Shown here: piece after piece, positions 1 through 41,173 of the stretch | How the letters are laid out: each line of letters opens with the position of its first letter | How positions within the stretch are numbered: the first letter of the stretch is position 1 | From: an uncultured archaeon | GTDB taxonomy: Archaea; Altiarchaeota; Altiarchaeia; IMC4; QMZM01 | DNA: 41,173 nt | Assembly (NCBI GenBank): GCA_964592095.1 | Contig: CAZQER010000002.1 | Span: forward strand, 1 to 41,173 | Reading direction: 5' to 3' | Program-made: the position numbers and the translations under genes | The notes under the pieces: model-generated | Database searches by the model: none | What the model saw: only the letters and a program-made list of their open reading frames with translations | What the model was told of the DNA's origin: nothing

Positions 1-80
1 GCGTTGATTTGGATTATGAAACAATAGGACAGAGCATGTTAATGGTGAGTGCAAGTGGAACGGCAGTTGTTGTAGAATAA
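1..80 (+). CDS. 3' end of an unidentified CDS entering from the left edge (partial)
   Basis: The frame starting at nt 3 is open and reads ...VDLDYETIGQSMLMVSASGTAVVVE, followed by TAA at 78-80. It is too short to assign a family. Confidence 0.3.
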   Translation, partial: VDLDYETIGQSMLMVSASGTAVVVE

Positions 81-216
81 TAAAATCAGATGAACTTTGA
101 CGCTCAAATTGCTTCGCAATTTACCTTTACGGTGGAACTTCATTCGCTTCGCTCATTTCGTCCAGACCCTACAGTACTTAGCACCTCGTTTATCCGAAAA
201 ACAATATATATAAACA

Positions 217-732
217 TCAATCAACACTCACAACACCACCAGAATCAAAGATTGCATTCAGGGTTGCTATTGCTGCAGCATCTAAATATTCTTCCTCACT
301 TGCCCTTTTTCCAATTCTTATCGTATAGATTATATCTGTTATACCCGCATCCCTTAGAATACCAATTACATGATATCTTATCTTCATAAGTAATTCTTTA
401 TCTATATCAAATTCAGAAAGCACAGCAAGTTGTCTAAAACCCTCTCCCATGGCGGTGGGGATTAGAGATATCTCAATTATTTCATTATTATCTGAACCTC
501 TGCCAGAGTTTGATAGAGTCATGCCTATTTTCTTCCATTCTAGGATATTTATATTACTAACACCAAGCCTCCCCAAATCTCTCTTAATTTCTTCTAATTT
601 TTCACTTCTTACTTGAAAGATAATCTCTCTTCCAACAAGTGATGTATGGATAATCCCATCCTGATGAAGGTTTTTGAATAATGTCTCACTATCACCATAA
701 TAACTTCCAGATAAAGCAACAGTATGTTTCAT
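217..732 (-). CDS. hypothetical cytoplasmic protein (171 aa), family not recognised
   Basis: Clean ATG-initiated ORF with ordinary amino-acid composition and no TM segment. It is divergent from the debranching-enzyme gene. I recognise no motif. Confidence 0.5.
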   Translation of the reverse strand: MKHTVALSGSYYGDSETLFKNLHQDGIIHTSLVGREIIFQVRSEKLEEIKRDLGRLGVSNINILEWKKIGMTLSNSGRGSDNNEIIEISLIPTAMGEGFRQLAVLSEFDIDKELLMKIRYHVIGILRDAGITDIIYTIRIGKRASEEEYLDAAAIATLNAIFDSGGVVSVD

Positions 733-766
733 TTTGTAATAGATTTTTTATTTATATCAATATATT

Positions 767-851
767 TTGTTTTCTATTGATAAGGATTTATCTTGTTTTC
801 TATTGATAAATATGAATTTAATAAAATATATGTCCATCAATGATAAGGATT
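767..851. promoter_or_regulatory. direct-repeat motif cluster in a divergent promoter region
   Basis: A perfect 17-bp direct repeat TTGTTTTCTATTGATAA lies at 767-783 and 793-809, a 26-bp register. A third partial copy, TGATAAGGATT at 841-851, matches 778-788. All copies sit between the divergent starts at 732 and 893. Confidence 0.45.
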
Positions 852-892
852 ATAAGGGTATATGTGTATAAATATTAATTGCTAAAAGGAAA

Positions 893-2851
893 ATGAGTCT
901 ATGTAATTCCCAAAAATCAAAAAGACTTAATTCACTTGTCAATCTCAAGCCAAGTTCAATTGGGCTTAATATATGTAAGTATTTGGAATGGATTATCCCT
1001 AACGGCACTGGTGGTTATTCGTCATCTACAATAATTAATATGAACACTGCTTTATATCATGGACTTTTGGTGTCTTCTGATAAAAATTTGAATAAGAAGG
1101 TATTTTTACAGAAATTGGATGAAGAAATAATAACAGAAAATGAATCCATTTCAGTGGCTACTGATATCTATGAAGGTAACAACATATCAGATGGTTGGAG
1201 GTATCTTCACAATTTTGATTTTACCTTTAATTCTGTTTTCTTTGACTATTCTGTAGAGGGTGTGGATATATGTAAATCTATAATCCCCATTCATTGTAGA
1301 AATGCTGTAATTGTTTGTTATACTGTAAATAATAGATTGGATAAAGATATAATCTTTAGGATAACACCCTATATGAACATCAGAAATGTTAATGAAACTG
1401 GAAAGAAATCATTAAATGATATGATACCGAGAATTTTTTCAGAGAATATTACAGGTATTTATTCCTCAAATGGTTATTTAGTTATTTATTCAGATATTGC
1501 CAAATGTTACAAAATTCCAAAAGAAAAGAGATGGAGGCGAATAGTTTTATATCCGGAAGATAATTCAATAGAATATCTATGCTCCCCTGTTTACTTTTCT
1601 ATAGATATAGAACCACATGAGATACTTAAATTTAATACAATTGCAATAGGTTATGGAACAGAGGAAAAAACAGCAAAGGTTTTCAAGGAATTGTTTTATA
1701 AATCAAAAGAACATGTTAGGTCATCAAGATTTATTTCCTCGGGAAAGGGGGTATCTATAATGTCGCTACTTAATTCTGTAGATAATTTCATCATAAATGT
1801 AAACTCCAAAAAGACAATAATCTCCCGTTATCCCTATTCAGAAGATAAGGGTAGAGAGGCTATGATTTCCCTTCCGGGATTTACTCTAATAAATAATAGA
1901 TACAGAGATGCAGAGCTTATATTAGAGCATTATCTCAATCATGCAGATTATAGAGGAATACCAAGCATTTTCAGGGATGGAAAGCCAGAATATTTTGATA
2001 TAGATACATCCCTATGGCTTATTGATAGATTTTATAAGTATGTAAAATGTGTTGGTGAGGAAAAGGCAAAGGGGATATTACATACATATTGGTGGACACT
2101 GAAAAGCATTATCAATAACTATATAGAAAGAGAAAAGGATGGTCTTTTGAGACATAAAGGGGGAACATGGATGGATATACCACAAATAAAGAAGAAAAGG
2201 GTTGATGCAGTTGAGGTTCAGGGATTGTGGTATAATACATTGAGAATAATGGAAAAATTTAGAGAGATAATGGGTGATGATTATGAGGATGTGGAATATT
2301 CCCATATCTATAAAAGATTTGAAGATAACTTTATGGATAGATACTGGACAGGTAGTTTTTTAGCAGACTCTGCAAATGATGATGCACTGAGACCAAATCA
2401 ATTAATTCTGATATCATTAGATTTTAATGTTGTTAATAAAACATTGTCAAAGAAGATATTAACTGCTGTTAAAAGGGAACTTCTCACAAATTATGGGTTA
2501 AGAAGTCTAACACCGGAGGATGATAGGTATGTAGGAAAATGGAATAACGATATTAAAAATAAGTTCAATGGGAATGTTTTTCCATGGTTATTGGGCGCAT
2601 ATATTGATGCATATGTAAAAACATATGGATATACAAAAAGGTTACAGAATTTTCTTGAACCATTATTTGAGTTACATATAAAAGATGCCGCGATTGGAAC
2701 AATATCGGAGATGTTCCAGGGTGACCATCCAAACAGACCAATAGGTTCTATTTCATATTCGTGCTCCATAGCAGAATTACTTAGGGTTCACTTTGAGCAT
2801 GTTATGGGTAATTTTACTCTTACTTCTCCTAAGATATCCAACAATAAATAA
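893..2851 (+). CDS. archaeal-type glycogen debranching enzyme (amylo-alpha-1,6-glucosidase, GDE_C family)
   Basis: The 652-aa size and layout fit the archaeal GDE family. Segments such as GREAMISLPGFTL, DTSLWLIDRF, VQGLWYNTL, LRPNQLILISL, YGLRSLTP, GNVFPWLLGAY and GTISEMF are typical of the (alpha/alpha)6 amylo-1,6-glucosidase domain. Confidence 0.8.
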   Translation: MSLCNSQKSKRLNSLVNLKPSSIGLNICKYLEWIIPNGTGGYSSSTIINMNTALYHGLLVSSDKNLNKKVFLQKLDEEIITENESISVATDIYEGNNISDGWRYLHNFDFTFNSVFFDYSVEGVDICKSIIPIHCRNAVIVCYTVNNRLDKDIIFRITPYMNIRNVNETGKKSLNDMIPRIFSENITGIYSSNGYLVIYSDIAKCYKIPKEKRWRRIVLYPEDNSIEYLCSPVYFSIDIEPHEILKFNTIAIGYGTEEKTAKVFKELFYKSKEHVRSSRFISSGKGVSIMSLLNSVDNFIINVNSKKTIISRYPYSEDKGREAMISLPGFTLINNRYRDAELILEHYLNHADYRGIPSIFRDGKPEYFDIDTSLWLIDRFYKYVKCVGEEKAKGILHTYWWTLKSIINNYIEREKDGLLRHKGGTWMDIPQIKKKRVDAVEVQGLWYNTLRIMEKFREIMGDDYEDVEYSHIYKRFEDNFMDRYWTGSFLADSANDDALRPNQLILISLDFNVVNKTLSKKILTAVKRELLTNYGLRSLTPEDDRYVGKWNNDIKNKFNGNVFPWLLGAYIDAYVKTYGYTKRLQNFLEPLFELHIKDAAIGTISEMFQGDHPNRPIGSISYSCSIAELLRVHFEHVMGNFTLTSPKISNNK

Positions 2852-3148
2852 TGCAGATGTCAGTAGTAAAATTGTAAGAAGAGATGTGATGAGATTTATA
2901 GATATCCCAAATAATGAATTTAGAATTAGGATTGATAGAACTACAACAGAAATACTCAAACCTATTGATAGTGCAATTCTTTCAAGCATGTCTATCTCCC
3001 TGTCTATCCTATCTTTTGGAAAGAGAGCAAATGTTAATGCAAATCCAGGAAGAAATAAAACCAATATGAGACCTATTATTATTCTAATTATATTTACAAT
3101 AATTCCTATAATATTACCTATAATATCCATAATCTCTATGATTTCCAT
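2777..3148 (-). CDS. small membrane protein resembling the N-terminal part of DUF1616 archaeal membrane proteins
   Basis: 123 aa with about 3 TM helices. The LFLPGFALTFALFP...ERIALSIGLSISVVVL pattern recalls the DUF1616 N-terminus. Its 3' end overlaps the convergent GDE gene by 75 nt. Confidence 0.5.
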   Translation of the reverse strand: MEIIEIMDIIGNIIGIIVNIIRIIIGLILVLFLPGFALTFALFPKDRIDREIDMLERIALSIGLSISVVVLSILILNSLFGISINLITSLLTILLLTSALFIVGYLRRSKSKITHNMLKVNPK

Positions 3149-3174
3149 TTTTATTTTAAACCTTAACTCTTAAT

Positions 3175-4713
3175 TTATGGCTCATGCTTGTAAATAAAAT
3201 TTCTATTTCCCTCATCTGAGTATACCTCCCTTAGGAATTCACACTTAATTTTTCCCTTGGAGAATATATAATCGGCATTTAATTCATTGATTATCTTTTC
3301 CTTTCCCTTACAGTCTTCATTGAAAAACATATTTGCCTTCATGTTAATCCTTCTATCTGCAGATAATCTCGCACGCTCCAACGATATTACCCTTCTTTCA
3401 CCTATAAGCCATATAGGTCTGGAGTAAATGGAAAATGTTAATACAACCGAATCCTTTGGTGTATTCTTAAAATATTCAATGCTATTAATATCATCGTCGT
3501 GGATTATATGAGGAAGTTTGTCTCTATAATAAAAGGATGAATCCATCTGTATAAATAATATAATCATTATTACAAGTAAAACCATAATCTTTATTTTACC
3601 AGATTTTGTAAATTTTGTAATAAAGTCATATAAATAAAATAAACCAATACCTGCCATCATAAGTGCTATTTCAGATGTATAGATAAAAAGCCTTCTAAAT
3701 GGGCACAAAAAGAGTTTACCTGTTAGATAATATTGAAGTATAAAAGGCATTAATGAAATAAAGGCTACTGGAAGTATTCTCATCTTCTTATCCTTTACTA
3801 CGCCACATATACAAATCAATGCAGGTATGATAGCAATATATCCGAGAAAGGTATCATAATGAAATCTCGTTGGATATGGTTCGTCTGAAAATGTAAGTAT
3901 TCTTATTATTTTGTATATAAATTTAAATTCATTATCAATGAAAACAAATCTTAATAATAGTATTAACAACACAATAATGCCTATAAAAATCTTCTCTTTA
4001 TTCTTTTGTATGAGATCGGGATTGAGTATAAGATAGAGAAGGAATATTGGTATGAGGATTATTGTTGATGGTGGATGAGATAATGTTACTTGGATGAATA
4101 TTATCAGAAGCATTATATCCCATGCAGAAATCCTTCTTTCAGAATTAATGGCTTTAAGAAACAGAAGCAGAAATAATGGAAGCATGGACATACCATAAGC
4201 CACTGGAACCAAAAACCATAAACCGAGAAGTGTCCAATTGCTTTTTATAGTTAAAACAAAGATCGATGAAAAAATACCGGCTAAATCGCTCTTTGTCAAA
4301 TACCTTACCAAAATAAATACATTCAGTGCAAGGATAAACCCTATTATGGTGGGGATAATAACATCCAAATAAAGTGGCTTTATTCCAGTTAATAATGCAA
4401 TTTCAACCAAAAATAGATGATAATTCAACTCCCAGTTCATATCATAAAAATTTTCCCCCAGAAATGGATTATAAGATATAATTCTCTCTTTTTTTATTAT
4501 CTCATTTGCTATCGCAATATGGTCCCATGAATCAAAGTGGTATGGTAATGTATAGTAAAGAAGTTTTCCTTTCTTAACTGCTTCACAGAGCAGACCATAG
4601 AAAAAAAGAGGATAATCCTTATTGAATACAACATAATCCAATCTGATATTAACATTAATCAAAAATAAACTAAGTAAAAACAGGAATACCAAAATTGAAA
4701 ATTCTCTTTTCAT
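3175..4713 (-). CDS. polytopic membrane protein, GT-C-like putative glycosyltransferase (uncertain)
   Basis: 512 aa with more than 10 predicted TM helices, followed by a ~120-aa soluble C-terminal domain. The first loop is acidic (HFDSWDH), as in GT-C enzymes. It lies 26 nt upstream of the DUF1616-like gene on the same strand. No STT3 WWDYG motif is present. Confidence 0.45.
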   Translation of the reverse strand: MKREFSILVFLFLLSLFLINVNIRLDYVVFNKDYPLFFYGLLCEAVKKGKLLYYTLPYHFDSWDHIAIANEIIKKERIISYNPFLGENFYDMNWELNYHLFLVEIALLTGIKPLYLDVIIPTIIGFILALNVFILVRYLTKSDLAGIFSSIFVLTIKSNWTLLGLWFLVPVAYGMSMLPLFLLLFLKAINSERRISAWDIMLLIIFIQVTLSHPPSTIILIPIFLLYLILNPDLIQKNKEKIFIGIIVLLILLLRFVFIDNEFKFIYKIIRILTFSDEPYPTRFHYDTFLGYIAIIPALICICGVVKDKKMRILPVAFISLMPFILQYYLTGKLFLCPFRRLFIYTSEIALMMAGIGLFYLYDFITKFTKSGKIKIMVLLVIMIILFIQMDSSFYYRDKLPHIIHDDDINSIEYFKNTPKDSVVLTFSIYSRPIWLIGERRVISLERARLSADRRINMKANMFFNEDCKGKEKIINELNADYIFSKGKIKCEFLREVYSDEGNRNFIYKHEP

Positions 4714-4762
4714 TTTTAGATATATATGATAATAAAAATTGTTAAAATATAATCAAATTTAA

Positions 4763-5530
4763 TTATAATATAAAGGCAATACCATATGCTATAAAATTTA
4801 ATCCTAAAAACAACATAATCAAACTCCCAAATATGGATACATATCTTCTTATTTTTAATTTTGTTTTATTCTCAATTAAACCGGTTGAGCCACCCATAAA
4901 TGCCCCAATAATTGTCGTTGATAATACATTTCCGATACCATACGAAAGTATTGCCATAAAGGCGAATATTGAATCCTTAAATGCTAAACTATCGCTGAAG
5001 CCAAGAAACCATATTGCAAATACCAATGCAATTGATTCCAATGCACAGCAGATACTAAAGAGAAATCCTCTCAGAAATGCACCATACCAATGAGTACTGA
5101 AGTTCTTTTTCATAAGAGGCTTTATAAAAGGCTCCAATAGATTAGTGAGTTTTAATACAATCACTCTATCAAAATCAAATAAACCGAATAGTTCTGCTGA
5201 GAATAATATCAAAACCGATCCAGTAAAAAGATTGAATATTACCCACAGGGTATCTGGTAGTGATTTGATGGATAGAAAAATTGATGCAGAAACTGCAGCC
5301 ATTATTGCCAATAAAAGGAAAAGAACAAGTCTTGGTATATTAAAATAGATTGCAAATAAAATCCCTCTTTTTATATTTCCCTCCGCAGAGCCGTAAAACA
5401 CTATTGGTAAAACGCATTGTATGCATGTAAGACCATATATTGCACCTATAACAAAACTCCATAAAATTGATGTTGATGCACCACTTTCCGCCAGTTTTAA
5501 AATCAAAACCAAAATTTCTATGATATCCAT
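4763..5530 (-). CDS. DsbD/CcdA-like (DsbD_2) thiol-disulfide transfer membrane protein (tentative)
   Basis: 255 aa with about 6-7 TM helices. A CxxC pair (LTCIQCVLPIV) is embedded in the first TM region, as in the cytochrome c biogenesis/DsbD transmembrane family. AAGGTGAT lies 8 nt upstream of the ATG. Confidence 0.45.
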   Translation of the reverse strand: MDIIEILVLILKLAESGASTSILWSFVIGAIYGLTCIQCVLPIVFYGSAEGNIKRGILFAIYFNIPRLVLFLLLAIMAAVSASIFLSIKSLPDTLWVIFNLFTGSVLILFSAELFGLFDFDRVIVLKLTNLLEPFIKPLMKKNFSTHWYGAFLRGFLFSICCALESIALVFAIWFLGFSDSLAFKDSIFAFMAILSYGIGNVLSTTIIGAFMGGSTGLIENKTKLKIRRYVSIFGSLIMLFLGLNFIAYGIAFIL

Positions 5531-5604
5531 CTATTCATATCACCTTATAATTTATAATAATTCAGTTTGAATAATTAATACATCAATACATATTATATAA
5601 ATAA

Positions 5605-6192
5605 GTGAAAATGAAAATCTTAGGGGTAAGTGGCTCTCCAAGAAAAAATGGAAATACCGATATATTAATAAAAAGAGCATTGGATTTATGCAAGAAAAAT
5701 GGTGCTGAAATTGAGTTTTTATCCTTAAGTGATAGTAGATTGGAGTATTGTGATGCCTGTTATTCCTGCAAGATGGGTAGTTGTATTAAAAAGGATGATG
5801 TTCAAAAGATACTTAACAGCATGACTAAATCAGATGCTATAATAATTGGTTCTCCAACATATTTCTCATCCATTTCCGGAAGATTAAAGACACTATTTGA
5901 CAGAAGCCTTCCATTGAGAATTCATGGCTATAAACTCAAAGATAAGGTGGGTGGTGCTATAGCAGTTGGTGGAAGTAGGAATGGTGGACAGGAATTTGTT
6001 ATAAGAGATATACACAACTGGATGTTATTACATGAAATGATTGTCGTTTCTGATAGAAAAACAGCACATTTTGGAGGCATTGCGGTTGGTAGAAATCCAG
6101 GGGATGTTCTTAAAGATGAGACGGGTTTAAAGACCGTGGATAATTTAGCTGTTCATATCGTTGAAATAACAGAGAGAATTCTCAAATGTTAA
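5605..6192 (+). CDS. iron-sulfur flavoprotein / NADPH-dependent FMN reductase family
   Basis: It has the GSPRKNGNT flavodoxin-like FMN motif and the compact Cys cluster CDACYSCKMGSC typical of archaeal Isf proteins. The true start is probably ATG at 5611 (MKILGVSGS). Confidence 0.8.
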   Translation: MKMKILGVSGSPRKNGNTDILIKRALDLCKKNGAEIEFLSLSDSRLEYCDACYSCKMGSCIKKDDVQKILNSMTKSDAIIIGSPTYFSSISGRLKTLFDRSLPLRIHGYKLKDKVGGAIAVGGSRNGGQEFVIRDIHNWMLLHEMIVVSDRKTAHFGGIAVGRNPGDVLKDETGLKTVDNLAVHIVEITERILKC

Positions 6193-6233
6193 TGTATTTA
6201 TTTTAGAATTAACCAAGAGATAAATGAATTGAA

Positions 6234-9089
6234 ATGAGAAAAAAGGGTTATGCATTAATTACCGATGCATTGATTGCATTGGTTTTTTCACTTATAATAA
6301 TAACCGTTTTATTCAATCTATCTCAAAATATATCTTATCTTTCCAAAGAGGAATATAATAAATTTTTATCTCTACACTACTGGTCAGAGGACGCTCTTGA
6401 TGTTATGAACAAACAAGGAATACTTGATGATATAGGTTATAATTGGGCTCTTTCTAAAGGCAACAGGAGTTCAATTTATTGGAAAAATGCAACCAACATA
6501 TCCAAAAAATATCTTGAAAAGATACTTCCAAGAAATGTGGGCTATAAACTTCTAATTGAGGGTCAGGAGATATGTAATTCAAGTTGGAATCCAAATAGAA
6601 GCAATGAAAATACAAAGGAGATAGAGACACATGCTGATAGACTTTTAGTGGGATATGGTGCAAATGTTACAATTTTGGGAAAGACGGCAAGAGCAGCATT
6701 GACAAATATTAAAGAAAAAATCACATCGGAATATGCATATTTTGGTGGTTTTGTAGGACAGGGAAATATCTCAAGAGAATTATTTTTACCATCAGATGCT
6801 AATGTTTTATCTGCATATATAGAGGTTAATGCTGGAGATGATTTTGATTTATTTATAAATGGTGCATTCTGCAAAACATTTTCTCCTACTGGAGAGGCGA
6901 TGGAAGCAAATGTAAAGGATGATACGGGAAATATAACATCCTGTAGAAATTTGATTAATAATAGAGGTAGTATTCCAAACATATTTGAGATTAGATTCAG
7001 GGATAATAATATCTCCAAGCAATATATAGGTGGTGGCTTTATAGAGGTAACATACAACACAACAGAGATGGATACAGATGTTGAAACGGGGTATATGAGA
7101 TTCTATTTCCCCAAGATTCATGGAATAATAAACTACTATTCCTCTCTTTATGTTCCTGGATGGGTAAATACAATGGATATAAATGTTTCATTCATAAACA
7201 ATTTCACAACTTTCCTTACCATAGGTGATGAGACTGTTTTTAGAGTAAATGGTAGTTCATCAATACAGAATGTTTACAATTCATCTGCACAGCTTATAGA
7301 TTCGGGATTCTTTGCACAATCAGAATTAAGTGAAAAAACAATTCCAATCAGGCTAGGCACGGAAGGCCTGCAATATGTGGTTACAACAACAACGGGAAAT
7401 GCAGATGTAGTTCTAATTACTGATGTTTCTGGAAGTATGAATTGGAGGATTGGATATAGTGATTCAACCGCTGGAACTGTAAGACCCTGTTGTCCCGACG
7501 GTACTTATAGACCAGAGTGTCTTGAGGATCCAACAAATCCATTATTCCTGCCAGATACTCAGAGATTAGCGTTGGCAAAATGTTTGGATAAATACTTTGT
7601 TGATACCATATTAAATACCTCTGGTAATAGAGTTGCTTTGGTTCATTTTTCAACCTCTGGATATGATTCAACTGGTTTGGGATTGATTGATGATAATTCA
7701 ACACTCCATACTGCAATTGATAATTATAATGCAAATGGAGGAACTTGTATTTGCTGTGCGATAAATAAAGCCTATGAAATTTTAAACTCAGATAGTAACG
7801 CAACTATGAATAAATATATAATAGTAATGACTGATGGGATAACTGGATTTACATGTGAAGGGGCAAAAACATATTTTTGGGAAGGAGGATATTGGAGAGG
7901 CTGCACAGGAATCGGGACATCGGGACATTATGTTTGTAATGGAAACCCTACAAATTGTGGAATCTTTGGGGGTAGTGGAACGGGATGTAGTGCTACTGGA
8001 TGTAGTGGTACTAGAGTGGATTGGTGGGAAGATCCATACGGCTGCACCTATGCAATGAATAATGCTAATTGGAGTTCATGGAGGGCCCATAATGATTTAA
8101 ACTCAGCTGTTTATTCAATAGGTTTTGGTAATTTGAGTGATTGCTGTGCTGGTAATTGGACACTAACTGCTATAGCTGAGTCGGGTAATGGTTCTGTTTA
8201 TATCAGCAGTAATGCTACAGAACTCTTTGATATCTACAAAAGTATAGCTGAAAGTATAGTAAGTTCAAGTTATGTCTCGCAGACAATAACAGTCAGTGGT
8301 GGAACAACAGAAAATGTAACAAATTCAACACTTTATGGTTATCCCGAATCCTATATTGAATTTAGATACATACCGTATAATGTTTCACAATATGGGAAGA
8401 TATCCATAACAAAAAAATCGGATAGATTTAATGAACCCACGAGATGTATAGGTAATATTTCAATACCTGAGAATGTTACAGTATCAAGATTAAAGATTAC
8501 ATCATACTCTGGAGAGCACTGGACTCACTATCTAAATATAAGTAATAGCATCAATTTTGATGAACCTTATAAACTCTGGGATTATGGCATGCCTTATATC
8601 TACTTAGGTGACCCCTATATCATAAATATAAGACACCCATGGACTGTTGTAAATCCCGGTGAAAATAATTATATAGGTATAAGAACTGGCGATTCACCTA
8701 CAAATGATACAAATTGTTCTGCTGATGATAGGGCAATCTACACCGTAAGGGTATCATCCATACTTGGTTATGGTGATGTTTTCCCTGTAAATGAAGGATG
8801 TTTGTGGGATATAGAATTTAGTAATGGTAATATTGTAGATGATTTACCTATTCCTGCATATTATAATGGAGTCAAAGAATGCAGTTATACAAGTTCTAAT
8901 CAGAGTTATGATGACTCTGATGCAATTGCAGATGCTGTGTTTAGACTTCTCAGGGAGCTTGATATAGAGGATGATGGCATAGTAGATATAGATTTTGACC
9001 CAGATGCAATCAAATTTGAGACCACTACTGCAGGGGGAGTAAGGTCACTATGGGGGCCAATAAAGATTACACTTATTTTATGGATATAA
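6234..9089 (+). CDS. large surface protein with an N-terminal class III (pilin-like) signal peptide and a vWA domain carrying a Cys-rich insert
   Basis: The N-terminus MRKKG/YALITDALIALVFSLIIITVLF has a short basic leader followed by a hydrophobic helix. MIDAS-type vWA motifs are present: LITDVSGSM (nt ~7416-7442) and IIVMTDG. Cys/Gly-rich stretches occur (CCPDGTYRPEC, GGTCICCA, CNGNPTNCGIFGGSGTGCSATGCSG). There are many N-x-S/T sequons. Confidence 0.7.
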   Translation: MRKKGYALITDALIALVFSLIIITVLFNLSQNISYLSKEEYNKFLSLHYWSEDALDVMNKQGILDDIGYNWALSKGNRSSIYWKNATNISKKYLEKILPRNVGYKLLIEGQEICNSSWNPNRSNENTKEIETHADRLLVGYGANVTILGKTARAALTNIKEKITSEYAYFGGFVGQGNISRELFLPSDANVLSAYIEVNAGDDFDLFINGAFCKTFSPTGEAMEANVKDDTGNITSCRNLINNRGSIPNIFEIRFRDNNISKQYIGGGFIEVTYNTTEMDTDVETGYMRFYFPKIHGIINYYSSLYVPGWVNTMDINVSFINNFTTFLTIGDETVFRVNGSSSIQNVYNSSAQLIDSGFFAQSELSEKTIPIRLGTEGLQYVVTTTTGNADVVLITDVSGSMNWRIGYSDSTAGTVRPCCPDGTYRPECLEDPTNPLFLPDTQRLALAKCLDKYFVDTILNTSGNRVALVHFSTSGYDSTGLGLIDDNSTLHTAIDNYNANGGTCICCAINKAYEILNSDSNATMNKYIIVMTDGITGFTCEGAKTYFWEGGYWRGCTGIGTSGHYVCNGNPTNCGIFGGSGTGCSATGCSGTRVDWWEDPYGCTYAMNNANWSSWRAHNDLNSAVYSIGFGNLSDCCAGNWTLTAIAESGNGSVYISSNATELFDIYKSIAESIVSSSYVSQTITVSGGTTENVTNSTLYGYPESYIEFRYIPYNVSQYGKISITKKSDRFNEPTRCIGNISIPENVTVSRLKITSYSGEHWTHYLNISNSINFDEPYKLWDYGMPYIYLGDPYIINIRHPWTVVNPGENNYIGIRTGDSPTNDTNCSADDRAIYTVRVSSILGYGDVFPVNEGCLWDIEFSNGNIVDDLPIPAYYNGVKECSYTSSNQSYDDSDAIADAVFRLLRELDIEDDGIVDIDFDPDAIKFETTTAGGVRSLWGPIKITLILWI

Positions 9090-9124
9090 ACGAAGAAGTA
9101 TATATAACCAAAATATAATCAAAT

Positions 9125-9718
9125 ATGAAAACCATTAAGCCTCCAGAACTTGGAAAAAGAATGCGTTATTCATTGTTATCCTCTATAGTACTACTCATCA
9201 CATTCTTTATTACTACTGGAATACTTATCATATCTTTTATGAGTAGTAGAAGCAGATTCCTGAATTACATACTTGTTTTTGTTAACATCATGGAAATGCC
9301 ATTTTTCCTGATTACTCTCTATGGCTTCTGGTTGATTTCAAGATATCTAAGGAATAGATTGATAGAATATTCCATATATATACTTACTATCATCTATGTA
9401 CCATTCATTCTTATTGATAGTATCCTGACATGGTTAAATATGAATCAAAACATCTTATACTATGCCATAAGTGTGATATTTATTCTTATAGATGCCATTA
9501 TCTCAATTATATTCTCTGTCGGTATAATTCAATTAAGAGTAAGAATGGGACATTATGCCACACTCTTAGGCGTTGCCCTCTTCTTTCAGAGTCTGATTAG
9601 TGCAACTGTGATATTTTATCTTATAGGATATTTTATGAATATTGTGGTATATCCATTAATGGCACTATTTTTCTATCGGGCATCAAAGGAATTCAGTATT
9701 GCAGATTTACAATTATGA
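9125..9718 (+). CDS. hypothetical polytopic membrane protein (197 aa)
   Basis: About 6 hydrophobic helices. It starts 36 nt after the vWA protein gene on the same strand. No recognisable motif. Confidence 0.5.
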   Translation: MKTIKPPELGKRMRYSLLSSIVLLITFFITTGILIISFMSSRSRFLNYILVFVNIMEMPFFLITLYGFWLISRYLRNRLIEYSIYILTIIYVPFILIDSILTWLNMNQNILYYAISVIFILIDAIISIIFSVGIIQLRVRMGHYATLLGVALFFQSLISATVIFYLIGYFMNIVVYPLMALFFYRASKEFSIADLQL

Positions 9719-9765
9719 TAGTTATTTTTATTATACTAAAATCAATATTTTTATTACTATACTTT

Positions 9766-9839
9766 GCCTCCGTAGCTTAGTTCGGTATAGCGGCGGACTT
9801 GTAATCCGCAGGTCGAGGGTTCAAATCCCTCCGGAGGCT
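9766..9839 (+). tRNA. tRNA-Thr (anticodon UGU)
   Basis: Manual cloverleaf: acceptor GCCTCCG/CGGAGGC, anticodon arm GCGGA-CTTGTAA-TCCGC, T arm GAGGG-TTCAAAT-CCCTC, discriminator T. There is no encoded CCA and no intron. It forms a GC-rich island in AT-rich DNA. Confidence 0.9.
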
Positions 9840-9841
9840 AC

Positions 9842-10303
9842 CTATATAAACCTCACAAGTTGAATAATATCCTCTCCCTTCTTTGTGTAGTTTCTGAAAT
9901 AACCTTCCTTTTCAAATCCATTACTTAGGAAGAATTTTAACCCCTCCTTATTTACAGCCTTAACCTTTGCAATTACTCTCCTAATACCTAACTTCTTTAG
10001 AAAAATAATTGCATTATTCAGCAAAATTGTTCCTATTCCCACATTTCTGAATTTCTTCCTTACACATATTGGTCCAATTTCACCCCTACCTACATTGCTA
10101 TAAAACAAAATGCCAACAAAACCAACTATTGTATCATTTACTTCAGCCACGAGGAATTTAAAATCAAATCTCTGAGAAATATTTATAATAAAATCCTTAT
10201 TGATGCCTATATCCTCAAAATTTTCAGCAGATTCATTATGCAATTTAAGTATATATTCAACATCTGAAGGCACAAATTCTCTAATAGAAATTTTTTCATT
10301 CAT
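9842..10303 (-). CDS. GNAT family N-acetyltransferase
   Basis: 153 aa. It has the acetyl-CoA binding motif A (VRKKFRNVGIGTILL) and the typical GNAT beta-strand layout. Confidence 0.8.
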   Translation of the reverse strand: MNEKISIREFVPSDVEYILKLHNESAENFEDIGINKDFIINISQRFDFKFLVAEVNDTIVGFVGILFYSNVGRGEIGPICVRKKFRNVGIGTILLNNAIIFLKKLGIRRVIAKVKAVNKEGLKFFLSNGFEKEGYFRNYTKKGEDIIQLVRFI

Positions 10304-10337
10304 AATCTATAATATTGTATGAAATGAAAAAATCAAA

Positions 10338-11558
10338 ATGAAATACATTGTTGTGGTTGGAGATGGTATGGCAGATTATCCCATAAATGAACTTGATGGT
10401 AGAACTCCCTTGGAGGTTGCAGAAAAACCAAATATGGATTTTATTGCAGAAGAAGGGAGGTGTGGTTTACTAAGGACGCTTAAAAAGGGGATGTCCCTAG
10501 GAAGTGATATTGCAAATCTCAGAATTCTTGGCTATGATACAGAGAAATATTACACGGGTGGTAGAGGACCATTAGAAGCCGCAAGCATTGGTATATCTCT
10601 TGGAAGGTATGATATTGCCTTCAGATGTAATCTTATCACAGTAGAGGATGGAAGGATTAAAGATCATAGTGCAGGTCATATATCAAGCAATGAAGGGGGG
10701 GAACTGATAGAGTATATAAATAAAAAATTTGGCACAGATAATATAAAATTTTACCCGGGTGTGAGTTATAGAAACATTCTTGTTCTTAAGGGAAAAGGAT
10801 TCTCAGATAAGATTAAATGTGTGCCTCCGCATGATATAATAAATCAAGAGATTTCAAAAAATTTAGTAAAACCCACAGAAAGTGAAGGAAGAAAAACAGC
10901 AGAATTACTTAATAAGATAATTTTAGAATCTAAGAATATCCTTGAAAATCATAATATAAATATAAAAAGAAGGGAGAAAGGAAAGTTGATGGCAAATTCC
11001 ATCTGGTTTTGGGGTCATGGTAGGAGGTTGGAAATGCCATCATTTATGGAAAGATATGGGATTAAAGGAGCCATGATTTCAGCGGTGGATCTACTTAGGG
11101 GTATAGGTGTATATCTCGGAATGGATGTGATTGATGTGCCTAATATTACCGGATATTTAGATACGAATTATGAAGGGAAGGCGGATTTTGCAATAAAAGC
11201 TCTGGAAAGAAATGATTTGGTTTATGTTCATTTAGAGGCAACAGATGAGGCATCACATGAGGGCAGTATTGAAAAGAAAATAAAGGCTATAGAGGACTTA
11301 GATAAGAGATTGCTGGGTAGAATTATAAAGGGAATTTCCAAAGATATGGAATATACTTTAGCTGTTCTTACCGATCATGCTACTCCAATAAAATTAAGAA
11401 CACATACTCATGATTTGGTTCCATTTGCCATATACAACCCCAAAAATGAGGGTGATAAGGTAAAGAGATTTACAGAGAATGAAACTAAAAAAGGCTTTTA
11501 TGGAAAAAGGGATGCACTTGAATTTATGAATCTTTTGTTATATAATAAATCTAAATAA
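10338..11558 (+). CDS. apgM: 2,3-bisphosphoglycerate-independent phosphoglycerate mutase, archaeal type
   Basis: 406 aa. The N-terminal VVGDGMADYP metal-site motif, the later HLEATDEASHEG and LTDHATP motifs, and the overall length all fit archaeal ApgM. Confidence 0.85.
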   Translation: MKYIVVVGDGMADYPINELDGRTPLEVAEKPNMDFIAEEGRCGLLRTLKKGMSLGSDIANLRILGYDTEKYYTGGRGPLEAASIGISLGRYDIAFRCNLITVEDGRIKDHSAGHISSNEGGELIEYINKKFGTDNIKFYPGVSYRNILVLKGKGFSDKIKCVPPHDIINQEISKNLVKPTESEGRKTAELLNKIILESKNILENHNINIKRREKGKLMANSIWFWGHGRRLEMPSFMERYGIKGAMISAVDLLRGIGVYLGMDVIDVPNITGYLDTNYEGKADFAIKALERNDLVYVHLEATDEASHEGSIEKKIKAIEDLDKRLLGRIIKGISKDMEYTLAVLTDHATPIKLRTHTHDLVPFAIYNPKNEGDKVKRFTENETKKGFYGKRDALEFMNLLLYNKSK

Positions 11559-11568
11559 ATTTTAAAAT

Positions 11569-11832
11569 ATGGATGAGGATAAAAAAATATTGGTGGAATT
11601 TTATATAAGGGAGGGGGAATATTCACCTGTATGTCGTTTTGAATTTCCTCATCAGAGTTTCATTTATTCAATCTTGGAGTCAACACCTGTAAATGAACAG
11701 AAAAAATACAAATTTTATTTCTTCAACAACATATTGGTTTCAAATAATTACTCAAAAGATGTTTTGAAATTTCTTAAGAACGGTGCCAAAAAGGCGGGAT
11801 TTGAGATAGAATTCGTAGAGAAAAAACGGTAG
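11569..11832 (+). CDS. hypothetical small protein (87 aa)
   Basis: ORF packed tightly between apgM and the acylphosphatase gene on the same strand. No motif recognised. Confidence 0.4.
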   Translation: MDEDKKILVEFYIREGEYSPVCRFEFPHQSFIYSILESTPVNEQKKYKFYFFNNILVSNNYSKDVLKFLKNGAKKAGFEIEFVEKKR

Positions 11833-12123
11833 GTGATGAAAATGCATTCTGAGATAGAGGCTCATGTTTTTATTTCGGGAATCGTACAGGGTGTTTTCTT
11901 TAGAGCGAATACTATGGAGATGGCAAGAGAACTGAAACTCTCGGGTTGGGTAAAAAATCTCCCTGATGGGAGAGTAGAGGCAATTTTTCAGGGAGATGAA
12001 AACAAAGTAAAAAAGATGATAGAATGGTGTCATAAAGGACCAAGATTTGCAAGGGTTTCAAAGGTAGATGTGGAGATAAGGGGGATTAAAGATAAATTGC
12101 AAGGATTTGAGATTAGATACTGA
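11833..12123 (+). CDS. acyP: acylphosphatase
   Basis: VFISGIVQGVFFR is the acylphosphatase signature and the ~90-aa size fits. GGTGAT immediately precedes the gene. The true start is probably ATG at 11836 or 11842. Confidence 0.85.
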   Translation: MMKMHSEIEAHVFISGIVQGVFFRANTMEMARELKLSGWVKNLPDGRVEAIFQGDENKVKKMIEWCHKGPRFARVSKVDVEIRGIKDKLQGFEIRY

Positions 12124-12125
12124 AA

Positions 12126-12785
12126 ATGAAAAAACTTTTTATACCGGCATATTCCTTAAAGAGTCCAGAAAGGGCTGTAAAAAGGGCATTAAGGCTTCTA
12201 AAAGGTTATAAAACTATAGGTATCATTACCACTGCCCAACATATAAATCAGATATCTATGGTAAAAAGAATTCTTGAGAGAGAAGGGCACAATGTTATTG
12301 AGGGTGGGCAGATACTTGGTTGTAATATAGAATCTGCCAAAAAAATTGAAAATAGTGTGGATGTATTTCTATATATCGGCTCCGGGAGATTTCATCCCTT
12401 GGGTGTTGCATATGCAACAAGAAAGCCAGTAATTACGGCAAACCCCCTCTCTGATTTTGCAGATACAATATCAAAGGAGGAGATACTACAGTTAAAAAGG
12501 AAAAGAAGGGCTAGAATCCTCAGGGCATATAATGCCAATGTTTTTGGAATACTTGTCTCACTAAAGAATGGACAATTTAACTTAGAGAGAGCATTTCAGA
12601 TTAAGGATAGAATGGAAAGAGCAGGTAGGAGAGCATTTATCTTTGCTGGCTCTGAAATAAACAATGATAATATACTTCCATTTAGAGTAGAGGCTTGGGT
12701 TAATACCGCGTGTCCAAGGATAGTGGATGATTACTTTGATAAACCTGTTTTGAATGAAGGAGAGATTGATATACTGATAGAGTAA
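12126..12785 (+). CDS. dph2: Dph2 (2-(3-amino-3-carboxypropyl)histidine synthase) lacking the N-terminal domain
   Basis: The 219 aa align by eye to domains 2 and 3 of archaeal Dph2. Matching segments are IGIITTAQHINQ, GQILGCN, YIGSGRFHPLG, FGILVSLKNGQ and WVNTACPRIVDDY. There is no room upstream for domain 1, because the acyP stop lies 2 nt before the ATG. Confidence 0.75.
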   Translation: MKKLFIPAYSLKSPERAVKRALRLLKGYKTIGIITTAQHINQISMVKRILEREGHNVIEGGQILGCNIESAKKIENSVDVFLYIGSGRFHPLGVAYATRKPVITANPLSDFADTISKEEILQLKRKRRARILRAYNANVFGILVSLKNGQFNLERAFQIKDRMERAGRRAFIFAGSEINNDNILPFRVEAWVNTACPRIVDDYFDKPVLNEGEIDILIE

Positions 12786-12809
12786 AATTTTATAATTATT
12801 TGTGATCTA

Positions 12810-13583
12810 TCACTTGAATAGATTTAACATTTCTTCCTCTGTAAAGTGGAGATTTGCAGGTATGATTATGGAGTGTGGCGGCCCACCAAAATTAAAATCT
12901 ATTAAATCATTTAGAGTTCCAGTCTTTATCGTGGTATCATTTCCTAGTCTTGCAACGCCAACAATAAGTGTTTCATTATCAATAACATTTTCCCTTTTTA
13001 TTTTTTCCATTTTCAAAAGAATTTCAATACCTTCATTGATTGTCATAAATCTCTTTTCTTCATATTTTATATCTAAAAGAATTAATGTATGCATTCCTCC
13101 TCTCAGATTTTCCTTTATCACATTATATGGAGATGTTGGAAAATATTTCTTTTCTGGAAATGGTAGGGTGGTTGTTTTGCCAAACTTGTATATGTGCAAA
13201 CCGGTTTCAGCAATGGCAGAATACACAGATGATGAGTGTATTACCTTGACCTTTATACCCATTTTATTTGCTCTCAATAGAATATCTGCGTGGGTGGTTG
13301 CAATTAGAGGGTCGCCACAAACAAGTAATGCGACATCTTTTTTTGAAGAATTATAAAGGATATTATCATCCGGATGCCCCTCTAAATCCTCCCTGTCTAA
13401 AATGTTAATCCTTTTTCCAACCCAGTTTTCAATAGTCTTCAAATCACCATTAAAAAAACTTGTATATAATTCGGCATAAATTCTATCAACCCTCTTTAGT
13501 ATCTCAACACCCTTAATACTAATATCCCCTTCATCATAAATGCCCAACCCAATGAGATATAACATATTAATAATTAGAAACAC
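12810..13583 (-). CDS. dphB: diphthine synthase
   Basis: 257 aa. The tetrapyrrole-methylase-fold N-terminus MLYLIGLGIYDEGDISIKG, plus LVCGDPLIATTH and the overall length, are typical of archaeal diphthine synthase. It is convergent with dph2. Confidence 0.9.
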   Translation of the reverse strand: MFLIINMLYLIGLGIYDEGDISIKGVEILKRVDRIYAELYTSFFNGDLKTIENWVGKRINILDREDLEGHPDDNILYNSSKKDVALLVCGDPLIATTHADILLRANKMGIKVKVIHSSSVYSAIAETGLHIYKFGKTTTLPFPEKKYFPTSPYNVIKENLRGGMHTLILLDIKYEEKRFMTINEGIEILLKMEKIKRENVIDNETLIVGVARLGNDTTIKTGTLNDLIDFNFGGPPHSIIIPANLHFTEEEMLNLFK

Positions 13584-13641
13584 TGATTTTAATCCAATTG
13601 ATTAAAAAATAAAGAAAAAGAAAAAATAAGAAAAAGAAGAT

Positions 13642-16600
13642 TTAGGCGTGTATATTCTCTTTCAACCACTGTATTAATGCATCTCCTGCCTCTTTTGTAT
13701 CTGAGGCTAAATAACCTGCAACCATAATCTTGTTTCCATCCCTTCTGACAATGAACTTGTCTGGTGCCGCCTCTAACTCCTCTTTTGTTACAGTACACAT
13801 TCCATTCACTGCAGGACCTCCCACTATTATCAGATTCTTGGTTTCATCGGCACCTATCTCAGAGACTACTAAATTGCCCACTGGATTAACTGTAACCTTT
13901 GTGTATGTTACTTCTCCACCTTCACCTGCCTCCATGGTAAAGTTGCTTACCTTGAACTCACAGCACCCTGCAGTTATTGTCTTACCGACATCAGCATCTG
14001 TTATCTCATCGTATGTTACCTTTTCTTTCTCCTCTGTACCGATGAAGTATGTAGCATCTACTGCCTTCTGTGGGTGACATACCTCCACAGATGTAATCTT
14101 TCTGTCTGTACCCCAGTCTATTGTGTATGTATCGCCTCCTTCTGGCACGATCAGAACACTATCATCCTCATCATTCATAACCATTATCTCATCTGTTTTA
14201 TAATACGAGCCCTCCTTTAACATACAACCATCGAATGTTACATCAGTACAATTCCATGTGTTCGTCACATTGTTAAATGAACAGTAGGTTTCATTTACCT
14301 CACAAACTGTTGTGTAAACACCAATTGAATGTCCATAGTCTTGTTCATCACCTGGTGTTTCATCCTCTGGTTGATCTCTGTCTGACATATCTATCACTAC
14401 CGTTTCGCCATCCTCATTCTTTGTGACTATTAGTAAATCGTCATTATCATTATCATTGTTCATATTCACACCATTACCTGAAGTTGCGGCAGTACCACAA
14501 CTCTTCAGAGCATACTGACTGAGGTCAAGTTCCCTTACTGTCCACAGAGAGAATTTACTTCCCTCGTTTTCAAAATCATCAAGTGGGTGTTCTGATGACT
14601 CTATTGTGGAACGAGGTGTGGCTATATCTGGGTCAACAAGCAATAGAATCTGTGACTGTACACCACGAGTATTCCATGGGTCTTTTTTACTTAGTATTAT
14701 TGAATCATCATCATCGTTAAATAGCATTATCATATTCACACCATTAACTGTCACATTAGCCCAGTATATGTCCTCTGCGGAAACTGTAATGTTTTCATCG
14801 TTAGAGAAACCATCACAGTTATTATCAAATGCATCCGAAAGTGCTACTGTTCTCAGTGTTATTTCATCTATATCCTCACAACTACAACTCTGCAGGTTTC
14901 CGTCGTCTAGATTGGGATCACACCTCGTAAAATTACCTGTTGAGCCTCCTGTCATATTACACATATGATACAATGTAATTGTCTTCTTTGATCCAGACCC
15001 CACTGGTTTTAACTTTACCTCCACACTATCATCATTTTTATCTGTTGTTCCCCCGTCATCCTTCGTTGAACCAAGATACTGATACATCTTGCCTCCAATC
15101 AGGAAGGCATCTTCATCACCACTCTCTGTGAATGGTCCGTTATCAAGTCTCAAATCATATCTGTTGTGTTTATCATTCGTCATACTTACTACAACCTGAT
15201 AAGGCTCTTCTCCCTCTGATATCACTATGTTTCCTTCACCCGCTCCAGAGCATTCAGCCTCTCTGAATGAGGATGTCATATATCCCTTGAATATCAACTT
15301 GAATTCTCCAGGTAGATTGAATTCATCTCCAACCCTCAATGCATGGAATATAGGATCACTCTGACTCTCATCTACATTCTTTACTAAGGTTACCGTTATA
15401 TTTGCAAGTACTAGGTCGTTAGTGTCATCTAAATTACTGTATTGGGTAATATCCTTTGCACAGTCACTGTCACTTTTACAATGAGCAGTATTAACATTTA
15501 CCTTCCAGCCTTCCCATGTGTTTCCACCTATGCTCAACTCCTCTCCATCTTCAAGAACCACTTGATTGCTGATATCATATACTATGATGGATGCTGTTTC
15601 AACACCACCGGATGATTCCGCATATACACCAGAAATCTCCAAATCATCTACCACTGCATTTGCCATCTTTGATATCTGTCTCTGCACCTCAGTACCATCT
15701 GGTTTCTGTATTGTCAGCAATATACCTGCTACAACATACTCTCCTGAATATATTAGGTGGTCAATCTTGAATTTGTATCCCTTGTACTCTGATGTGTATC
15801 CCTCACTTGTTATATCATCTAACCTGGTACCTTCAGCGAGGATTATCTTATCTTCACCCTCTATGTCCTTCACATAGTACTCCTTCCCAAAGAAGAGCAA
15901 CTTTCCTCTGTACTCAAAATCAACCCAATGATCACTGTCGCCTCCTCCACTTGTTAGTCTCTCCATTGGTATCCAGCCAGCCTCAAGTATATACTTTATA
16001 GCATTCTTCTTTATAGCCATCTCTAAGTACTCTGGGTCACGCTTACCAATACCGCTCTCATAGTACCATATATTGTCGTTGTTCACATAGAGTTTCTCCT
16101 CCATATCGTGGGATGGGTTCTCTAAGGCTTCCAAACACAGGTTATGACAGAACAGGCAGTGGATGTTATTGGATGTAAGGGTCTGCAGAATCGTTGCCTC
16201 GGCAAGTTGCTCCTTCTCGCATGTTATTGAATACTGTGTAAATCCGCCAGATTCATAGGTTTCTTCACCATCAAATTTGTAGTTACCTTCGGCACCACTC
16301 TGGCTATAGAAATCCTCTGATATTTTAACATCCTTAGTATCCTGCACATATTCACCGACAGCTCCTAATGCTGATGTCTCTATCAGTACCTTTCCTGTTG
16401 CAGCGGCACCTGCTCCACCCGCTGTTGCTGTCTCTTCCATGTACGCCAAATTACCTATGGTTGCAGCAATATTACCTGCAGTTACAAAATCGTCTGGTCC
16501 TCCGGCGTTTGCCTTTTCCCCAACCACTATCTGAACCTTTGGTACATAATTTGCATCATAGAAAAACCCCTTCTCAATTCCCGTGGTGTCCATTCCTGCA

Positions 16601-16695
16601 AGCACTGGTGTCGCAAGTGTTGCACCTATCATGGTAGCCCCAATTGCAACAGTACCTATCTTCTTAATATCTATGGATTTCAATTTCCTTATCAC
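13642..16695 (-). CDS. S-layer-like major surface protein, Cys-rich
   Basis: The signal peptide ...KKIGTVAIGATMIGATLATPVLAG and the C-terminal NLIIVGGPAVN...IMVAGYLASDTKEAGDALIQWL resemble Methanococcales/Thermococcales-type S-layer proteins. The protein is acidic with many N-x-S/T sequons and about 21 Cys. The listed GTG start sits inside the SD (GAGGTGAT). TTG at 16683-16681 (MKSIDIKKIG...) is the more plausible start. Confidence 0.7.
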   Translation of the reverse strand: MIRKLKSIDIKKIGTVAIGATMIGATLATPVLAGMDTTGIEKGFFYDANYVPKVQIVVGEKANAGGPDDFVTAGNIAATIGNLAYMEETATAGGAGAAATGKVLIETSALGAVGEYVQDTKDVKISEDFYSQSGAEGNYKFDGEETYESGGFTQYSITCEKEQLAEATILQTLTSNNIHCLFCHNLCLEALENPSHDMEEKLYVNNDNIWYYESGIGKRDPEYLEMAIKKNAIKYILEAGWIPMERLTSGGGDSDHWVDFEYRGKLLFFGKEYYVKDIEGEDKIILAEGTRLDDITSEGYTSEYKGYKFKIDHLIYSGEYVVAGILLTIQKPDGTEVQRQISKMANAVVDDLEISGVYAESSGGVETASIIVYDISNQVVLEDGEELSIGGNTWEGWKVNVNTAHCKSDSDCAKDITQYSNLDDTNDLVLANITVTLVKNVDESQSDPIFHALRVGDEFNLPGEFKLIFKGYMTSSFREAECSGAGEGNIVISEGEEPYQVVVSMTNDKHNRYDLRLDNGPFTESGDEDAFLIGGKMYQYLGSTKDDGGTTDKNDDSVEVKLKPVGSGSKKTITLYHMCNMTGGSTGNFTRCDPNLDDGNLQSCSCEDIDEITLRTVALSDAFDNNCDGFSNDENITVSAEDIYWANVTVNGVNMIMLFNDDDDSIILSKKDPWNTRGVQSQILLLVDPDIATPRSTIESSEHPLDDFENEGSKFSLWTVRELDLSQYALKSCGTAATSGNGVNMNNDNDNDDLLIVTKNEDGETVVIDMSDRDQPEDETPGDEQDYGHSIGVYTTVCEVNETYCSFNNVTNTWNCTDVTFDGCMLKEGSYYKTDEIMVMNDEDDSVLIVPEGGDTYTIDWGTDRKITSVEVCHPQKAVDATYFIGTEEKEKVTYDEITDADVGKTITAGCCEFKVSNFTMEAGEGGEVTYTKVTVNPVGNLVVSEIGADETKNLIIVGGPAVNGMCTVTKEELEAAPDKFIVRRDGNKIMVAGYLASDTKEAGDALIQWLKENIHA

Positions 16696-16872
16696 CTCTC
16701 TTTTTATTTTTTAAATATTTTTCAAATATATTTCTAAATTCATATACTTAATAAGAAAGAATTTCTCATATATATATCTACAAACGAACGAAAATGAAAT
16801 CATGCAATATTTTTTTATTTTAAATGTTCATTTTACCTTATTTTGATAATAAAAAGTTCGTGCAGGTTTTAT

Positions 16873-17805
16873 TTACTTAAAAACCCATTCTTTGAGTTTT
16901 ATCCATTTAATTCTACCATCTTTACGCCTTTCAATAATATTTCTCCTTTCTAATCTGTTCATTATCTCTGAAAGGGAGGATTTAGGTATTCCAGTTGATT
17001 TATAGATATATGCTTGGGTTATTTCATCATTAGAATCTTCAAGTATCTCCACTATCTTCCTTTCATTTTCATCCAACATATTCTTTATAGAATCCTTTAC
17101 TTTATGTTCTCTTTGCTCTTCAAATTCTCTTTTTGCAACATTCTTTCGGGGTGTAATTCGGGATATAATGTACACTATTAAAAATAATCCCGATAGCAAA
17201 ATAATCCCGATAGCAAAATAATCTAGATTATTGATTGTCTCCTCATGATGGGTTTCATAGTTTATATAAAATGAGAATATCTCAGAGTCCGGATAAAGAA
17301 TGAGACCGTTCTCTATTGGAGAGAACAATAGCTCTCTTGAAAATGGCAGAACTTTTGTATTTGGCAGGAAGTGCAAATATATAAGTGTATGATGAGGGGT
17401 TGCAGATGTTGAATATCTTATGGTCCATATAGAGCCATTTTTACTTATAAGATGAGGTGTGGTGTAAAAAATCTTTATTTGATTTTTCTTACCTCCCAGG
17501 AACTTTACAAGTTTTTTATCATTTATTTCATTTATTGTATAAACCAGAACTTCATCATTTTTTCCAAGAATTTTCAATCCCTCCACATCATTTGGAATAA
17601 CAACGCCTGCTGTTTCATCACTTAGTGTTATCCTTTTTTCAACATCTACATAGCCATTTGCCTTTATATTTAAATTTATATAGTCAACAGATGAAATGCC
17701 AAATTCCATAGAATATAGATTACCTTCATATTCCTGTGCCGTTATAAAGGTCATAAAAGCTATAAAAACAATTATAGTCAAAAGATATATGGATGTTGGT
17801 TTCAT
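16873..17805 (-). CDS. membrane-tethered winged-helix (MarR/TrmB-like) protein with an extracytoplasmic N-terminal domain
   Basis: The layout is N-terminal signal/anchor (MKPTSIYLLTIIVFIAFMTFITA), a ~190-aa outer domain, one TM helix (FAIGIILLSGLFLIVYII), then a cytoplasmic wHTH (ERKIVEILEDSNDEITQAYIYKSTGIPKSSLSEIMNRLERRNIIERR). Confidence 0.6.
   Translation of the reverse strand: MKPTSIYLLTIIVFIAFMTFITAQEYEGNLYSMEFGISSVDYINLNIKANGYVDVEKRITLSDETAGVVIPNDVEGLKILGKNDEVLVYTINEINDKKLVKFLGGKKNQIKIFYTTPHLISKNGSIWTIRYSTSATPHHTLIYLHFLPNTKVLPFSRELLFSPIENGLILYPDSEIFSFYINYETHHEETINNLDYFAIGIILLSGLFLIVYIISRITPRKNVAKREFEEQREHKVKDSIKNMLDENERKIVEILEDSNDEITQAYIYKSTGIPKSSLSEIMNRLERRNIIERRKDGRIKWIKLKEWVFK
17181..17223. 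repeat. perfect 17-nt tandem duplication (2.5 copies) inside the TM-coding segment of the wHTH gene
   Basis: AAAATAATCCCGATAGC occurs at 17181-17197 and 17198-17214, followed by AAAATAATC at 17215-23. The unit length is not a multiple of 3, so on the coding strand the two copies are read as FAIGI and LLSGL. Confidence 0.9.
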
Positions 17806-17880
17806 ATTCTGATATTATAATGATATTATTTATTTTGTATACGGGATTTATATAATTATATTTTTGTTTAGTAGAAGTTT

Positions 17881-17903
17881 AATCCATATACTCAATATGG
17901 ATT
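17881..17903. promoter_or_regulatory. perfect 9-bp inverted repeat AATCCATAT-N5-ATATGGATT
   Basis: Seen directly. It lies 28 nt downstream of the aRF1 stop and 76-98 nt upstream of the wHTH gene start. It could be a hairpin or a dimer-binding operator. Confidence 0.35.
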
Positions 17904-17930
17904 GTAGTGATGTGAAAATTCCTCCAATTA

Positions 17931-19025
17931 TTATTCTACTTTAAATCTCAAAATTGCTGCCTTTCCACCGAATGTATTCCATAATTGAAATCCTTCCTCA
18001 AAGTCATCAGAAACTATATCTACCTCTGTATTTGTATCCTTAGCCTTCTGATAGAGTTTGTCTATCGTTTCATCATCAAGATTTTCAGATATCAATAATA
18101 TATCAACTGCACCCATATCCAATGCCTTATCAACATCATCACCATATGCAACACTCTCCTGAGATGAGACGAGACCCTTAAGAAATCTCTGCATATGTGT
18201 TTTGTGTCTTACCATCTGCACATTACTTAAAACATCCTTTGATTTATCTATCAATTCCCTGATGCCAGATTCATCTGTGTATGTAATATCCTGAACTGCA
18301 ATAATCTTCTTTTTCAACTCATGATTAAGATAATTACCCTCAACAAAATCATCCTTTGTCCCTGCAGGTCCTCCTATTATTATACCCTTTAAATCCTTGA
18401 AATTTTCCAGAAATATTTTATTAGAATGTTCACCCACTCTAACCTTAAATTCATGGGATTGCTCTCTAATCAATCTCTCAAATCTTCTATGAGACTGACC
18501 TCCAGCCCTATGCTTTCCAGTATATCCTGATGTAAGGTGTTTTAGTATAGTGTATCTGTTACCCTTCAATGTAGCAATTGTAGCCTCTTTATTATCTATT
18601 GCTATTAAACCATATACATCCTTTGGTTTTATTATCTCCTCCAATGGCTCTATTACAAACTCTTGGTCACATCTGTAGATTCTCACAGATATGGGTTCAG
18701 GGGGTTCAATTGACCATAATCTCAAATCCTGAACTCCTTCCTTCTCAGAAACATTTCCACAAAAAACAACGAGACCATTATCGGGTGTTTTTTTGAAAAG
18801 CCTTAAATGTTGTATTGTCTTCTCCAATGCATCTAATACATTCTTTCTTGTGGACTTGGATTTGATATTAGCTGCAGTTCCCTGTTCATCTACAAGTTGA
18901 TTAAGAACGTTGTTTATGTCATAACCTGCAGGTATATATATAGATATAAGCTCCGTGTGTCTTCCCTTTCTCCTCTTTAATTCATTTACAAGTCTCCTCA
19001 ACCTGTATTCATCCTTTGCTTCCAT
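17931..19025 (-). CDS. prf1: peptide chain release factor aRF1
   Basis: It has the NIKS codon-recognition motif (AANIKSKS) and the GGQ motif (HRAGGQSHRRFERL). The N-terminal YRLRRLVNEL...ELISIYIP is typical of aRF1. At 364 aa it is somewhat short for the family. Confidence 0.9.
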   Translation of the reverse strand: MEAKDEYRLRRLVNELKRRKGRHTELISIYIPAGYDINNVLNQLVDEQGTAANIKSKSTRKNVLDALEKTIQHLRLFKKTPDNGLVVFCGNVSEKEGVQDLRLWSIEPPEPISVRIYRCDQEFVIEPLEEIIKPKDVYGLIAIDNKEATIATLKGNRYTILKHLTSGYTGKHRAGGQSHRRFERLIREQSHEFKVRVGEHSNKIFLENFKDLKGIIIGGPAGTKDDFVEGNYLNHELKKKIIAVQDITYTDESGIRELIDKSKDVLSNVQMVRHKTHMQRFLKGLVSSQESVAYGDDVDKALDMGAVDILLISENLDDETIDKLYQKAKDTNTEVDIVSDDFEEGFQLWNTFGGKAAILRFKVE

Positions 19026-19860
19026 ATTTTATTTTTATAAATATTCTATCCAGATTAAACTCAAATGCAGTAATGGGTACTTCTAATCCAAAATTTTCTA
19101 TTACTATTGGATTTATTTCTCCAAAAAAACCAAAGCCTGTTCCAGCACACCTACCATCAATAAAGCTCCCATGTTCTAATTCTTTTATTTTATATTTTAC
19201 CCCGATATTATCAAGAAATCCAGTAACTATAGATTTTATTTCTGCATAGTTTGTTTTTGAATGAGCAATAGCAGCAGCTAATTTCATACTTTCATTTCCA
19301 TTTTGGTCTATGCAAAGTCCAGTCTCGAATATTCTTTGCGGATACTCCCTGTTCTTGTTATTTTCAAATACTGACATAAGAGATGGTAATAACCATGACC
19401 TTGCAACCGAATGTCTCAGAGATACTGGATTCTTTGTCTTTACCACATTCTCTCTTGATATATTCATTCTATCAAAAAGTTCATCCTCATTGGTCATAAT
19501 CAGGGTCATCACCTCCTGAAAATTAAAGCCAAGCATTAACTCCCTTACAGCTGAGTAAAATTTCTCAGATTTATCTTTTTCACCTATTGTGGACAGTTCT
19601 GGTATTTCTGGATTGAAATTATTATAGTTGTAAGCTATAGCCACATCCTCAACCAGATCTATGGGATGTAAGATGTCTGTTCTGTAGGCTGGGATTAAAA
19701 TCTCAAATTTATTATTATTTAATATTTTAACACCGAAACGCATCTTCTCCAATAATTTTTTGATATCTTTTAGTCCCAAATTTAAACCCAAGAGTTTATT
19801 TACATACCTTAAATCCAATTTCATCAATTTTGGTGAAAGATTGGGAGTTGTTGTTTCCAT
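19009..19860 (-). CDS. pheT: phenylalanyl-tRNA synthetase beta subunit, C-terminal half (B5 plus catalytic-like core)
   Basis: The 283 aa start at the B5 domain (LDLRYVNKLLGLNLGLKDIKKLLEKMRFG...ILIPAYRTDILHPIDLVEDVAIAYNYNNF). They continue through the class-II-like core to the normal C-terminus (EINPIVIENFGLEVPITAFEFNL). The B1-B3/4 region is absent here and is encoded at 34728-35522. Confidence 0.85.
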   Translation of the reverse strand: METTTPNLSPKLMKLDLRYVNKLLGLNLGLKDIKKLLEKMRFGVKILNNNKFEILIPAYRTDILHPIDLVEDVAIAYNYNNFNPEIPELSTIGEKDKSEKFYSAVRELMLGFNFQEVMTLIMTNEDELFDRMNISRENVVKTKNPVSLRHSVARSWLLPSLMSVFENNKNREYPQRIFETGLCIDQNGNESMKLAAAIAHSKTNYAEIKSIVTGFLDNIGVKYKIKELEHGSFIDGRCAGTGFGFFGEINPIVIENFGLEVPITAFEFNLDRIFIKIKYGSKG

Positions 19861-19946
19861 TTTGTATTTTTTGATATTTGTAGTATTTTATAGTATTGTA
19901 TTTGAAGTAGAAGGATAAAAGTAATACAATAAACAAATGGGATACA

Positions 19947-20660
19947 TCAATTATATTTTTCAATTTTATATACGATAACATCATTTGTTCTTGTATATAT
20001 TGAGTAATTGATCCTATCTGCTATTTCATCAATGGTATCTCCAAATATGACAAGATAATCAAAACCCTCTTGGATTTTGTTATTATTCAAATAACAAGAT
20101 ATATTTTGAATCTCACATGCTATACATTCTCCATTTTTTGATAATCCGTAATATGCATAGATTAGAAAGGGATACATAATAATTAGGAACAAGTTGGCCA
20201 AGCAAACAACCATACAGTTGTAATAATCAATATACCAAGATATTGTGAATGTCTCACATATTTATAAACACCATCTGTTACCAATTCACCATTTGAATAG
20301 TAAATCTTTTCCCATCCAGAAACAATTATAATCCGTGAAAATATTGTGAGTATGGCTGCTATCAGAGATGTCATTAAGAGATTATATGAACGACCTGTAA
20401 GGGAGAATGTAAATGCTATTGATGGTTCATTATATGTAGATGGAATATACAAAATGATGATAACAGATATATTGATAATGGAATGCCAAACATCTCGGTG
20501 AATAGTGCAACTATAAATGCTATGTAGATACTATGGGTTTTCTTCCATGAATACCCTTTGATTGGGTGAACCATCAAGAATATTATAAAAATTGAAAATA
20601 GGATTATATAGAAAAGAACAAGACTCCATTGATGTTTTATGATACTCTTAGTTGATTTTT
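19947..20660 (-). pseudogene. frameshifted PEMT/ICMT-like membrane methyltransferase
   Basis: Family-typical segments lie in three different frames. The first is ...ALFTEMFGIPLSIYLLSS (stop at 20418-20416). The second is ...ELVTDGVYKYVRHSQYLGILIITTVWLFAWPT (ORF 20183-20452). The third is LFLIIMYPFLIYAYYGLSK... (ORF 19947-20213). No ATG is visible at the expected N-terminus. Confidence 0.6.
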
Positions 20661-20805
20661 CCGAAATTGGAAAGCTTATGTTCTGAATGAAATATGAGCA
20701 ATGAAGATTATAATTATAAATATTATCAATGGATAGGGAATATATTTAAGTTTATATTTAAGTCTAATCCTCATTTTTCTCTTTTATTTTGTGAATATTG
20801 TGATA

Positions 20806-20878
20806 TGGGGCCGCCGAGATTTGAACTCGGGTTACCAGCGCCCCGGGCTGGAAGGATGCCAAGCTACCCTACGGCCCC
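20806..20878 (-). tRNA. tRNA-Pro (anticodon GGG)
   Basis: The reverse complement folds as acceptor GGGGCCG/CGGCCCC, anticodon arm CCAGC-CCGGGGC-GCTGG, T arm CCGAG-TTCAAAT-CTCGG and discriminator A. There is no encoded CCA. Position 33 appears to be C rather than U. Confidence 0.8.
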
Positions 20879-20987
20879 GAGATTTTATAAGATAATAATA
20901 ATTTCTAAGTAAAAATGTTACTGATAATCGGGCACTTTTAAAAATTTAGATGAAATATATAACATCGCACAAATAGATAAATGGTAG

Positions 20988-22688
20988 GTGATTTCGTTGA
21001 AAGGAGCAGAGGCAATCGTAAGGTGTCTGGAGGAGGAGGGGGTTGAGAATATATTTGGAATTCTTGGAGGAGCTATAATGGAGGTGTATGATGTTCTTTA
21101 TCATCATGGTCCGAGACATATATTAATGAGACATGAGCAGTGTGCTGCACATGCTGCAGAGGGATATGCGAGGGTTTCTGGTAAGGTTGGGGTCTGTATG
21201 GCAACCTCAGGTCCTGGAGCAACAAATCTTGTGACGGGTGTAGCAGATGCTCATATGGATTCCTCCCCTATTGTAGCATTTACCGGACAAGTTCCAAATC
21301 ATCTGATAGGCAATGATGCATTTCAAGAGGCTGATATTGTAGGAATCACCATGCCAATTACAAAACACAATTTCCAGATTACAGACCCTGATGATATCCC
21401 CGTAATAATAAAATCCGCATTCAAAATAGCCTCAACAAGAAGACCGGGTCCCGTTCTTGTTGATTTACCAAAGGATGTCCAACAGAGGGAATTAAAGAAA
21501 AAATTTTTATATCCGGATGATGTTGACATACCTGGTTATAAGGTAGTGAAGAGTGGTGGGCATGCAATACAGATTAAAGAGGCTGCAAAGGCATTGATGA
21601 GTGCTGAAAAACCAATAATACTTGCTGGCGGTGGTGTTATAATATCAAATGCGAGTAATGAGTTAATAAGACTGGCAGAATCACTATTGATACCTGTATG
21701 CACAACATTAATGGGAAAAGGCTCATTTCCAGAGACTCATCCATTATCTCTTGGAATGGCGGGAATGCACGGTAGAAAGGCAGCAAATTTGGCAATTTCT
21801 GAATGTGATTTGCTGTTTGCTGTTGGGTGTAGATTTTCAGATAGAATTACTGGTGATGTCAGATATTTTGCTGAAAATGCAAAAATAATCCATATTGACA
21901 TAGACCCATCAGAGATTGGCAAGAATGTTGATTCTAACATACCAATTGTAGGTGATGCCAAACTTGTTTTGAGGAATATTATAAACACCATAAATAAATT
22001 AAAATTAAAAGGAAAAACGAGAACTGAATGGAACAATAAGATAAAGAGGTATAAAAAGGAATTTGCACCAAAATATGACTTTGATGATATTCCCATAAAA
22101 CAGCAGAGGGTTATGAGAGAGATAAACAGGATTATTGATGATAAAACAATAATAACAACTGAGGTAGGTCAGTGCCAGATGTGGGCCGCTCACTATCTCA
22201 ATATAAAAAATCCAAGAACATTCATATCTTCTGGGGGATTAGGGACAATGGGTTCGGGATTTCCATTCGCTATTGGAGCAAAGGTTGCAAAACCCGATTA
22301 TAAGGTAATTGATGTTGGAAGTGATGGTAGTTTTTTAATGACTGGAAATGACTTGGCAACATGTGTTGAGGAGGACATTCCAGTAATTGCGGTATTACTA
22401 AATAATAGATATCTTGGAATGGTAAAGCAATGGCAGGATTTATTTTATGGTAAAAGGAGAAGCCATACATTCTTGGGAAATGTACCGGATTTTGTAAAGT
22501 ATGCAGAATCATTTAATGCTGGAGGAATTAGAATAGAAAAACCAAGTGAGATAAGAGATGCACTAAAAGAGGCACTAAAAGCAGATATTCCTTATGTACT
22601 GGATTTCCATATAGACCCCGATGAGCATGTTTTACCCATGATGCTCCCTGGTGGGAAGCTACATGAGATGATAGATGTAGAAAAATAG
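20988..22688 (+). CDS. ilvB: acetolactate synthase (AHAS) large subunit, TPP-dependent
   Basis: KGAEAIVRCLEEEGVENIFG, MRHEQCAAHAAEGYARVSGKVGVCMATSGPGATNLVTG and the TPP motif GSDGSF...LLNNRYLGMV are all present. The start is probably TTG at 20997 (MKGAEA...), which lies 4 nt after AGGTGAT. Confidence 0.85.
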   Translation: MISLKGAEAIVRCLEEEGVENIFGILGGAIMEVYDVLYHHGPRHILMRHEQCAAHAAEGYARVSGKVGVCMATSGPGATNLVTGVADAHMDSSPIVAFTGQVPNHLIGNDAFQEADIVGITMPITKHNFQITDPDDIPVIIKSAFKIASTRRPGPVLVDLPKDVQQRELKKKFLYPDDVDIPGYKVVKSGGHAIQIKEAAKALMSAEKPIILAGGGVIISNASNELIRLAESLLIPVCTTLMGKGSFPETHPLSLGMAGMHGRKAANLAISECDLLFAVGCRFSDRITGDVRYFAENAKIIHIDIDPSEIGKNVDSNIPIVGDAKLVLRNIINTINKLKLKGKTRTEWNNKIKRYKKEFAPKYDFDDIPIKQQRVMREINRIIDDKTIITTEVGQCQMWAAHYLNIKNPRTFISSGGLGTMGSGFPFAIGAKVAKPDYKVIDVGSDGSFLMTGNDLATCVEEDIPVIAVLLNNRYLGMVKQWQDLFYGKRRSHTFLGNVPDFVKYAESFNAGGIRIEKPSEIRDALKEALKADIPYVLDFHIDPDEHVLPMMLPGGKLHEMIDVEK

Positions 22689-22694
22689 ATTAAA

Positions 22695-23918
22695 GTGGAT
22701 GTCACAATACTGTTTATTCTAACAAGTATTACAGGGTTTTATATGGCTTGGAATATAGGTGCAAATGATGTTGCAAATTCGATGGGGACATCAGTTGGAA
22801 GTGGTGTTCTGAGTATAAGAAATGCTGTTATTGTTGCTTCCTTGCTTAATATTAGCGGTGCTGTGCTTGTTGGGAGTCATGTCACAGATACTATAAGGAA
22901 GGGTATTGTTAGTCCAGAGGCATTTTCCTCCAATCCAGGGGTATTTGCATATGGAGCGTTTGCAGCGTTGCTTGGTGCGGGATTATGGATTACTATAGCA
23001 ACACATCTACAACTTCCGATCTCAACAACGCATTCTATCGTGGGTGCAATAGTGGGTTTTGGATTGATATATGCGGGTTTTTCGGTGATAAATCTGCAAA
23101 AACTTTTCTTTATAATATTAAGTTGGATCATATCTCCAGTAGCGGGCGCTATTTTGTCGTTTATAATATTTAAAGAGATTGATAAATATGTACTTGATAC
23201 GGATACCCCATTTGAATCGGCTGAGAGGGTATTTCATTATATTGTTTTTATAGTATTTTTTGTTCTCAGTATTTCTATATTTTATAAGGGTCTCAGACTG
23301 AAACTTGGTATTCTGGATGTTATTTGCATCTCATTAGTGATTGGACTGATTGCTGGGATTATTGGAAATATTTTAATAAAGAGATATAAATTAAGAGTTA
23401 CTGACCAGTATGCAGCAGTTGAAAAGGTATTTGGAAAACTTCAGATAATATCTGCCTGTTGTGTTGCATTTGCACACGGCTCAAACGATGTTGCAAATGC
23501 TATAGGTCCTGTTGCAGCAATACTAAGCATAATAGAGACACATACATTTAAACCAGAGGTTCATGTTCCATTTGAATTGCTATTACTTGGTGGTATCGGA
23601 ATAGCAATAGGTATATTAACATGGGGGTACAAGGTGATGGAAACAATAGGTAAAAAGATAACTGAAATAACACCAACCAGAGGTTTTGCAGCAGAGTTTG
23701 GTGCAGCTGCCACTGTACTGGCATGCTCAAAGATGGGACTGCCAATATCAACCTCTCATACACTGGTTGGTTCTGTTATAGGGGTTGGATTTGCAAGGGG
23801 TATTACCGCATTAAATTTAAATGTAGTAAAGAATATTGTTGTCTCATGGATTGTTACTATACCGTTTGCTGCTTTATTCACAATGGTTATATATGAGATA
23901 TTAATTCATATTTTATAA
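22695..23918 (+). CDS. PiT family inorganic phosphate transporter
   Basis: The PiT signature is duplicated (GANDVANSMGTSVGSG and GSNDVANAIGPV). The protein is 407 aa and polytopic. The GTG start lies 6 nt after the ilvB stop. Confidence 0.9.
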   Translation: MDVTILFILTSITGFYMAWNIGANDVANSMGTSVGSGVLSIRNAVIVASLLNISGAVLVGSHVTDTIRKGIVSPEAFSSNPGVFAYGAFAALLGAGLWITIATHLQLPISTTHSIVGAIVGFGLIYAGFSVINLQKLFFIILSWIISPVAGAILSFIIFKEIDKYVLDTDTPFESAERVFHYIVFIVFFVLSISIFYKGLRLKLGILDVICISLVIGLIAGIIGNILIKRYKLRVTDQYAAVEKVFGKLQIISACCVAFAHGSNDVANAIGPVAAILSIIETHTFKPEVHVPFELLLLGGIGIAIGILTWGYKVMETIGKKITEITPTRGFAAEFGAAATVLACSKMGLPISTSHTLVGSVIGVGFARGITALNLNVVKNIVVSWIVTIPFAALFTMVIYEILIHIL

Positions 23919-23956
23919 AAAATATAAAAATATAAAATATTATAAAATTAAATAAA

Positions 23957-24637
23957 ATGGTTTATATACCGCCAATATTTAGGATTTTTGGAAAATCTCC
24001 ATTCGAACCACTATGTATGCATATATCAAAGGTTAAGGAGACTGTAGATTTGTTAAAGCCAGCAGTTGAGGCGTTTTTTGATGAGGATTTCAAAAAGGTG
24101 CAAAAACTTGCAGGTGAGATATCAAATCTTGAACATGAATGCGATATAATAAAAAATGATATAAGAAGTCATCTACCAAAGAGTATATTAATGCCTGTGG
24201 ATAGAGGGGACCTTCTTAGATTTCTCAAAGAGCAGGATTCCATGGCAGATACGGCAGAGGATGTAGCGATTATTATGACCCTCAGAGAAATCAGAGGTAT
24301 ACCAAAAGAAATCAAAGAAGGATTTATAAAATTAACAGATAAAGTGGTTGAATCTGCTGATGCAATTGAGGTTGCAGCCTCTGAGATAAATGAATTGATT
24401 GAATCCTCATTTAGCAGGATTGAAATAAATAAAATCATGAGGATAATACACAAAATCGATGAAAAGGAGTGGGAAGCAGACAGGATAGGAATAGAACTGG
24501 TAAAGGGTATATACAGACATGAGGATAAATTGAAATTTAAAACATGTTATTTGAAAGAATTGTCATACAGGATAGGAGAGATTGCCGACCATGCAGAAAA
24601 TGTTGGAGACCATCTTAGAGTGATGATGGCAAGATGA
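23957..24637 (+). CDS. DUF47 / TIGR00153-type PhoU-like phosphate transport regulator
   Basis: 226-aa helical protein immediately downstream of PiT, which is the canonical pairing. The N-terminal FGKSPFEPL...H and the C-terminal IGEIADHAENVGDHLRVM fit the family. Confidence 0.8.
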   Translation: MVYIPPIFRIFGKSPFEPLCMHISKVKETVDLLKPAVEAFFDEDFKKVQKLAGEISNLEHECDIIKNDIRSHLPKSILMPVDRGDLLRFLKEQDSMADTAEDVAIIMTLREIRGIPKEIKEGFIKLTDKVVESADAIEVAASEINELIESSFSRIEINKIMRIIHKIDEKEWEADRIGIELVKGIYRHEDKLKFKTCYLKELSYRIGEIADHAENVGDHLRVMMAR

Positions 24638-24700
24638 TATAGGAAAATATATAATAAAATTTTATTATAAATATATAAAATATATAGTATCTGACTATTA

Positions 24701-25147
24701 TCATACCTTTCTGGTTATATTCACATCCAAACCTTTTCTTGGGTCTACAGATTCAAAAACAAGAATATAATTACCTTCATGACACTCATCAGAACATATA
24801 CTTCCAGTTAAATTTCCTTTTGTTACGGCATATATATCTGTATATGAACTTCCTTTTGTTGAACCTATTGCCAATCTGAATAGTATTGTTTTCCCGGTAA
24901 TTGTTGTTTTTACTACATTATTCGGAATAAATATGCTTTTCTGTATTTTTGATGGATGACCGGTTACATAGATGAAATCTGCAGCCTCCCTTATACTCTC
25001 TACCGCAGTAGAAGCAGAACTTACACTAACCTGTATTGTGGATGTGTTGATCATGTTATTAACAACCAAAAGCACCGCAACAAGTACCACTAAGGAGATA
25101 CCAAGCATAATCATATACTCCAATGAAACCTGTGCCTTTTCCTTCAT
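24701..25147 (-). CDS. archaeal type IV pilin-like protein (class III signal peptide, DUF361-type)
   Basis: MKEKA/QVSLEYMIMLGISLVVLVAVLLVV has a short basic leader, Q at +1, E at +5 and a hydrophobic helix. It is a paralog of 39485-39928. Shared segments include DFIYVTGHPSK/DFVYVHGYPSK, SYTDIYAVTKGNLT/SYTDIYGVTRGNLT and GNYILVFE/GDYILVIE. Confidence 0.65.
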   Translation of the reverse strand: MKEKAQVSLEYMIMLGISLVVLVAVLLVVNNMINTSTIQVSVSSASTAVESIREAADFIYVTGHPSKIQKSIFIPNNVVKTTITGKTILFRLAIGSTKGSSYTDIYAVTKGNLTGSICSDECHEGNYILVFESVDPRKGLDVNITRKV

Positions 25148-25296
25148 TTAAATTACCTAAAGATATTACTAACTATTAAGGACTTTATATTTATTATTTT
25201 ATATGTTTCTATATTAAATTTAAATTAAATTTCTTATTAATTCCTATACCTATATATATAATGGGATTTATATGATGGTATTATAATTTTGACAGA

Positions 25297-25533
25297 GTGA
25301 ATAAGATGGAATATGAAACCATAAGAAGTGAGGACCTCAATTATGGAAAAAACAAATTCTTGGAGATATCCAAGAAAAAGGTTCTACCTGATGAGAATGT
25401 ATTTTTGAATATATCTAAGGGATATTATACACCAGATGGTGAGAAAAGATATCAAAGGGGTATTGGATTCCCTTGTGAGAAGGACTTTGTAGAGGAATTA
25501 ATCAAAAAATTGGGAAGTATGATGGAGGATTGA
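25297..25533 (+). CDS. small PC4/YdbC-like putative ssDNA-binding protein (tentative)
   Basis: At about 75 aa, the pattern NYGKNKFLEISKKKV...FLNISKGYYTPDGEKRYQRGIGFP resembles bacterial/archaeal PC4-like proteins. The true start is probably ATG at 25306. Confidence 0.4.
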   Translation: MNKMEYETIRSEDLNYGKNKFLEISKKKVLPDENVFLNISKGYYTPDGEKRYQRGIGFPCEKDFVEELIKKLGSMMED

Positions 25534-25650
25534 TAAAGGGACTAACCTGCAATACTAAATGTAAAAACAGATATCTTTATTAATTCTGTTGATATTGCAG
25601 AATATATAATGGAATAGTAGTAAAGTGGTAATGTAAATTTCAAAAGGAAA

Positions 25651-26856
25651 ATGAAATATACGGAGATAATTGAACTAAAGGGGCATATTATTGATTCTTT
25701 AATTCTTCCTAGGATTTTAGATACCATAATGGATATGAATGGTGATTTTGAGATACTGCAATTGGATGTAGGGAAAACAAAAACAGATGAAAGTTATTGC
25801 AGAATAAAGGTAGAAGGGACAAAGGAGTTGTTTGATGAATTAGAGATTTTAGGGGCGTTATTGCCAAAAAAGGAAGTAAAAACAAAACCAGCCCCCGCAG
25901 ATAATGTCTTACCAGATGATTTCTATGGAACGACCAATCATCCGACTTATGTTTATCTTAATGGAAAATGGATGCCTGTAAGGAATTTGGAGATGGATTG
26001 TGTTATTGTTATAGATGACAATAACAATCCCGTATGTAAAAGACAATGCCTCGTTAAGAAGGGTGATAGGGTTGTTGTTGGTTTGGATGGAATAAAGGTA
26101 GAGGCACCAGAAAGACCAAGAGAGCCGGAGGATATATTTGGATTTATGTTTTCAAAGATATCGGCAGAAAAACCCGTTAACTCATATATAAAGGATTTGG
26201 CATTAGAGATGAAAAAATTGAGGGATGATAAAAGGGCAATAGCACATGTTGTTGGTACTGCAATAGCACATACTGGAGCAGATGAGGCTTTTGCAGAACT
26301 GATAAGGATGGGTTATGTTCAGGTTGTGTTCACCGGTAATGGTTTTGCAACAATGGATATCGAAAAACAGCTCTATGGAACAACCTTGGGGATGGATAAG
26401 AAAACAGGTAGAGTTTTAAAAAGAGGGTATAAGAGCCATCTTATGGCAATTAATGAAATATGGAGGGCAGGTAGTATAAAGAATGCGGTAGAGAGGGATA
26501 TAATCAAAGGTGGTGTAATGTATGAATGTGTAAAGAATAATGTTCCTTATGTGATTGCCGGTTCTATTAGAGATGATGGTCCTTTACCTGATACCATTAC
26601 TGATGTAATGGTGGCTCAGGATGAAATGAGAAGGTATATACAAAATATAGATATGTGCATTATATATGCATCAATGCTACATGGAATTGCAGTAGGGAAT
26701 ATGCTTCCATCAAGGGTTAAAACAGTTGCAATAGATATCAATCCGTATGTGGTAACAAGACTTCAGGATAGAGGAACCACGCAGGCTCTCGGTTTGGTTA
26801 CAGACCCTGCGGTTTTATTACCCTTATTGGTTCAAGAAATCAAGAAAAATAAATGA
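25651..26856 (+). CDS. LOR/SDH-domain protein of the TIGR00300 family (candidate archaeal ornithine cyclodeaminase-type enzyme)
   Basis: 401 aa. An N-terminal small regulatory-like domain (IELKGHIIDSLILPRILD) is followed by a Rossmann-like region (VVGTAIAHTGA...VFTGNGFATMD). It overlaps the next gene by 4 nt (ATGA). Confidence 0.6.
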   Translation: MKYTEIIELKGHIIDSLILPRILDTIMDMNGDFEILQLDVGKTKTDESYCRIKVEGTKELFDELEILGALLPKKEVKTKPAPADNVLPDDFYGTTNHPTYVYLNGKWMPVRNLEMDCVIVIDDNNNPVCKRQCLVKKGDRVVVGLDGIKVEAPERPREPEDIFGFMFSKISAEKPVNSYIKDLALEMKKLRDDKRAIAHVVGTAIAHTGADEAFAELIRMGYVQVVFTGNGFATMDIEKQLYGTTLGMDKKTGRVLKRGYKSHLMAINEIWRAGSIKNAVERDIIKGGVMYECVKNNVPYVIAGSIRDDGPLPDTITDVMVAQDEMRRYIQNIDMCIIYASMLHGIAVGNMLPSRVKTVAIDINPYVVTRLQDRGTTQALGLVTDPAVLLPLLVQEIKKNK

Positions 26857-28127
26857 GAATGCAGAAATATCAAACATTAGAAAATCCAAGATGTAGAATT
26901 CTTAAAGAGATGATGAAAATGAGACCTATGTCTAAGGAGATGTGTCTCGTTTGTAAGGGTGGTAGGCTTCTATGTGGACAAACCTTTTGTCCATTACTTA
27001 AGAGAATTGAGATTCAAAAGCCATCTCAAGAAAAACTCTCAGAAGTTATGTATGGAAAATCACCATCAATATTTGTTGGATGGCACTACTATCCAGAGGT
27101 TTATGTGGGGCCTATGATGGCATTGAATGATAATAAAGCAGAAACTATTGATGACCCTTCTAAGTGGTATGGAGCAAATTTTGATGAGATAATAAAGATG
27201 AGGTCGCTTCTTTTGAGGTCAAAGAAAAGAGAATTTGTGATGAATAAAGATGTCTTCATAGAGAGATCTCAAGAAATTGCCCTTTCATCGAAGCCCGTAT
27301 ATGTTGAAAATGAATTTAAAGGGGTTCCAAAATTTGGAATATCATTTTCGCCTATAACTCAACCATTGGGTCCATCAGGTATACTAAATAAATTCCATAT
27401 TACCGAAAATCCCAAGATACCAAAAATGGTTGATAAGATGGTTTCAGATGAATTAAGGTCCAAGGATGCTGTATTTCAACTTTATAGGCATGGTTATGAT
27501 GTCTATTATCTCACAAATGTTTTATCATCTGGTGCTTTGGGTATGATGGATAACAGAAAATTGGTTCCAACAAGATGGTCAATAACTGCTGTTGATGATA
27601 TCATATCAAAAGAAATGATGAAGGAGATAAGAAACTTTCCAAGTATTAATGATTTTCTAATTTATTCCAACAACTATTTGGATAATCATTTTGAGATACT
27701 CATGATTCCTGGAAAATGGGAGTTTGAGCAGTTCGAGGCATGGGCCCCAAGAACCCTATGGACATTATCATCAACAAGACCGGTTATAGTTGAGGAGAGT
27801 GAGCCATTTCATGGTAGAACAACATATGCAGAGAGAGAGGGTGGTGGCTATTATGCTGGAAGGTTTGCAGTTACTGAATTTCTTTACAAAATAAAAAGAC
27901 AGTGTAGGGTAATAATATTCAGGGAGATTTCTGAGGGTTATGTGATGCCTGTTGGGGTTTGGGAGGTTAGAGAAAATGTTAGGAATGCCCTAAGAAAAAG
28001 GCCTTTAAAATTTGATAATTTAAATGATGCATTATCTCATTTGGACAATAAATTGAGAATTCCAGTTAGAAATTATATATCAAAAAGTGAGATTTTAAAA
28101 CAACGAAGAATCACAGATTTTTTGTAA
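26853..28127 (+). CDS. Nre-family archaeal DNA repair protein (DUF650/DUF651)
   Basis: It has the N-terminal Cys motif CLVCKGGRLLCGQTFCPLL followed by SPSIFVGWHYYPEVYVGPM. The C-terminal TRWSITAVDD...GGGYYAGRFAV...GVWEVRENVR and the ~420-aa size are typical of Nre. Confidence 0.75.
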   Translation: MRMQKYQTLENPRCRILKEMMKMRPMSKEMCLVCKGGRLLCGQTFCPLLKRIEIQKPSQEKLSEVMYGKSPSIFVGWHYYPEVYVGPMMALNDNKAETIDDPSKWYGANFDEIIKMRSLLLRSKKREFVMNKDVFIERSQEIALSSKPVYVENEFKGVPKFGISFSPITQPLGPSGILNKFHITENPKIPKMVDKMVSDELRSKDAVFQLYRHGYDVYYLTNVLSSGALGMMDNRKLVPTRWSITAVDDIISKEMMKEIRNFPSINDFLIYSNNYLDNHFEILMIPGKWEFEQFEAWAPRTLWTLSSTRPVIVEESEPFHGRTTYAEREGGGYYAGRFAVTEFLYKIKRQCRVIIFREISEGYVMPVGVWEVRENVRNALRKRPLKFDNLNDALSHLDNKLRIPVRNYISKSEILKQRRITDFL

Positions 28128-28181
28128 GTATAAATATGATATAATATGATATAAATTAATAATTAAATTAAAATATTAAAA

Positions 28182-28919
28182 ATGGAAATAACTCGTGTTA
28201 AGACGGGTATAGATGGATTTGATGAACTGATTCAGGGAGGATTTCCAAAGGGGTCTTCTATAATGGTTTCTGGCGCTCCTGGAACTGGTAAATCCATCTT
28301 TGGTTTAGAGTATATATATAAAGGGGCAGAAAATGGTGAGAAGGGGGTTTATGTATCACTCCTGCAGAAGATTTCAGAACTTCTAAAACAATCAGGGGTA
28401 TTTGGTTGGGATTTTACCCAATTTCTGAGAGATAATACAGTAGAAATGCTGGAGGTGGATATGTTAGAGTTTGATCCATCAAAGATATTAAAGGAGATAA
28501 GGGATGGTAGGTATGAGAGGGTTGTGATAGATTCCATATCCAACATAATTTTCCATCCAGTATCGTGGAAGGATATAAAATTGACATATATAGCAATCAG
28601 GGAGATAGAGGATATGATTCCGGATCCAAAGAATCCAATAGTAGCCTCAAGAATAATAATGGAGAGATTTCTTACCGAGCTTAAAAAAATAGGTGCTACA
28701 TCTATTGTAATTTCAGAATCTGGAGAAGAAAGGGATTTTGATAGGGATATCATCCCAGAATCCCTTGTTGATGGTGTAATATATTTGAACTATAATCTGA
28801 TGGGTCCCACAACGGGTAGAAATCTCATCATTCAGAAGATGAGGTCTACAAAGCACAGCGAGGTTATACATCCTATAGAATTTATTGAAGGGGTCGGAAT
28901 CAGGGTAATGAAACCATGA
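28182..28919 (+). CDS. single-domain KaiC-like RecA-superfamily ATPase
   Basis: GIDGFDELIQGGFPKGSSIMVSGAPGTGKS contains the Walker A motif. RVVIDSIS is Walker B-like. The 245-aa size fits. Confidence 0.75.
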   Translation: MEITRVKTGIDGFDELIQGGFPKGSSIMVSGAPGTGKSIFGLEYIYKGAENGEKGVYVSLLQKISELLKQSGVFGWDFTQFLRDNTVEMLEVDMLEFDPSKILKEIRDGRYERVVIDSISNIIFHPVSWKDIKLTYIAIREIEDMIPDPKNPIVASRIIMERFLTELKKIGATSIVISESGEERDFDRDIIPESLVDGVIYLNYNLMGPTTGRNLIIQKMRSTKHSEVIHPIEFIEGVGIRVMKP

Positions 28920-28951
28920 TTTTTGATATCTATCTAATACTCATTTATTTG

Positions 28952-30127
28952 TTAGGATATGCTTGACATATTTGGATCTATTCCCCACCTCTCAATAAGA
29001 AATGTAAAAATGATTGGGACAAATATTGTTGAAAGTGCTGATGCCGATACTAAAGCACTAAATAAGTAATCCTGAATAATCTTATTTTCTAACAATAACT
29101 GTGCTACGACCAATCCTGTAGAAAATCTGACCGAAAGCCCTGTACCCAAAAGAATGGATTCCCTAAAATTTAGTCCTTTTAATCCTGCCACAATACTTGC
29201 AATTAATTTGGCTATAACACTAACAAAGAAAATGCTAAATGTCAAAATTGGTGATTTAAATATAATATCCAAATTTACAGACATACCAACCCATAGAAAG
29301 AATATTGGTGCAAATAGACCATAAACGACCAGTCTTAAACCCTCCTCAGTTCCTTTTAATGCACTCTTTGGTATGAAATTTTTAACACCAACACCTGCCA
29401 AAAGAGCACCAATTGCCTCAGATTCAGCATATTTCCCTATCAATAAAAAGAAGAAAAGGATAAATAATGAGAATATAAAAAGATGTTCTATATCTGGTGT
29501 TTTCATAATCTTTCTTTCTATTTTTCTGAACTTTATTATAGCAAATGTTAGGAATAAAAGAGTAGCCAACGATACTGTAACCATAAAGATATCAAAGCCT
29601 CTCTTGCTTATTCCGATAAAACTTGTTGCTAATAGGATGGTAAAAACCTCAAACATATCATCCATTGTACCTATGCCTATAATTATCGCCCCAAATCTTG
29701 TATTTATCATATTAAATTCATCTAATATTGGGAGAAGAACTGCCTCACCAACGGTGGCAAATGACAGAGCACAGATTACTGCGATAATCCAATCCACATT
29801 TCCAATAAAGTGAATGATAAAACTACCCAATGTGGCATCTACGAGAATTATGAAAAACATTGCAAAAAATATAAATCTCCCCAACTTGAAAATTTCTTTA
29901 AGTTCTAATTCAAAACCAATTATAAACAGGATAAATAACATTCCGATATTTGCCATAAACTCAAGTGTTTTTATATACCCGGCATTTAGAGGAGAGACAT
30001 TTATCAAAGTTAAAAATAAACCGAGAAATAGAGGTGCGAAAAGCCATGGAATCCTGATTTTTTCAAGGAGTATACCAATGCTTATAGATATAAGATAAAC
30101 TAATGTTAAAAGAAGAAATAGTTCCAT
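28952..30127 (-). CDS. cation:proton antiporter (CPA2 / Na+-H+ exchanger family)
   Basis: 391 aa with about 11-12 TM helices. The N-terminal IGILLEKIRIPWLFAPLFLGLFL and the overall pattern are typical of Kef/NapA-type exchangers without a KTN domain. Confidence 0.75.
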   Translation of the reverse strand: MELFLLLTLVYLISISIGILLEKIRIPWLFAPLFLGLFLTLINVSPLNAGYIKTLEFMANIGMLFILFIIGFELELKEIFKLGRFIFFAMFFIILVDATLGSFIIHFIGNVDWIIAVICALSFATVGEAVLLPILDEFNMINTRFGAIIIGIGTMDDMFEVFTILLATSFIGISKRGFDIFMVTVSLATLLFLTFAIIKFRKIERKIMKTPDIEHLFIFSLFILFFFLLIGKYAESEAIGALLAGVGVKNFIPKSALKGTEEGLRLVVYGLFAPIFFLWVGMSVNLDIIFKSPILTFSIFFVSVIAKLIASIVAGLKGLNFRESILLGTGLSVRFSTGLVVAQLLLENKIIQDYLFSALVSASALSTIFVPIIFTFLIERWGIDPNMSSIS

Positions 30128-30202
30128 ATTTATTTATTTATTATCTTATTATAAAATCTTTAATTCGAATGCCAATATTTTCTTTAAAAAGTAAATAAAT
30201 AT

Positions 30203-31099
30203 ATGCCAAAAAATGGAGAAAAATTGGACCTTGTGGTTTTTGGGGATACTGCAATAGACCATTTCTATGAAGTAGTTGATATACCGAAGATAAATGAGGC
30301 TGCAGATGTAATCTCATTTCGCAGTTTTTATGGGGGCATGGGTGCAAATACGGCTGTAGTTGCAAAATCCCTTGGTCTAAAAACAGCATTGATCTCTGTG
30401 ATAGGAACGGATGCTGAGGATTATAGAAACTACATGCAGAATCTGGGTATTGAACTTTATCTAAAGGGTATCTTTGGTGACACAACGAAATCCATGTTCT
30501 TTAAGGTTAATAAAAAGCAGATAAGTTTTTTCTACAAGGGTGTTACTGAAAAACTGAATGAATTGGATTTTGATACTGATATCATAAATTACTCAGAATG
30601 TATTTACATGGCAAGAACATATTTGGACCTACAGAAGAGGGTAGCGAAACGCTGCAGGAACAAATTTCTTGTATATAATCCTGGTTATGGTGTTTTCAAA
30701 TTTGATGAGATACCAAAGGAATTCTATCAGATATTGAGAAACTGTAATGTTCTGGTTTTAAATCATCATGAATTAGAGCATTTGAAGGAAATAGGATTTA
30801 AATTAGACTTCAAGTTGGGACCAAAGGTTTTTATAATCACTAAGGGAAAGAAGGGCTGTACGGTTTATTTTAAAGGTGCACAGATTCATGTTCCCGTATA
30901 TAAGACAAAGGTTGTTGACCCATCGGGAGCTGGGGATGCATTTAATGCGGGTTTTATTGCAGCACATTTGAGGGGTTATGATATATATGACTCAGTAAAA
31001 ATAGCAAATGCAACAGCATCATTTATAGTTGAAAAATGGGGCTGTCAGACCAATCTTCCTACGTGGAATGATGTAATAAACAGATATAATAAACTCTGA
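30203..31099 (+). CDS. PfkB-family (ribokinase-like) sugar or nucleoside kinase
   Basis: It has an N-terminal GDTAIDH-type beta strand, a GGMGANTAVV motif and the C-terminal PfkB signature DPSGAGDAFNAGF. Confidence 0.8.
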   Translation: MPKNGEKLDLVVFGDTAIDHFYEVVDIPKINEAADVISFRSFYGGMGANTAVVAKSLGLKTALISVIGTDAEDYRNYMQNLGIELYLKGIFGDTTKSMFFKVNKKQISFFYKGVTEKLNELDFDTDIINYSECIYMARTYLDLQKRVAKRCRNKFLVYNPGYGVFKFDEIPKEFYQILRNCNVLVLNHHELEHLKEIGFKLDFKLGPKVFIITKGKKGCTVYFKGAQIHVPVYKTKVVDPSGAGDAFNAGFIAAHLRGYDIYDSVKIANATASFIVEKWGCQTNLPTWNDVINRYNKL

Positions 31100-31110
31100 A
31101 AATTCATATT

Positions 31111-34038
31111 TTATTTGACATCACTCAATCTCTTTCTTCTCTCTAAGAGATTTTCCAATTCTACTTCAATATCAATAACTCTCTTTTCATACTCCTCCAC
31201 AAGATTTCTAAGTGTTGCCTCATCTATCTGTCTTTTATGATACTTAAATCTTGCTTTTGAAATCATTCTTTCAACCTTATCTCTCTCCATCTCTAATGCA
31301 GTAATCCTTTCTCTCTCCCTTCTCGAGAGTGTTGGTCTTAATCTCTTTCTTTCCTCCTTGATTACTTCTTTAATCCTCTCCTTCTCTTTATAAATCTCCT
31401 CAAATCTCTCTATATCCTCTAAAAGCTCTTTATATTCACCCTTTTCATCACTTTCTAATATCTGTTTTTTTGCCAATGAATACCATGGAGCAAGGGATGT
31501 TTTTACACTCTTGATTGCACTCATAAAGTCATGCATCATAATATTTCTCTTTTTTCCACCCTCCAGAGCCTCTCTCCAAGGTATCTCTGCAGCCCTGTCA
31601 CAAATCTCCTTTATATCTGCAGATGAATAACCCTCCGTTAATTTAGAAAGCCTTTCAAAATCAACACTTCTATCAATTGGCATATCCCTCGTATGAACCT
31701 TAAAGATTTCCAAGCGTGCCCTCTCATCTGGTCTTGACACCAGAATCTTTTTTGAGAATCTTCCTGCCCTTTTTATTGATGGGTCAAGTGTCCATGGAGA
31801 GTTTGTGGCCGCAAGGACCATCAATTTTTTGTTCTTTTTTGAGTTCTCCAATTCCTCCAGCAGGATATCAACAATTCTTCTTTCCATTCCTGTGATATCC
31901 AAATCTCTTCTTACTGCTATTGCATCTATTTCATCAAAAAACAGAATTGCAGGAGCATTTTTATTCGCTTTCTCAAATATCTCTCTAATGTTCTTTTCAG
32001 ACCTGCCTTCCTCACTTGATATGATATCTGTTATCTTAACATCAAAAAATGATACATTACATTCACCTACCGTAGCCTTTGCTATGTATGTCTTTCCACA
32101 CCCCGGAGGTCCGTAAAGAAGGATAGAGCCAGTTTCCTTTTTGAACTCCTTTGCCAAATCCTCCCTTATGAGAGGATATACAATATTCTTCCTTATCTCC
32201 TCCTTTACATCCTCAAGATTACCAACATCGGCAAATGTGATTTCCGGTTTTCTTATCTTGTCAATCCCACCCCCATATTTCAATATATACTCGGAAAAGT
32301 CTTTAAAAATATCTCTCTCTCCGCTTTCTCTTATTTCTTTTGCAGCTATCTTAAACCATGGTATTAGGGATGATTTCTGTTTACTCAGAGCATCCATGAA
32401 ATCCTTCGTTGTAATATTTCTCTTTTTTCCACCCTCCAGAGCCTCTCTCCAAGGTATCTCTGCAGCCCTGTCACAGATAACCTTTATATCTGATGATGAG
32501 TAACCCTCTGTTAACTCAGCCAATTTTCTAAAATCTATATCATCCGATACGGGAAGATTTCTTGTATGTATCTCAAAGAGTTTTATGCGTGTTTCAAAAT
32601 CAGGAGGTGGTATAAATATATGCTTTGTAAACCTTACCGATCTTCTCAATGCCGGGTCTATATTCCAGGGAACATTTGTTGCAGCCATTACCAGTACATC
32701 CTTATCCAAGCTATCAATTCCGTCCATCTCCATAAGAAACTGATCAATCTCCATCTTCTCTGCGTATGACCTTCCCTTAACTCTTCTTCCACCTATTGCA
32801 TCTAATTCATCGAAGAATATTATGGCGGGTGAATTCCTGTTTGCATCTACAAATACCTCATGAAGGCTTTTTGCACCCTCCTCAACACCCTTTGATATTA
32901 TATCACTTATGTTCACATTAAAGAATGTAACTCCACATTCACCTACCGTAGCCTTTGCTATGTATGTCTTTCCACACCCCGGAGGTCCGTAAAGAAGAAT
33001 GGCTCCTCCACCTCTCTTACCAAATTCCTTAGCAAGTTCTGGTTTTGTTAGGGGATATACAATATTCTTCCTTATCTCCTCCTTTACATCCTCAAGATTT
33101 GCAACATCATCGAAATTTATGGTTACCTCCTCCACAGGTACAGTTCCCTTTGAACCTATTGCTGTTCCAATTGCTATCGGTCTGAGAGGTTCACCCTTTT
33201 TAACCTTTACATCTACTATTCCTATACGGCATACTGGAAAGTGCATTTTTGGTTTTATCTCCATGTGCTCATCTACCCTCTTTCTTATGGTTTGTATATA
33301 TGGCAAGAATGTAACACCCTCTAACCCAACCCTTGCATCAAATAAAAGACTGAGAATATCACTAATCCTTTCAATAGAGTATTTAATCTTATCCCTCTCA
33401 TAGGATTCAAGAATTGTGTTTGTTTCCTGTAAAAATGATGATAAATCCCATCCAGGATCTCTAAATTTTGGAATGTTATAATTAATCTTTACCCTCTTCT
33501 TTACAAGGATTTCATCATCCTCGGGATTAAACTCACTCCACAATGTTGAAATTAACACCTTCCATCTTGGTTTAAATGTCTTTATTAATCCCGTAGTTTC
33601 TAAATCTAAAATTGCATCTCTATCCAATTCATCATAAAATATCCAATCGGTCCTCATCAATTTTCCAAGTGTTTTTATGGATATATCTGGTAAATCTATT
33701 ATTCTCTTTAGTATGTCATATCTATCTATTCTTACAGACTCCATAGGCAATCTATGGGGGAAATGATAGATATCCAATGATGTTAAATCAACATAAAAGA
33801 AATTATCTATAACCTTGTAGATTGTTTCAGTGGTTATAAAACCCTTGTGTTCTTCCTCTTGGCGAGATATCTTAAATCTCGCTAATGGTCTGTATGCTTT
33901 TTTAATCTCTATCTTTTCTCTACCGATTGCCCTTTTCAAAGCACCTATCGGAGATTCCTCTGTAGCCCTTAACTCGCAGATTTTCTCAGCACTTTCGGAC
34001 ACGGCAAATGATTTTGTCACTACCCTTTTAATTTTCAT
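31111..34038 (-). CDS. atypical tandem AAA+ ATPase: novel ~300-aa N-domain, two Vps4/meiotic-clade-like AAA modules and a charged coiled-coil tail
   Basis: There are two Walker A sites (LLYGPPGCGKTY, twice) and two Walker B sites (IIFFDELD, ILFFDEID). ATNVPWNIDPALRR and ATNSPWTLDPSIKR resemble Vps4/katanin-type rather than Cdc48-type second regions. The N-terminus has no Cdc48 double-psi barrel signature. The last ~110 aa are K/E/R-rich. Confidence 0.75.
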   Translation of the reverse strand: MKIKRVVTKSFAVSESAEKICELRATEESPIGALKRAIGREKIEIKKAYRPLARFKISRQEEEHKGFITTETIYKVIDNFFYVDLTSLDIYHFPHRLPMESVRIDRYDILKRIIDLPDISIKTLGKLMRTDWIFYDELDRDAILDLETTGLIKTFKPRWKVLISTLWSEFNPEDDEILVKKRVKINYNIPKFRDPGWDLSSFLQETNTILESYERDKIKYSIERISDILSLLFDARVGLEGVTFLPYIQTIRKRVDEHMEIKPKMHFPVCRIGIVDVKVKKGEPLRPIAIGTAIGSKGTVPVEEVTINFDDVANLEDVKEEIRKNIVYPLTKPELAKEFGKRGGGAILLYGPPGCGKTYIAKATVGECGVTFFNVNISDIISKGVEEGAKSLHEVFVDANRNSPAIIFFDELDAIGGRRVKGRSYAEKMEIDQFLMEMDGIDSLDKDVLVMAATNVPWNIDPALRRSVRFTKHIFIPPPDFETRIKLFEIHTRNLPVSDDIDFRKLAELTEGYSSSDIKVICDRAAEIPWREALEGGKKRNITTKDFMDALSKQKSSLIPWFKIAAKEIRESGERDIFKDFSEYILKYGGGIDKIRKPEITFADVGNLEDVKEEIRKNIVYPLIREDLAKEFKKETGSILLYGPPGCGKTYIAKATVGECNVSFFDVKITDIISSEEGRSEKNIREIFEKANKNAPAILFFDEIDAIAVRRDLDITGMERRIVDILLEELENSKKNKKLMVLAATNSPWTLDPSIKRAGRFSKKILVSRPDERARLEIFKVHTRDMPIDRSVDFERLSKLTEGYSSADIKEICDRAAEIPWREALEGGKKRNIMMHDFMSAIKSVKTSLAPWYSLAKKQILESDEKGEYKELLEDIERFEEIYKEKERIKEVIKEERKRLRPTLSRRERERITALEMERDKVERMISKARFKYHKRQIDEATLRNLVEEYEKRVIDIEVELENLLERRKRLSDVK
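31539..33099. repeat. three perfect intragenic repeat pairs between the two AAA modules
   Basis: Three pairs are exact by direct comparison. 31539-31602 equals 32412-32475 (64 nt). 32059-32121 equals 32935-32997 (63 nt). 32174-32220 equals 33053-33099 (47 nt). The offsets of 873, 876 and 879 nt are all in frame. Intervening DNA is clearly diverged. Confidence 0.9.
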
Positions 34039-34262
34039 TTCATTTAAATATTAGCCATTCATCACTTTTATAATTGGTTGTTTTTTAAGAGTATATCCTA
34101 TAAATTCCTATAGATTATAAATAATTGTTAGGTGTGGAAAACGACGGCAGTATAGGGGGGAAGAACTGAGGGAGTATGTAGAGATAATAAAGATACGGGA
34201 ATGGGTATGCTTATATCCCTATTTATCGGCCTTATAATATCTCCCATGAATAGAGGTTTAAA

Positions 34263-34709
34263 ATGGTTGAAGAAAAAATTGGAGCAGAGAGTAGTGAGGA
34301 ATTGATAGAAAAGGCTGAGGAAGAGTATGAGGTAAAAACTGAGGCAAAAACTAAGACTAAGACAGAAAGCGATGATAATCTTATGGCCGCGATAGCTCAT
34401 GCAGGAATAATCATTACAGTGATTGTTGCATTGATTATCTGGCTTATACAGAAGGATAAATCCAAATATGTTGAGTTCCAGGCGAAACAGGCTTTGGTCT
34501 ATCAGATAGTGGTCGCTGTTTTGGGCTTTGTTCTGAGCATTGTTATATTCATTTTGGGAATAGTGACACTTGGAATAGGATTTATTCTATACTTCCTGTT
34601 ACCGCTTTTAGGGTTAGCAGCAGTAATCTATGGCCTCTACGGCGCCTATGAATGCTATAATGGAAGGGATTTCAGATATATCTGGATTGGAGATATGCTG
34701 TCTAAATAA
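34263..34709 (+). CDS. DUF4870-like small membrane protein
   Basis: An acidic N-terminal tail is followed by AAIAHAGIII...IWLIQKDKSKYVEFQAKQALVYQ and 3-4 TM helices, as in the DUF4870 family. Confidence 0.55.
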   Translation: MVEEKIGAESSEELIEKAEEEYEVKTEAKTKTKTESDDNLMAAIAHAGIIITVIVALIIWLIQKDKSKYVEFQAKQALVYQIVVAVLGFVLSIVIFILGIVTLGIGFILYFLLPLLGLAAVIYGLYGAYECYNGRDFRYIWIGDMLSK

Positions 34710-34727
34710 TCTATTCTTTTTGATTTT

Positions 34728-35522
34728 TTATCTTTTAAGCAGTTTTATGCTTTGTATTTCACCTCCTCTGTCAGCTATGGAAGTAACAATGATGTTCAAT
34801 GCCTGATTAACTGCAACATTATCAAGACCAGTCACATCTATGAAGATATCCTCTGTGTCCTCACCTACTCTGGTAAGTTCTCCATTTATTATTGGTGGAA
34901 ATGACAAAACCCTGTTGTATTTATCAACTATTATTGGATATCTTTTCAATCCTGATAGAGTCCATTTATATTGAATTCCCTTTGGATGTCTCTCAAGAAT
35001 CTCTCTTAGATTTAATTCCTCTTTCATATCCAGTGGAACAAATCTTATATCATCTGGTTTTATGGCTTTGTATGTGAACGGTCCTTCTATTTTTTTCATA
35101 TCATGTATGCCTATAGCAACCTTCTTCCTGTTTCTTCCATGAGTAATATGAAGCTTTTCTTGAAGATTCATTAACGAAACCAATCTTTTTTCATTTAGTG
35201 AAAGATTTCTAATTACGGCACCAACTATATAAGGTCTAACATTATTGACAGATTCTTCTATGAGAATTTTAATTCCAGAATCAGTAATATTATATTCCTT
35301 GAATCCAGTCTCAATCTCAAGAAAGCCTTTCAATGCCCTTACAAATCCCTCCACTGAAAGCAGGTCTGGTCTGTTTGGGAATACCTCCATAACCAATCTC
35401 TCATTATCAATATCCTCTAAATCCACACCAAGCATTGATATCTTTTCTTCTATGTCATCTATTTTGTATTTATTTCCCAACAAATGATTAATCTCTCTAA
35501 GATCAAACTCAACCGTAGGCAT
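34728..35522 (-). CDS. pheT: phenylalanyl-tRNA synthetase beta subunit, N-terminal half (B1 plus B3/4 editing region) as a stand-alone gene
   Basis: MPTVEFDLREINHLLG...EVFPNRPDLLSVEGFVRALKGFLEIETG is the typical archaeal PheT N-terminus. The B3/4-like region is VRPYIVGAVIRN...KVAIGIHD...LSFPPIINGELT...IFIDVTG...ADRGGEI. A stop follows residue 264, where B5 would begin. The gene starts 16 nt after the radA stop. Confidence 0.85.
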   Translation of the reverse strand: MPTVEFDLREINHLLGNKYKIDDIEEKISMLGVDLEDIDNERLVMEVFPNRPDLLSVEGFVRALKGFLEIETGFKEYNITDSGIKILIEESVNNVRPYIVGAVIRNLSLNEKRLVSLMNLQEKLHITHGRNRKKVAIGIHDMKKIEGPFTYKAIKPDDIRFVPLDMKEELNLREILERHPKGIQYKWTLSGLKRYPIIVDKYNRVLSFPPIINGELTRVGEDTEDIFIDVTGLDNVAVNQALNIIVTSIADRGGEIQSIKLLKR

Positions 35523-35538
35523 TCTATCTTTATAATTT

Positions 35539-36468
35539 CTAATCCATAACCCCCCTTCCCGTTATCTTGAATACACACTCCCCCTCTGGAAGATTTGGGG
35601 AATCTATTAATTTGGCAATTCTCCGTTCCCCTTTACCCTTTCTGAGATATATTCTAAATGTTGCAGTATGTCCCACCACATGTCCACCAATGGGTTCGGT
35701 TGGATCGCCAAATAGAATATCGGGTCTTGCCATTACCTGATTTGTTACAACAACTGCAATATTATGGAGATCCGATATCTTTCGCTGCAGTAAATGAAGG
35801 AATCTGTTCAATTTTTGTTGCCTCTCAGCCAAACTTCCTCTTCCCGTGTATTCTGCTCTAAAGTGAGATGTTAGAGAATCAACAACCAATAATTTTGTAT
35901 TGTATTCCTCGGCAATTTCAGATGCCTTTTCTGCAAGAAGAATCTGGTGGTCTGAATTGTATGCCCTTGCTACCTGAATATTTTTTAATGCTTCATCACC
36001 ATCAATACCCTTTCCCTCGGCCATCTGTATTATCCTCTCGGGTCTGAATGTATTTTCTGTATCAATATATATTGCAGTTCCGTTCAACCCACCTCTCTTC
36101 ACTGGTAATTGAACATTTACTGAAAGTTGATGAGCAATTTGTGTTTTTCCAGAACCAAACTTTCCAAAGAGTTCTGTTATAGCCTGTGTTTCAATACCAC
36201 CCCCAAGAAGCGCATCCAATTCCTTACTACCCGTACTAAGTTTCCCAACTGCCTCCCTCCTCCTCTTGACATCCAAACCACTCTCAAAACCCATATCAAT
36301 ATTCTCCTGTGCATTATTGATTAATTTTATCGCTACTGCCTCTCCAAGCCCAACATCCTTTAATTGACCTATCGATGCCGTTGCAATTGATTCCACTGTG
36401 GAGAATCCAGCCTCTCTGAGTTTTTCTGCAACCTTTGTTCCTACGCCTGGTAAGTCTTCTATATTCAT
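35539..36468 (-). CDS. radA: DNA repair and recombination protein RadA
   Basis: It has an N-terminal HhH ([20 protein letters not shown]), Walker [10 protein letters not shown], Walker [13 protein letters not shown] and the C-terminal [18 protein letters not shown]. At 309 aa there is no intein. Confidence 0.92.
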
Positions 36469-36572
36469 TTTTATTAAATAATATTTGAGACATTACTTAA
36501 TTATTGGATTTAATTAGATTATTCTATTAGATTATTTAGATATTCGTAATTAAAAGAGAAATAGAAATTGAA

Positions 36573-38492
36573 TTACTCAGAATTCCTCCTTACTTTCTCC
36601 ATTCTCTCTATTACTTCATCACCCTCAATTAGTGAATATCTCAATACATCAACAAGATTGTCCGCAGTTATTATCTCTATCTTACCTTCATATTTCTTTT
36701 CTAAAAGGACGTCGTTTTTATTTGCCTTTGGGATGATTACCCTCTTCAGTCCTGCATCTATTGCAGCCTCTATCTTTTGAGTAACCCCACCAATGGGAAG
36801 AACCTCACCTCTGACTGTGAGAGAACCAGTCATTGCCACGCTCTGATCAACCTTAATATTCTTAAATGCAGAAATCATAGCCACAGCCACACTTACAGAT
36901 GCAGAATCACCCTCAACACCCTCATATGTCTGTAAAAATTGAACAAAGATATCATATTTCTCTTTGATATCCTCACCATACATCTTCATTATCACGGCAG
37001 AGACATTTTTAATTGCCTCCTTTGCTATATCGCCAAGTTTTCCCGTTGCAATAATCTCTGATTTCTTTCCACCAGGTGTCACTTCTGCCTCTATAGGTAG
37101 AACCGTTCCTCCTTCTCCAAGAACAGCCAGTCCATTAACCCTGCCTATTAAACCACCCTTTGTAATTAATATGTTGTATTCTCTCTTTCTATCCAAATAT
37201 ATATTACCTATCTGCTGTTCTAATGTCTTTGCAGATTTCTTCCCCTCTAAAACATCATCAGCAGTTACATATTTATGACCCTTCTCCTTTGCAATATCTC
37301 CAGATGCCCTTATAATTCCGCCAAGTTCTCTGAATCTTAGTGTTATTTTATTCTTCATGCCCGCTCTCCTCCTTGCCTCCCTGATTATCTCACCCACTGC
37401 ATCCCTAGTAAAGTGGGGTATTTTACCATCTTTTTCAACCTCCTGAGCAACAAACTGTACCAGTTTTTTCCTGTTCTCTTCAGTATCATCCATTATATCA
37501 TTCATATATATCTCATAACCATATCCCCTTATTCTTGACCTCAAAGCAGGATGCATATGTTGTATATCATTTATATTTCCAGAGGCAACAAGAATAAAAT
37601 CTGCAGGTACTGGATCAGTCATAACCATAGCCCCTGAACTCATCTCACTTCTACCAGTAATTGCCAGTTGTTTTTCTTGCATGGCAGTAAGTAAATCCTG
37701 CTGTGACCTACCTAATGTCGCTACTTCATCAATAAATAGAACACCCTTATTTGCCTTATGTATTAATCCAGAAACCACTCTTAAATGAGCAGGAGTTCCC
37801 AAACCACCACTCTGCAACGGGTCATGTTTTACATCTCCTAAAAGGGCACCTGCATGGGCACCAGTTCCATCATAGAATGGTGCCTTCTTTCTTGTTGTAT
37901 TATCAACAATCATCTTTGGTATATTATTTCCTGTATTGGATGCCATCATGAATCTGAAATTTAATCCAGATAAAAGGAAAAGAAGGAAACTCAATCCCAT
38001 GATTCCCAATGCAATCATCTGTAAGTCTGGTCTTATTAATGCAAAAACAAGTGCAGATAGAAAGATTAGAAATGGTAGAAAGAATTGATTCATATTCGGT
38101 CTTCTCGTAGCACCCAATCTCTCTCTTTCTCTCTTTATGATCTTAATACCCTCTCCTGCAGGCACAGTCTTTATCTTCGGGTTGTTTTCATCCTCGGGGT
38201 TTGGATATACCAGAATATCCACAAGCTCTTCACATGGTAACAATTCCGCCATTGCCATGGCAAGCATAGATTTCCCAGTACCTGGCTCACCAATCAGTAA
38301 TATATTTCTCCTCTGTTTTGCAGCCTTTTTTATTATATCAACTGCCTTATCCTGACCTATGACCTGATCTATGAGTCTCTTAGGAACCTTTATCTGATCA
38401 GTAGTTTTGAAATCACTCCAGGATTTCATCTTCATAATGTCTATCTTGCCCTTGCTATTTCTTGTTTTATTTACCTTATTTACTTGTTTCAT
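36573..38492 (-). CDS. lonB: archaeal membrane-bound Lon protease (LonB)
   Basis: Walker A is GEPGTGKS. Two TM helices are inserted in the AAA module (FFLPFLIFLSALVFALI, IALGIMGLSFLLFLLSGL). The protease domain has Ser in EGDSASVS and Lys in GGVTQKIEAA. Confidence 0.92.
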   Translation of the reverse strand: MKQVNKVNKTRNSKGKIDIMKMKSWSDFKTTDQIKVPKRLIDQVIGQDKAVDIIKKAAKQRRNILLIGEPGTGKSMLAMAMAELLPCEELVDILVYPNPEDENNPKIKTVPAGEGIKIIKRERERLGATRRPNMNQFFLPFLIFLSALVFALIRPDLQMIALGIMGLSFLLFLLSGLNFRFMMASNTGNNIPKMIVDNTTRKKAPFYDGTGAHAGALLGDVKHDPLQSGGLGTPAHLRVVSGLIHKANKGVLFIDEVATLGRSQQDLLTAMQEKQLAITGRSEMSSGAMVMTDPVPADFILVASGNINDIQHMHPALRSRIRGYGYEIYMNDIMDDTEENRKKLVQFVAQEVEKDGKIPHFTRDAVGEIIREARRRAGMKNKITLRFRELGGIIRASGDIAKEKGHKYVTADDVLEGKKSAKTLEQQIGNIYLDRKREYNILITKGGLIGRVNGLAVLGEGGTVLPIEAEVTPGGKKSEIIATGKLGDIAKEAIKNVSAVIMKMYGEDIKEKYDIFVQFLQTYEGVEGDSASVSVAVAMISAFKNIKVDQSVAMTGSLTVRGEVLPIGGVTQKIEAAIDAGLKRVIIPKANKNDVLLEKKYEGKIEIITADNLVDVLRYSLIEGDEVIERMEKVRRNSE

Positions 38493-38580
38493 TGTAAACT
38501 CAGAACGACCAGTTTCATTTATTAGAAATAGTTAAAATTATTCTAACAATATATTCTACGATATTAGATTTAAATATACT

Positions 38581-39483
38581 TTAAGGATAGATTATATAGA
38601 GTGTTGTGTTTGGTGAATTATCTAATTTTATTTTACTTCCATCAGCATTAATCCAATACCATTTTTCAGTCATGGCATCTACTGTTATTCTCATATAGAT
38701 GCAGGATGGGTTAAATTCCAATGCTCCTCCAGATGGACCGGATGTCCATGTCCAATGACCCATAGAAGGTGTTAGAGTACCTGAAATTGTGAAAATGGTT
38801 TTTGATGGTTTGTGTCCATCATAATGAAAATCTATATTTACGGTCCCACCACCATCCCCCGGCATACCATGTCTGAATACAAGGCTTATTGTTCCAGTAT
38901 CCTCATTGAGGTAGAGATACATTATTGAGTCTTCAGATTCCTCGGTAACATTTGGAAATGTGGTTTTTGGCATTTTCCCTCTAAAGGGTATAATCCTCCA
39001 TTCATTTTTTCCTTGTTTTAGATTATAATTTAGATTATCTTGAAGGCATACAGAATTCAAAATATTGCTAATCCTGATATTTGTAATATTTTCTATGAGA
39101 ATATTTGTGGTATTACCTTTGTATTTACACCTCTTCATAGTACAACCAATTCTCTGAGTGAATATTGGAGCAAACCAGTTAATTTTCCCACTTTTAATAA
39201 ATATAGATGGTTCGTCATTATGGAAATATATCTCATATTTTCCACCTCCATATATATCCTTCGGTAATATAATTTGATGTGAATGTCCACTGCCTACCAT
39301 TAAAATATCATTCATGTTTTCAGCTAAGCCGCTTATAATACGCTTTGCTACAATTTCCTTTTTGATATCTGTGATTATTACAAGTTTATGATAAAAAAGA
39401 TAACCAATTACTATTGATATTACTAAAATGATTGATAATGTTACCAGAAACTCTATACTTACCTGTGATTTTAAATCCTTCAT
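38581..39483 (-). CDS. pilin-like protein (class III signal peptide) with a ~260-aa C-terminal domain
   Basis: MKDLKS/QVSIEFLVTLSIILVISIVIGYLF has Q at +1 and E at +5. The start lies 1 nt after the stop of the upstream pilin gene, suggesting an operon. The C-terminal domain is unrecognised. Confidence 0.6.
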   Translation of the reverse strand: MKDLKSQVSIEFLVTLSIILVISIVIGYLFYHKLVIITDIKKEIVAKRIISGLAENMNDILMVGSGHSHQIILPKDIYGGGKYEIYFHNDEPSIFIKSGKINWFAPIFTQRIGCTMKRCKYKGNTTNILIENITNIRISNILNSVCLQDNLNYNLKQGKNEWRIIPFRGKMPKTTFPNVTEESEDSIMYLYLNEDTGTISLVFRHGMPGDGGGTVNIDFHYDGHKPSKTIFTISGTLTPSMGHWTWTSGPSGGALEFNPSCIYMRITVDAMTEKWYWINADGSKIKLDNSPNTTLYIIYP

Positions 39484-39484
39484 T

Positions 39485-39928
39485 TTATTTTACAGTAATC
39501 CTGATTCTATTATTTTTTATATGTTCAATCACCAAAATATAATCCCCAGGCCTACAATCTGGATTACATATTGCGTGTAGATTTGATGTTAGATTACCTC
39601 TTGTTACACCATAGATATCAGTATATGACTCACCAAAATGTGATGCTATAGAAAGCCTCATTCTTATTATATTCCCGTTCATATCAATTCTCTCTATATT
39701 ACCAGGTATAGTGATTCGTGCTTCTGTTTTAGACGGGTATCCATGCACATATACAAAATCGGATTTGTCTTTAATTATATCCACGGTTTTGTAGGCAGAA
39801 TCAATATTCATTTGAGTTGTTGATTCTATCATATATGACATTAGAGAATACAATATTACTGATAATAACAAAATTGCAAAGCTCACCAGTGCCAGGTATT
39901 CCAACATCGCCTGAGCATTATTTTTCAT
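39485..39928 (-). CDS. archaeal type IV pilin-like protein (class III signal peptide, DUF361-type)
   Basis: MKNNA/QAMLEYLALVSFAILLLSVILYSL. It is a paralog of 24701-25147 (see that feature). Confidence 0.65.
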   Translation of the reverse strand: MKNNAQAMLEYLALVSFAILLLSVILYSLMSYMIESTTQMNIDSAYKTVDIIKDKSDFVYVHGYPSKTEARITIPGNIERIDMNGNIIRMRLSIASHFGESYTDIYGVTRGNLTSNLHAICNPDCRPGDYILVIEHIKNNRIRITVK

Positions 39929-40028
39929 TATTTTATAAATATGTTTTATTGCTATTAAAGTTTTGTTTTTTCTTTTTCCCTCTATTTTACATTTTACAAT
40001 TATGTTAATGCAGTAATACTGTTATACT

Positions 40029-40556
40029 CTACACTGCAATTATCTTTATTTTCTTTCCAATTACTGGAACGAGCCTCTTGAGTTCTACTTCACTATTCTC
40101 TTTGATTATATATTCATTTATTGGTATATTCACAAGTTTGCCGTTCACTTCATAGATATAATATCCATCCCTTCCATCTACCGAATTTATATAAAAACCC
40201 TTATCTGACTCCTCGAACTCAATACCTGAGATATTGCTAAGTGCATCCTTAATTGTTGTTCCCTTTGGTACCTTGATAACAAAAGATTCCTCCAGATTCC
40301 AGAAATCTCCAAGTTTTCTTATATTCTCGATGTTTGCTTTTATAATATGTGACCTTCCCACCCTGATTCTCTCAACTAGACCAACACCCTCAAGAATTCT
40401 TATGTGTCTCAGAGCAACTGGAACTGATACACTTACCTTTTTGGCAATTGCAGATATGTGCATTTCCCTGTTTAATACTATCCTAAGCATTTCCCTCCTC
40501 TTCCTATTCCCAAGTGCTTTGAAAACATCATACATCTTGATATTAATTATTATCAA
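40029..40556 (-). CDS. ArsR-family wHTH regulator fused to a C-terminal DUF4430-like domain
   Basis: VFKALGNRKRREMLRIVL...MHISAIAKKVSVSVPVALRHIRILEGVGLVE is a classic ArsR/SmtB HTH. The C-terminal GTTIKDALSNISGIEFEESDKGFYINSVDGRDGYYIYEVNGKLVNIPINEYIIKENSEVEL resembles DUF4430. The likely true start is ATG at 40535 (MYDVFKALG), not the TTG at 40556. Confidence 0.65.
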   Translation of the reverse strand: MIIINIKMYDVFKALGNRKRREMLRIVLNREMHISAIAKKVSVSVPVALRHIRILEGVGLVERIRVGRSHIIKANIENIRKLGDFWNLEESFVIKVPKGTTIKDALSNISGIEFEESDKGFYINSVDGRDGYYIYEVNGKLVNIPINEYIIKENSEVELKRLVPVIGKKIKIIAV

Positions 40557-40585
40557 TTTTGATATTAATTATTATCAATTTTGAT
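40537..40585. promoter_or_regulatory. tandemly duplicated 22-bp palindromic operator candidate
   Basis: TTGATATTAATTATTATCAATT occurs at 40537-40558 and again at 40559-40580, then TTGAT at 40581-85. Each unit contains the inverted repeat TTGATA-N8-TATCAA. It lies between the divergent starts at 40535 (minus) and 40625 (plus). Confidence 0.6.
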
Positions 40586-40624
40586 TAGTTTTTAAATAAT
40601 TGATTTTATAATTAAAAATGTAAA

Positions 40625-41173
40625 ATGAAAAGGATTTTTATTCTCGCCTTTACACTTTTGTTGATTTGTAATGTGTGGGGGATAAAGGTTGGTGTAGTGG
40701 TTGAGTTTCCAGATGGAAAGTTGTGGTATAGATGCCTCAATGTGGAGGAAAATGAAGATGGTTACAGGCTTATGGAAAAGACTGGATTAAATCTGGAATG
40801 GAGTTACTACAATACTCTTGGTCATGCCCTGTGTAAGATAGAGAATACTGGATGTCCAGCATCTAATTGTTTTTGTAATGACAAATACTGGAATTTTTAC
40901 ACTGCAGGTATAGGTGATAGGGAATGGAGATATTCATCGGTTGGTTTTGATGGTGGCTCCTCATGCAATGAGCATTATTGTGCAAAGTATGGTGATTTGC
41001 TGGGATTTGCATATGGTGGATTTGGAACAAAACCTAAATTCTTTGAATTTAGAGATGTCTGTAGGAGTAATAAAAGGAGAAAGAATGAATTTAATGTTAT
41101 TTTTAATAATTCTGCATCGATTAATGAAATAATAAACATCAATGTATCTGATAAGAGAGATGGAAAAGGGATA
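40625..41173 (+). CDS. secreted Cys-rich protein with a DUF4430-like N-terminal region (partial, runs off the right edge)
   Basis: This ORF is not in the supplied track because no stop falls inside the window. I translated ATG at 40625 in frame to 41173 without a stop. The product reads MKRIFILAFTLLLICNVWG (signal peptide) IKVGVVVEFPDGKLWYRCLNV...GHALCKIENTGCPASNCFCNDKYWNFYTAG...EWRYSSVGFDGGSSCNEHYCAKYGDLLGFAYGG... Confidence 0.6.
   Translation, partial: MKRIFILAFTLLLICNVWGIKVGVVVEFPDGKLWYRCLNVEENEDGYRLMEKTGLNLEWSYYNTLGHALCKIENTGCPASNCFCNDKYWNFYTAGIGDREWRYSSVGFDGGSSCNEHYCAKYGDLLGFAYGGFGTKPKFFEFRDVCRSNKRRKNEFNVIFNNSASINEIININVSDKRDGKGI

What the first reader, a model, noticed from the sequence alone, without database searches (positions are those of the whole stretch)
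12126..12785. Dph2 lacks its whole N-terminal domain, including one of the three Fe-S cysteines
- Archaeal Dph2 is about 330-340 aa with three domains. In the P. horikoshii enzyme each domain donates one Cys (Cys59, Cys163, Cys287) to the radical-SAM-like [4Fe-4S] cluster.
- This ORF is 219 aa and starts at the equivalent of domain 2.
- The domain 2 Cys (GQILGCN) and the domain 3 Cys (NTACPR) are present. Domain 1 is absent.
- Domain 1 cannot be hidden upstream, because the acyP stop is 2 nt before the ATG.
- Three explanations are possible. Domain 1 may be encoded elsewhere as another split gene. The enzyme may work with two Cys ligands. The diphthamide pathway may be decaying, although dphB next door looks intact.
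- The unassigned 87-aa ORF at 11569-11832 in the same gene string is a positional candidate partner. It shows no domain 1 motif that I can recognise.
Basis: partly seen in the sequence, partly recalled or inferred. Interest (0 to 1): 0.65.

Follow-up and report, generated by a model that had tools for sequence, protein, structure and literature searches.

The report
C-terminal half of split dph2
This gene is the C-terminal two-thirds of the diphthamide enzyme Dph2; the missing first domain, with the third iron-sulfur cysteine, is made from a separate small gene elsewhere in the same genome, which is a split-gene arrangement already reported for this group of archaea.

Summary
ORF 12126-12785 (219 aa) is a Dph2 that starts at domain 2. 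It carries two of the three cluster cysteines (Cys66, Cys196), and it cannot extend upstream.

It is not a decaying gene and not a two-cysteine enzyme. The short form is conserved across the Altiarchaeota and several DPANN lineages.

A separate 86-aa gene for domain 1 was found on a 2-kb contig (L119:418-678). That contig comes from the same metagenome sample that holds this exact protein.
- The 86-aa protein carries the missing cysteine (DPTYGACD).
- It aligns to Dph2 residues 7-86, and the window protein aligns from residue 94.
- Joined, the two halves score 256 bits against the archaeal Dph2 model (cutoff 202.8) in one stretch. The window half alone scores 180.

The L119 contig tracks the window across public runs. 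The nine runs that hold most of each are the same. Contig depth in eight runs correlates at r = 0.97, with a ratio near 1.

The 87-aa ORF at 11569-11832 is not the partner.

Split Dph1/2 in DPANN, including Altiarchaeota, was published by Narrowe et al. 2018 and Dombrowski et al. 2019. The one small addition here is that the domain-1 gene usually sits directly after aIF5B.

The parts
12126..12785 (+). dph2C: the C-terminal part (domains 2 and 3, 219 aa) of a split 2-(3-amino-3-carboxypropyl)histidine synthase. It carries Cys66 and Cys196, equivalent to PhDph2 Cys163 and Cys287.
   Evidence: PF01866 at 160 bits, profile positions 66-292 of 302. TIGR03682 at 180 bits, profile positions 74-296 of 308. 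Aligns to 6bxm residues 94-311. AF2 and Foldseek give TMq 0.87 to Dph2 structures. Both Cys are invariant in 40 orthologues.
12810..13583 (-). dph5 (diphthine synthase), the next enzyme of the pathway. It is convergent with dph2C.
   Evidence: TIGR00522 at 302.9 bits (cutoff 114.3), profile positions 1-253 of 258. The same pairing is seen on six other contigs of this species.
11833..12123 (+). Acylphosphatase gene that closes the reading frame 2 nt upstream of dph2C. It is a boundary feature, not part of the enzyme.
   Evidence: PF00708 at 95 bits, full length. Sequence read directly.
11569..11832 (+). 87-aa ORF of unknown function. It was tested as the candidate domain-1 partner and rejected. 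It is listed only to mark it as not belonging.
   Evidence: No Pfam or NCBIfam hit. No domain-1 HMM hit. hhalign probability 0.2% against the NTD profile. No tblastn match in 82 related loci. It is called at the same position on contigs of this species only.

Best explanation
ORF 12126-12785 is dph2C, the C-terminal two-domain half of a Dph2 that is encoded by two separate genes.

The N-terminal half (dph2N, about 86 aa, domain 1) lies at another locus of the same genome. The best candidate is L119:418-678 (JGI contig Ga0190363_1036214). There it overlaps the stop codon of the aIF5B gene and is followed by a beta-CASP RNase gene.

dph2N supplies the first cluster cysteine (Cys63 in DPTYGACD, equivalent to PhDph2 Cys59-Asp60). 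dph2C supplies the other two (Cys66 and Cys196, equivalent to Cys163 and Cys287).

Inferred mechanism:
1. The two polypeptides associate non-covalently at the natural domain 1 / domain 2 boundary.
2. This rebuilds the three-domain protomer around one [4Fe-4S] cluster.
3. The protomer dimerises like ordinary archaeal Dph2.
4. The enzyme cleaves SAM to transfer the 3-amino-3-carboxypropyl group to the target histidine of EF-2.
5. The neighbouring dph5 then carries out the following step.

Shown here: the two complementary ORFs, their conservation, and their co-abundance. Inferred: physical assembly, cluster binding and activity.
For: **1. Complementarity.**
- dph2N aligns to 6q2d residues 7-86 and 6bxm residues 7-84, with the GACD cysteine conserved.
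- dph2C aligns from residue 94.
- Concatenated, they match TIGR03682 in one stretch over profile positions 1-296 of 308 at 256.2 bits (cutoff 202.8). The halves alone score 180.2 and 68.9.

**2. Same organism.**
- L119 comes from JGI sample 3300021472, which also holds a contig encoding the identical 219-aa protein.
- The nine runs that hold most of L119 (X1-X9) are the same nine that hold most of two separate window regions.
- Run occupancy correlates at r = 0.95. The window-versus-window control gives 0.94. A control domain-1 contig from the same sample (L132) gives 0.20.
- Logan contig depth in eight runs correlates at r = 0.97, with a ratio near 1.

**3. Lineage-wide conservation of both halves.**
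- The 120 best hits to dph2C are 189-273 aa long (all but one under 236 aa). The named ones are Altiarchaeota.
- All 38 or so Altiarchaeota genome loci have a stop codon 0-43 codons upstream of the match to the short protein.
- 31 stand-alone 83-98-aa dph2N ORFs share about 61% mean identity.
- One stand-alone domain-1 protein, found by the separate all-protein search, is annotated by NCBI as Candidatus Altarchaeaceae.

**4. Precedent.**
- Stand-alone domain-1 genes next to or near short C-terminal genes occur in Pacearchaeota, Woesearchaeota, Huberarchaeum and others.
- Narrowe et al. 2018 (PMC6143161) report the NTD/CTD split in DPANN.
- Dombrowski et al. 2019 (PMC6349945) list Altiarchaeota among the lineages.

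**5. A second split gene in this window.** PheRS-beta is also split here.
Against: - dph2N and dph2C were not seen on one contig. The link rests on co-occurrence and matching depth in metagenomes, not on physical linkage.
- No experiment shows that split halves assemble or are active in any organism.
- EF-2 of this organism is not in the window, so the target histidine was not checked.
- A second, full-length dph2 elsewhere in the genome cannot be excluded with the scans available.
Confidence: 0.88

Rival explanations
1. The gene is split, but L119 is not this organism's domain-1 gene. It would belong to a co-occurring close relative, and the true partner would lie on another contig not recovered here.
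For: The link is statistical only. Hydrothermal samples hold several Altiarchaeota, and a second domain-1 contig (L132) is in the same sample. L119 has GC 36.6% against 34.5% for the window.
Against: Run occupancy (r = 0.95) and depth (r = 0.97, ratio near 1 in eight runs) are as good as the window-versus-window control. The other domain-1 contig from the same sample behaves differently (r = 0.20). In run X8, many of the contig pieces laid on both loci are only 95-99% alike, unlike in most other runs.
Confidence: 0.06
2. dph2C works alone as a two-domain Dph2. It would bind its cluster with two cysteines per chain, with further ligands from the dimer partner or from non-Cys residues.
For: The ORF is conserved and has only two Cys. 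Many Altiarchaeota orthologues carry an extra Cys at position 8 (IPCYS).
Against: The position-8 Cys is Ala in this protein and its closest relatives, so it is not required. A conserved stand-alone domain-1 gene with the canonical Cys-Asp motif exists in the same lineage and co-varies with this genome. That conservation would be unexplained if domain 1 were dispensable.
Confidence: 0.04
3. The ORF is a truncated remnant of a decaying diphthamide pathway.
For: It scores below the TIGR03682 equivalog cutoff. Some archaea have lost the dph genes (Narrowe 2018).
Against: - The identical 219-aa protein is on at least 8 contigs from different samples.
- More than 120 clusters of the same length are conserved down to 39% identity, with invariant GC, GSGxFH and NTACPR motifs.
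- The AF2 model is confident.
- dph5 is intact.
Confidence: 0.02

Closest known systems
Split Dph1/2 (NTD gene plus CTD gene) of DPANN archaea, reported by Narrowe et al. 2018 (Genome Biol Evol 10:2380, PMC6143161). Dombrowski et al. 2019 (PMC6349945) list Parv-, Pace-, Woese- and Altiarchaeota.
   Same: The break point is the same, at the domain 1 / domain 2 boundary. There is an N-terminal protein of about 80-100 aa with the GACD cysteine and a C-terminal protein of about 210-230 aa with the other two cysteines. This window is an Altiarchaeota instance of exactly that arrangement.
   Different: In several Pace-, Woese- and Huberarchaeal loci the two halves abut or lie within a few kb (L049, L047, L083). 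In the Altiarchaeota loci examined they are never within 10 kb of each other. The Altiarchaeota-type N-terminal protein keeps the DPTYGACD motif of full-length enzymes rather than the W-G-S-x-F-G-A-C-D-x-P motif of Woese/Pace proteins. It usually follows aIF5B.
Full-length archaeal Dph2 homodimer (P. horikoshii 3LZD, Ca. Methanoperedens 6BXM, M. smithii 6Q2D)
   Same: The fold of domains 2 and 3 is the same (TMq 0.85-0.88). Sequence identity is 35-39%. The two cysteines are conserved. The concatenated halves cover the family model end to end. The three cluster ligands Cys59/163/287 are as cited in PMC11048331.
   Different: The chain is broken after the HxGH motif of domain 1, so the cluster would have to be held between two polypeptides.
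Eukaryotic Dph1-Dph2 heterodimer
   Same: Same family (PF01866), same reaction, and an enzyme built from more than one gene product.
   Different: The eukaryotic subunits are two full-length paralogues, each with three domains. Here one protomer is cut into two pieces. TIGR00272 (eukaryotic DPH2) scores only 16.9 bits.

Membership tests
Archaeal Dph2 (TIGR03682 / arCOG04112, 2-(3-amino-3-carboxypropyl)histidine synthase) | End-to-end match to the family model above the curated cutoff (202.8 bits) | tested here: met
   The window ORF alone fails, at 180.2 bits over profile positions 74-296. With the separately encoded 86-aa N-terminal protein appended, the match is 256.2 bits in one stretch over profile positions 1-296 of 308. 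The feature is met by the two-gene enzyme, not by this ORF alone.
Archaeal Dph2 (TIGR03682 / arCOG04112, 2-(3-amino-3-carboxypropyl)histidine synthase) | Three cluster cysteines, one from each of three domains (PhDph2 Cys59, Cys163, Cys287) | tested here: met
   Cys66 and Cys196 of the window ORF align to the domain 2 and domain 3 cysteines. Cys63 of L119:418-678 aligns to the GACD cysteine of 6q2d and 6bxm. The ligand list comes from PMC11048331.
Archaeal Dph2 (TIGR03682 / arCOG04112, 2-(3-amino-3-carboxypropyl)histidine synthase) | Three similar alpha/beta domains arranged around the cluster | tested here: inconclusive
   Domains 2 and 3 were modelled with pLDDT 88.8 and superpose on Dph2 structures at 2.0-2.3 A rmsd.
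Archaeal Dph2 (TIGR03682 / arCOG04112, 2-(3-amino-3-carboxypropyl)histidine synthase) | [4Fe-4S] binding, SAM cleavage to the ACP radical, modification of the EF-2 histidine | not testable with these tools
   Biochemical property. EF-2 is not in the window.
Split Dph1/2 of DPANN/Altiarchaeota (Narrowe et al. 2018) | Two separate, non-overlapping ORFs that together cover the NTD and the CTD | tested here: met
   The N-terminal protein aligns to 6q2d residues 7-86 and the C-terminal protein to residues 94-317. A stop codon lies 0-43 codons upstream of the match in all 38 or so Altiarchaeota loci.
Split Dph1/2 of DPANN/Altiarchaeota (Narrowe et al. 2018) | Both halves present in the same genome | tested here: met
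   They were not seen on one contig. They occur in the same JGI sample. The nine runs that hold most of each are identical, occupancy correlates at r = 0.95, and depth correlates at r = 0.97 over eight runs. A control contig gives 0.20. This is strong but indirect evidence.
Split Dph1/2 of DPANN/Altiarchaeota (Narrowe et al. 2018) | Both halves under purifying selection across the lineage | tested here: met
   The C-terminal proteins have mean identity 49% with 14 invariant columns. The N-terminal proteins have mean identity 61% over 31 loci, with the motif intact.

The most novel reading that the evidence does not exclude
In Altiarchaeota the domain-1 gene has been moved to sit directly behind aIF5B, usually with overlapping or abutting stop and start codons. 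Under this reading, supply of the cysteine-bearing domain 1 would be coupled to expression of a translation initiation factor. It would act as a limiting, regulatory subunit that switches EF-2 diphthamide modification on or off, rather than being a neutral by-product of genome fragmentation.
Probability: 0.1. Interest if true: 0.45.

Novelty: already known. Interest (0 to 1): 0.15.

Why it matters
For annotation, a 219-aa Dph2 in Altiarchaeota or DPANN genomes should not be called a pseudogene or taken as a sign that diphthamide is lost. Dph2 should also not be used as a single-copy completeness marker there, as Narrowe et al. already warned.

For enzymology, a naturally split Dph2 whose Fe-S cluster must be held between two polypeptides is a convenient system. 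It could be used to ask how much each domain contributes to cluster binding and SAM regiochemistry. This opportunity comes from the published phenomenon, not from this window in particular.

Tried and rejected
- **Domain 1 inside the window.** tblastn with domain-1 fragments of 6q2d and 6bxm and a domain-1 HMM over all six-frame ORFs found nothing.
- **Domain 1 within 10 kb of the C-terminal gene in Altiarchaeota.** None in about 38 genome loci.
- **The 87-aa ORF as partner.** Rejected.
- **Profile searches with Woese/Pace N-terminal proteins**.
- **P0354 (contigs up to 965 kb) as an Altiarchaeota candidate.** Unresolved and probably another DPANN lineage.
- **Naming representatives through cluster look-ups.** Mostly empty. 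The third look-up gave the decisive Altarchaeaceae name.
- **Crude taxonomic assignment of the metagenome domain-1 contigs** by best BLAST hit against held loci. Inconclusive.
- **aIF5B next to full-length dph2 or next to Woese/Pace C-terminal genes.** Not found, so the ancestral position cannot be inferred.
- **Identity comparison to decide whether the Altiarchaeota and Woese/Pace splits share one origin.** Inconclusive: 41% against 38.5% for the N-terminal part, and 40% against 37% for the C-terminal part.
- A structure model of the fused halves and an exact-protein look-up of the L119 N-terminal protein.

Full report
**The observation**

The ORF at 12126-12785 (+) starts with ATG and encodes 219 aa. 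The acylphosphatase gene (11833-12123, PF00708) ends with TGA two bases before that ATG, so nothing can be added upstream in frame.

- Pfam PF01866 matches residues 4-218 to profile positions 66-292 of 302.
- The archaeal Dph2 equivalog TIGR03682 matches profile positions 74-296 of 308 at 180.2 bits, under its 202.8-bit cutoff.
- Against solved structures the protein aligns to residues 94-311 of Ca. Methanoperedens Dph2 (6bxm), 94-317 of M. smithii Dph2 (6q2d) and the equivalent part of P. horikoshii Dph2.
- An AlphaFold2 model built on 40 orthologues is confident (pLDDT 88.8).
- The model superposes on all Dph2 structures with TM 0.85-0.88 relative to the query, but only 0.56-0.62 relative to the target. 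It therefore corresponds to domains 2 and 3 only.
- The protein has two cysteines, Cys66 (GQILGCN) and Cys196 (NTACPR).

dph5 next door is intact (TIGR00522, 303 bits).

**Not a one-off**

- A search of about 5.8 billion proteins returned 1460 hits. The best 120 are 189-273 aa long, and all but one are under 236 aa. Identity goes down to 39%, and the named ones are Candidatus Altiarchaeota or Altiarchaeales.
- In an alignment of 40 of them, both cysteines, GSGxFH and NTACPR are invariant.
- A scan of one genome per species returned 80 loci.
  - In all 38 or so Altiarchaeota loci the frame is closed by a stop codon 0-43 codons upstream of the match, in most cases fewer than ten.
  - The same holds in Woese-, Pace-, Nano-, Parv- and Huberarchaeal loci.
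  - Aenigmatarchaeota, Thermoplasmata and others have full-length genes of 285-327 aa.
- The identical 219-aa protein, with the same neighbours, sits on at least eight contigs from different samples.

Decay is therefore excluded.

**The literature already explains it**

Narrowe et al. [quoted passage not shown] Dombrowski et al. 2019 (PMC6349945) list Parvarchaeota, Pacearchaeota, Woesearchaeota and Altiarchaeota. The supplement with accession numbers is not held, so I looked for the partner gene myself.

**Finding the partner**

1. Aligning full-length relatives showed that the window protein begins exactly after the HxGH motif that ends domain 1.
2. A domain-1 HMM found no match in the window or within 10 kb of the C-terminal gene in any Altiarchaeota locus. 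It did find stand-alone 79-94-aa domain-1 ORFs near the short gene in two Pacearchaeota, one Woesearchaeota and Huberarchaeum. In Huberarchaeum the two ORFs abut.
3. Such stand-alone proteins are very numerous.
4. One representative from the all-protein search, P0322 (90 aa), is annotated by NCBI as a diphthamide synthesis protein of a Candidatus Altarchaeaceae MAG.
5. With P0322 and the similar P0319 as query, a scan of JGI metagenomes returned 47 loci. Of these, 31 carry stand-alone 83-98-aa ORFs with the motif VGLQFPEGLK...DPTYGACD...HFGHT.
6. One of them, L119 (Ga0190363_1036214, 2078 bp, GC 36.6%), comes from sample 3300021472. That sample also holds a contig encoding the window's exact protein.

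**Is L119 from the same organism?**

*Run occupancy.*

| Comparison | Runs shared | Occupancy correlation |
|---|---|---|
| L119 vs window 10300-13600 | 12 of 19; nine fullest runs identical (X1-X9) | 0.95 |
| L119 vs window 35500-38500 | 10 of 20; nine fullest runs identical (X1-X9) | 0.90 |
| Window region vs window region (positive control) | 10 of 19 | 0.94 |
| Window 10300-13600 vs L132, a domain-1 contig from the same sample (negative control) | 6 of 24 | 0.20 |

*Contig depth in the eight runs that were laid (X1-X6, X8, X9).*

| Run | L119 | Window |
|---|---|---|
| X1 | 5.2 | 6.8 |
| X2 | 7.3 | 7.4 |
| X3 | 5.1 | 4.3 |
| X4 | 14.4 | 11.6 |
| X5 | 14.3 | 10.8 |
| X6 | 2.9 | 3.4 |
| X8 | 4.4 | 4.8 |
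| X9 | 2.9 | 3.6 |

Depth correlates at r = 0.97. This is indirect evidence, but it is as good as the positive control.

**Complementarity**

- The 86-aa protein (L119:418-678) aligns to residues 7-86 of 6q2d and 7-84 of 6bxm. Its Cys63-Asp64 lies on the GACD motif that holds the first cluster ligand. The ligands Cys59/163/287 and the Cys-Asp motif are as cited in PMC11048331.
- The window protein takes over at residue 94.
- Concatenated, they match TIGR03682 in one stretch, profile positions 1-296 of 308, at 256.2 bits. The halves alone score 180.2 and 68.9 bits.

**Mechanism**

Shown: two complementary, conserved genes that co-vary in abundance.

Inferred: the two proteins assemble at the natural domain boundary so that one [4Fe-4S] cluster is held by Cys63 of the small protein and Cys66 and Cys196 of the large one. 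This protomer then dimerises and carries out the usual ACP transfer from SAM to the EF-2 histidine. Dph5, encoded next door, follows in the pathway.

**The 87-aa ORF**

The 87-aa ORF at 11569-11832 is not domain 1.
- It has no family hit and no domain-1 HMM hit.
- hhalign gives 0.2% probability.
- It has no relative in 82 related loci.
- It is called at the same place only on contigs of this species.

**Small additions**

- In 21 of the 31 stand-alone loci, including L119, the domain-1 gene directly follows aIF5B, often with overlapping stop and start codons.
- The low-GC Altarchaeaceae type instead lies near an RsmF-like methyltransferase.
- No C-terminal gene lies within 10 kb of any of these loci.
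- Identity comparisons do not settle whether the Altiarchaeota split and the Woese/Pace split share one origin.

**Limits**

- The two halves have not been seen on one contig.
- EF-2 was not examined.
- A full-length paralogue elsewhere in the genome is not formally excluded.

**Verdict**

The phenomenon is already published, so interest is low.

Noticed in passing
window 34728-35522 (-) and 19009-19860 (-): The phenylalanyl-tRNA synthetase beta chain is also split into two genes about 15 kb apart on the same strand. One gene is a 264-aa N-terminal half (B1 and B3_4 domains). The other is a 283-aa C-terminal half (B5 and the catalytic-like domain). Together they total about 547 aa, the usual archaeal PheT length (recalled, not checked here). 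The C-terminal half is called the same way on other contigs of this species.
   Followed up: partly
L119:33-678, L100:6028-8060, and 19 further loci among L103-L133: In most Altiarchaeota-type loci the domain-1 gene (dph2N) directly follows the translation initiation factor aIF5B gene, often with overlapping stop and start codons. This holds in 21 of 31 stand-alone loci. aIF5B is not next to full-length dph2 or next to the Woese/Pace short genes in the loci held.
   Followed up: partly
window 12147-12149 (residue 8 of the 219-aa protein): Most Altiarchaeota dph2C proteins have a Cys at position 8 (consensus LFIPCYS). This protein and its closest relatives have Ala (IPAYS). An extra, non-conserved cysteine near the split point may or may not approach the cluster.
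   Followed up: no
window 11569-11832 (+): An 87-aa ORF lies between apgM and acyP. It has no family hit and no relative in 82 related loci, but it is called at the same position on several contigs of this species. Its function is unknown.
   Followed up: partly
window 19947-20452 (-): Two overlapping small ORFs (88 and 89 aa) lie here. The upstream one has a weak isoprenylcysteine carboxyl methyltransferase (ICMT) hit. On another contig of the species the ICMT-like ORF is 130 aa (L096). This suggests a frameshift or strain variation in a small membrane methyltransferase gene.
   Followed up: no
L049:9717-10648, L083:823-1820, L047:4077-5497: In Huberarchaeum, an unnamed DPANN MAG (GCA_027043765.1) and a Pacearchaeote, the N- and C-terminal dph2 genes abut, overlap by a few bases, or lie about 450 bp apart. 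This contrasts with the dispersed arrangement in Altiarchaeota.
   Followed up: partly
L085:10001-10318 (P0354): A 105-aa stand-alone domain-1 gene lies on contigs of up to 965 kb from groundwater metagenomes. Within about 10 kb on either side are a 1438-aa PAS histidine kinase, response regulators and a bAvd-like gene. Its lineage was not resolved. Its sequence group is otherwise Pace/Nanoarchaeota.
   Followed up: partly
window 10300-13600 and L119, run X8: In run X8, many of the contig pieces laid on both loci are only 95-99% alike (7 of 8 for L119, 4 of 9 for the window), unlike in most other runs. This suggests a second strain of the same species there.
   Followed up: no

Follow-up and report, generated by a model that had tools for sequence, protein, structure and literature searches.

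The window, which is the whole 41,173-nt stretch of DNA analyzed here, carries two separate genes that each encode part of the beta subunit of an archaeal PheRS (Table 1). The product of the first gene, the pheT N-half, covers positions 1–262 of the 551 positions in the archaeal pheT model TIGR00471 (pheT_arch) with an E-value of 1e-98 and 331 bits, above the cut-off of 282.65. Pfam detects PhetRS_B1 (E-value 1.2e-6, above its cut-off) followed by B3_4 (E-value 1.3e-10), and the protein aligns to residues 2–267 of 2CXI, a fragment of the P. horikoshii PheRS beta subunit (E-value 6.6e-57). The C-terminus of the N-half lies four residues past model position 262, i.e., immediately before B5. The product of the second gene, the pheT C-half, covers positions 269–550 of the same model (E-value 2.4e-82) and scores 277 bits, just below the cut-off. 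It contains a B5 domain at residues 13–79 (E-value 7.5e-21) and the catalytic-like tRNA_synthFbeta domain at residues 86–270 (E-value 8.8e-34), and it aligns to residues 272–348 of 2CXI and to residues 301–586 of human PheRS beta (3L4G_B). The domain order B1, B3/4, B5 and catalytic-like module is complete across the two ORFs and is not found in a single polypeptide of ~550 aa.

Table 1. Positions of the pheT halves, their neighbors and other features of the window.
Feature	Coordinates	Strand	Product	Evidence or context
pheT N-half, B1 and B3/4 editing domain of archaeal PheRS beta	34728..35522	-	264 aa	TIGR00471, Pfam, 2CXI
pheT C-half, B5 and catalytic-like module (B6/7) of PheRS beta	19009..19860	-	283 aa	TIGR00471, Pfam, 3L4G_B
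radA	35539..36468	-	309 aa	Pfam Rad51, E-value 1.5e-95; upstream of N-half
DUF4870 (PF09685) membrane protein	34263..34709	+		Pfam E-value 9.6e-19; convergent, 18 nt from N-half stop
CDC48-like double AAA+ ATPase	31111..34038	-	975 aa	Pfam AAA twice and AAA_lid_3; downstream of N-half
aRF1 (peptide chain release factor 1)	17931..19025	-	364 aa	Immediately downstream of C-half
TATA-like element ctataaaata	19884..19893	-		~25–33 nt upstream of C-half ATG; read from the sequence
Three short overlapping ORFs	19947..20577	-	53, 89 and 88 aa	Just upstream of C-half
tRNA-Pro(GGG)	20806..20878	-		Flanked by the ICMT-like remnant and the acetolactate synthase gene
Probable surface-layer protein	13642..16695	-	1017 aa	Weak S_layer_C match over nearly whole length
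TP_methylase-family gene	12810..13583	-		Adjoins the Dph2 piece on the opposite strand
C-terminal piece of Dph2	12126..12785	+	219 aa	6BXM residues 94–311 of 327; Pfam Diphthamide_syn positions 66–292/302
tRNA-Thr(TGT)	9766..9839	+		
ORF with later part of DUF6541	3175..4713	-	512 aa	
ORF with start of DUF1616/DUF6541	2777..3148	-	123 aa	Just upstream of the 512-aa ORF

The break in pheT

The two halves lie on the same strand, N-half first, with 14,867 nt and more than ten genes between them, and both are far from the window ends. A tblastn of a full-length PheT (P0246, 551 aa) against the window resulted in two matches only, which are contiguous and non-overlapping. Residues 1–259 match positions 35522–34749, and residues 262–547 match positions 19875–19039. 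We also counted the residues of the linker between the conserved glycine of the RGG motif and the conserved proline of the TPDL motif. With the N-half and C-half joined, this linker (window G253 to P270) has 16 residues, compared with a mode and a median of 17 in 93 intact PheTs. There is thus no loss, duplication or insertion at the junction, which leaves no room for an intein that might join the halves after translation. Neither an N- nor a C-fragment of an intein was found at the break, where there is no extra sequence and Pfam shows PheT domains only. No third copy of pheT, intact or fragmentary, was found in the 41-kb window, and pheS was not found in the window either. The analysis confirms a genuine gene fission, in which pheT is cut at the B3/4–B5 boundary and the halves sum to a complete subunit.

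Much of this had been proposed in a sequence-only reading of the same DNA. That reading described the 264-aa ORF as a B1 and B3/4 half ending before B5, and the coverage of TIGR00471 (1–262) and the Pfam domains agree. Its second piece, a separate 283-aa gene for B5 and the core 14.9 kb away on the same strand, is likewise supported by TIGR00471 (269–550) and Pfam. The claim that 264 + 283 aa make a full-length PheT with neither overlap nor gap is borne out by the alignment to P0246, and the position of both halves agrees with its view that a contig end is not the cause of the split. It had named an intact copy of pheT as evidence that would make the two ORFs degenerate paralog fragments, and the window holds none. 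Its term "stand-alone editing half" is correct as a description of a gene.

The two halves are not equally visible in annotations. Among homologs in NCBI records, N-half proteins are named "phenylalanine--tRNA ligase subunit beta" and C-half proteins (P0122–P0240) "hypothetical protein". The latter label is consistent with the bit score of the C-half, 277, which falls below the TIGR00471 cut-off of 282.65. In GCA_014727915.1 (locus L002, 10001–11017; WJMO01000006.1) the C-half was called as a 338-aa protein, but its similarity to the window protein does not begin until locus position 10208. An over-extended start codon call is the probable source of the first ~68 residues.

Genomic neighborhoods of the two halves

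A gap of 16 nt separates the stop codon of radA from the start of the N-half. The sequence-only reading placed the editing half "right after radA", which is correct here but not as a general feature, as no radA was found within 10 kb of the N-half in seven related loci (L001, L003–L008). The gene that converges on the N-half from the other side encodes a DUF4870 membrane protein, and a homolog of it directly follows the N-half in L001, L004 (a weak partial match) and L008. A CDC48-like ATPase is found 1–2 kb downstream of the N-half in 6/7 Altiarchaeota-type loci, with 40–73% identity. The CDC48-like protein in the window has ~330 N-terminal residues without a Pfam match before the first AAA domain, and a charged, coiled-coil-like tail at its C-terminus. 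Gene order in the window is shared with Altiarchaeales contigs (57–73% identity for the CDC48-like ATPase and 80% for PfkB). Judged by this shared order and by the names of its homologs, the host is an Altiarchaeota archaeon.

The C-half is found in a different setting. It shares 17 nt with the start of aRF1, and the two genes are probably co-transcribed. The same order, pheT C-half then aRF1, is repeated in GCA_014727915.1 (eRF1_1, eRF1_2 and eRF1_3 domains, 66% identity). In that assembly a single contig of 536,761 bp carries both halves in the same orientation, with ~449 kb between them. Because each half has conserved neighbors of its own and the spacing runs from 14.9 kb to ~449 kb, the pheT halves are unlinked. 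In the other archaeal loci that were fetched, none of aRF1, the CDC48-like ATPase, DUF4870 or radA adjoins an intact pheT. A TATA-like element upstream of the C-half may be its own archaeal promoter, with a leaderless or short-leader mRNA, although such a motif could also occur by chance in a genome with a G+C content of ~34%.

Several other features of the window are of note. The three short overlapping ORFs upstream of the C-half, of which the middle one has a partial match to the ICMT methyltransferase family (profile positions 18–66/95), look like the remains of a gene that has been frameshifted or is in decay, unless sequencing errors are the cause. Near one end of the window, the 123-aa and 512-aa ORFs with successive parts of DUF6541 may be another gene in two pieces or, alternatively, a frameshift. 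The 219-aa ORF at 12126 is, by its matches, the C-terminal piece of a split Dph2. Its N-terminal piece, expected at ~90 aa, was not among the ORFs of the window. Dph2 has been reported as the second split gene in all Altiarchaeales (Bird et al., 2016; PMC4975002). An acylphosphatase gene is found directly upstream of the Dph2 piece, and the TP_methylase-family gene that adjoins it is possibly Dph5.

Distribution and prior description of the split

Stand-alone halves are not peculiar to this genome. The best 120 homolog clusters of the N-half are all stand-alone proteins of 250–305 aa (median 265) with 53–100% identity, and the best 120 clusters of the C-half are stand-alone proteins of 262–338 aa (median 277) with 50–100% identity. 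A full-length protein is absent among the best 120 matches of either half. The source names of these clusters are all Candidatus Altiarchaeota or Altiarchaeales, with the exception of one N-half labeled Methanobacteriota. The window halves have 53–71% identity to proteins from named Candidatus Altiarchaeota/Altiarchaeales (including WOR_SM1_SCG, IMC4 and ex4484_2).

We also scanned GTDB with one genome per species, which resulted in 54 loci. Matches to the N-half were extended in frame and each locus was searched for the C-half. In all seven Altiarchaeota-type loci (six from the scan, plus GCA_014727915.1) a stop codon is reached 1–13 codons past the N-half match, and no C-half was found within 10 kb. 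In the loci of other archaea (Thermoplasmatota, Thermoproteota, Aenigmatarchaeota, Woesearchaeota, Hadarchaeota, and Methanobacteriota) the gene is fused in frame wherever this could be judged (46/46), with 276–321 further codons that match the C-half. The sequence-only reading had called for a survey of related genomes, and the survey extends its split to every Altiarchaeota-type locus, with the same break.

A search of 1.84 billion representatives returned almost only full-length proteins of ~550 aa, and the few short ones were checked. P0252 (268 aa), whose gene lies within a 2-kb contig and not at its edge, was considered as an independent split, but its closest relatives are the Altiarchaeota N-halves (52–56% identity), which places it in their clade as a divergent member. 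P0344 corresponds to a 555-aa protein (94% identity) in truncated form, and the proteins nearest to P0390 are full-length. No independent split of pheT in other lineages was found in this search. The pheT fission is a single, lineage-wide character of Altiarchaeota.

The sequence-only reading took a split at the B3/4–B5 boundary to be undescribed, but it has been published. Bird, Baker, Probst, Podar & Lloyd (2016, Front Microbiol 7:1221; PMC4975002) reported the same pheT split as a synapomorphy of Altiarchaeales. The window is a new example and not a discovery. The break before B5, the non-adjacent loci and the lineage are all alike in the two cases, and there is no difference in kind. The halves described by Bird et al. 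were on different contigs, where their relative placement could not be determined, whereas those of the window are on one contig, 14.9 kb apart. We did not find later literature that extends the published split. The points that go beyond Bird et al. are the relative placement of the halves, the conserved neighbors of each, and the invariance of the editing pocket over 120 clusters, described below.

Other synthetases have been found in pieces. AlaRS of Nanoarchaeum equitans and LeuRS of Aquifex aeolicus are split between domains and are thought to reassemble from two polypeptides (cited in PMC4975002). These are different enzymes in different lineages, and the splits in Nanoarchaeota are tied to genome reduction of an extreme degree, a condition not shared by Altiarchaeota. 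The analogy to reduced, Nanoarchaeum-like archaea drawn in the sequence-only reading thus does not hold, as the host belongs to the Altiarchaeota, whose metabolism is near-complete and autotrophic (PMC4975002). The "domain swap" of Plasmodium and fungal PheRS (8S8B, 7BY6) was considered as a precedent and rejected; its hinge separates subdomains β1 and β2, near human residues 384–386, and is not at B3/4–B5.

These comparisons bear on two other explanations of the split. One is that the ORFs are remnants of a paralog in decay, with the working subunit supplied by an intact pheT at another place in the genome. The genome sequence examined amounts to 41 kb, which is the point in favor of this explanation. 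We nonetheless consider it extremely improbable. Each half has 50–100% identity over 120 clusters, constant length and invariant catalytic residues, a pattern of purifying selection and not of decay. In addition to the lack of full-length proteins among the best matches, the split form is found in all seven species representatives of the Altiarchaeota type, and Bird et al. (PMC4975002) reported no intact copy, with pheT split in six of the seven Altiarchaeales genomes compared. The other explanation is that the split is an artifact of assembly or sequencing (a chimeric contig or a frameshift), or that a split intein joins the halves. We give this next to no credence. Metagenome contigs may be chimeric, and no other support for an artifact was found. 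Independent assemblies from numerous sites share the break point, each half is bounded by a start and a stop codon of its own and has its own conserved neighbors, and Bird et al. (PMC4975002) checked read support and three assemblers. An intein is opposed by the length of the joined linker and by the domain content described above. In practice, we treat the pseudogene, artifact and intein readings as excluded.

Editing pocket, predicted structure and possible function of a split PheRS

Residues of the editing pocket were mapped from P. horikoshii to the window with the alignment of the N-half to 2CXI, and their conservation was counted over the 120 N-half clusters. Apart from N217, the P. horikoshii residues used are those that we take to be the editing residues of Sasaki and coworkers (2006). 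Six of the ten are invariant in 120/120 N-halves, i.e., Q126, E127, R137, S211, N217 and T236 (window Q121, E122, R132, S207, N213 and T231, respectively). The other four change conservatively: L168 (window L164; L/M/F), L202 (window I198; I/F/V/L), R223 (window R218; R/K), and D234 (window D229; D/E). Asn217 is the catalytic Asn of this archaeal/eukaryal pocket and, according to a review, the residue positioned at the ester bond. Such strict conservation of the pocket implies that editing is still under selection. B1, which has no role in editing, is also kept in all 120 N-half clusters. The sequence comparisons show that both halves are maintained by purifying selection, and both look functional.

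We modeled an artificial fusion of the two halves in AlphaFold2 with an alignment of intact PheTs, which makes the model a test of compatibility and not of the strength of a non-covalent interface. The model is confident, with a pLDDT of 96.5 and a pTM of 0.80. A model of the fusion without an alignment had a pLDDT of 35 and was discarded. Superposed on 2CXI, which includes B1 to B5 and spans the break, the fusion model has a target-normalized TM-score of 0.94 and an rmsd of 1.7 Å over 347 columns. The query-normalized TM-score on human PheRS beta (3L4G_B) is 0.68. The break is predicted to lie in a loop of four residues that connects two strands. In the model, the two window proteins together make up a complete, undistorted beta subunit. 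Compared with the intact PheRS beta of archaea and eukaryotes (TIGR00471; 2CXI; 3L4G chain B), the modules, their order, the pocket residues and the modeled fold are alike, and the difference is that two polypeptides from unlinked genes take the place of one chain of ~550 aa.

These results show that pheT underwent fission in an ancestor of Altiarchaeota, in the short surface linker from the B3/4 editing domain to B5, and that both pieces were then retained as independent genes at unlinked, variable chromosomal positions. The halves probably reassemble non-covalently with PheS, with the catalytic-like module making the interface to the alpha subunit and B5 docking B1–B3/4. The N-half protein (betaN), the C-half protein (betaC) and alpha (PheS) would form an (alpha-betaN-betaC)2 PheRS with no covalent link between the two parts of beta. 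In this enzyme, betaC, consisting of B5 and the catalytic-like module, would provide the core four-helix-bundle interface with alpha and support aminoacylation. betaN, consisting of B1 and B3/4, would dock mainly on B5, as in 2CXI, and would hydrolyze mischarged Tyr-tRNA(Phe) like the intact enzyme. With betaN docked, the specificity for tRNA would come from the complex and not from the editing module itself. An isolated editing module of archaeal PheRS also deacylates the cognate Tyr-tRNA(Tyr), and a review questions whether cells could tolerate such a module in free form. This lack of specificity favors tethering to the enzyme.

The N-half can also be read differently. Free-standing trans-editing factors are separately encoded proteins with an editing domain of the aaRS type, and the N-half resembles them in this respect, with B3/4 plus B1. 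Examples of trans-editing include AlaX, YbaK/ProXp and the crenarchaeal ThrRS-ed. The crenarchaeal ThrRS is reportedly split into ThrRS-cat and ThrRS-ed, so that, as here, the editing function is encoded apart from the aminoacylation part. ThrRS-ed has an anticodon-binding domain and acts in trans, whereas the Altiarchaeota N-half consists of B1 and B3/4 only. By analogy, betaN could act in trans as a soluble Tyr-tRNA(Phe) deacylase and rebind mischarged tRNA after its release, with alpha and betaC as a minimal aminoacylating PheRS.

Several observations would fit such a factor. The halves are unlinked and in different transcription contexts, that of radA and the CDC48-like ATPase for the N-half and that of aRF1 for the C-half, at distances that vary from 14.9 to ~449 kb. 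Equal expression is therefore not built in, which would suit an independent factor. The strictly conserved editing pocket is also in line with it, as is the activity that the archaeal PheRS editing module retains once transplanted onto TyrRS. Moreover, a B3/B4 fold is active as a stand-alone deacylase in CtdA, a canavanyl-tRNA(Arg) deacylase (PMC10018355; PMC12268091). CtdA is bacterial, acts on another tRNA and amino acid, and has ~7–12% identity to PheRS B3/B4. It is a distant paralog, whereas the N-half is the orthologous half of PheT (E-value 1e-98 to an equivalog model).

On balance we regard a free deacylase as unlikely. In isolation the module accepts Tyr-tRNA(Phe) and the cognate Tyr-tRNA(Tyr) alike, and a free copy would risk futile deacylation. 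A Pfam search of the N-half revealed no recognizable tRNA-body or anticodon-binding domain. The retention of the non-catalytic B1 in 120 clusters is expected if B1 is required for docking, and the modeled packing of B1, B3/4 and B5 is the same as in the crystal fragment 2CXI. More broadly, it seems doubtful that the N-half acts independently at all, either as a trans-editing deacylase or in a new role tied to its DUF4870 and CDC48-like neighbors. If the N-half were independent, it would represent the first trans-editing factor found in nature to have arisen from PheRS in the same lineage.

Non-covalent reassembly with PheS is thus the reading that we favor. Recognition of the split also has practical value. 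When genes are counted in Altiarchaeota genomes, the halves may pass for a duplication of the single-copy pheT (PMC4975002), and in NCBI records the C-half goes unnamed while the N-half alone stands for PheT. For the PheRS family, the split pheT is a natural experiment on whether the editing module must be covalently attached to the enzyme.

What the first reader, a model, noticed from the sequence alone, without database searches (positions are those of the whole stretch)
40029..41173. Divergent pair sharing one small domain: ArsR-wHTH::DUF4430-like regulator and a secreted Cys-rich DUF4430-like protein
- The minus-strand gene fuses a textbook ArsR/SmtB HTH to a C-terminal ~75-aa region. That region has the DUF4430-like pattern (..DAL...G.E......G.YI.SV.G....Y.Y.VNG......EY.I......V).
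- DUF4430 is normally an extracytoplasmic, ligand-binding-type domain.
- The divergently transcribed neighbour encodes a signal-peptide protein. Its N-terminal region shows the same pattern (YW.FY....W.YS..G.....GD.LGF.YG), interrupted by Cys-rich inserts (CPASNCFCN, CNEHYC).
- An intracellular regulator and an extracellular protein using the same putative ligand-binding fold would form a compact sense-and-capture module for one small molecule. They are separated only by a duplicated palindromic operator.
- I do not know of a described function for this arrangement, so it is my best candidate for an undescribed system here.
- The window ends inside the secreted gene, so downstream partners such as a transporter cannot be seen.
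Basis: inference. Interest (0 to 1): 0.7.

Follow-up and report, generated by a model that had tools for sequence, protein, structure and literature searches.

The report
Archaeal ArsR–SLBB regulator with surface-binder operon
An archaeal gene switch that carries a vitamin-B12-carrier-type ligand pocket sits back-to-back with genes for cell-surface proteins of the same fold. This is probably a sense-and-capture unit for a corrinoid-like cofactor, of a kind predicted on paper in 2007 but never tested.

Summary

- **Regulator.** Window 40029-40535 (-) encodes a 168-aa ArsR-type wHTH fused to a DUF4430/SLBB beta-grasp domain. Both Pfam hits are above their gathering scores.
- **Secreted neighbour.** The divergent gene (40625->, cut by the window end; 315 aa in full) has no Pfam hit. 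Its confident AF2 model matches haptocorrin, intrinsic factor and the DUF4430 structure 3U7Z best.
- **Operator.** The 89-bp spacer holds two copies of a palindrome, core GATAAT-N4-(A)ATATC, spaced 22 bp. The same composite operator lies before the regulator gene across archaeal phyla: 19 of 79 loci against about 0.08 expected.
- **Neighbours of homologues.** They lie next to secreted DUF4430 proteins with alpha/alpha toroid or beta-propeller domains, cbiMNQ, cobA, cbiC, cbiT/L/F, btuC-like and metE-like genes. No riboswitch was found in the 15 such loci scanned.
- **Best reading.** A one-component sensor of a tetrapyrrole, most likely a corrinoid, controlling itself and a two-gene surface-binder operon.

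The ArsR-SLBB architecture and its B12 hypothesis were published in 2007 (Burroughs et al.), so it is not an undescribed system. Three things seem not to have been described: the conserved pairing, the operator, and the Cys-rich fold variant (at least 1,666 unannotated protein clusters). The ligand is not established.

The parts
40029..40535 (-). Regulator gene, 168 aa (stop codon at 40029-40031): N-terminal ArsR/SmtB-type winged helix-turn-helix plus C-terminal SLBB/DUF4430 beta-grasp domain. It has no signal peptide and no Cys.
   Evidence: ORF and translation. Pfam HTH_5 and DUF4430 are both above their gathering scores. NCBIfam HTH_metalloreg gives E 1.5e-12 but scores 47.1 bits, below its 55-bit cut-off. 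AF2 mean pLDDT is 82.6. Foldseek hits NolR, CzrA, SmtB and HlyU. The exact protein occurs on 8 public contigs.
40290..40535 (-). wHTH DNA-binding domain (residues 1-82). The Pfam HTH_5 core is residues 12-55, i.e. 40371-40502.
   Evidence: The canonical ArsR metal sites are absent: there is no Cys anywhere in the protein and no His/Asp/Glu cluster in the helix at residues 69-82 (read from the sequence).
40032..40283 (-). SLBB/DUF4430 sensor domain (residues 85-168). It includes the near-invariant C-terminal tail ELKRLVPVIGKKI.
   Evidence: Pfam DUF4430 covers residues 92-153. hhalign against secreted DUF4430 domains gives probability 95.5%, E 1.4e-8. The model shows strand, helix, beta-hairpin and three strands. 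This fits the transcobalamin-like clade as defined in PMC1796856.
40537..40556 (.). Operator copy 1, proximal to the regulator gene: TTGATA-N8-TATCAA. The family core is GATAAT-N4-ATTATC, read on the minus strand at 40539-40554. It ends 1 bp from the regulator ATG.
40559..40578 (.). Operator copy 2, an identical 20-mer placed 22 bp (two helical turns) from copy 1. It lies about 10 bp from the TATA-like element of the secreted gene.
   Evidence: The window's best composite score (11/12 plus 6/6) is at this pair.
40588..40597 (+). TTTTTAAATA, a candidate archaeal TATA box for the secreted-gene operon, about 30 bp before ATG 40625. This is an inference.
   Evidence: Read from the sequence. No archaeal promoter tool was available. 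The sigma-70 scan does not apply to archaea.
40625..41173 (+). First 183 codons of a 315-aa surface protein (P0001), cut by the window end.
   Evidence: L002 is 100% identical over the shared 1145 bp. In full the protein has a signal peptide, a Cys-rich beta-grasp domain, a beta-sandwich, a Thr-rich stalk and a C-terminal transmembrane anchor.
40625..40681 (+). Signal peptide (residues 1-19, MKRIFILAFTLLLICNVWG).
   Evidence: Read from the sequence, with a helix at residues 2-13 in the model. Homologues have AxA-type cleavage sites at the same position.
40682..41062 (+). Cys-rich SLBB/DUF4430-like beta-grasp domain (residues 20-146). The two Cys-rich inserts are GCPASNCFC and SCNEHYC.
   Evidence: AF2 pLDDT is above 90 across residues 20-140. 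Foldseek top hits are 4KKI (7.7e-4), 3U7Z (2e-3, TM-score normalised to the target 0.76) and 2PMV (2.3e-3). hhalign against secreted DUF4430 gives E 0.0019 over 74 collinear columns. There is no Pfam hit. The family has 1,666 clusters at 50% identity.

Best explanation
**What it is**
- The locus is a one-component regulatory module.
- The 168-aa protein is an ArsR-type dimeric winged-helix DNA binder. Its sensor is a cytoplasmic copy of the SLBB/DUF4430 beta-grasp domain, not a metal site. The same domain forms the ligand-contacting beta-domain of transcobalamin, intrinsic factor and haptocorrin.

**How it most likely works**
- It binds the two 22-bp-spaced palindromes in the 89-bp divergent spacer. 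There it occludes its own promoter and start site (autorepression). It also sits immediately upstream of the TATA element of the divergent operon.
- When the cytoplasmic ligand binds the SLBB domain, DNA affinity changes and the operon is switched.
- The operon encodes two paralogous membrane-anchored surface proteins (315 aa and 198 aa). The ectodomain of each is a Cys-rich variant of the same fold. Their proposed job is to capture the same or a related molecule outside the cell.
- The most likely ligand is a tetrapyrrole cofactor, with a corrinoid (cobamide or precursor) first.

**Shown**
- Domain identities and the fold of both proteins.
- Conserved gene pairing.
- The conserved operator.
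- Corrinoid and cobalt gene context of homologues.

**Inferred**
- DNA binding at these sites.
- The sign of regulation of the surface operon.
- Ligand identity.
- That the Cys-rich domain binds the same ligand.
For: 1. **Regulator domains.** Both the HTH_5 and DUF4430 Pfam hits exceed their gathering scores. Structural matches are to ArsR/SmtB proteins. The C-terminal domain is homologous to secreted DUF4430 domains: hhalign probability 95.5%, E 1.4e-8.
2. **Metal sites.** The protein has no Cys and no alpha5-type His/Asp/Glu site (sequence). Sensing must therefore come from the SLBB domain.
3. **Fold of the secreted domain.** The model is confident. Its four best PDB matches are exactly the B12-carrier beta-domains and the DUF4430 structure 3U7Z. 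It has the beta-hairpin after the helix that defines the transcobalamin-like clade.
4. **Pairing with the Cys-rich family.** Besides the window lineage, the regulator lies divergently next to a Cys-rich family member in L007, L017, L027 and L030.
5. **Pairing with canonical partners.** Among the 80 loci kept from species-representative genomes (GTDB), 18 have a divergent partner matching the toroid/DUF4430-type secreted seeds, and 6-7 have a beta-propeller partner, three of them with a toroid gene behind it.
6. **Shared accessory domains.** The Cys-rich domain is fused to the same accessory domains as canonical secreted DUF4430: CarboxypepD_reg, CARDB/Ig, beta-propeller and toroid.
7. **Operator.** The composite operator (palindrome at >=9/12 plus a GATAAT half-site at +22) lies within 150 bp upstream of the regulator in 19 of 79 loci. 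The background rate is 0.001 per 160 bp. The lineages include Altiarchaeota, Iainarchaeota, a Nanoarchaeota-labelled MAG, ANME-1 and Thermoplasmatota-type loci, with slightly weaker copies in Hydrothermarchaeota.
8. **Corrinoid context of homologues.** They lie adjacent to cbiMNQ (L079), cobA plus a btuC-like gene (L067, L088) and cbiC (L083). In L074 the regulator is the first gene before cbiT, cbiL and cbiF. In L032 it follows ECF transporter genes (CbiM- and CbiQ-like hits plus an ATPase). In L029 it is next to MetE-like genes.
9. **Riboswitches.** No Rfam riboswitch was found in the window or in the 15 loci scanned, which include 9 with cobalt/corrin-pathway genes and L029.
10. **Independent prior prediction.** The same hypothesis for ArsR+SLBB proteins is in PMC1796856.
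Against: - There is no experimental datum for any member of the family.
- The secreted domain is not recognised by the DUF4430 HMM. Its profile similarity to DUF4430 is weak (probability 14%), and it shows none to the regulator's own domain. 'Same ligand' therefore rests on fold and context only.
- The lineage has no toroid partner and no transporter gene next to the operon.
- About 28 of 80 homologous loci (ANME-1, Methanosarcinales, Halobacteriota) instead have an ADP-ribosylglycohydrolase gene upstream, with no evident corrinoid link.
- About 16 loci have no informative neighbour.
- Cys-rich genes in L015 and L016 have neither the regulator nor the operator nearby.
- Burroughs et al. noted that archaea with SLBB proteins often make B12 themselves and may scavenge something else.
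- A bacterial transcobalamin-like ECF system has been linked to heme uptake.
Confidence: 0.6

Rival explanations
1. Same architecture and logic, but the ligand is not a corrinoid. It could be heme or another tetrapyrrole (e.g. an F430 or siroheme precursor), or an unrelated soluble metabolite.
For: The L. sakei ECF system with secreted transcobalamin alpha- and beta-like proteins was implicated in heme uptake. [quoted passage not shown] The NCBIfam BtuC hit is below its cut-off. The ADP-ribosylglycohydrolase context in 28 loci is unexplained.
Against: Neighbours such as cbiC, cbiT, cbiL, cbiF and cbiMNQ are specific to the cobalt-corrin branch. MetE-like genes next to a paralogue fit the classical B12 regulon. 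The only structurally solved ligand complexes among the fold matches here (4KKI, 2PMV) are with cobalamin.
Confidence: 0.2
2. The Cys-rich secreted proteins are not binders of the regulator's ligand. They would be disulfide- or metal-stabilised surface or adhesion proteins that happen to use a beta-grasp scaffold, and the regulator simply controls a cell-surface operon.
For: There is no Pfam hit, and no profile similarity to the regulator's domain. The motifs CxxxxCxC and CxxHxC, with an invariant His, could form a metal site. After the first four hits, the Foldseek matches are generic ubiquitin/UBX beta-grasp folds. Cys-rich genes occur without the regulator in L015 and L016.
Against: The top four fold hits are specifically B12-carrier/DUF4430 domains. 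The domain occupies the same genomic slot, divergent from the regulator, as canonical DUF4430 proteins. It also shares their accessory domains. The alignment to DUF4430 is collinear over the whole domain, with the Cys motifs falling in loops.
Confidence: 0.12
3. The SLBB domain of the regulator is not a small-molecule sensor. It would be an oligomerisation or partner-binding module, and the protein a constitutive or protein-controlled autorepressor.
For: Beta-grasp domains often mediate protein-protein contacts. The most conserved part of the domain is the C-terminal tail ELKRLVPVIGKKI, which could be an interface. AF2 pTM is only 0.45, so the domain arrangement is undefined.
Against: The domain passes the DUF4430 gathering score. 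It keeps the clade-specific hairpin that contacts B12 in transcobalamin. The repeated association with secreted copies of the same domain and with cofactor pathway genes is what one expects of a ligand sensor.
Confidence: 0.08

Closest known systems
ArsR-like wHTH + SLBB (transcobalamin-like clade) one-component factors predicted by Burroughs, Balaji, Iyer and Aravind 2007 (Biol Direct 2:4; PMC1796856)
   Same: The architecture is identical: a cytoplasmic ArsR wHTH followed by a transcobalamin-like SLBB domain. The proposed role is the same, sensing B12, its precursors or an unknown soluble ligand. It is also archaeal; their example is from Methanosarcina.
   Different: That paper gives no operator, no regulon and no experiment, and in the sections read it does not report divergent pairing with secreted SLBB genes. 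The present member pairs with a Cys-rich fold variant that current DUF4430 models do not detect.
Beta-domain of transcobalamin, intrinsic factor and haptocorrin (Pfam DUF4430; PDB 4KKI, 2PMV) and bacterial RUMGNA_00854 (PDB 3U7Z)
   Same: Both window proteins have the same beta-grasp with a hairpin insert after the helix. These are the best fold matches of the secreted domain.
   Different: This lineage has no alpha/alpha toroid partner domain. Sequence identity is 12-16%. Two Cys-rich loop inserts are present. The regulator's copy is cytoplasmic and fused to a DNA-binding domain.
Prokaryotic secreted toroid + DUF4430 proteins with ECF transporters (PMC1796856; L. sakei Lsa1836-1840, bioRxiv 10.1101/864751)
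   Same: Both are secreted or anchored binders encoded as tandem paralogues. Relatives of this locus carry a toroid+DUF4430 protein, a small DUF4430 protein and an ECF S-component-like gene around the regulator.
   Different: The window lineage has only the Cys-rich variant and no adjacent ECF or ABC genes. The L. sakei system was linked to heme, not B12.
Bacterial cobalamin riboswitch regulons (functional analogue; own knowledge)
   Same: The neighbours of the regulator family (cobalt transport, cbi biosynthesis, a btuC-like permease, metE-like genes, surface binders) are the classes of genes that B12 riboswitches control in bacteria.
   Different: The sensor here is a protein acting at the DNA level, not an RNA. 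No riboswitch was detected in these loci.
ArsR/SmtB metalloregulators (CzrA, SmtB, CadC, NolR)
   Same: The fold of the DNA-binding domain is shared, and so is the palindromic operator logic.
   Different: The alpha3N and alpha5 metal-ligand residues are absent, and there is no Cys at all. An extra C-terminal ligand-binding domain is present.
B12-binding transcription factors CarH/LitR and AerR (own knowledge)
   Same: These are proteins that couple a cobalamin to transcription control.
   Different: They use a MerR or other HTH with a Rossmann-type B12-binding domain and act as light sensors. They have no SLBB fold and no homology.

Membership tests
ArsR/SmtB family wHTH regulators | HTH_5-type winged helix-turn-helix detectable by the family HMM | tested here: met
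   PF01022 scores 28.8 bits against a cut-off of 22. NF033788 gives E 1.5e-12 but is below its own cut-off.
ArsR/SmtB family wHTH regulators | Three-dimensional similarity to solved ArsR/SmtB proteins | tested here: met
   Foldseek hits NolR, CzrA, SmtB, HlyU and others at E of about 1e-4 and RMSD of mostly 1.3-4.7 A over about 78 residues. The PDB profile search agrees.
ArsR/SmtB family wHTH regulators | Metal-sensing alpha3N (Cys) or alpha5 (Asp/His/His/Glu) site. This defines the metal-sensor subgroup, not the fold. | tested here: not met
   The protein has no Cys, and there is no His/Asp/Glu cluster in the helix at residues 69-82 (sequence; alignment).
ArsR/SmtB family wHTH regulators | Dimer binding to an inverted-repeat operator overlapping its own promoter | tested here: inconclusive
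   A conserved palindrome lies just upstream of the start codon. Binding itself cannot be tested with these tools.
SLBB transcobalamin-like clade / Pfam DUF4430: regulator C-terminal domain | Match to PF14478 above its gathering score | tested here: met
   30.2 bits against a cut-off of 23.8, over residues 92-153. hhalign against secreted DUF4430 domains gives probability 95.5%.
SLBB transcobalamin-like clade / Pfam DUF4430: regulator C-terminal domain | Beta-grasp core with a beta-hairpin insert after the helix (the clade definition in PMC1796856) | tested here: met
   The model has helix 95-100 followed by strands 105-110 and 113-119, then the core strands. The definition was read.
SLBB transcobalamin-like clade / Pfam DUF4430: secreted Cys-rich domain | Match to PF14478 | tested here: not met
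   The window fragment has no hit at E <= 10 and full-length P0001 has none at E <= 1. PF14478 is not among the 25 families listed for the 86 family members scanned.
SLBB transcobalamin-like clade / Pfam DUF4430: secreted Cys-rich domain | Profile-profile similarity to genuine DUF4430 domains | tested here: inconclusive
   hhalign gives a pairwise E of 0.0019 and probability 14% over 74 collinear columns against secreted DUF4430 domains. There is no similarity to the regulator's domain.
SLBB transcobalamin-like clade / Pfam DUF4430: secreted Cys-rich domain | Fold match to solved members, including the hairpin insert | tested here: met
   The top four Foldseek hits are 4KKI, two chains of 3U7Z, and 2PMV, each at probability 1.00, with TM-score normalised to the target of 0.76 for 3U7Z. 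The model has helix 46-51 followed by strands 57-62 and 66-72.
SLBB transcobalamin-like clade / Pfam DUF4430 (both domains) | Binding of a corrinoid or other soluble ligand | not testable with these tools
   This needs binding assays or a co-structure.
ArsR+SLBB one-component transcription factors (Burroughs et al. 2007) | Cytoplasmic protein with an ArsR wHTH followed by a transcobalamin-like SLBB domain | tested here: met
   There is no signal peptide (sequence).
Transcobalamin-like B12 scavenging systems (toroid + SLBB + ECF/ABC transporter) | An alpha/alpha toroid domain partnering the SLBB domain | tested here: not met
   It is absent from P0001 and P0003. It is present in partners of homologous regulators, in 16 of 40 divergent neighbours.
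Transcobalamin-like B12 scavenging systems (toroid + SLBB + ECF/ABC transporter) | A transporter gene in the same locus | tested here: not met
   In L002 the operon is followed by purD and carA. ECF S-component-like genes are adjacent only in relatives: L007, L019, L026 and L089.

The most novel reading that the evidence does not exclude
This regulator family could be the archaeal protein counterpart of the bacterial B12 riboswitch. It would be a single, widely distributed corrinoid-sensing repressor with one conserved operator: 244 tblastn-confirmed stretches in species-representative genomes (the 80 kept span roughly ten major archaeal lineages). It would control surface capture, cobalt and corrinoid transport, cbi biosynthesis and metE-like genes. 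The unannotated Cys-rich domain family (at least 1,666 clusters at 50% identity, mostly in DPANN and Altiarchaeota) would then be a new class of extracellular corrinoid binders used by cofactor-scavenging archaea.
Probability: 0.35. Interest if true: 0.8.

Novelty: new variant of a known kind. Interest (0 to 1): 0.55.

Why it matters
Archaea use cobamides heavily, in methanogenesis, the Wood-Ljungdahl pathway and methionine synthesis. Yet cobalamin riboswitches are essentially a bacterial device (own knowledge), and none was found in the 15 related loci scanned here.

How archaea sense B12 status is largely open. I found no experimental paper on it in the searchable library.

This locus gives a compact, directly testable candidate:
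- a 168-aa protein;
- a defined 42-bp operator pair;
- a predicted ligand class;
- homologues in cultivable relatives such as Methanosarcina, which was the 2007 example.

It also flags a large, unannotated family of Cys-rich surface domains in DPANN and Altiarchaeota. These organisms are thought to depend on scavenged cofactors.

If the ligand turns out not to be a corrinoid, the module still defines a regulon whose signal is unknown.

Tried and rejected
- **Family scans of the secreted protein.** Pfam and NCBIfam gave nothing, even at E <= 10.
- **Direct comparison of the two families.** hhalign of the two family alignments showed no similarity.
- **PDB sequence-profile search with the Cys-rich family.** No hit at E <= 10.
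- **A purine link.** purD follows the Cys-rich genes in three Altiarchaeota-type loci, and L011 sits among pur genes. Across the 80 loci only one pur gene was found. I treat this as lineage synteny and rejected it as a functional clue.
- **Operator upstream of Cys-rich genes that lack an adjacent regulator (L015, L016).** Not found.
- **Further operator sites in the 41-kb window.** Only weak 10/12 matches, as expected in AT-rich DNA. The 11/12 match at 39024 lies inside a coding region and has no half-site.
- **Riboswitch or other RNA explanation.** None. Only a tRNA was found in the window.
- **Metal-sensor reading of the ArsR domain.** Rejected for lack of ligand residues.
- **Sigma-70 promoter scan.** Not applicable to an archaeon.
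- **TP_methylase hit inside the window (12810-13583).** It is diphthine synthase Dph5, not a corrin enzyme.
- **Literature search for an experimentally characterised archaeal B12 regulator or a DUF4430 function.** Nothing beyond PMC1796856 and the L. sakei preprint.
Full report
**1. What is in the sequence**

- The minus-strand ORF 40029-40556 is best read from ATG 40535, giving 168 aa. All 20 homologues start at the equivalent Met, and public gene calls give exactly this protein on 8 contigs.
- Pfam finds HTH_5 (residues 12-55; 28.8 bits, cut-off 22) and DUF4430 (residues 92-153; 30.2 bits, cut-off 23.8). NCBIfam's best hit is the ArsR/SmtB metalloregulator HTH model, below its cut-off.
- The plus-strand gene starts at ATG 40625 and runs off the window end. 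Its product has a Sec-type signal peptide and a Cys-rich domain. It has no Pfam or NCBIfam hit even at E <= 10.
- The spacer holds TTGATATTAATTATTATCAA twice, at 40537-40556 and 40559-40578. These are the only two matches in the window.

**2. Beyond the window end**

- Contig L002 is 1145/1145 identical to window 40029-41173, so it extends the locus.
- The secreted protein is 315 aa (P0001). It comprises the signal peptide, the Cys-rich domain, a beta-sandwich, a Thr-rich stalk and a C-terminal transmembrane anchor. The beta-sandwich gives only weak Pfam hits in P0001. Its homologue P0018 carries PF13620.
- Seven bp downstream lies a 198-aa paralogue (P0003) with a short stalk and an anchor. 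Then come purD, overlapping the end of P0003, and carA.
- No transporter gene follows.

**3. Is the secreted domain DUF4430-like?**

*Sequence evidence*
- A direct profile-profile comparison of the two window families finds nothing: probability 0.1%.
- Against an alignment of genuine secreted DUF4430 domains taken from related loci, the Cys-rich family gives a weak match: pairwise E 0.0019, probability 14%.
- That match is collinear over 74 columns, and the Cys motifs GCPxSNCxC and SCxEHYC fall in loops.
- The regulator's C-terminal domain matches the same alignment at probability 95.5%, E 1.4e-8.

*Structure evidence*
- The AF2 model built from 18 sequences has pLDDT above 90 for residues 20-140.
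- Its Foldseek top hits are haptocorrin 4KKI (7.7e-4), the DUF4430 protein 3U7Z (2e-3; TM-score 0.76 normalised to the target) and intrinsic factor 2PMV (2.3e-3). Generic UBX and ubiquitin beta-grasp folds come only after these.
- Both window domains show a strand-helix core followed by a beta-hairpin. This hairpin defines the transcobalamin-like SLBB clade.

*Conclusion*
- The shared fold is supported at the structural level.
- The secreted domain is a divergent, uncatalogued family.
- An exhaustive HMM search finds 1,666 clusters at 50% identity with E <= 1e-3, and 674 with E <= 1e-10.
- Eighty-six members scanned have no Pfam hit for this domain. They are fused to CarboxypepD_reg, CARDB/Ig, beta-propeller and toroid domains.
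- The named members are 'hypothetical proteins' of Altiarchaeales, Aenigmatarchaeota, Woesearchaeota and one Caldilineaceae bacterium.

**4. The regulator**

- The N-terminal domain superposes on NolR, CzrA, SmtB and HlyU.
- The protein contains no Cys and no alpha5-type metal site. It is therefore not a classical ArsR metal sensor.
- The C-terminal tail ELKRLVPVIGKKI is nearly invariant across the family.

**5. Conservation of the pairing**

Homologues of the regulator are widespread in Archaea.
- A scan of species-representative genomes (GTDB) found 244 stretches that tblastn confirmed as encoding a relative.
- The 80 kept loci come from Altiarchaeota, Iainarchaeota, Nanoarchaeota, Hydrothermarchaeota, ANME-1, Methanosarcinales, Archaeoglobi, Bathyarchaeia, Halobacteriota and Thermoplasmatota MAGs.

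Context was taken from public gene calls and from my own ORF and phmmer mapping. It was checked with Pfam and NCBIfam. Among the 80 loci:

| Neighbour of the regulator | Loci |
|---|---|
| Divergent secreted protein matching the toroid/DUF4430-type seeds | 18 |
| Divergent Cys-rich family member | 2 (L027, L030), plus the window lineage, L007 and L017 outside this set |
| Divergent secreted beta-propeller protein | 6-7, three of them with a toroid gene behind it |
| Cobalt or corrin genes nearby | 9 |
| MetE-like genes | 1 (L029) |
| ADP-ribosylglycohydrolase gene co-directionally upstream (ANME-1, Methanosarcinales, Halobacteriota) | about 28 |
| Nothing informative | about 16 |

Further details:
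- Of the 40 divergent neighbours of at least 150 aa, Pfam finds the toroid in 16 and DUF4430 in 12.
- Several of the 18 loci also have a small DUF4430 protein and/or an ECF S-component-like gene nearby.
- The nine cobalt/corrin loci are as follows.
  - L079 has divergent cbiM-cbiN-cbiQ.
  - L067 and L088 have divergent cobA (SUMT, above the NCBIfam cut-off) plus a btuC-like permease.
  - L083 has cbiC.
  - In L074 the regulator is the first gene before cbiT, cbiL and cbiF.
  - In L032 it follows ECF transporter genes.
  - In L035 it follows a NicO-like transporter, with cbiC nearby.
  - L042 and L061 carry cbiM/cbiQ and FecCD hits respectively, 2-3 kb from the regulator.
- In L029 the regulator is a second paralogue in the same MAG as L027. 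It faces a membrane protein and two MetE-like genes.
- Cys-rich genes in L015 and L016 have no regulator nearby.

**6. The operator**

- Aligning the DNA upstream of the regulator gene across phyla shows one composite site. It is a 16-bp palindrome GATAAT-N4-ATTATC, then 6 bp, then a GATAAT/GGTAAT half-site. The spacing is 22 bp start to start. The palindrome usually begins 16-60 bp before the ATG.
- The composite, scored as palindrome >=9/12 plus half-site >=5/6, is present in 19 of 79 upstream regions. Elsewhere in the same loci it occurs at 0.001 per 160 bp, so about 0.08 would be expected.
- The palindrome alone at >=10/12 occurs in 21 of 79 upstream regions, against about 1 expected.
- In the window both units are full palindromes. 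Copy 1 abuts the regulator's start codon. Copy 2 ends about 10 bp from a TTTTTAAATA element, which lies about 30 bp before the secreted gene's ATG.
- This geometry implies autorepression. The sign of control on the divergent operon cannot be read from the sequence.

**7. Comparison with what is known**

- The architecture is not new. Burroughs et al. 2007 (PMC1796856) defined the SLBB superfamily.
- They described secreted transcobalamin-like members fused to toroid, Ig and beta-propeller domains, often with a second paralogue in the operon and CbiO/CbiQ-like neighbours.
- They also listed intracellular ArsR-wHTH+SLBB proteins, with a Methanosarcina example. [quoted passage not shown]
- I found no experimental follow-up in the searchable library.
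- A preprint links a bacterial ECF system carrying transcobalamin alpha- and beta-like proteins to heme uptake. The ligand class is therefore best stated as a tetrapyrrole, with a corrinoid favoured by the cbi, cobalt and metE context.
- No riboswitch is present in the window or in the 15 related loci scanned.

**8. Verdict**

- Three things appear new: the cross-phylum operator, the systematic divergent pairing, and the Cys-rich SLBB-like family.
- The ligand, the DNA binding and the direction of control remain inferences.

Noticed in passing
L002 2193-3744 (the continuation of the window) and L001 2147-2734: The two tandem Cys-rich paralogues share a stretch of about 190 bp that is about 98% identical (176/180), while their flanks are only 50-70% identical. 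This suggests gene conversion. In a related strain (L001) a single 195-aa gene is a chimera: the 5' part comes from the first paralogue and the 3' part from the second. That is what a recombinational deletion across the shared stretch would produce.
   Followed up: yes
About 28 loci among L034-L097, e.g. L045 2962-3909: In ANME-1, Methanosarcinales and Halobacteriota MAGs the regulator homologue lies directly downstream of, and co-directional with, an ADP-ribosylglycohydrolase-family gene (Pfam 251 bits). A phosphoglycerate-mutase-like gene often lies divergent to the pair. There is no evident corrinoid link, and the meaning of this synteny is unexplained.
   Followed up: partly
L027 and L029 (both from Altiarchaeia MAG MFD12011): One genome carries two paralogous regulators. 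One is paired with a Cys-rich surface protein. The other is paired with a 231-aa membrane protein and two MetE-like (cobalamin-independent methionine synthase family) genes. Both have the conserved operator.
   Followed up: partly
window 38581-39928 (-): The two ORFs downstream of the regulator (147 aa and 300 aa) begin with motifs that look like archaeal class III (type IV pilin-like) signal peptides: KNNAQAMLEYLALV and KSQVSIEFLVTL. Pfam did not confirm this, with no hit at E <= 0.01. A separate ORF at 24701-25147 does hit Class_IIIsignal.
   Followed up: partly
window 13642-16695 (-): A 1017-aa protein matches S_layer_C (50.6 bits). It is a candidate S-layer or surface-appendage subunit of this Altiarchaeota-like organism.
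   Followed up: no
window 19009-19860 (-) and 34728-35522 (-): The phenylalanyl-tRNA synthetase beta-subunit domains are split between two genes 15 kb apart. The 283-aa ORF carries the B5 and catalytic-like domains. The 264-aa ORF carries the B1 and B3_4 domains.
   Followed up: no
window 20806-20878 (-): ARAGORN calls a tRNA-Pro(GGG) here. The Rfam tRNA model did not report it at its gathering score. The tRNA-Thr at 9766-9839 is found by both tools.
   Followed up: no
window 12126-13583: A diphthamide synthesis gene (Dph2-like; its ORF covers only profile positions 66-292) lies convergent with diphthine synthase Dph5 (303 bits). Dph5 hits the TP_methylase Pfam family, so it could be mistaken for a corrin methylase.
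   Followed up: yes
L009 3769-4281, L011 2922-3413 and six or seven of the scanned loci L019-L031: In Iainarchaeota-type loci the toroid+DUF4430 gene is always followed by a conserved 160-190-aa membrane-anchored protein with Cys motifs and no Pfam hit. It is probably a third component of that operon.
   Followed up: partly
L019 5011-5652 and L026 4970-5503: The membrane proteins beside the small DUF4430 genes, convergent with the regulator, score just below the DUF6580 cut-off. They resemble the ECF S-component next to the regulator in L007. They are candidate transporters for the captured ligand.
   Followed up: partly
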